From the IMG/VR virus record IMGVR_UViG_2648501186_000005: 5,671 nt of DNA. One strand, given 5' to 3'. Within the stretch, counting starts at the first letter, position 1, and each line of letters starts with the position of its first letter. This document shows, piece after piece, positions 1 to 5,671 of the stretch. The DNA comes from a virus (Duplodnaviria; Heunggongvirae; Uroviricota; Caudoviricetes). The notes under the pieces were generated by a model. The model was not told where the DNA came from and did not search any database. It saw only the letters and a list, made by a program, of their open reading frames with translations. The translations under genes and the position numbers were made by a program.

Positions 1-927
1 GATGATTACCTGAAATGGCTGGATCAGTGTCTGGCTCAGTTCTGGCGGGTACTGAAACCTGCCGGAAGTCTCTACCTGTTCTGTGGTCATCGCCTGGCAT
101 CTGACACCGAAATCATGATGCGTGAGCGCTTTAATGTGCTGAACCACATTATCTGGGCGAAGCCATCCGGACGCTGGAACGGGTGCAACAAAGAAAGCCT
201 GCGGGCGTATTTCCCGGCAACAGAGCGCATTCTGTTTGCCGAACATTATCAGGGGCCATACCAGCCAAAAAATGATGGCTATGCGGCAAAGGAGCGCGAG
301 CTTAAACAACACGTCATGGCCCCGCTGATTTCTTACTTCCGTGATGCGCGTGAATCACTGGGGATAACGTCCAAACAGATAGCGGAAGCCACCGGAAAGA
401 AAAACATGGTGTCGCACTGGTTTGGTACCTGTCAGTGGCAGTTACCGAACGAAGCTGATTACAGAAAACTGCAGGCGCTGTTCGCGTGTGTTGCAGAAGA
501 AAAGCACCAGCGTGGGGAGCTGGCAACGCCACACCAGCAACTGGTCAGCACATACAGTGAACTGAACCGGCAATATGCCAGTCTGCTTGAGGAATACAAA
601 TCTCTGCGGCGTTATTTTTCTGTATCGGCCGCCGTTCCTTATACGGACGTCTGGACGCATAAGCCCGTGCAGTATTATCCGGGTAAGCATCCCTGCGAAA
701 AACCGGCGGATATGTTGCGTCAGATAATTTCTGCCAGCAGTCGTCCGGGGGATGTGGTTGCGGATTTTTTTATGGGATCGGGGGCAACAATAAAAGCAGC
801 AATGGGATTGGGGCGTCGCACGATTGGGGTTGAACTTGAGTCCGGGCGTTTTGAACAAACAGTTGGTGAAATATTGGTGCTGAACGATAAATTGCGAAAT
901 GCACAATTAGATAAGAACAGGAGCTAA
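1..927 (+). CDS. DNA methyltransferase, N6-adenine/N4-cytosine (amino-MTase) family; 5'-truncated by the window edge
   Basis: Frame 1 is open from base 1 to TAA at 925-927, so the true start lies upstream; the ATG at 115 is internal. The translation contains LKPAGSLYLF near the N-terminal side, then HPCEKP followed by FFMGSGAT (an FxGxG AdoMet-binding motif I) near the C-terminus. That motif order is the one I recall for beta-class amino-methyltransferases, whose DPPY-type catalytic motif would lie upstream of the window. No adjacent restriction endonuclease gene is visible. Confidence 0.85.
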   Translation, partial: DDYLKWLDQCLAQFWRVLKPAGSLYLFCGHRLASDTEIMMRERFNVLNHIIWAKPSGRWNGCNKESLRAYFPATERILFAEHYQGPYQPKNDGYAAKERELKQHVMAPLISYFRDARESLGITSKQIAEATGKKNMVSHWFGTCQWQLPNEADYRKLQALFACVAEEKHQRGELATPHQQLVSTYSELNRQYASLLEEYKSLRRYFSVSAAVPYTDVWTHKPVQYYPGKHPCEKPADMLRQIISASSRPGDVVADFFMGSGATIKAAMGLGRRTIGVELESGRFEQTVGEILVLNDKLRNAQLDKNRS

Positions 928-1044
928 TCCTCGATTAATATCTAAGCCAAGCAGGATGCTAGGAAGTTCTGATATATTCTGATCGTTTTTCGATGCTTTA
1001 AAATGATTTGTGCTGGTTGCGAAAGCACGTGGTCGGGCACTGCG

Positions 1045-1080
1045 TTCACACATCTGGAGGGTGTGAAGCCAGCTTTTTTG
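1045..1080 (+). terminator. Possible weak intrinsic terminator downstream of the methyltransferase gene
   Basis: Hairpin TTCACAC (1045-1051) / GTGTGAA (1061-1067) with a 9-nt loop, followed after a 6-nt spacer by TTTTTT (1074-1079). The spacer between stem and T-tract makes it non-canonical. Confidence 0.3.
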
Positions 1081-1089
1081 TGTGTATTC

Positions 1090-1156
1090 AGATGGCGTTC
1101 TGATTCTATAACGAGTTACGTGGACATCAGGGATGGAGAGAATAGGAACGCCATCT
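1090..1156. repeat. Perfect 11-bp inverted repeat (AGATGGCGTTC ... GAACGCCATCT) with a 45-bp spacer
   Basis: Arms at 1090-1100 and 1146-1156 are exact reverse complements. They lie in non-coding DNA immediately after the putative terminator. Function unknown. Confidence 0.6.
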
Positions 1157-1306
1157 TAATACATTTTCCCCGTTTATTTGATATATCTTCCGGATAAGGG
1201 ATTAGGTCTGGTTTTTTATGTCATTCAATAACGCTCTTCTATACTGTATACAATACTTTATCCTGGCAGTGTGTTTAAAACCTGAACTTATCCTTTGTTT
1301 CGTTTA

Positions 1307-1336
1307 TAGACAGAAGGGCTAATGTCGACTTATCAT
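1307..1336 (+). promoter_or_regulatory. Candidate sigma70-like promoter for the 1446-1724 gene
   Basis: TAGACA (1307-1312), an 18-nt spacer, then TATCAT (1331-1336); this would give a roughly 100-nt leader. It is a hexamer match only and is speculative. Confidence 0.2.
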
Positions 1337-1445
1337 CAGCAGGATGGCAATAGATGTGTAAGTAGCTGGTCACCAGCTATACTTCAGTGGTACTTCTGAG
1401 TGCTTCTCTCCGTGAAATGATTATCATCCAGATGGCAGGAGTAGA

Positions 1446-1724
1446 GTGAATATTGATGATATTTCCAGGTGCTCCAGCTTGTTGCAGCGTATTGAGGATG
1501 TTAATGCTGAACGAGCCAGGGCCTTTAGTCGTTTGACAGTTATATTTTCTACCCCTGATCGCCTTTCAGGAAAGAACATTGTTTTATTAAACAGTGATGC
1601 CATCCATAAGGTTTTTGAAGAGTTCATGGCTGCTAATTCAGAATTGCTGGCTCTTGTTGAGGAATACAACGAGATAGCCAGCCGTGTCGGTATGGATGAA
1701 TTCAACGTCATACTTCGTGGATAA
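1446..1724 (+). CDS. Hypothetical protein, 92 aa, predicted soluble and mostly helical (moron-like cargo gene)
   Basis: GTG start at 1446 preceded by AGGAG (1436-1440) with 5-nt spacing; followed by a clean intrinsic terminator. Codons are AT-rich at the third position, unlike the flanking phage genes. No TM segment and no motif I recognise. The antisense ORF 1424-1711 has no such signals. Confidence 0.6.
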   Translation: MNIDDISRCSSLLQRIEDVNAERARAFSRLTVIFSTPDRLSGKNIVLLNSDAIHKVFEEFMAANSELLALVEEYNEIASRVGMDEFNVILRG

Positions 1725-1747
1725 AAACATGCTTCATATTTTCTGTT

Positions 1748-1770
1748 AGCTCGCTACTGCGAGCTTTTTT
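1748..1770 (+). terminator. Rho-independent terminator
   Basis: AGCTCGC (1748-1754), loop TACT, GCGAGCT (1759-1765) with the T-tract running to 1770, about 25 nt after the stop of the 92-aa gene. Confidence 0.7.
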
Positions 1771-2013
1771 GTATCTGAGCCACATCAGGCGCACATCAAA
1801 AACACAGAGCCTTTCAGGGCGGGGAGGGGGCTCTTGCCGTTACACCGTAATGCAAAATAACAGCATACAAAAGGTATCGGTGATGGTTGTTATTGGTGTG
1901 GTTTATTAAAAAAGTGTAAGAAAATTATGAGCGTTGTAGTTGAACAAAATGGTGAAATTGTATGAGCTCGGCATAATGAAAGTTCTGAAGGTATTGCCTG
2001 CACACGCTGTGTA

Positions 2014-2049
2014 AAGGACGGCACGCAACTGCGACTCGTTGCCGTCCTT
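2014..2049 (-). terminator. Possible terminator hairpin for the minus-strand gene 2083-2418
   Basis: 10-bp arms AAGGACGGCA (2014-2023) / TGCCGTCCTT (2040-2049) with a 16-nt loop that itself contains a small CGCA/TGCG stem. On the minus strand the stem is followed by only TTT, so it is weak as a terminator and could instead be a structured RNA or binding site. Confidence 0.3.
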
Positions 2050-2082
2050 GAGGACGCATTTACTCAGGCTAAAGGCGAGTTG

Positions 2083-2418
2083 CTATGCTGGGATGACGGA
2101 AATGGAGTGCCGAATAGCTGCACTTCCGCCTCCTAAATCAATTGTAATATTCCAGTAACCTGAATGCGGTACATGAAGGTGGGCCGGTAATCTCTGAAAA
2201 AAACCGCCACCACCGTGATGATGAAAGCTTCTTGCGTTGCGGTAGTTATTAAAGTTTGTATCTGTCATCAGCAAAATATTGCACTGATGAGAGCAGTCAA
2301 CCACTACCGTATCTCCTGCATTTAAATGCATTCTTTTATGTAAAAACTGCATGTGATTTCCCTGATCAGAGGTAATCAGCCATCCCTCTTTCTCTATGAT
2401 GAGCCAGCGTCCCACCAC
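2083..2418 (-). CDS. Hypothetical His/Gly-rich protein, up to 111 aa from GTG at 2418 (or about 90 aa from the internal ATG near 2355); reverse-oriented cargo gene
   Basis: It is the only ORF of 60 aa or more in the roughly 780-bp interval between the 1748-1770 terminator and the holin gene. It runs opposite to every phage gene in the window. The translation contains SFHHHGGGGFFQRLPAHLHVPH and DLGGGS. The GTG start has no obvious Shine-Dalgarno sequence and the internal ATG has a weak GGGA upstream. Rare codons (AGA, GGA, ATA, TTA) are common. Whether it is coding is uncertain. Confidence 0.4.
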   Translation of the reverse strand: MVGRWLIIEKEGWLITSDQGNHMQFLHKRMHLNAGDTVVVDCSHQCNILLMTDTNFNNYRNARSFHHHGGGGFFQRLPAHLHVPHSGYWNITIDLGGGSAAIRHSISVIPA

Positions 2419-2551
2419 TGGCGGGCTGAATGCTTAACATATCCAGGGTTCAGAAAACGGTAAACCCTGATAAATATCCATATCTTCAAACGTTAATAAA
2501 ATGTCAGTTACGGGGCCGCTGATGGTCCTTTTTATTTACAGGAGAATAAAT

Positions 2552-2941
2552 ATGTCTGAACCCTTATCCGGTTCCAGCACTGCTGTGGCGCTCGGCGGGG
2601 CGACGGTATTCGGGCTGTTTACCGGGACGGATTTCGGGATTGTGTTTGGCGCGTTTGCCGGGGCGTTGTTTGTGGCCACGATGCCACAGGTGATTTCTGT
2701 CTGGCGTGTGGCGGCGCATTTTCTGGTGTCGTTCATTGTTGGCGTGCTGGGGGCGGATGTCCTTGCGTCCTGGCTGGTCGAAAAATTGAATCTCCACAGC
2801 ACATCTCTCGACGCGCTTTGTGCGGTACTGGTATCGGTGGTGTCGGTGAAGATTCTCTCATTCATCCACCAGCAGGATATCGCATCGCTGGTATCCGGGC
2901 TGTTCTCCCGTCTGCGGGGTGGAGGCGGTAATGTTAAGTAA
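2552..2941 (+). CDS. Putative holin / lysis membrane protein, 129 aa, 3-4 predicted Gly-rich TM helices
   Basis: ATG at 2552 with AGGAG (2540-2544) at 7-nt spacing; the ORF-track start at 2501 lacks an SD. Hydrophobic segments are AVALGGATVFGLFTG, GIVFGAFAGALFVATM, AAHFLVSFIVGVLGADVLASWLV and LCAVLVSVVSVKILSFI, with a polar, charged C-terminal tail. It sits immediately upstream of the endolysin, and its stop overlaps the next gene's start (ATGTTAAGTAA). Confidence 0.65.
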   Translation: MSEPLSGSSTAVALGGATVFGLFTGTDFGIVFGAFAGALFVATMPQVISVWRVAAHFLVSFIVGVLGADVLASWLVEKLNLHSTSLDALCAVLVSVVSVKILSFIHQQDIASLVSGLFSRLRGGGGNVK

Positions 2942-3209
2942 CCTTCCCGGATTACTGAATGTGGTGTTAAGCACGGTTATCGTGCTGACGCTCTTTTTTT
3001 ATCGTCGTGGTGAGTCGAGACATAAACCGCTGATGTCGTGGCTGGCCTGGCTGCTGATGCTGCTTTATGCCTTTGCGCCGCTTTGTTATCTGTGTGGTCG
3101 CTTTCCACCCGGTAACTGGCTGGTCGTCCTGATTAACCTGGTGTTCTGCGTGCTGGTGATACGAGCACGCGGGAACGTATCAAAAATCCTTGTATTACGA
3201 AGGCGCTGA
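2931..3209 (+). CDS. Second lysis-cassette membrane protein, 92 aa, about 3 TM helices with an Arg/Lys-rich C-terminus (holin- or antiholin-like)
   Basis: ATG at 2931 with GGAGG (2921-2925) at 5-nt spacing, overlapping the stop of the upstream gene. TM segments are LLNVVLSTVIVLTLFF, LMSWLAWLLMLLYAFAPLCYLCG and WLVVLINLVFCVLVI, and the C-terminus is RARGNVSKILVLRRR. The TGA at 3207-3209 lies 1 nt before the endolysin ATG (TGATATG), indicating translational coupling. Confidence 0.6.
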   Translation: MLSNLPGLLNVVLSTVIVLTLFFYRRGESRHKPLMSWLAWLLMLLYAFAPLCYLCGRFPPGNWLVVLINLVFCVLVIRARGNVSKILVLRRR

Positions 3210-3210
3210 T

Positions 3211-3756
3211 ATGAAGTCGAAAGATGAAATTTTTGACGAAATTCTGGGAAAAGAGGGCGGTTACGTCAATCACCCGGATGATAAAGGTGGTCCGACTAAA
3301 TGGGGCATCACTGAAAAAGTTGCCCGTGCACACGGTTATCAGGGCGATATGCGTGACCTGACGCGTGGGCAGGCGCTGGAAATACTCGAGGCGGACTACT
3401 GGTACGGACCACGATTCGACCAGGTTGAGGACCTGTCTCCGGATATTGCCGCAGAGTTGTGCGATACGGGCGTGAACATGGGGCCAACTGTGGCGTCCAG
3501 AATGCTTCAGCGCTGGCTGAACGTTTTCAACCTGCGCGGGAAACTCTATCCGGATATGGATGCTGATGGACGCATCGGGCCGCGTACTCTTAATGCATTA
3601 CGGGCATATCTGAAAAATCGCAGCAGGGATGGTGAACTGGTACTGGTGAAAGCCCTGAACTGTACGCAGGGCGAGCGTTATCTGGAGCTGGCAGAGAAAC
3701 GCGAGGCCAATGAGTCGTTTGTCTATGGCTGGATGAAAGAGCGCGTGGTGGTTTAA
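3211..3756 (+). CDS. Endolysin: glycoside hydrolase family 108-type muramidase with a C-terminal peptidoglycan-binding domain (181 aa)
   Basis: ATG at 3211 with GAAGG at 7-nt spacing; the TTG at 3190 in the ORF track is not the start. The N-terminus has ILGKEGGYVNHPDDKGGPTKWGIT; the EGGY motif with the catalytic Glu is what I recall for GH108 lysozymes. The C-terminal half resembles the PG-binding region that accompanies GH108 domains. There is no signal peptide or SAR segment, so it would depend on a holin. Confidence 0.85.
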   Translation: MKSKDEIFDEILGKEGGYVNHPDDKGGPTKWGITEKVARAHGYQGDMRDLTRGQALEILEADYWYGPRFDQVEDLSPDIAAELCDTGVNMGPTVASRMLQRWLNVFNLRGKLYPDMDADGRIGPRTLNALRAYLKNRSRDGELVLVKALNCTQGERYLELAEKREANESFVYGWMKERVVV

Positions 3757-3850
3757 AAACTGACACTGAAGTGCTGAACACCCTCAACTCATGCAGGCTC
3801 TTTTCTGGGGCTACGATGAGCGAAAGTAAGGGGCATAGCATCAGATAGCA

Positions 3851-3890
3851 AAAACCCCGGCTGCGGTAACAGTCCGGGGTTTTCTGTTTC
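3851..3890 (+). terminator. Rho-independent terminator after the endolysin gene (usable in both directions)
   Basis: AAAACCCCGG (3851-3860) / CCGGGGTTTT (3874-3883) around a 13-nt loop, followed by TTTTCTGTTTC; A-tract upstream and T-tract downstream. Confidence 0.75.
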
Positions 3891-3916
3891 TGGCCTTGGG
3901 TAAGGCAAAGGAGAAC

Positions 3917-4099
3917 ATGAGGAAGTATAAACTAATTCTGTTGAGGTTGACTATGAAAAACGGCCTTGAATTGAAAGCGCCTGTAACTGATGACATCAGC
4001 AGAGCGGTGGCTTTTGCCATTAAGTGGGTGGCGGTCGGTATCGCTGTGTCTCCGATGCTGTATGGGATGGCAAAATTGCTCATTGCTGTGAAATCGTAA
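3917..4099 (+). CDS. Small membrane protein, 60 aa, C-terminal TM anchor
   Basis: ATG at 3917 preceded by AAGGAG (3908-3913); an alternative ATG at 3953 has GAGG upstream. The translation is MRKYKLILLRLTMKNGLELKAPVTDDISRAVAFAIKWVAVGIAVSPMLYGMAKLLIAVKS, with a hydrophobic C-terminal stretch. It is the first of three tightly spaced small genes after the terminator. Confidence 0.5.
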   Translation: MRKYKLILLRLTMKNGLELKAPVTDDISRAVAFAIKWVAVGIAVSPMLYGMAKLLIAVKS

Positions 4100-4116
4100 G
4101 TGGGGCAGGGGTAAAT

Positions 4117-4251
4117 ATGTCAGATAGCATTATAAAACTGGCGCGAATTCTCTGTGTGGTTGTTGGCCTTTCATTTTCAGCAATGTTGGTTGCCATTTTC
4201 ATTTCCACCGCCTGGCGAGTATTGAGCTTATCCGGATTGATTGGTGGATAG
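4117..4251 (+). CDS. Tiny single-pass membrane protein, 44 aa
   Basis: ATG at 4117 with AGGGG at 5-nt spacing, 17 nt after the previous stop. The translation is MSDSIIKLARILCVVVGLSFSAMLVAIFISTAWRVLSLSGLIGG, with one central TM helix. Its stop lies 4 nt before the next start. Confidence 0.45.
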   Translation: MSDSIIKLARILCVVVGLSFSAMLVAIFISTAWRVLSLSGLIGG

Positions 4252-4255
4252 TGAG

Positions 4256-4438
4256 ATGAAGCGAAAACACTGGACACACAGAATGCCGCGAACGGCGGCG
4301 AAATGGGCACTGGTAGCGATACTGGTGCCTTTTTTCCTGGTGGGATGCGTCAGCCTGGATAAGGCGCGCCAGCTTTTCGATACAGCTTCTCAGGTCTGTG
4401 AAATTGTCGACGGTGTTCGGCAGTGTATGCAGAACTGA
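4256..4438 (+). CDS. Small predicted lipoprotein, 60 aa precursor with a lipobox (LVGC) and a mature part of about 29 aa containing two further Cys
   Basis: ATG at 4256; an alternative ATG at 4286 would give a more typical signal peptide, MPRTAAKWALVAILVPFFLVGC. The L-V-G-C lipobox is followed by VSLDKARQLFDTASQVCEIVDGVRQCMQN. It is too short and not proline-rich enough for a typical Rz1-type o-spanin. Confidence 0.5.
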   Translation: MKRKHWTHRMPRTAAKWALVAILVPFFLVGCVSLDKARQLFDTASQVCEIVDGVRQCMQN

Positions 4439-4525
4439 TCGCCTGTAAGAGCAGAATATTGTTGAATCTAAATTTACTTTGAACAGTGGCCCGGATGGAA
4501 AGGGCATCTAAATAGGAGCAGAAAA

Positions 4526-4735
4526 ATGTTAACTGTAAAAGTCATGTCTCAAAATGGTGGGGAAGAGATCCATTGCGGGCGTAGCATTGGCTATCATCCT
4601 GAGCAGCGGAGTATTGCCGTATCGGGAAAGGATGGGAAAGTCATTCTGAAAGATGGAGATATTGCTTATGTAATGAACCAAAACGCTCAAATAATATCTG
4701 TTTATCGGCCCAATAATAGTCAGAAAAACATTTGA
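4526..4735 (+). CDS. Hypothetical small protein, 69 aa, soluble, probably beta-rich
   Basis: ATG at 4526 with AGGAG (4514-4518) at 7-nt spacing. The translation is MLTVKVMSQNGGEEIHCGRSIGYHPEQRSIAVSGKDGKVILKDGDIAYVMNQNAQIISVYRPN.... No TM segment. I cannot assign a family from memory. Confidence 0.55.
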   Translation: MLTVKVMSQNGGEEIHCGRSIGYHPEQRSIAVSGKDGKVILKDGDIAYVMNQNAQIISVYRPNNSQKNI

Positions 4736-4777
4736 ATTTCGCAAGGCCAAAGTTCAGTGGTGATCGTTATCAACTAA

Positions 4778-4806
4778 TTGAAATAACAAGCTTATGTTTG
4801 TGTAAT
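4778..4806 (+). promoter_or_regulatory. Candidate sigma70 promoter upstream of the 4859-5074 gene
   Basis: TTGAAA (4778-4783), a 17-nt spacer, then TGTAAT (4801-4806). Good hexamer spacing and match, but sequence-only. Confidence 0.3.
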
Positions 4807-4858
4807 TGGTGATATAGCATGTTAATGCTGAATATCAGCGTCAACATGGAGTTATACA

Positions 4859-5074
4859 ATGGTTTTTAAACACTATTACGTGAACAAAAATGCTCAGAGC
4901 AATGGCGATCATGAGGTGCATGCTGAGGAATGTTCATATCTTCCTGCTGTAGCTAACCGCGATTACCTTGGTTACTATAGTGATTGTTCTTCGGCGGTAA
5001 CAGAGGCAAAGGCCAAAGGATATTCCCGGGTGAATGGTTGCTATTGGTGTGCCAATAAGTGCCACACGTCTTAA
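4859..5074 (+). CDS. Hypothetical small Cys/His-containing protein, 71 aa, possible metal-binding; last gene before cos
   Basis: ATG at 4859 with GGAG (4848-4851) at 7-nt spacing and a terminator about 20 nt downstream. The translation contains HEVHAEEC ... DCSS ... GCYWCANKCH. Its position matches the small ORFs found at the extreme right end of lambda-like genomes, but homology is unverified. Confidence 0.55.
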   Translation: MVFKHYYVNKNAQSNGDHEVHAEECSYLPAVANRDYLGYYSDCSSAVTEAKAKGYSRVNGCYWCANKCHTS

Positions 5075-5091
5075 TCAATTGTCAATAAACC

Positions 5092-5118
5092 ATAAAGGCC
5101 GCTCTGCGGCCTTTTTCA
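5092..5118 (+). terminator. Rho-independent terminator (usable in both directions)
   Basis: GC-rich stem GGCCGC (5097-5102) / GCGGCC (5106-5111) with a short loop, flanked by ATAAA upstream and TTTTT (5112-5116) downstream. Confidence 0.7.
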
Positions 5119-5140
5119 TGTTAAAAAAGATTGCGGCATT

Positions 5141-5171
5141 ACAGCAGCCCTTCACTCTAAGGGGCTGCTGT
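5141..5171. repeat. Perfect 10-bp palindrome (ACAGCAGCCC ... GGGCTGCTGT) with an 11-nt loop
   Basis: Arms at 5141-5150 and 5162-5171. It is not followed by a T-tract on either strand at terminator distance, so it is more likely a structural or binding element than a terminator. Confidence 0.5.

Positions 5172-5671: not shown

Follow-up and report, generated by a model that had tools for sequence, protein, structure and literature searches.

A DUF1883 cassette with the behaviour of a moron in a mosaic interval upstream of prophage lysis genes

The window analysed here is the whole of a 5,671-nucleotide stretch of Caudoviricetes DNA (IMG/VR record IMGVR_UViG_2648501186_000005). It contains an interval (928-2551) bounded on the left by the 3' part of a DNA methyltransferase gene (1-927, plus strand; PF01555, E = 7e-27; phrog_6952) and on the right by a lysis cassette (2552-3756, plus strand), in which profile matches and RefSeq annotation identify a PF16931 holin, a PF05449 holin and a GH108 endolysin. 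The gene order in the prophage is Q, two small genes, the methylase, the interval and the lysis genes. The interval has a GC content of 42.5%, compared with 51.1% for the methylase and 54.2% for the lysis genes, and its two genes together cover 549 of 1,624 bases (34%), in line with a preliminary description of this DNA, which had called it AT-richer than its flanks and mostly non-coding. The two small genes are convergent, as also described: one encodes a 92-aa protein on the plus strand, and the reverse-strand ORF ends at 2083, facing it. The right flank opens with a terminator-like hairpin (2512-2529) and the ribosome-binding site of the holin gene (2512-2551, plus strand).

The flanks (methylase; holin-holin-endolysin) show 85-88% identity to phage phiP27. 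By blastn breakpoints, the homology breaks at position 863, within the methyltransferase gene, and resumes at 2513. Between these points phiP27 carries tRNA-Ile, tRNA-Arg and stxA2e/stxB2e, which bears out the earlier suggestion of a classic cargo slot upstream of the lysis genes. The stx2e slot of phiP27 (NC_003356) and the SerU-LTIIb slot have the same methylase and holin-holin flanks (84-90% DNA identity), and the cargo lies between identical breakpoints in all three; that of SerU-LTIIb includes a tRNA and a duplicated holin. Unlike the phiP27 slot, the one studied here has neither toxin genes nor tRNAs, and its cargo consists of the 92-aa gene and a DUF1883 cassette. We found no tRNA genes or tRNA remnants in the slot and no toxin-converting cargo (stx or LT-II), the only family-matched ORFs being those of DUF1883 and phrog_2873. 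A 64-aa ORF at 1003-1197 has no family match.

The left part of the interval begins with a non-coding stretch of 518 bp (928-1445, plus strand; 41% GC), which DNA searches indicate to be specific to this prophage lineage. The stretch always occurs together with the 92-aa gene, is present at full length in 51 of 5,426 E. coli genomes and has no match among 50,697 phage records. It includes an imperfect hairpin followed by a T run (1040-1079, inverted repeat I1), the fold of which is not exceptional. The 92-aa gene (1446-1724, plus strand), which RefSeq annotates as the same CDS, has a GTG start with an AGGAG Shine-Dalgarno sequence four bases upstream (within 1434-1448). Its product matches the full-length profile of phrog_2873 (residues 1-92, E = 9e-47), a tiny family with 19 representatives among 1.8 billion. 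The protein is predicted to form an antiparallel two-helix hairpin of the coiled-coil kind with a beta-hairpin at the tip. Fold searches with this model returned nothing significant (best prefoldin beta, E = 0.05, pdb; E = 0.095, viral), and there was no match to the PDB by sequence. As a promoter for this gene, the promoter scan found one site only, at chance level (1307-1336).

Downstream of the gene, a terminator scan and folding identified a canonical intrinsic terminator (1748-1771, plus strand) with a 7-bp stem, including five G-C pairs, followed by TTTTTTG (fold z = -2.6). With it begins a conserved boundary element (1749-1827), which stands after tRNA genes or before the TerB gene tciA in other phages. 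The terminator belongs to this element, and the 'own terminator' architecture formerly ascribed to the 92-aa gene is not supported. A homologue with 38-40% identity has the same gene arrangement, being followed by TerB, DUF3927, two holins and an endolysin, and in phage mEp460 the first ORF behind Q is a copy with 61% identity. With synteny kept at 40% identity, the 92-aa gene appears to be resident on the late strand, co-oriented with the late operon, and not an independently mobile moron. The features first noted for it (GTG start, strong Shine-Dalgarno sequence, terminator) are all present. The protein would be made mainly from the Q-antiterminated late transcript, and in the lysogen the terminator at 1748-1771 would block upstream transcription from reaching the lysis genes.

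Comparison of related prophages revealed that the interval is a recombinational mosaic of three pieces (928-1818, 1819-1878 and 1879-2512), with no two-gene unit. One prophage backbone exists in three natural variants, which carry the 92-aa gene with DUF1883, the 92-aa gene with TerB and DUF3927, or all four genes. Comparison of these variants (A, B and C) yields precise junctions, namely a 612-bp deletion and a 634-bp cassette in place of approximately 27 bp. The middle piece (1819-1878, plus strand) corresponds, by comparison with the variant prophages L008 and L009, to the 3' end of the DUF3927 gene (tciB) and sequence downstream of it, and is read from these alignments as the scar of the 612-bp deletion, which would have taken out tciA and most of tciB. 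A literature search on tciA/tciB returned only unrelated papers.

The third piece (1879-2512, minus strand) is the DUF1883 cassette of approximately 634 bp, delimited by its presence or absence and its junctions in variants A, B and C, and comprising a putative promoter, a leader, the gene and a 3' stem-loop. It occupies the position where variant B prophages have the tciB terminator. Near its right end, homology with DNA just upstream of rrrQ-type lysozyme genes stops at 2472-2481, and sequence comparison marks this point as the apparent relic of an earlier location of the cassette beside a different lysis cassette. The segment 2403-2481 was also considered as a lysozyme gene fragment; this was rejected, as the matching DNA is intergenic, directly preceding rrrQ and sharing only two bases with the gene. 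The preliminary description had asked whether the two small genes travel as a pair. They do not: variant prophages and phage mEp460 have the 92-aa gene but no DUF1883, and everywhere else DUF1883 is found without the 92-aa gene.

The DUF1883 gene (2083-2352, minus strand) encodes a protein of 89 aa that was assigned by profile match (PF08980, E = 3e-26), alignment, structural model and similarity to PDB 2b1y. The Pfam score is 91.6 bits, against a cut-off of 26, and the match covers profile positions 1-87 of 89; PF08980 matches number about 2,000 clusters. Neither small gene is thus the orphan it had been taken for, as homology searches place one in phrog_2873 and the other in DUF1883. The reverse ORF is open from a GTG at 2418 (2083-2418, 111 aa), the extent first given for it. 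That ORF exists, but the true start is almost certainly the ATG at 2352, because the Pfam domain match starts at residue 23 of this longer ORF, because RefSeq annotates 270 bp and homologues are 87-91 aa long, and because the distance from this ATG to a conserved leader core is fixed at 47-53 nt. Downstream of the gene, an inverted-repeat search and folding detected a stem-loop with perfect 10-bp arms and a weak U tract (2014-2049, minus strand); a Klebsiella phage has it as well, and the changes there keep wobble pairs intact. Hairpins are present at the 3' ends of both genes, as described earlier, but the one behind DUF1883 is not followed by a proper U tract, and the terminator scan did not call it.

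The protein is predicted to be a cytoplasmic beta-sandwich (model pLDDT 90.8) and has neither a membrane segment nor a signal peptide. A fold search with the model gave as its best match the lysozyme inhibitor PliG (E = 0.03, TM 0.52), which is not significant. We rate the idea of a cytoplasmic, PliG-like endolysin inhibitor very low, given the lack of a signal peptide and the location of the gene among tail genes in other phages. Neither the 92-aa nor the DUF1883 protein matched any family of the PADLOC-DB v2 defence models at E <= 1, or any NCBIfam entry. Alignment of the prophage DUF1883 subfamily reveals two conserved motifs, CSHQCN and GYWNxTIDLGG. The protein resembles Atu1913 of Agrobacterium (PDB 2b1y), which we take to be the structural founder of DUF1883: both belong to PF08980, the match extends over 82 residues (E = 3e-8), and Atu1913 is likewise a stand-alone protein of about 90-100 aa. 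In contrast to Atu1913, the prophage subfamily has the CSHQCN and His-rich motifs. Literature searches on PF08980, Atu1913 and IPR015073 found no papers.

A second relative, by description, is MrpB (CDR1690) of C. difficile, a small protein that is mostly DUF1883 domain. Unlike the prophage gene, mrpB is chromosomal, is co-transcribed with that of its partner MrpA, is regulated by CmrT and has a phenotype in cell division. The phage protein may accordingly modulate host physiology, acting on division or the envelope as has been proposed for MrpB, or binding metal through its CSHQC and HHH residues. MrpB, the sole member of DUF1883 studied to date, is required along with MrpA for cells to elongate and pulls down MinD, MinC, FtsZ and DivIVA (bioRxiv 10.1101/2025.08.20.671228), and the Cys and His residues are conserved in the prophage subfamily. 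We nonetheless regard a role in host physiology as unlikely, since the role of MrpB is itself unclear, MrpA is absent here, and more distant DUF1883 proteins, Atu1913 among them, lack the Cys/His motif.

The distribution of the cassette is that of a mobile accessory element. Prophages that are otherwise near-identical differ in whether they have it: it is absent from variant B on the shared backbone, and in phiP27 the whole interval is replaced by tRNAs and stx2e. The gene lies on the opposite strand in tail regions of Klebsiella and Serratia, upstream of terS in Pseudomonas and B. pseudomallei prophages, and elsewhere near the immunity region, an integrase or an IS element. No conserved neighbour of DUF1883 was found across the prophages compared. 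Homologues in prophages of Proteobacteria retain 50-84% identity across distant hosts. Lambdoid morons were reportedly defined by Juhala et al. in 2000 on HK97 and HK022, and the cassette resembles the morons of these phages in being extra DNA relative to close relatives, in its deviant GC content and in carrying a small gene opposite the late strand. What defines a moron is a promoter and a terminator of its own, a deviant GC content and expression while the prophage is repressed (PMC3594210). Genes that run antisense to lytic ones are typical accessory loci, with transcription in lysogens (PMC7067206). We conclude that the DUF1883 cassette behaves as a moron in its architecture, its mobility and its shared control module, and the proposal of an accessory moron in this slot is supported for the DUF1883 gene, given its presence or absence, opposite strand, varied sites and an upstream module shared with HK022 gp23.

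This module comprises a putative sigma-70 promoter and a conserved leader. The promoter (2436-2464, minus strand), recognized by its conserved hexamers, has a -35 element TTTACC (2459-2464), a 17-nt spacer and a -10 element TATGTT (2436-2441). The hexamers TTRCTN and TAWNGT are position-conserved across 69 leaders; here the match is weak and was not called by the promoter scan, which found three promoter-like sites across the interval compared with 3.9 expected by chance. An inverted repeat, CAGGGT..ACCCTG (2444-2469), overlaps the putative promoter. Leader comparison delimits a 5' leader of roughly 80 nt (2353-2430, minus strand). Its core spans 2403-2428, GGCTGA falls in a segment at 2368-2389, and a Shine-Dalgarno sequence rich in purines lies within 2353-2364. 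The leader core occurs on at least 120 IMG/VR contigs, which yielded 72 distinct leaders, and in these the start codon always follows the core at 47-53 nt. The cargo behind the leader forms 21 BLAST clusters, with at least 21 unrelated small cargo families, and the long ORFs that flank leader cassettes are mostly on the other strand (about 3:1).

The module of approximately 110 nt also precedes HK022 gp23 (annotated as 'moron gene product'), mEp043 gp70, SPN3UB gp33 and others. The similarity to HK022 gp23 ('srb') lies in the homology of the approximately 110 nt upstream of each gene. The proteins differ, DUF1883 being a predicted beta-sandwich and gp23 a 73-aa helical protein, as do the locations, before the holin genes here and between tail genes I and J in HK022. 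A conserved 3' end or convergent partner gene was sought for leader cassettes and rejected, the downstream neighbours being various tail and other genes. A conserved upstream ORF within the leader was likewise rejected because its reading frame is not conserved.

Candidate pairings within the leader join UCAGCC with GGCUGA and GCCAGUG with CACUGGC. In the proposed pairing 88.9% of cells pair, compared with 27-47% when the partners are slid. A variable linker hairpin was dropped, as only 39% of its cells are paired. Covariation did not exceed that of shuffled alignments (188-386 of 500 reach the observed values), the sequences being too conserved to decide, and the single-sequence fold of the leader has z = -0.4. 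The leader sequences are consistent with an RNA structure. GGA motifs in the hairpin loop and at the Shine-Dalgarno sequence are reminiscent of CsrA-type control. Rfam searches of four other leader-bearing loci detected only isrK, below threshold (22 bits against 50) and on the other strand, and literature searches with leader sequences found no papers.

The conservation of the leader could come from recent recombinational spread instead of functional constraint. On another reading, both ORFs would be silent in the lysogen, as passengers of the late region, and the shared leader would be a recombination scar without regulatory role. The leader shows no covariation, the promoter-like sites are at chance level, and in many Stx phages all that is left of the module is a truncated relic before lysozyme R. 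Such silence is nevertheless the least probable of the readings considered, and we think it highly improbable: a late transcript cannot yield a minus-strand gene, the leader is almost invariant before 21 unrelated cargo families with a fixed distance to the start codon, and DUF1883 retains its 50-84% identity in distant hosts.

Alternatively, transcription of the minus strand may matter more than the protein, either by interfering in the lysogen with leaky rightward transcription into the holin genes or by producing an antisense RNA. The cassette lies directly upstream of the holin genes and opposes the late operon, and prophage BTP1 exerts exclusion through an antisense RNA in its late genes (PMC7067206). 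Convergent anti-sRNA pairs, AsxR and AgvB, are known in EHEC prophages at the moron site 3' of PR' (PMC4104026), and the locus studied here resembles them in lying between Q and the lysis genes and in having convergent transcription units. Here, however, the convergent units are protein-coding and no sRNA family was matched: the Rfam 15 covariance models gave no match to 928-2551 at E <= 1, although the AsxR/AgvB models may not be included in that set. The DUF1883 ORF is, in addition, strongly conserved at the protein level across bacterial orders, and the cassette occurs at quite different sites elsewhere (tail genes, terS). A primarily transcriptional effect thus seems to us improbable.

Taking these comparisons together, we propose, with a probability of roughly 0.7 for the explanation as a whole, that the interval is a slot for accessory genes, situated downstream of the Q-dependent late promoter in a phiP27-like lambdoid E. 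coli prophage, that it is built as a three-piece mosaic, and that it holds a lysogen-expressed moron. While the prophage is repressed, a promoter belonging to the DUF1883 cassette would drive transcription of the cassette against the silent late operon. The product would be a small soluble beta-sandwich binding protein that probably acts alone, as no partner gene is conserved. The most likely role would be a benefit to the lysogen, for example the exclusion of other phages. A 'protective' role rests on analogy with other morons, given that no PADLOC, NCBIfam or informative structural match was obtained.

If DUF1883 is an anti-phage or superinfection-exclusion factor, the beta-sandwich would bind a component of the incoming phage or a host factor that it needs. 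The position and orientation of the gene are typical of morons, it is a single gene without a partner, and it is very widespread in prophages of Proteobacteria at the identities given above; the characterised morons HK97 gp15 and Cor exclude phages (PMC3594210). According to a figure legend, DUF1883 often partners TIR domains in bacterial proteins (PMC9153377), which hints at a role in conflict systems. This association is drawn from the legend and not from a functional assay. We detected no DUF1883-TIR fusion here, as the 89-aa protein consists of DUF1883 alone and the relatives listed are stand-alone proteins of 53-119 aa. The protein also matches no PADLOC model and, unlike most exclusion proteins, has no membrane segment or signal peptide. 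We consider exclusion a possible, although still doubtful, function of this particular protein.

More tentatively still, the module of approximately 110 nt (2353-2470, minus strand) might be an undescribed portable expression element of Enterobacteriaceae prophages, in which a promoter and a structured, possibly pseudoknotted leader gate hypervariable small proteins expressed in lysogens, including DUF1883. The gated repertoire could serve as a stock of factors for defence or counter-defence.

In phiP27 the recombination-prone site before the lysis genes is occupied by Shiga toxin 2e; stx-negative relatives, which are common in E. coli from pigs and cattle, have other cargo there. The occupants of the slot and the exchange of cargo there bear on the evolution of toxin phages. 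For DUF1883, a family with a solved structure gains a biological context as widespread, opposite-strand, single-gene prophage cargo. The nearly invariant module in front of at least 21 unrelated small proteins provides a sequence handle for lysogen-expressed accessory genes in Enterobacteriaceae prophages, and may itself be a regulatory element.

We placed the window in the late region of a lambdoid prophage of E. coli. Positions 1-5554 are ~99.9% identical to a prophage of E. coli strain EC42405, where the gene order is antiterminator Q, two small genes, DNA methylase, the interval (928-2551), holin, holin, GH108 endolysin, terminase and structural genes. The last ~117 bases (5555-5671) do not align to EC42405, thus the window comes from a different strain or is recombinant. 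Pfam and PHROG scans confirmed the flanking methylase and lysis genes. These genes are also matched in the closest isolated phages over the whole window, SerU-LTIIb and the Stx2e phage phiP27, in both of which the interval is unmatched. Homology to phiP27 ends at position 863 and restarts at 2513, and between the corresponding points phiP27 instead carries tRNA-Ile, tRNA-Arg, stxA2e, stxB2e and a small reverse-strand ORF. The preliminary description had interpreted the interval as an accessory-cargo (moron) site, in the position where stx sits. The tRNAs and stx2e genes of phiP27 support this, and since stxA2e and stxB2e lie between the matching breakpoints, the remark is literally true of this phage lineage. 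The feature is real, correctly located and of an already-known kind, the moron slot of an Stx-type phage backbone. As described, it is AT-richer than its flanks (42.5% GC versus 51.1% for the methylase and 54.2% for the lysis genes) and mostly non-coding, the two genes occupying 34% of its length. The interval contains no tRNA genes and has no Rfam match at E <= 1, and promoter-like consensus sites occur across it at chance level.

Homology to the methylase genes of phiP27 and SerU-LTIIb stops 64-88 bp ahead of the stop codon (864-927), so the recombination breakpoint of the slot is inside the methylase gene, whose C-terminus varies between phages. In the same slot, SerU-LTIIb (L002 1122-4127) has a tRNA pair in two copies and a duplicated holin gene (holin1a); its LT-IIb toxin genes are not in the slot but downstream of the endolysin. 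Just past the endolysin gene of the window, a very stable hairpin (3840-3895; -27.6 kcal/mol, z = -5.9), preceded by A runs and followed by T runs, looks like a bidirectional terminator and explains weak, sub-threshold minus-strand Rfam matches to sar and rimP. It is followed by three small ORFs (3917-4438; 60, 44 and 60 aa) with no Pfam family, which may represent spanin-like genes or additional cargo; a lipobox-like LVGC occurs in the third (4256-4438), whose DNA is 96.6% identical to the phiP27 L32 region. A second AT-rich stretch (4600-5120; 34-40% GC) encodes a 71-aa Cys/His-rich ORF (4859-5074) without a Pfam match and includes a hairpin with a T run after it (~5088-5116), making a further moron-like unit that separates the lysis genes from terminase.

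Comparison of prophages sharing Q, methylase and holins revealed three forms of the interval: the 92-aa gene with DUF1883 (variant A, the window), with TerB (tciA) and DUF3927 (tciB) (variant B, L009 and L010), or with TerB, DUF3927 and DUF1883 (variant C, L008). Positions 1-1818 are common to all three. Variant C equals variant A plus 612 bp at 1818, with GG microhomology at the junction, and 1819-1878 is homologous to the tciB 3' end and downstream sequence of variant B. Past 1878, A and C have ~634 bp (1879-2512) versus ~27 bp with the tciB terminator in B. These alignments show the interval to be mosaic. The simplest history would be that B acquired the DUF1883 cassette to give C, from which A then arose by loss of tciA and the greater part of tciB; the 92-aa and DUF1883 genes would therefore be adjacent by accident of deletion. 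The proposed pairing of the two genes was thus not borne out, as variant B also has the 92-aa gene without DUF1883.

The 92-aa ORF (1446-1724, plus strand), with its GTG start and upstream AGGAG, is identical to the RefSeq annotation, and its 3' hairpin is, as claimed, a canonical terminator (1748-1771). Both genes had been called orphans, wrongly: the reverse gene belongs to PF08980, and the 92-aa protein hits phrog_2873 (E = 9e-47), a functionally uncharacterized family. The protein has no match in Pfam, NCBIfam, PADLOC or PDB, and its family has very few members, with four clusters at 90% and, in a set of 1.8 billion, 19 representatives at E <= 0.001. A confident AlphaFold model (pLDDT 91.5), built on 16 sequences, predicts two long antiparallel helices with a beta-hairpin between them, for which Foldseek found no significant relative (the top hits, to prefoldin beta and to a protein of a Vibrio phage, have E = 0.05 and E = 0.095, respectively). 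In phage mEp460 a 61%-identical homologue is the first ORF after Q, and in another prophage a 38-40%-identical homologue precedes TerB, DUF3927, two holins of the same families and an endolysin. Within the window's lineage, the gene and the 518 bp upstream of it are inseparable (51 of 5426 genomes). Given this conserved context, we conclude that the 92-aa gene is a late-strand resident of the region ahead of the lysis genes and does not move independently as a moron would; its expression is probably coupled to that of the late operon. The terminator of the gene opens an ~80-bp boundary element (1749-1827) that comes after the tRNA genes of both phiP27 and JLK-2012, and before tciA/tciB in JLK-2012 and Evi.

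The reverse-strand ORF exists as reported, but its start should be the ATG at 2352 (2083-2352, 89 aa), as indicated by the start of the Pfam match, the RefSeq annotation, homologue lengths and a fixed spacing from the conserved leader. Its reported 3' hairpin corresponds to a 10-bp perfect inverted repeat (2014-2049) with a poor U tract. The protein matches PF08980 (E = 3e-26) and the structural-genomics protein Atu1913 (PDB 2b1y; E = 3e-8). A profile search returned ~2000 DUF1883 clusters, the best 120 of which are all stand-alone proteins of 86-102 aa. Relatives (50-84% identity) occur in Enterobacterales, Pseudomonas, Burkholderia, rhizobia and others, and the subfamily is characterized by the motifs CSHQCN and GYWNxTIDLGG. 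The predicted model is a confident beta-sandwich (pLDDT 90.8) with no significant neighbour in a fold search (best, PliG, E = 0.03).

In nine sampled contexts the DUF1883 gene is in or beside a mobile element, seven times in a prophage, where it is usually on the opposite strand to adjacent late genes. It lies between tail genes (Klebsiella, Serratia), directly upstream of terS (Pseudomonas, B. pseudomallei), next to terminase (Pseudolabrys), by the immunity region (B. ubonensis), next to an integrase (Mesorhizobium) and, in one case, beside an IS1595 transposase; no neighbour gene is conserved across the nine. In B. ubonensis (L017-L019 91-2003) it adjoins HicAB and is ~3 kb from an AAA_21 and DUF4276 gene pair, an arrangement resembling a group of accessory or defence-like genes within the immunity region of the prophage. 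The presence or absence of the cassette among variants and its recurrence as opposite-strand prophage cargo uphold the reading of this gene as a moron, and these comparisons show a cassette that is independently mobile.

Among the domains that accompany TIR domains in bacteria, DUF1883 is a common one (PMC9153377). Our best guess, with a probability of roughly 0.3, is that the protein may be a binding protein that benefits the lysogen, most likely by phage exclusion. Alternatively, it could modulate host physiology, which we consider unlikely and rank second; in C. difficile, a cell-division phenotype requires the small DUF1883 protein MrpB together with MrpA, through a mechanism that is unclear (bioRxiv 10.1101/2025.08.20.671228).

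Sequences ahead of small reverse-strand genes elsewhere align with the ~125 nt that precede the DUF1883 start; these genes are found in phage Evi, a Qin-like prophage, HK022 (gp23 'srb', annotated 'moron gene product'), mEp043 (gp70), Salmonella phage SPN3UB (gp33) and phage SaltyDalty. Most of the cargo proteins of these six share no relationship with one another, and DUF1883 is related to none of them. A 26-nt core pattern has matches in at least 120 IMG/VR contigs and occurs in eight species representatives of Citrobacter, Pseudocitrobacter, Enterobacter and Kluyvera. The SPN3UB copy matched 23 isolated-phage records by blastn, including HK633, mEp213 and ES18, and the module is annotated in none of the 23. 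Among 72 distinct leaders, the start codon is always 47-53 nt past the core, and the cargo ORFs (42-150 aa) form 21 BLAST clusters; five of the leaders carry DUF1883. Around the leaders, long ORFs up to 3 kb away are on the opposite strand at ~3:1.

In many Stx phages all that is left of the module is a truncated relic immediately before lysozyme R. The copy in the window stops exactly at the position of the would-be lysozyme R start codon, and therefore the cassette was once inside a different lysis cassette. The relics, in about a hundred Stx1/Stx2 phage records (for example BP-4795 24263-24329), comprise only the promoter-proximal half, and some overlap the 3' end of a YdfR-family gene. In HK022 (L030 1666-1986), SPN3UB (L032 1608-1998) and mEp043 (L031 1640-1994), the leader-driven reverse gene overlaps a small forward gene tail to tail (gp22, gp32 and gp69, respectively), two of which begin MTLEQRVEALEK or MTLEERITALEK. 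These may be a recurrent convergent pair, not universal among the 72 loci. The DUF1883 leaders of the Klebsiella (L005 4874-5000) and Serratia (L026 3878-4000) phages are shorter and different; they keep the TATCAGGATG promoter-proximal motif and a GCCAG..CUGGC hairpin without the GGCTGA segment, and may be diverged relatives of the module.

The leader alignment revealed position-conserved -35-like (TTRCTN) and -10-like (TAWNGT) hexamers with an inverted repeat around both, then a nearly invariant transcribed segment and a purine-rich Shine-Dalgarno sequence. Mapped to the minus strand of the window, these give a putative promoter (2436-2464), the leader core (2403-2428) and a conserved leader segment (2368-2389). 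A candidate RNA structure of two hairpins plus loop-to-5'-end pairing is compatible with the sequences, and 88.9% of its cells pair versus 27-47% with partners slid. Covariation was not above shuffles in a formal test, and the single-sequence fold is unremarkable (z = -0.4). A further hairpin proposed in the linker failed the pairing test. No Rfam family matches the module, nor did its sequence turn up in searchable literature. We report it as a conserved, portable promoter-leader module, and call it a sequence module only, given the lack of covariation, the ordinary fold and the missing Rfam entry; the RNA structure and any regulatory role are offered as hypotheses. A mainly RNA-level role for the cassette is ranked third, as less likely still than an effect on host physiology.

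Based on known lambdoid late regions and morons (PMC3594210; PMC4104026; PMC7067206), the late operon would be silent in the lysogen, where the terminator at 1748-1771 and the terminator-like hairpin at 2512-2529 would shield the holin genes from stray rightward transcription. The DUF1883 cassette would be transcribed leftward from its own putative promoter, with the 2014-2049 stem-loop as its end point. Once the prophage is induced, Q-modified polymerase would read through all of these, so that the 92-aa protein would also be made. The most interesting by-product of this analysis is the module itself, a nearly invariant promoter-leader common to many unrelated prophage cargo genes.

Follow-up and report, generated by a model that had tools for sequence, protein, structure and literature searches.

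A reverse-oriented DUF1883 gene as the candidate cargo of a lambdoid moron in an Escherichia coli prophage

An annotated DUF1883 gene within a putative moron

We analyzed a 5,671-nt stretch of tailed-phage DNA (IMG/VR record IMGVR_UViG_2648501186_000005; the window below) in which an earlier note had singled out a reverse-oriented His/Gly-rich open reading frame at 2083-2418. That frame contains a gene of the widespread DUF1883 family, already known and annotated, whose boundaries are corrected here. On balance, we favor the explanation that positions 1927-2539 are a classical lambdoid moron with a DUF1883 protein as its cargo, carried on an E. coli lambda-like prophage. The moron would be an autonomous cassette set against the late operon, between Q-proximal accessory genes and the lysis genes, and its cargo would be an 89-residue cytoplasmic protein consisting of the DUF1883 domain only.

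Boundaries, selection, and predicted fold of the DUF1883 gene

The frame at 2083-2418 on the minus strand, read from a GTG, encodes 111 amino acids, and the residues quoted from it earlier are present in the sequence. Its 5' end and the 111-residue product did not hold up. Judged from sequence comparisons, the true start is the ATG at 2352 and the GTG at 2418 is wrong, and the gene is therefore as follows.

2083..2352, minus strand: DUF1883 coding sequence, 89 aa (MQFLHKRMHLNAGD...SVIPA), equal to RefSeq WP_001315537.1

Homologues are ~87 to 90 residues long and start at the equivalent of M23 of the longer frame (110 of 110 close homologues). The Pfam family PF08980 (DUF1883) matched with an E value of 3e-26 and 91.6 bits, against a gathering cutoff of 26, and its profile positions 1 to 87 of 89 align to residues 23 to 110 of the 111-residue frame. 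The RefSeq/PGAP coding sequence has the coordinates 2083-2352, and 40 complete E. coli genomes carry the PGAP label "DUF1883 domain-containing protein" for it, so the gene can no longer be called unexplained by annotation. The 66 nt at 2353-2418, formerly read as N-terminal codons, are kept upstream of unrelated genes, where the reading frame is not maintained; they are part of an RNA leader, and the GTG falls within the 5' arm of its hairpin P2. The start and ribosome-binding site had been described as weak, but a Shine-Dalgarno sequence, AGGGA (2363-2359), precedes the ATG at 2352, and the site is thus not weak.

The claim that this was the sole frame in ~780 bp was partly right: it is the longest between the open reading frame at 1446-1724 (plus strand) and the holin gene at 2552, but a disrupted open reading frame at 1927-2136 (plus strand) lies there too. 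We confirmed that the gene is oriented opposite to every neighboring phage gene and to the late operon.

Compared with its copy in a Klebsiella phage, the gene has 63 nucleotide and 16 amino acid differences (dN 0.12, dS 1.74; dN/dS ~0.07), which indicates strong purifying selection, and the frame was intact in all homologues examined, from E. coli to Pseudomonas. Frame conservation in relatives, the check proposed at the outset, thus speaks clearly for coding and supports a genuine protein-coding gene of unusual composition. Because it is under such selection, the gene is neither a pseudogene nor noncoding; the suggestion of a decayed pseudogene or a noncoding element open by chance, which drew on the impression of a weak start codon and to which the disrupted neighboring frame might have lent some color, is already refuted by these sequence comparisons, with the full-length Pfam match and the confident fold prediction also against it. 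Since the open reading frame is an annotated member of a DUF family, the boundary correction and the exclusion of a pseudogene are routine.

The AlphaFold2 model of the 89-residue protein (pLDDT 92.8) predicts a small beta-sandwich. The protein matched PDB 2b1y (Atu1913) with an E value of 2.9e-8; 2b1y was absent among the fold-search matches listed (best 60 and best 50). NCBIfam and PADLOC gave 0 matches for the 111-residue frame, which includes the 89-residue protein, and Pfam found DUF1883 alone. A TIR domain was not among these matches, and the protein therefore cannot itself be an NADase effector; for lack of this domain, we rejected membership in the Thoeris ThsB/TIR defense proteins. 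Direct inspection of the 89-residue sequence found no hydrophobic N terminus.

A putative promoter module and a conserved leader shared with unrelated genes

Upstream of the gene lie a putative promoter and a conserved leader with the following parts.

2436..2469, minus strand: putative promoter module with a -10 element, a weak -35 candidate, and an inverted repeat
2441-2436, minus strand: -10 hexamer TATGTT; TAnnnT positions invariant in 63 sequences
2464-2459, minus strand: weak -35 candidate TTTACC
2469-2463 and 2450-2444: inverted repeat CAGGGTT/AACCCTG, spanning the -35 element and the spacer
2353..2431, minus strand: conserved 5' leader of the DUF1883 mRNA, ~80 nt, with ~80% nucleotide identity upstream of unrelated open reading frames
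2429-2424, minus strand: leader 5' strand UCAGCC
2423-2416 and 2409-2402, minus strand: arms of leader hairpin P2, with loop GUGGGA at 2415-2410
2389-2382 and 2376-2368, minus strand: arms of leader hairpin 3, with loop GGCUG
2381-2376, minus strand: leader 3' strand GGCUGA, with alternative pairing to UCAGCC
2363-2359, minus strand: leader Shine-Dalgarno sequence AGGGA

Transcription would run leftward from this putative promoter, overlapped by its inverted repeat, and would pass the ~80-nt leader, whose hairpins would form on the sense RNA only and which may have a regulatory role. The invariant TAnnnT hexamer (T53, A54, and T58 of alignment A3) stands 10 to 15 nt upstream of the conserved leader; a consensus scan called no sigma-70 promoter at 2436-2469. 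In phiSTEC1575-Stx2k, which has the same holin gene pair and promoter block with a different reverse-oriented cargo, homology stops directly after the -10 hexamer and another leader follows, so that the predicted transcription start coincides with a module boundary. Pairing in the inverted repeat has no sense-strand preference (87.0% versus 89.7%), so the repeat is probably a DNA-level element. On inspection of the sequences, we rejected a LexA box, as the motif is CTG-N9-CAG rather than N10 and is missing from the window copy, and a sigma-54 promoter, as the "GC" element lies in a variable segment. Of 5,426 complete E. coli genomes, 2,288 contain matches to parts of the 148-nt region 2353-2500; the commonest matching piece, 2436-2481, adjoins the ATG of the R lysozyme gene, and many prophages retain a mere remnant of the block beside R.

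Homologues of the leader (~80% identity) precede unrelated reverse-oriented open reading frames in HK022, HK633, ES18, mEp213, SPN3UB, and other phages. We collected 143 instances with at least 16 unrelated cargo families downstream, using a scan pattern that required GTGGTGGGAYRCTGGC and ATGGCTGAT, a demand that accounts for part of the leader's invariance. Across the alignment, pairing reaches 99.2% in P2 and 94.2% in hairpin 3, the latter with 3 pairs changed on both sides, while helix P1 is invariant and so cannot be tested by covariation. The hairpins pair on the sense strand only: P2 was fully paired in 59 of 63 sequences on the gene's sense strand versus 4 of 63 on the opposite strand. 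The covariance model R1 found a single copy in the window, with 82 bits. The folding energy of the leader was no better than that of shuffled sequence (z -0.03), so that thermodynamic support is absent. Rfam searches of the whole window (E up to 1) and of 2300-2560 (E up to 10) returned no relevant match, the hits being chance snoRNA matches, and scans for tRNA and tmRNA gave nothing relevant. As a literal string, the leader sequence had no match in the literature.

The leader is absent upstream of the DUF1883 copies of Serratia, Klebsiella, Pseudomonas, Burkholderia, Mesorhizobium, and plasmids and is therefore not tied to DUF1883. A pattern with a three-base loop segment found 14 loci in viral contigs, all of the Qin/Stx variant; in genome contigs, the same pattern gave 19 chance matches in unrelated phyla, which are uninformative on taxonomic spread. 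A leader peptide, MADYL, encoded from the conserved ATGGCTGAT, was rejected: neither its frame nor its length is conserved, and just 1 to 3 nt separate it from the Shine-Dalgarno-like GGAGG upstream.

RNA thermometers and CsrA-bound leaders are cis-acting 5' leaders that gate translation. By analogy, the leader may be likened to these: it has a 5'-terminal stem, two mutually exclusive GGCUGA pairings, three GGA motifs, and a CCUC tract that could pair with either an upstream AGAGG or the real Shine-Dalgarno sequence. Unlike them, it has neither an Rfam family nor thermodynamic support.

Cassette borders and a disrupted convergent partner

The remaining elements of the cassette are a convergent open reading frame and two terminator-like hairpins.

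1927..2136, plus strand: convergent partner open reading frame, phrog_21096, matched in translation (PHROG E 2.8e-26 when W is substituted for the stop)
2011..2049, minus strand: G+C-rich stem-loop (2014-2049) followed by UUU (2013-2011), a likely DUF1883 terminator or 3' stabilizer
2512..2539, plus strand: terminator-like hairpin and T run from the terminator scan, right cassette border

The stem-loop at 2014-2049 lies 34 nt past the DUF1883 stop codon, forms a stem of 10 bp in both the minimum-energy and the centroid fold, and recurs behind the Citrobacter copy and the Klebsiella phage copy. Transcription of the gene probably ends here, although the U tract is short (three U) and the terminator scan did not call it. 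The hairpin at 2512-2539 on the plus strand lies just beyond the putative DUF1883 promoter and directly before the holin ribosome-binding site. An equivalent A run and G+C hairpin borders the module in HK022, ES18, HK633, mEp213, and others, and is annotated as a putative terminator in the ES18 record.

The phrog_21096 frame and the 3' end of the DUF1883 gene share 54 nt. Where intact homologues have a Trp codon, the frame has an in-frame TGA (1963-1965) that interrupts it, so that it is probably a pseudogene here. In Citrobacter, Serratia, two IMG/VR lineages, and Pseudomonas aeruginosa prophages, phrog_21096 is intact and likewise converges on and overlaps the DUF1883 gene; in the Klebsiella phage, another stop codon breaks it. 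Since the partner is broken in two lineages with DUF1883 intact, it cannot be an indispensable antidote. A toxin-antitoxin pair was rejected: the two genes face each other with overlapping 3' ends, and nonsense codons interrupt the partner in both the E. coli and the Klebsiella phage lineage. We found no relation between phrog_21096 and DUF1327/YdfR, the partner in other cassettes.

Comparison with lambdoid morons

The bor gene of lambda is a classical lambdoid moron. The term follows the definition of Juhala et al. (2000) as summarized in PMC3594210, in which prophage expression is shown for HK97 gp15; HK97 gene 15, HK022 genes 22/23, and ES18 genes 24/25 are further examples. Like these, the window has a single small gene in the late operon, with a putative promoter and terminator of its own and a G+C content below that of the lysis genes. 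The gene is an addition to a conserved gene order and is absent or replaced in relatives, as seen in phiSTEC1575-Stx2k and in the remnants beside R. Its G+C content deviates as well (0.41 to 0.42 at 2101-2550 versus 0.51 to 0.58 in the holin and endolysin genes), although low G+C is not specific to the cassette, the whole of 900-2550 being low. The promoter and leader sequence is common to the window and to HK022 gp23 ("srb"), ES18 gp25, HK633 gp65, and mEp213 gp72, which the records of these phages label as morons or possible morons; the origin of the name "srb" could not be traced. What differs is the cargo: DUF1883 is not described as a moron product in the moron papers and records compared. 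Because the gene opposes Q-dependent late transcription, it would be expressed mainly in the lysogen.

Family distribution and candidate functions

We found 1,228 DUF1883 family clusters among 1.84 billion representatives, mostly of 85 to 95 residues. Standalone genes recur in reverse orientation in the late operons of temperate phages of E. coli, Citrobacter, Klebsiella, Serratia, and Pseudomonas, and further standalone copies occur on integrative elements and small plasmids. Prophages of P. aeruginosa and Citrobacter carry the gene reverse-oriented between the lysis and terminase genes; its place in Klebsiella and Serratia is the tail region, and in Burkholderia and Mesorhizobium it adjoins repressor or integrase genes. 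The same domain stands at the head of ThsB-like TIR immune proteins; in standalone form, it joins the lysogen-side accessory genes of temperate phages from Escherichia to Pseudomonas, and given this placement its function is testable in E. coli or P. aeruginosa lysogens. Tentatively, the DUF1883 protein may serve as a binding module in conflicts among phages or mobile elements, for example in excluding or aborting other phages, and phrog_21096, convergent and late-oriented, would encode its cognate modulator, inactivated in this prophage.

DUF1883-TIR is among the predominant bacterial TIR architectures (PMC9153377). We found DUF1883 N-terminal to ThsB-like TIR domains in P0181, P0202, P0212, and P0253; these N-terminal domains are homologous to the window protein and match DUF1883 in Pfam (E 1e-27 to 1e-34), and the fused TIR_2 domains match the PADLOC ThsB and PDC-S66 models (ThsB1 and a candidate system, respectively). 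The window protein has no TIR domain and no PADLOC match. Among the 150 best family representatives, a recognizable TIR was present in 4 of the 10 longest proteins examined, which makes the link to immunity indirect.

An unlikely alternative is that the protein is an antidefense decoy: it would copy the N-terminal domain (sensor or assembly) of DUF1883-TIR (ThsB-like) immune proteins, lack their TIR, and block them. The four fusions would fit such a role, as would the coverage of only positions 9 to 97 of the 268-position profile phrog_9211 and the concentration of standalone copies in phages, plasmids, and integrative elements. However, the orientation against the late operon and the gene's own promoter suggest lysogenic rather than early lytic expression, and standalone forms far exceed TIR fusions in number and are found across Proteobacteria. 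Two modes can be proposed for a decoy, mixed inactive assemblies or a sequestered trigger.

It is quite doubtful that the protein modulates host physiology, perturbing the division or shape of the lysogen together with a small partner as MrpB of Clostridioides difficile might suggest. MrpB, the sole experimentally studied DUF1883 protein, is small, depends on the small protein MrpA for its activity, retrieves MrpA and MinD in pull-downs, and points to cell division rather than defense, coexpression of mrpA and mrpB leading to aberrant septation (bioRxiv 10.1101/2025.08.20.671228). Like the window protein, MrpB (CDR20291_1690) is essentially one DUF1883 domain, and a small conserved partner frame accompanies the gene here too. 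In contrast, joint expression is reported for mrpA and mrpB, but the genes here converge and overlap, and the partner is probably a pseudogene in the window. MrpB also belongs to a different phylum, is chromosomal and in the CmrT regulon, and has another gene arrangement.

The histidine-glycine turn and other conserved residues

The HHHGGGG motif had been taken for a low-complexity oddity. In alignments, it is a lineage-specific version of a [Y/H][H/Y]GG turn, of which the final two glycines alone are invariant. Twelve residues (H5, G13, N25, G49, G50, P56, P62, G65, W67, D72, G74, and G75) do not vary among 27 diverse members from across Proteobacteria, including the window protein, and 82 to 99% conserved across 247 DUF1883 members. 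Position 45 is Y in 171 of the 247, most members having Y-[H/Y] in place of the HHH run, and the GG insertion at positions 47-48 (33 of 247) is restricted to one clade.

These data bear on the suggestion that H5, C20, H22, C24, and the H45-H47 run make this a metal-binding or redox protein, which we consider improbable. H5 occurs in 202 and the joint C20-H22-C24 ("CHC") in 102 of the 247 members, and C20 and C24, which stand on either side of the tight turn joining strands 2 and 3 in the AlphaFold2 model, tend to occur together (both in 120, neither in 98, mixed in 29). This co-occurrence would fit a paired role and, equally, a swap of buried core residues, which is what the Cys sites look like. 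Leucine or alanine takes their place in half of the family and in the solved Atu1913, the HHH run and GG insertion are not general, and no metal-binding family matched in Pfam. Metal binding is thereby not supported as a property of the family, though a metal or disulfide site may exist within the C-x-H-x-C subfamily.

Atu1913 of Agrobacterium tumefaciens (PDB 2B1Y), a standalone protein of ~88 residues like the window protein, shares with it G49-G50, P56, P62, G65, W67, D72, and G74-G75. The window protein belongs to an enterobacterial subclade with the two-glycine insertion (HHGGGG) and a C-x-H-x-C turn, both of which Atu1913 lacks.

Very improbable is a lysis regulator, a cytoplasmic inhibitor of the neighboring GH108 endolysin by analogy with the PliG lysozyme inhibitor, whose beta-sandwich is similar: the matches are weak, with no E value better than 0.045, the fold is a generic one, PliG is described in its PDB entries as periplasmic whereas the window protein has no hydrophobic N terminus, and elsewhere the gene sits in tail regions, near integrases, on plasmids, or beside different endolysin types. 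We rejected membership among PliG-type inhibitors, as neither a periplasmic location nor significant similarity to PliG was found.

A module common to many morons

Beyond the moron reading favored above, we see a real possibility, though one short of probable, that the window exposes an undescribed portable lambdoid expression system, taken jointly with a riboregulator leader and matched antagonist pairs. Its three modules would be the inverted-repeat/-10 promoter, the ~80-nt structured leader RNA with hairpin P2 and the alternative GGCUGA pairings, and a swappable cassette of a reverse-oriented small gene with a cognate convergent late-oriented partner, DUF1883 being one cargo. The leader would set lysogen-specific translation, and the pairs would antagonize each other in phage-phage competition. 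Many unrelated morons have one common promoter/leader module and are accompanied by convergent partner genes. A regulatory leader would account for the expression and exchange of these add-on genes and would make covariance model R1 a sequence handle for new moron cargos, a class rich in exclusion, defense, and virulence functions. In many cassettes, the partner has a conserved N terminus (MTLEQRVEALE...) and a variable C terminus, an arrangement that resembles polymorphic effector/immunity cassettes.

Identification of the DUF1883 gene and its start

We found the reverse-oriented ORF of the earlier note at 2083-2418 (minus strand, 111 aa from GTG), but its boundaries were wrong. A complete DUF1883 domain (Pfam PF08980; E value, 3e-26; profile positions 1 to 87 of 89) covers residues 23 to 110 of the 111-aa frame. 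PGAP annotates 2083-2352 (minus strand) as an 89-aa "DUF1883 domain-containing protein" (WP_001315537.1), so the ORF is not, as had been stated, unexplained by annotations. Nearly all of 110 close homologues are ~87 to 90 aa long, with a first residue equivalent to M23 of the longer frame, and AGGGA lies upstream of the ATG at 2352. The domain span, the PGAP start, the homologue starts, and the AGGGA sequence indicate that the first 22 codons of the 111-aa frame are noncoding and that ATG 2352, not GTG 2418, is the start. These 22 codons are part of a leader that is conserved ahead of unrelated genes.

All copies examined, which range from E. coli to Pseudomonas, have an intact reading frame. 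The window copy differs from that of Klebsiella phage ST13-OXA48phi12.5 at 63 nucleotides and 16 amino acids (dN, 0.12; dS, 1.74; ratio, ~0.07) and from the Citrobacter copy at 88 nucleotides and 20 amino acids, with dS saturated. The intact frames and low dN/dS ratio refute the proposal of a decayed pseudogene or noncoding element. These results show that this is a real, conserved, and already annotated DUF1883 gene; by itself, the ORF is ordinary.

Genomic setting

The window comes from the late region of a lambda-like prophage of E. coli, in which the gene lies among the following features.

115-927, DNA methyltransferase
1446-1724, phrog_2873 ORF
1748-1765, strong terminator after the phrog_2873 ORF
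2552-2941, first holin
2931-3209, second holin
3211-3756, GH108 endolysin

Small plus-strand ORFs follow the endolysin. The 861-bp segment around the DUF1883 gene has identical copies in 40 complete E. coli genomes, with the Q antiterminator upstream of the region and lambda-type terminase, portal, and head genes downstream. The terminase small-subunit gene of the matching genome begins ~70 nt past the window end, and the end of the window itself (~5480-5671) presumably resembles the lambda cos/Nu1-upstream region. At 2512-2539 (plus strand), ~13 nt ahead of the holin ribosome binding site, is a hairpin that resembles a terminator and carries a T run; late transcripts must pass it, presumably by means of Q antitermination. 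Past the lysis genes and before the packaging region are two small plus-strand ORFs, phrog_3909 (4526-4735) and phrog_4298 (4859-5074), neither of which had a Pfam match; the phrog_4298 protein has a Cys-rich C terminus (CYWCANKCH).

A putative promoter/leader module shared by unrelated cargo genes

The ~125 nt ahead of the ATG (~2356-2482) are ~80% identical to DNA preceding quite different reverse-oriented small ORFs. These ORFs, which sit in lysis or tail regions, include HK022 gp23 ("srb," labeled a moron product), ES18 gp25 ("possible moron"), HK633 gp65, mEp213 gp72, SPN3UB gp33, and genes of Qin-like and Stx-like E. coli prophages. Scanning IMG/VR with a pattern that demanded two conserved leader blocks yielded 120 further loci. 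The 143 instances in total carry at least 16 unrelated families of cargo, the small reverse-oriented gene of the cassette (65 to 132 aa), DUF1883 being one; all cargo representatives tested matched PHROGs of unknown function. In the cargo sense, the module and the sequence up to the gene consist of the following elements, 5' to 3'.

Inverted repeat CAGGGT...ACCCTG, the 5'-most element
2441-2436, minus strand, hexamer with invariant TAnnnT positions
UCAGCC, the 5' end of the leader
Hairpin P2, CGYCAGUG-GUGGGA-CACUGGCG
Variable stretch of ~10 nt
Hairpin 3, AGAGGGAU-GGCUG-AUUACCUCU, then the Shine-Dalgarno sequence and start codon

The predicted transcription start is at ~2427-2431. The inverted repeat shows no bias toward the sense strand. 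The block that it forms with the putative -10 hexamer (block, 2436-2481) persists beside the R lysozyme ATG in about two thousand E. coli genomes that lack leader and cargo. In phiSTEC1575-Stx2k (locus L186, 2167-2542), the window's holin pair and promoter block are kept, and homology stops directly past the hexamer, which is followed there by another short leader, a reverse cargo gene of 90 aa, and a convergent forward ORF of 114 aa. Because the block persists without the leader and this boundary falls after the hexamer, we treated promoter and leader as separate modules. The blocks beside R look like scars of lost morons (add-on phage genes with their own promoter and terminator) or like an element with an additional role in R expression. 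The same block occurs in H-19B (L021, 2001-2067), and in O157-type phages it also retains the first 20 nt of the leader.

The leader, ~80 nt long and located at 2353-2431 (minus strand) in the window, recurs at ~140 IMG/VR loci and at L018 (1984-2064), L020 (1984-2062), L016 (2993-3072), and L007 (5925-6003). Our covariance model of it, R1, located a single copy in the window and a single copy in the 25-kb prophage segment. R1 also found a diverged copy before the Citrobacter DUF1883 gene (63 bits), with a compensatory U-A to C-G change in P2, and none before the remaining DUF1883 genes examined. No Rfam family matched the leader, and its sequence had no literal text match in the literature.

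Pairing within P2 is kept in 99.2% of cells, with one pair changed on both sides, and all one-sided changes yield G·U pairs on the cargo-sense strand. P2 was fully paired in 59 of 63 sequences read in the cargo sense versus 4 of 63 on the opposite strand, a bias that argues for an RNA structure within the cargo mRNA. Hairpin 3 pairing is kept in 94.2%, with three pairs changed on both sides. RNAalifold instead paired the invariant UCAGCC with GGCUGA (P1), which excludes hairpin 3. The two folds are within a few kilocalories per mole of each other in most sequences, and a CCUC tract pairs with either an upstream AGAGG or the real Shine-Dalgarno sequence, depending on the fold. This arrangement hints at a translational switch. 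Against such a switch, the folding energy of the window leader was no better than that of shuffled sequence (z, -0.03), the P1 helix is invariant, and the scan pattern itself demanded two of the conserved blocks.

Convergent partner genes

The DNA 3' of the DUF1883 gene is also conserved among E. coli, Citrobacter, and the Klebsiella phage. On the opposite strand, a phrog_21096 ORF of ~65 aa runs toward the DUF1883 gene, with a 54-nt overlap at the 3' end of that gene. Intact versions of this ORF are found in Citrobacter, Serratia, two IMG/VR lineages, and P. aeruginosa. The window copy (1927-2136, plus strand) has an in-frame TGA (1963-1965) in place of a conserved Trp codon, as do 11 further copies of this E. 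coli type, all the others among the loci compared, and the Klebsiella phage copy is broken by a different stop at another position. Two lineages have thus lost the partner and kept an intact DUF1883 gene, which means that the partner does not serve as an indispensable antidote.

Of 137 leader-bearing cassettes, 117 have a convergent forward ORF of 40 aa or more, often an overlapping one, whose end lies between -130 and +80 nt relative to the cargo stop. Examples are found at L028 (1108-1314), L022 (1140-1298), L018 (1666-1845), L062, and L158. The partner family tracks the cargo family, with DUF1327/YdfR paired with two cargo families. Many other partners share an MTLEQRVEALE N terminus followed by unrelated C termini that vary with the cargo, resembling polymorphic effector/immunity cassettes flanked by conserved recombination arms.

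These results show a moron built of modular putative promoter, leader, cargo, and convergent partner, the last disrupted in the window. In the lysogen, leftward transcription would proceed from 2441-2436 and end at 2014-2049, with some translational control by the leader; during lytic growth, opposing late transcription would attenuate the DUF1883 gene. What merits further study is the shared promoter/leader module, together with the convergent partner architecture.

Structure, distribution, and possible role of the DUF1883 protein

The earlier note's expectation of an unusual protein without an assigned function was borne out. A confident AlphaFold2 model (27-sequence alignment; pLDDT, 92.8) is composed of eight strands plus one short helix. 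Atu1913 (2b1y), a family member of solved structure, matched the window protein by sequence (E value, 2.9e-8) and was absent from the fold-search matches listed (best 60 and 50). The core that is invariant in 247 family members comprises G49-G50, P56, P62, W67, D72, and G75. HHHGGGG, previously read as a metal-binding motif, is a clade-specific form of [Y/H][H/Y]GG with a two-glycine insertion in 33 of the 247; 120 members have both C20 and C24, and 98 have L/A at both positions. Metal binding is thus not a family-wide property. The cysteine pattern could reflect a subfamily metal or disulfide site, the former being a lesser alternative for the protein's role, or simply the replacement of residues buried in the core.

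Among 1.84 billion representatives, a profile search gave 1,228 DUF1883 clusters, mostly of 85 to 95 aa. Standalone genes are reverse oriented between lysis genes and terminase in lambda-like P. aeruginosa and Citrobacter prophages and reverse oriented in the tail region in Klebsiella and Serratia phages. Others lie near repressor-like genes and a HicAB pair in a Burkholderia integrated element, next to the integrase gene in a Mesorhizobium integrated element, and on small plasmids, in Klebsiella beside a WYL regulator. Four of the 10 longest top-ranked homologues have a C-terminal TIR domain matching the PADLOC ThsB and PDC-S66 models, consistent with a review in which DUF1883-TIR is counted among the predominant TIR architectures of bacteria (PMC9153377).

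The fold, the N-terminal placement of the domain in ThsB-like TIR proteins, and its strong association with lysogen-side accessory slots in phages, plasmids, and integrative elements point, tentatively, to a binding protein involved in phage or mobile-element conflict as the likeliest of several roles. An anti-TIR decoy, which the TIR fusions bring to mind, is a lesser alternative. So is a modulator of physiology like C. difficile MrpB; this small DUF1883 protein affects cell division jointly with the small protein MrpA (bioRxiv 10.1101/2025.08.20.671228) and is the one DUF1883 protein for which we found experimental work in the literature. A lysis regulator is likewise less probable than a binding protein; standalone copies also occur in tail regions and on plasmids.

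A distant DUF1883 gene (39% identity) is carried by 5.4-kb Klebsiella ColRNAI plasmids (L012, 1539-3486) where it apparently forms an operon with three ORFs that have no annotation and faces a WYL-domain regulator on the opposite strand, a context typical of defense islands.

Follow-up and report, generated by a model that had tools for sequence, protein, structure and literature searches.

The lysis cassette and its genomic setting

The window, as the whole 5,671-nt stretch of DNA analysed here is called, carries three translationally coupled genes on its plus strand at positions 2552-3756: the two holin-family genes hol1 and hol2 and a GH108 endolysin gene. hol1 (2552-2941) runs from ATG 2552 to TAA 2941 and encodes a 129-aa protein of the Phage_holin_8 family (PF16931); a Shine-Dalgarno sequence, AGGAG, can be read from the sequence 7 nt 5' of its start (2540-2544, plus strand). 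hol2 (2931-3209) runs from ATG 2931 to TGA 3209, encodes a 92-aa protein of the Phage_holin_3_7 family (PF05449), and overlaps hol1 by 11 nt (ATGTTAAGTAA). The endolysin gene (3211-3756) starts at ATG 3211, 1 nt past the hol2 stop (TGATATG), ends with TAA 3756, and encodes a 181-aa protein composed of GH108 and PG_binding_3 domains. All three proteins score far above the Pfam gathering scores and fall in PHROGs 'lysis' families. The gene identities, coordinates, and translational coupling given in an earlier note on this DNA are confirmed. None of them matches the Pfam families of lambda S, R, or Rz, in keeping with that note's description of a cassette of non-lambda type.

A strong terminator-like hairpin with a U-run (3841-3893, plus strand) follows the endolysin gene. 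RNA folding gives it an energy of -27.6 kcal/mol (z = -5.85), and 0 of 200 shuffled sequences were as stable. Beyond it lie three small plus-strand genes: p67, also labelled p60a (3917-4099; alternative starts 3896 and 3953), p44 (4117-4251), and p60lip (4256-4438; alternative start 4283). The pN/pS values indicate purifying selection on each of the six genes. Pooled values against relatives are 0.20 for hol1, 0.32 for hol2, and 0.10 for the endolysin, low enough to indicate real genes and to make chance ORFs unlikely.

E. coli ETEC1706 carries a Rac-like lambdoid prophage, part of which is 100% identical to the window; there, the Q antiterminator gene and cos/terminase flank the cassette, which RefSeq already annotates (NZ_CP122904.1). 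The window genes are co-oriented in this prophage, 3' of Q and 5' of the DNA-packaging/terminase genes. This late-operon arrangement of lambdoid phages is found both in NZ_CP122904.1 and in strain E21845/O/A, in which the large terminase gene next to the same region is full-length and unflagged. Identity of the cos region to that of lambda is 91.6%, in line with the near-lambda cos site described in the earlier note. Of 5,426 complete E. coli genomes, 386 have a detectable holin region and 107 the whole three-gene stretch. No tRNA or known RNA family, such as would occupy the tRNA slot of stx phages, was found in the window, and its ORFs include no cargo or toxin gene recognisable by Pfam or PHROGs.

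The holin pair

hol1 is a membrane protein with 11.6% Gly, and its hydropathy profile contains three strong hydrophobic segments and a weaker, Gly-rich N-terminal segment. It matches PF16931 over profile positions 1-121 of 121 with 81 bits (E = 1e-22; gathering score 26.4 bits), belongs to phrog_198 'holin' (3.5e-41), and is entered in RefSeq as a 'putative holin' (WP_001315536.1). A single-sequence AF2 model of low confidence (pLDDT 56) places helices at residues 7-24, 27-42, 48-79, and 83-121. ATG 2552 is favoured over the in-frame ATG 2501 as the start of hol1 because of its AGGAG sequence, and RefSeq agrees; ATG 2501 itself is buried in a hairpin and T-run that extends over the ATG 2552 Shine-Dalgarno sequence.

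hol2 contains three hydrophobic segments and is strongly basic, with 11 Lys and Arg residues against one Asp or Glu and the C-terminal end RARGNVSKILVLRRR. It matches PF05449 with 74.2 bits (E = 8.4e-21; gathering score 25.4 bits) and belongs to phrog_217 'holin' (3.7e-35). Its single-sequence AF2 model (pLDDT 66) has three helices, at residues 4-25, 32-54, and 61-91; the models of both proteins were used for helix counts only. The family and topology check that had been proposed for the two membrane proteins thus assigns each to a holin family, with three hydrophobic segments in hol2 and three to four in hol1. The hol2 ribosome-binding site, GGAGG, lies 6 nt 5' of the ATG. A lambda-type dual-start motif was not found in either gene. 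The only alternative start of hol2, GTG 2919, would add MEAV, and with it a negative charge, unlike a lambda-type antiholin.

hol1 and hol2 are adjacent, either overlapping or abutting, in every locus examined. The pair is kept in phiP27, Stx2k, Rac-SA53, SerU-LTIIb, mEp390, HK639, SaltyDalty, vB_YpM_39, and Klebsiella phage Seifer, and both genes occur together in 80/80 viral contigs of the mEp390 clade. They are also both present in 72 of 80 p60lip loci, the cassette appearing truncated in the other eight. No natural cassette with hol2 but without hol1 was found, and Seifer, SaltyDalty, and vB_YpM_39 all carry the upstream partner. The pair is combined with three unrelated kinds of soluble endolysin (GH108, M15, and GH19), which bears out the modular exchange of lysis cassettes proposed in the earlier note. 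The PF16931-PF05449 pair can be viewed as a holin module whose two genes stay together and which takes at least three unrelated endolysins, and it would offer a clean system for the study of two-gene holin/antiholin timing. A search of the accessible literature returned nothing specific on experimental work with PF05449, PF16931, or two-holin GH108 cassettes.

By analogy with characterised holins, hol2 is most likely the hole-former: it resembles a class I holin in its three TMDs, predicted N-out/C-in topology, and very basic tail. hol1, with four predicted helices and never apart from hol2 in the loci examined, most likely partners it in timing, as an antiholin or as an obligate co-holin. Hole formation itself and this division of labour are predicted from topology and analogy. 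A functional parallel is phage P2, whose Y/K/LysA/LysB/LysC lysis genes encode a three-TMD, class-I-like holin (about 93 aa), a separate four-TMD accessory protein, LysA, that regulates timing, and non-embedded spanins. The parallel is one of analogy only; Pfam and PHROGs detected no sequence similarity to the P2 lysis proteins, and lysA lies 3' of the endolysin gene in P2, unlike the order in the window.

The roles may instead be reversed or shared. hol1 could form the hole and hol2 act as its antiholin or as a pinholin-like depolariser; alternatively, the holin could be an obligate hetero-oligomer of both, with neither working alone. This division is less probable, yet a serious contender. 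The inseparability of the two genes is as readily explained by obligate co-function as by a holin/antiholin pair, and hol1 has Gly-zipper-like motifs, which are typical of holin helix packing. Pfam and PHROGs term both proteins holins, and the Center for Phage Technology annotators of Seifer left the assignment undecided, labelling both genes 'hypothetical holin-antiholin'. The assignment of hol2 as hole-former is favoured over these options by the textbook class I features that hol2 alone possesses (a length of some 90 to 105 aa, three TMDs, and a cytoplasmic tail that is short and highly basic) and by the established role of four-TMD accessory proteins such as P2 LysA as timing regulators.

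The endolysin

The endolysin is a GH108 N-acetylmuramidase of the family that includes phage N4 gp61, Sen1395, and TtsA. It matches PF05838 with 93.4 bits (1.2e-26) and PF09374 with 93.5 bits (9e-27). The catalytic Glu of the EGGY motif is present as E15 (in KEGGY) along with T29, as are D119 and T126 of the DAP-binding pocket and the PG_binding_3 domain. The protein has no hydrophobic segment above threshold, and its charged N-terminus (MKSKDEIFDEILGKEGG) contains no signal or SAR sequence. Lacking a signal peptide, SAR sequence, and TMD, it has the makeup of a canonical soluble, holin-dependent endolysin.

The two Salmonella proteins Sen1395 and TtsA share with the endolysin both the two-domain GH108 and PG_binding_3 architecture and the catalytic and DAP-binding residues. 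Identity to Sen1395 (PDB 6V3Z) is 85% (153/180 residues; 3.7e-107), and identity to TtsA (PDB 6V40) is 70% (124/177; 4.9e-86). Sen1395 has a solved structure, the purified enzyme hydrolyses peptidoglycan, and its overexpression halts growth; it is unable to replace TtsA and is not targeted to the cell poles. TtsA is a stand-alone, PhoP-controlled secretion factor for typhoid toxin and is specific for LD-cross-linked peptidoglycan. TtsA has its closest phage relative in this endolysin.

The substrate groove distinguishes the two Salmonella enzymes. That of TtsA is uncharged, consists of I116, Q120, Q164, and N166, and accounts for the specificity for LD-cross-linked peptidoglycan; replacement of the Asp at the N166 position by Asn in Sen1395 partly confers toxin translocation. 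The corresponding residues of the endolysin are D117, R121, E165, and N167, of which three are of the Sen1395 type and one, N167, is of the TtsA type, so that the groove as a whole is not a TtsA-type groove. The gene context likewise differs from that of a TtsA-type muramidase, whose gene would be expected outside a phage late operon, beside its cargo gene, and with no neighbouring holin gene: two holin genes lie directly 5', Q lies upstream, cos/terminase lies downstream, and a cargo gene is absent. Against the NCBIfam equivalog model for holin-associated N-acetylmuramidases (NF040573), the endolysin scores 73.1 bits, below the 240-bit cut-off.

Downstream small genes and the spanin slot

p60lip encodes a predicted lipoprotein with the lipobox LVGC, in which Cys31 is followed by Val and Ser, and a mature peptide of 30 residues that includes the conserved Cys48 and Cys57. 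The absence of Asp at +2 predicts sorting to the outer membrane. p60lip matches phrog_7528 (3.8e-38), has a pN/pS of 0.20, and had no Pfam match at E up to 0.1 in the scan that also served as the check for similarity to colicin lysis proteins. A set of 19 diverse homologues shows no variation in the lipobox or at C48, and conservation of C57 is at least 90%. The mature peptide is predicted to be helical.

p60lip has the features of an o-spanin subunit, being small, with a lipobox, no Asp at +2, and periplasmic Cys residues. It is 95% identical to phiP27 positions 20679-20858, which overlap an o-spanin of SpaninDB at 20706-20861 (51 aa, with a 30-aa mature part). This phiP27 protein is catalogued as a 'separated o-spanin' in the Young-lab spanin database (Kongari et al. 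2018). A unimolecular spanin of the T1 gp11 type, which combines an N-terminal lipobox with a C-terminal TMD, is not indicated, as no hydrophobic segment lies at the C-terminal end of mature p60lip (CVSLDKARQLFDTASQVCEIVDGVRQCMQN). p60lip lies 3' of hol1-hol2 plus a GH108 or M15 endolysin gene in 72 of 80 IMG/VR loci, and the other eight carry a truncated version of the cassette in the same order. It was never found together with S/R/Rz among these 80 loci.

Spanins embedded in or overlapping hol1, hol2, or the endolysin gene were sought by a six-frame lipobox scan of the window that covered all start codons, and the only ORF it returned was p60lip. The earlier note's statement that the cassette has no embedded spanins therefore stands in the sense that no alternative-frame lipobox ORF lies inside the three genes. 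With p60lip, an o-spanin homologue, beside the holin pair, it should not be taken to mean that a third-step gene is absent. The end of the cassette, which had been set at 3890, excludes p60lip and its linkage to the holin pair and has to be revised.

No canonical i-spanin was found in the window, and p44 and p67 are the only TMD ORFs between 3756 and 5100. The i-spanin given for phiP27 in the database is a 64-aa ORF that starts with TTG and runs antisense to a more convincing gene; tblastn found no match to it in the window, and it is not conserved in other p60lip loci. p67 is a small protein with a C-terminal hydrophobic segment or TMD (phrog_1115, 1.7e-44; pN/pS 0.39 for its core), and p44 is a 44-aa protein with a single TMD followed by about 11-15 residues (phrog_4906, 1.6e-19; pN/pS 0.15). 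Both were rejected as canonical i-spanins, for which their topology and lengths are unsuitable; such a subunit is a type II (N-in, C-out) membrane protein whose periplasmic domain, usually a coiled coil, can span the distance to the o-spanin. They were also rejected as dedicated partners of p60lip: the S/R/Rz phages PhiR12_x have the p67 gene between R and Rz, a p44 homologue adjoins a full-length Rz in PhiR12_3, and the two genes are absent from many p60lip loci, p67 being present in only some of them.

On sequence grounds, p60lip fills the spanin slot and is a candidate third-step lysis factor with a presumed role at the outer membrane. It is not indispensable to the cassette, because the LT-II prophages have the same holins and endolysin without it. 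p60lip might disrupt the outer membrane as a minimal factor that needs no canonical i-spanin, alone or with p44 or p67 in a non-standard topology, by a third-step mechanism distinct from membrane fusion of the Rz/Rz1 type; this is an unlikely proposal. The p60lip lineage contains the shortest catalogued "spanin", and the i-spanin partner proposed for it is missing in the window, which makes it a tractable case, in E. coli, for testing how the outer membrane may be disrupted in ways that the canonical spanin model does not cover.

Comparison with known lysis systems

The cassette is an ordinary prophage lysis module of a known kind, already annotated in RefSeq, phiP27, the LT-II prophages, mEp390/HK639, and Seifer. 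Its value for annotation is small, as its genes are named in RefSeq and an endolysin homologue of 85% identity is structurally solved and biochemically characterised.

The Stx2e phage phiP27 carries the same holin pair in its lysis region L28-L29-L30, with hol1 about 85% and hol2 79% identical and the same 11-nt overlap. The slot is also the same, after the DNA methylase gene and toxin slot and before cos. The phiP27 endolysin is a 125-aa M15 peptidase, whereas that of the window is a GH108 muramidase. phiP27 also lacks p67 and p44, and the window lacks a counterpart of its i-spanin ORF.

The LT-II prophages Rac-SA53 and SerU-LTIIb (GenBank records of Jobling 2016) share with the window both the holin1-holin2-GH108 triple and the Rac-like backbone. 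SerU-LTIIb has 84% nucleotide identity to the window over the triple. These prophages have the eltII A and B toxin genes after the endolysin gene, where the window has p67-p44-p60lip, and the lipoprotein gene is absent.

In mEp390, HK639, and Seifer, the PF16931-PF05449 pair lies directly 5' of a soluble endolysin gene, as in the window. The endolysin behind the pair is of the GH108 family in Seifer and in 12 contigs of the mEp390 clade. All three phages have recognisable two-component spanins directly 3', whereas the window has just the lipoprotein, 30 residues long when mature. The mEp390 spanins are a 91-aa i-spanin overlapping a 75-aa o-spanin, and the Seifer set comprises a 128-aa membrane protein plus an 87-aa o-spanin.

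The lambda S/R/Rz-Rz1 genes have the operon position and three-step logic of the window cassette but encode unrelated protein families. Lambda uses one dual-start holin gene and a transglycosylase, where the window has two holin-family genes and a GH108 muramidase and no embedded spanin gene.

Proposed function

With its gene structure, protein families, homology to an active muramidase, operon position, and gene linkage all directly observed, the cassette is very probably the late-gene module by which a Rac-like lambdoid prophage lyses its host (probability about 0.85). Upon induction, Q-antiterminated transcription would run through the methylase/moron region into hol1-hol2-endolysin, and the three genes would be translated as a coupled unit. 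The muramidase, which lacks an export signal, would accumulate folded in the cytoplasm while the membrane proteins build up in the inner membrane until they trigger, forming lesions large enough for muramidase release. The released enzyme would then cut the glycan strands of the sacculus. From lambda biology, a Q-modified late transcript is expected to pass the terminator. Read-through at 3841-3893 would allow p67, p44, and p60lip to be expressed as well, and p60lip, in the spanin slot, would probably aid in disruption of the outer membrane.

The cassette could instead be an inert relic, intact only as decay has not yet arrived and without current function for phage or host in ETEC1706; this is improbable. 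The ETEC1706 prophage is indeed degraded, with a frameshifted terminase gene, a truncated portal gene, a frameshifted replication gene, and most morphogenesis genes missing. The damage to the terminase and portal genes means that the cassette cannot serve virion release in that strain, where it may never be expressed. Against this reading, the reading frames are intact, as are all five RefSeq CDS, purifying selection acts across the lineage, and at least one other strain, E21845/O/A, has the same region beside a full-length large terminase gene. A lack of present utility would, moreover, leave the encoded products unaffected.

Domestication as a type 10 secretion-like holin/muramidase system, which would release periplasmic or cytoplasmic cargo, and not phage, non-lytically or from a subpopulation of cells, is very improbable: the window has no cargo or toxin gene, the cassette sits in a Q-dependent late operon beside cos, the endolysin is nearer to Sen1395 than to TtsA and has charged groove residues of the Sen1395 type at three of four positions, its NF040573 score is far below the cut-off, and toxin release by Stx and LT-II phages is conventionally attributed to lysis. 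The earlier note raised a secretion-type role as a caveat, a fair one because of the 70% identity to TtsA, and the evidence as a whole favours lysis. Points on the side of secretion are N167, at the very position where Asn partly confers translocation on Sen1395, the survival of an intact cassette in a defective prophage, and the AB5 toxin genes (LT-IIa, LT-IIb, Stx2e, and Stx2k) beside the cassette in sibling prophages. A holin partner of TtsA is also still to be found; speculatively, the hol1/hol2 pair could be the one that naturally serves TtsA-like muramidases, and so point the way to the TtsA holin. The position of this type of cassette beside the genes for Stx2e, Stx2k, and LT-II, together with an endolysin close to TtsA, bears on how lysis modules were recruited for toxin release.

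Cassette architecture

The lysis cassette consists of three plus-strand genes: hol1 (ATG 2552 to TAA 2941, 129 aa), hol2 (ATG 2931 to TGA 3209, 92 aa), and an endolysin gene (ATG 3211 to TAA 3756, 181 aa). hol1 and hol2 overlap by 11 nt within ATGTTAAGTAA, the endolysin ATG lies one base past the hol2 stop (TGATATG), and Shine-Dalgarno-like motifs (AGGAG, GGAGG, and GAAGG) are suitably spaced at all three starts. The ORF list and the sequence confirm the ORFs, the overlap, and the one-base coupling as the earlier note gave them. Its reading of two holin-like proteins and a GH108 muramidase is borne out by Pfam, which assigns hol1 to Phage_holin_8 (PF16931, 1e-22), hol2 to Phage_holin_3_7 (PF05449, 8e-21), and the endolysin to Glyco_hydro_108 (1e-26) and PG_binding_3 (9e-27), and by PHROGs, which places all three in lysis families.

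Hydropathy and single-sequence AF2 models (low confidence) agree with the multi-TM topology first proposed. Hol1 has three strong hydrophobic segments and a weaker Gly-rich N-terminal segment (Gly 11.6%), with four helices modeled, while hol2 has three segments, three modeled helices, a basic tail, and 11 K+R against 1 D+E. The endolysin has no hydrophobic segments. Pooled pN/pS against relatives is 0.10-0.32 across the three genes, values that come from mutually non-independent pairwise comparisons. A hairpin with a U-run at about 3850-3890 (-27.6 kcal/mol, z = -5.85) ends the cassette region. Another terminator-like hairpin with a T-run, at 2512-2529, lies immediately 5′ of the hol1 Shine-Dalgarno motif within a spurious upstream extension of the hol1 ORF, and would have to be read through by Q-modified polymerase.

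The cassette works like the lambda late lysis operon, but its protein families are unrelated to lambda's. The cos region shares 91.6% identity with its lambda counterpart, and the description of a non-lambda cassette in a lambda-type backbone stands. Its closest named relatives are the cassettes of phiP27 and the LT-II prophages. Each component has been annotated or catalogued before. The residual interest of the cassette lies in how holin and antiholin functions are split within an inseparable hol1/hol2 pair, and in the possibility that a lipoprotein of 30 residues disrupts the outer membrane with no canonical partner.

Source prophage and prevalence

In porcine E. coli ETEC1706 the window is found in the chromosome at 100% identity, within an annotated Rac-like lambdoid prophage adjoining tRNA-Ser and hyaA. 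This prophage carries racR/ydaS/ydaT immunity genes, replication genes, RusA, and antiterminator Q, followed by a DNA methylase gene (truncated at the left edge of the window), the cassette, small ORFs, cos, and packaging genes. It is decayed, with a frameshifted terminase, a truncated portal, and most morphogenesis genes missing; at 18230-20723 of the prophage locus, what is left of the portal gene is joined to remnants unrelated to it, and no tail genes remain. Despite this defect, the lysis genes and the small genes after them are intact. In at least one other strain, E21845/O/A, the same region adjoins an unflagged, full-length large terminase gene.

RefSeq names already present are 'putative holin', 'phage holin family protein', and 'glycoside hydrolase family 108 protein'. 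The earlier note overestimated the rarity of the cassette: among 5,426 complete E. coli genomes, megablast with the three-gene query finds the holin region in 386 and matches the full three-gene stretch in 107.

The holin pair

The hol1-hol2 pair, overlapping or abutting, is annotated across several other phages and prophages: as L28/L29 in phiP27, as holin1/holin2 in the LT-II prophages Rac-SA53 and SerU-LTIIb, and also in phiSTEC1575-Stx2k, mEp390, HK639, SaltyDalty, and Yersinia phage vB_YpM_39. In Klebsiella phage Seifer, Center for Phage Technology annotators named both genes 'hypothetical holin-antiholin'. Pfam confirms the holin family assignments of the distant pair members. Both genes occur in 80/80 mEp390-clade viral contigs and in 72/80 contigs retrieved via the downstream lipoprotein gene p60lip (the other eight hold a truncated version in the same order), although these sets are mostly close relatives and the counts are not independent events. 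No natural cassette with only one of the two genes was found among the loci examined.

Literature searches found no experimental work on either holin family, and the functions given here to the membrane proteins derive from analogy and from their sequence, topology, and linkage. Soluble endolysins of three unrelated types (GH108, Peptidase_M15_4, and GH19-like) accompany the pair, which argues that its lesions would have to pass folded enzyme rather than be pinholes. A lambda-type dual start is absent from both genes, so antiholin function, if any, is likely supplied by one of the two proteins. Hol2 shows class-I holin hallmarks, and we infer that it is more likely the hole-former, and hol1 a co-holin or a regulator of hol2.

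In SerU-LTIIb, an additional copy of hol1 (holin1a) and a 43-bp hol2 fragment lie between duplicated tRNA genes (2032-2456 of its locus), which is evidence that the cassette has undergone duplication or recombination locally.

The endolysin

Searched against solved structures, the endolysin matched the Salmonella GH108 muramidases Sen1395 (6V3Z, 3.7e-107; 153/180 identical) and the typhoid-toxin secretion muramidase TtsA (6V40, 4.9e-86; 124/177 identical). Purified Sen1395 hydrolyzes ordinary peptidoglycan and its overexpression stops growth, but it cannot replace TtsA in typhoid-toxin translocation (Geiger et al. 2020, PMC6996933). TtsA specificity is set by an uncharged groove of I116, Q120, Q164, and N166; the corresponding Sen1395 residues are D, R, E, and D (PMC6996933).

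The kinship with TtsA read from these matches is real, and the earlier note's caveats, a secretion-type role among them, were sensible. The window endolysin has D117, R121, E165, and N167 in the groove, three residues of Sen1395 type and one of TtsA type. The latter, N167 (codon 3709-3711), matches TtsA N166, which is Asp in Sen1395; this position is critical for typhoid-toxin translocation, and Asp-to-Asn at the equivalent position of Sen1395 partly confers secretion function (Geiger et al. 2020, PMC6996933). The catalytic residues E15 and T29 are conserved, as are D119 and T126 of the DAP pocket, and the TtsA D19 equivalent is Asn, as in active Sen1395. The groove residues, a score of only 73 bits against the NCBIfam equivalog NF040573 (cut-off 240), the position in a late operon, and the absence of a cargo gene from the window together make lysis a far likelier role than secretion of the TtsA type. 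At the N167 position, Asn within the same EANxSF motif also occurs in the endolysins of the LT-II prophages and vB_YpM_39.

The downstream lipoprotein

The absence of embedded spanins claimed earlier holds but is incomplete: no alternative-frame ORF within the cassette has a lipobox, and a separate lipoprotein gene, p60lip, lies downstream at 4256-4438. Ending the cassette at 3890 thus drew the boundary too early. In a six-frame scan, p60lip is the only lipobox ORF in the entire window. It has signal peptide features, a lipobox (LVGC, Cys31), and a 30-residue mature peptide with Cys48 and Cys57; it has no Asp at +2, so outer-membrane sorting is predicted. In diverse homologs, C57 is nearly invariant and the lipobox and C48 fully so. 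All 120 matches listed are at least 68% identical, and those with an organism name are all from Escherichia, Salmonella, Citrobacter, Cronobacter, or Yersinia.

By position, p60lip stands where Rz/Rz1 would be, because the similarity to the S/R/Rz phages PhiR12_x, which carry the small membrane-protein genes p67 and p44 between R and Rz, stops at the start of Rz. p60lip follows hol1-hol2 and a GH108 or M15 endolysin in 72/80 viral contigs, with varying intervening and downstream genes, and never accompanies S/R/Rz among the 80.

p60lip is 95% identical to phiP27 20679-20858. Kongari et al. 2018 (PMC6139136, supplementary tables) list phiP27 with a 'separated' two-component spanin, comprising an i-spanin at 20348-20542 (64 aa) and an o-spanin at 20706-20861 (51 aa, mature part 30 aa). 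Both are singleton families, and the spanin is cited as the shortest known, with 62 periplasmic residues (PMC6139136). This o-spanin is p60lip started at its second Met. p60lip falls outside the definitions of both two-component and unimolecular spanins, and is a good candidate for the third lysis step in this lineage. mEp390, HK639, Seifer, SaltyDalty, and vB_YpM_39, in contrast, have ordinary short two-component spanins right after the endolysin, whereas the window has no i-spanin.

Several partners were considered and rejected. The phiP27 i-spanin candidate begins at a TTG and lies antisense to a 90-aa ORF that is more protein-like, and the window has no homolog of this candidate. p44 extends about 11-15 residues past its TMD, and the TMD of p67 is C-terminal; in the 80 viral contigs, neither gene accompanies p60lip consistently.

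In the GenBank record of phiP27, L32 (51 aa, MHGDFISRL...; 5515-5670 of the phiP27 locus) and the conserved lipoprotein ORF (5558-5746) are in different frames, so the latter is unannotated there. The record of phage vB_Apl-pPE4 leaves the lipoprotein ORF without a feature and has a short CDS on the minus strand just downstream.

Neighboring genes

p67 (phrog_1115, 3917-4099) and p44 (phrog_4906, 4117-4251) fill the interval between the endolysin and p60lip, with a counterpart at 3579-3871 of the PhiR12_3 locus; similarity between the two stops exactly where Rz or p60lip begins. This portable two-gene block (window 3917-4251) occupies the endolysin-to-spanin-slot interval of two unrelated lysis cassettes, hol1/hol2/GH108 in the window and S/R/Rz in the PhiR12_x and PhiR5_2 phages. 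In the LT-II prophages, toxin genes replace the entire p67-p44-p60lip block: enterotoxin genes lie immediately 3′ of the GH108 endolysin gene in Rac-SA53 (4416-5556 of its locus) and SerU-LTIIb (5219-6368), which have neither the lipoprotein nor an annotated spanin.

A DUF1883 ORF (2083-2418, minus strand, PF08980 3e-26), antisense to the late operon, sits in the 'moron/toxin slot' between the methylase gene and hol1, which stx2e occupies in phiP27. TerB-family and DUF1398 genes are annotated in the window-matching stretch of other E. coli prophages. A 92-aa ORF in the 1446-1765 region (phrog_2873, 9e-47), with a terminator-like hairpin directly after it (1748-1765), looks like a self-contained moron. 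In the lipoprotein-to-cos interval (4526-5114), the conserved small soluble ORFs p69 (phrog_3909) and Cys-rich p71 (phrog_4298), replaced by L33 and L34 in phiP27-type loci, end at a bidirectional terminator-like hairpin (5094-5114).

Follow-up and report, generated by a model that had tools for sequence, protein, structure and literature searches.

How does a phage open the outer membrane when no spanin pair follows its endolysin gene? Phages of Gram-negative bacteria are known to solve this last step of lysis in three ways, and around 13-15% of phages have no recognised outer-membrane solution (PMC6139136; bioRxiv 10.1101/515445). The question is raised here by a stretch of 5,671 nucleotides from a virus of the Caudoviricetes (IMG/VR record IMGVR_UViG_2648501186_000005), which we call the window. 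An earlier note, made from the sequence alone, had reported a strong terminator downstream of the endolysin gene in the place of an Rz/Rz1-type pair, followed by three tightly packed genes for very small membrane proteins or lipoproteins. We analyzed these genes, named A, B, and C, and the loci that carry them.

The window and its genes

The window is 100% identical to a prophage of Escherichia coli strain N18-04097 and to a dozen other genomes. The N18-04097 prophage has immunity genes of the Rac type (racR, ydaS/T), a Q antiterminator, and lambda-like head and tail genes, and the window ends with what we take to be a lambda-type cos. The window is the late region of a lambdoid E. coli prophage with Rac immunity and lambda cos. 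The side tail fibre gene of the N18-04097-type prophage is annotated as incomplete, and this copy may therefore not be a fully functional phage. Scans of the window for tRNA and Rfam families gave no matches. The features are the following:

Up to 927: DNA methyltransferase gene
1446-1724: ORF of 92 aa
2083-2418, reverse strand: DUF1883 gene
2552-2941, forward strand: holin 1 (Phage_holin_8, Pfam E 1e-22; phrog_198, holin; annotated as putative holin), first gene of the lysis cassette
2931-3209, forward strand: holin 2 (Phage_holin_3_7, Pfam E 8e-21; phrog_217, holin)
3211-3756, forward strand: endolysin with a GH108 catalytic domain and PG_binding_3 (Pfam E 1e-26 and 9e-27)
3847-3888, forward strand: intrinsic terminator, hairpin and U-tract (-22.3 kcal/mol, z = -3.5), left end of the A-B insert
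3917-4099, forward strand: gene A, 60 aa, phrog_1115 (pN/pS 0.40)
4117-4251, forward strand: gene B, 44 aa, single transmembrane (TM) segment, phrog_4906 (pN/pS 0.25)
4256-4438, forward strand: gene C, predicted prolipoprotein of 60 aa, phrog_7528 (pN/pS 0.25), last gene of the lysis cassette
4305-4336, forward strand: hairpin and T-tract within the h-region codons of C, terminator-like by its minimum free energy (MFE) and the conservation of its pairing
4526-4735 and 4859-5074: two more small conserved ORFs downstream of C

The two holin genes overlap by 11 nt. Many relatives have an M15 peptidase instead of the GH108 endolysin, with the holins and C unchanged. The coordinates and lengths of A, B, and C, the gaps between them (17 nt for A-B, 4 nt for B-C), and the lipobox of C are as first described, and RefSeq annotates exactly these three CDSs in the identical prophage, all as 'hypothetical proteins'. 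The strong terminator is also there, its hairpin being followed by UUUUCUGUUU, and no Rz/Rz1 pair follows the endolysin.

The earlier note had made its readings dependent on these ORFs being translated and conserved. In alignments of homologous copies, the pN/pS values given above for the annotated frames contrast with 0.6-2.0 in the two alternative frames, and C is intact in 86 of the 86 copies examined. A, B, and C are genuine coding genes under purifying selection. Each matches its own PHROG family (E 1e-19 to 1e-40), but these families have no assigned function, and scans of Pfam, NCBIfam, and PADLOC gave no match for any of the three. Literature searches by protein accession, PHROG id, orphan o-spanins, and LT-II and Stx2k phages returned nothing on them.

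The A-B insert

The tight packing in the window invites the view that A, B, and C form one three-protein membrane module, in which A or B would be the inner-membrane partner of C, and the presence of A, or of A and B, immediately 5' of C in around half of the loci is in line with it. The distribution of the genes argues against it. Using C as a query, we collected 85 loci from IMG/VR, GTDB genomes, and GenBank phages; these are related enterobacterial prophages, whose counts are not independent events and overstate independence. The interval between the endolysin gene and C is empty in ca. 35 loci, holds A alone in ca. 20, and A and B in ca. 25, whereas four loci of the phiP27 type have an unrelated reverse-strand gene there. 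Homologous cassettes thus do not always carry the trio, which the earlier note had proposed as a check.

Conversely, A and B are accompanied by Rz/Rz1, and not by C, in far more genomes. They lie between the SAR lysozyme gene R and Rz/Rz1 in the PhiR12_x and PhiR5_2 phages and in O157:H7 prophages, and B is found alongside Rz/Rz1 in PhiR12_3, PhiR5_2, O157:H7, and the loci L144 and L147. Depending on the locus, A is seen upstream of C or of Rz, and lone A-like genes adjoin Rz in O104:H4 and C in phiSTEC1575-Stx2k. We detected A/B DNA in 1780 of 5426 complete E. coli genomes, some of which have as many as nine copies; C is present in 354 of the 5426 (6.5%). When the window is aligned with PhiR12_3 and PhiR5_2, the homology extends from the terminator hairpin through the stop codon of B and breaks off precisely at the start codon of the gene that follows, be it C or Rz. 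The hairpin that precedes A and B in PhiR12_3 is the same one, apart from a different inner stem. These distributions and this boundary lead us to conclude that the terminator, A, and B are a separate and very common mobile insert, located in thousands of E. coli prophages between the endolysin gene and an outer-membrane gene (Rz/Rz1 or C), and that C is something else. The topology of the two proteins also speaks against a shared module, since the tail anchor of A leaves it nearly without a periplasmic part and B exposes only around 12 periplasmic residues. As a consequence of distribution and topology, we rejected A and B as the i-spanin of C. The earlier description of the trio as a single module did not survive this comparison, and we regard such a module as highly improbable.

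The A-B insert is an uncharacterised gene pair that sits in lysis cassettes of around a third of E. coli genomes. The A protein has a basic N-terminus and a hydrophobic C-terminal TM segment, and its database names are all 'hypothetical'. Both proteins have one TM segment and neither matches Pfam, NCBIfam, or an annotated PHROG. Insertion immediately upstream of the outer-membrane gene is observed in two unrelated types of cassette. A and B would be small inner-membrane proteins made only from Q-antiterminated late transcripts and, as a guess, accessory modulators of lysis; a role in lysis timing is possible. A parallel is LysA of P2, a non-essential small membrane protein that affects lysis timing and whose gene lies between the endolysin and spanin genes. 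The likeness of A and B to LysA or to antiholins is one of position between endolysin and spanin genes, and A and B differ in having a single TM segment each.

Gene C and the spanin genes

In contrast with A and B, C has a constant place. It lies downstream of the two holin genes (hol1, hol2) and a GH108 or M15 endolysin gene in 85 of 85 loci, while the genes beyond it vary. Its start is 14-15 nt past the M15 stop codon in 25 loci without an insert, it overlaps the stop codon of the GH108 gene in two, and larger gaps are found only where A, A and B, or another gene has been inserted. Distant members of the family, in Lelliottia among others, occur 0-10 nt after M15 or GH108 endolysin genes, in cassettes with a single Phage_holin_3_1 holin. 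C is thus kept in place across two holin types and two endolysin types. The packaging and morphogenesis modules of these prophages are varied (lambda Nu1/cos, phiP27 HNH/terminase, Terminase_2, Dit-like). Hence, C is the conserved last (fourth) gene of the phiP27-type lysis cassette, after holin(s) and endolysin.

We then surveyed the cassettes in the reverse direction, from hol2. Of 69 evaluable hol1-hol2 cassettes, C is present in 59 and Rz/Rz1, in the same position, in 5; no cassette has both, and 5 have neither. The absence of overlap has a hypergeometric probability of ca. 2e-5, a value that ignores the relatedness between loci. At locus L158 the start of Rz is ca. 15 nt after the stop of the M15 gene: like C, Rz/Rz1 of the lambda type closes the lysis cassette, and the two are directly interchangeable after hol1-hol2-M15. 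The five cassettes lacking both have LT-II toxin genes (two), a Bor-type region (two), or a truncated C (one); either C is dispensable or those prophages are defective. More distant hol1-hol2 cassettes, in mEp390 and the Yersinia phage vB_YpM_39, have an ordinary overlapped i-/o-spanin pair in the position of C. The Stx2 prophage of O104:H4 has an intact S-R-Rz/Rz1 cassette, and further downstream a stretch of C-like DNA with a frameshift and two stop codons. In phage GER2 the genes are arranged alike, with an unannotated C-like stretch that is only 70% identical. The positional swap, the exclusivity, and the decay in O104:H4 indicate that C is a positional alternative to spanin genes. C is maintained where Rz/Rz1 is absent and decays where it is present.

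A de novo scan of 146 distinct neighbourhoods of C revealed no ORF resembling an i-spanin (N-terminal TM segment followed by a hydrophilic tail), and no second ORF with a credible lipobox apart from Rz/Rz1 beside the decayed remnant in O104:H4. Over the whole prophage, from int to tfa, there is no spanin homologue and no other credible lipobox ORF; tblastn searches of the prophage with lambda-type and mEp390-type spanins gave only chance matches, and none is annotated. Since no i-spanin ORF is present in the 146 neighbourhoods, and A and B are optional and hardly periplasmic, C is an orphan, with no inner-membrane partner gene.

A member of the C family had been assigned a partner before. A computational classification assigned to phiP27 a two-component spanin of the 'separated' kind, made of an o-spanin at 20706-20861 and an i-spanin at 20348-20542; at 62 residues, its periplasmic length was the shortest listed (Kongari et al. 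2018, PMC6139136). The o-spanin is a 51-aa form of the C family gene, 95% identical to C. The 'i-spanin' is a TTG-started ORF of 64 aa that is antisense to a reverse-strand gene of 90 aa (phrog_36812). Two other loci have conserved this reverse gene (45% identity) without any trace of the forward ORF, and the region is absent from most C loci, being found only in a few. We rejected the 64-aa ORF as a non-conserved antisense ORF, which corrects the published spanin assignment of phiP27. Hence, what was known is that a family member had been called an o-spanin computationally (PMC6139136). What our comparisons add is that its partner is spurious, that the C family is conserved and exclusive with Rz/Rz1, and that the trio consists of two units. 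phiP27 is an inducible and infectious phage, which would mean that a cassette of its type suffices for release.

One might still consider C to be the o-spanin half of a real two-component spanin whose partner is a host protein, a holin, or the uncleaved precursor of C itself. This would agree with the published class of the phiP27 copy as a separated o-spanin (PMC6139136), and with several traits that C shares with o-spanins, namely a predicted lipobox, a place in the lysis cassette, and periplasmic cysteines (positions 18 and 27 of the mature peptide). It would also agree with two features of the family: the subfamilies of C follow the type of holin and not that of endolysin, and the signal peptide with its long basic n-region is unusually conserved at the protein level. 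However, C has no cognate i-spanin gene, the phiP27 candidate being an antisense ORF that is lost where phrog_36812 diverges and the neighbourhoods having no i-spanin-like ORF. The same pair of holins accompanies ordinary i-/o-spanins in mEp390 and Rz/Rz1 in L158, which indicates that the holins do not replace the i-spanin. C also lacks a periplasm-spanning length, as 30 residues cannot bridge the periplasm, and an RNA hairpin within the gene (see below) may account for part of the conservation of the signal peptide. We therefore consider this alternative unlikely.

The C protein and its candidate role

The C protein starts with a long basic n-region (residues 1-17; around 17 residues with 5-9 Lys/Arg), followed by an h-region (residues 18-27) and the lipobox LVGC (residues 28-31, with the Cys codon at 4346-4348). 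Many homologues have T, I, V, or A in place of Met10, so the conserved start is the first ATG, which gives 60 aa. The mature peptide has 30 aa including the lipid Cys, with two further cysteines, and is, as the earlier note had said, tiny and not Pro-rich. Of 121 family members, 108 have cysteines at positions 1, 18, and 27 of the mature peptide, 113 have no proline in it, and 106 have a mature net charge between -1 and +1; V or A is the +2 residue in 118, and Asp in none. The hydrophobic moment of the mature 18-mer is 0.53-0.62, a moderate amphipathicity. The C-terminus (...VRQCMQN) is polar and there is no second hydrophobic segment. AlphaFold2 gives a single continuous helix at low confidence (pLDDT 68), and the peptide of the phiP27 copy was tabulated as 83% helical (Kongari et al. 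2018, PMC6139136). All three segments of the protein have a pN/pS of 0.21-0.28, and the n-region, with a pN/pS of 0.28 and normal synonymous divergence, is conserved as protein. C is a predicted prolipoprotein with a classical lipobox, whose mature peptide is, from its sequence, amphipathic and probably helical.

Searches for relatives outside the family were negative. An exhaustive HMM search of 1.84 billion representatives retrieved only 25 family members, all enterobacterial, and no link to a known family. No Pfam family matched at E <= 1, including Lysis_col (PF02402) and Entericidin, and comparison with the moron lipoproteins Bor, Cor, Llp, and entericidin gave no Pfam, NCBIfam, or PADLOC match. 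The alignment profile gave only chance matches against PDB sequences. When the family was aligned with lambda-type Rz1 and the mEp390-type o-spanin using hhalign, only the lipobox region matched, with a probability below 2%.

We propose that C is a stand-alone disruptor of the outer membrane which resembles an o-spanin and substitutes for spanins, a reading that position, co-occurrence, and sequence features together support with a probability of around 0.58. The non-canonical outer-membrane disruption system suggested by the earlier note would then be C alone, which takes the position of Rz/Rz1, excludes them, and has no partner, and not the trio. C would be exported by Sec and lipidated, and the Lol system would place it in the inner leaflet of the outer membrane, where it would build up late in infection as disulfide-linked helical oligomers. 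Once the murein has been removed by holin and endolysin, C alone would destabilise the outer membrane, a step performed elsewhere by spanins or by the phiKT disruptin. It might do so by perturbing the membrane directly or by fusing it with the bulging inner membrane, by activating a host factor, as colicin lysis lipoproteins do, or by pairing of the precursor with the mature form. In the last case, a slowly processed inner-membrane precursor and mature C in the outer membrane could pair through their helices and cysteines, which would explain the conserved signal peptide and basic N-terminal tail. No mechanism is evident for the restraint of C before murein degradation, and the periplasm is too wide for the 30-residue peptide to span.

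C can be compared with four known systems. Rz1, too, is a small lipoprotein of the outer membrane that has a Cys in the periplasm, but C lacks an Rz-like partner, is similar to Rz1 only in the lipobox, and does not lie within another gene. Proline abounds in Rz1, which is unstructured, whereas C is proline-free and predicted to be helical. The u-spanin gp11 of T1 is, like C, the product of a single gene with an N-terminal lipoprotein signal and no second subunit. However, u-spanins have a long periplasmic domain and a C-terminal TM anchor, while mature C ends in a polar tail after 30 residues, and for lack of such an anchor we rejected C as a unimolecular spanin of the T1 gp11 type.

The precursors of the colicin lysis proteins, or BRPs, likewise measure ca. 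45-60 aa and carry a lipobox, their mature lipopeptides have ca. 30 aa, and their genes stand at the end of an induced operon, preceded by a terminator. The signal peptides of BRPs such as that of pCloDF13 are conserved and reportedly have a function of their own. BRPs differ from C in lacking extra cysteines, in being rich in Gly, Ser, Thr, and Gln and not helical, and in being plasmid-borne with a colicin gene. The fourth system is the disruptin, a cationic peptide of the antimicrobial type without a lipoprotein signal. Phage phiKT has no spanins, and its disruptin gp28, a peptide that is small, amphipathic, and helical, has been proposed to disrupt the outer membrane (bioRxiv 10.1101/515445). 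C resembles gp28 in size, amphipathicity, and predicted helicity, and its phage also lacks spanins, but C carries a lipoprotein signal and its net charge is close to zero. We thus rejected a disruptin-type C, since it is not cationic and has the signal; the near-neutral and only moderately amphipathic mature peptide is unlike the known disruptin.

A further idea, which we advance tentatively and hold with somewhat less than even confidence, is that C is a fourth kind of phage outer-membrane disruptor besides two-component spanins, unimolecular spanins, and disruptin, namely a disulfide-bonded helical lipoprotein of 30 residues that takes the place of Rz/Rz1 with no inner-membrane subunit. The C family is as such a candidate fourth solution for the outer-membrane step of lysis, and Stx2e and Stx2k phages are among its carriers in the 6.5% of complete E. 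coli genomes that have it. If true, it would be a lipopeptide that breaches the outer membrane from the inside, of relevance to outer-membrane-active agents and to the release of toxins from Stx and LT prophages.

C could instead be a late accessory lipoprotein with a non-lytic role, in receptor masking or superinfection exclusion as T5 Llp or Cor, or in lysis timing. Llp and Cor are small outer-membrane lipoproteins with a disulfide that have such masking and exclusion roles. The interval between the lysis genes and cos is a known site of morons, with Bor in this place in L153, and some cassettes have neither C nor spanins. On the other hand, the junction between C and the endolysin gene is tight, and the modules for packaging and morphogenesis that accompany C are unrelated to one another, which makes a single receptor target unlikely. 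Nor would an accessory role predict the exclusivity with Rz/Rz1 or the decay beside them. We found no promoter-like site on the forward strand, and two terminator-like hairpins (3847-3888 and 4305-4336) lie upstream of the part of C that encodes the mature peptide. Hence, C can only be reached by transcription that passes both hairpins. The same three observations, namely the missing promoter, the terminators, and the adjacency of C to the endolysin in the basic arrangement, led us to reject as leading reading a moron expressed from the prophage, one of the options in the earlier note. Overall, a non-lytic accessory role seems quite improbable.

The second of these hairpins is a conserved feature of the gene itself. 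It has a stem of 11 bp formed by the h-region codons (4305-4330) and is followed by T5-6. Its MFE is -18.4 kcal/mol, against -8.3 +/- 2.7 in 1000 synonymous recodings of the same peptide, and synonymous divergence at the hairpin is 0.12 versus ca. 0.20 in the remainder of C. Among 76 unique sequences, 97-100% retain the pairing, and the changes are one-sided throughout. The hairpin, which may be a terminator, an attenuator, or an mRNA end, is also present in distant members of the family that have different peptides.

The phiP27 copy of gene C, and a hairpin within the gene

Gene C encodes the 60-aa prolipoprotein that ends the phiP27-type lysis cassette. A published survey of spanins (Kongari et al. 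2018, PMC6139136) lists its phiP27 copy as an o-spanin, with a separate ORF as the i-spanin. We reject the latter candidate, which is the antisense of a conserved gene and is not itself conserved. The features concerned are:

phiP27 (L003) 3733-3927, forward strand: ORF listed as the i-spanin
phiP27 (L003) 3717-3989, reverse strand: conserved 90-aa gene, phrog_36812
Window 4305-4336: terminator-like hairpin with T-tract, inside gene C

The true homologue of C in phiP27 lies at 4058-4246, and the GenBank CDS L32 (4015-4170) is an out-of-frame call overlapping its start. The hairpin in C is coded by the codons of the signal-peptide h-region and is kept across the C family. Recoding this peptide with synonymous codons gives far less stable folds, and synonymous divergence is reduced at this position.

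Lysis cassettes of other prophages

C-like DNA was also found beside intact spanin genes. In the Stx2 prophage of E. coli O104:H4 2009EL-2050 (L102), it occupies positions 3001-3190 and carries a frameshift and stop codons. Upstream of it lie a complete, undamaged S-R-Rz/Rz1 cassette and, on the reverse strand, a gene for heptose-phosphate phosphatase. Phage GER2 (L103) has the same arrangement, with a C-like copy that is 70% identical and lacks annotation.

It is common for E. coli lambdoid cassettes to have extra small genes interspersed with holin, lysozyme, and Rz, as exemplified by prophages of O157:H7 and AR_0104 (L100, L101). These include a YdfR-family gene, variants of 38-60 aa resembling the small membrane-protein gene A, and ORFs of 28-43 aa. 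The A-like genes are often just 1 nt from Rz or C.

In the LT-II enterotoxin prophages (SerU-LTIIb, Rac-SA53, L177, and L179; the first two being L088 and L089), the toxin genes directly follow the two holins and the GH108 endolysin, replacing A, B (the second small membrane-protein gene), and C, and these cassettes have neither C nor Rz. Toxin release or lysis may proceed here without an outer-membrane step, or these prophages may be defective.

Regions flanking the cassette

Between C and cos, we identified small conserved ORFs, which accompany C in some loci only, followed by a terminator:

Window 4526-4735: phrog_3909
Window 4859-5074: Cys-rich phrog_4298
Window 5094-5114: perfect bidirectional terminator hairpin, 3' of both ORFs

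The segment at ~5516-5671 presumably corresponds to lambda's left end, with cos and the beginning of the Nu1 region. In the annotated relative both terminase subunits, small and large, lie directly beyond the window end. The side tail fibre gene of the same prophage, outside the window (L092 12722-14284), is annotated as incomplete, and therefore the phage encoded here may lack full function.

Upstream, one stretch separates the methyltransferase from holin 1:

Window 928-2500: 92-aa ORF (phrog_2873) and reverse-strand DUF1883 gene

Scans for tRNAs and Rfam families gave no match in the window. At this site, among relatives, phiP27 carries tRNA genes and stx2e, and SerU-LTIIb carries tRNAs and a duplicated holin; the site is a moron insertion hotspot.
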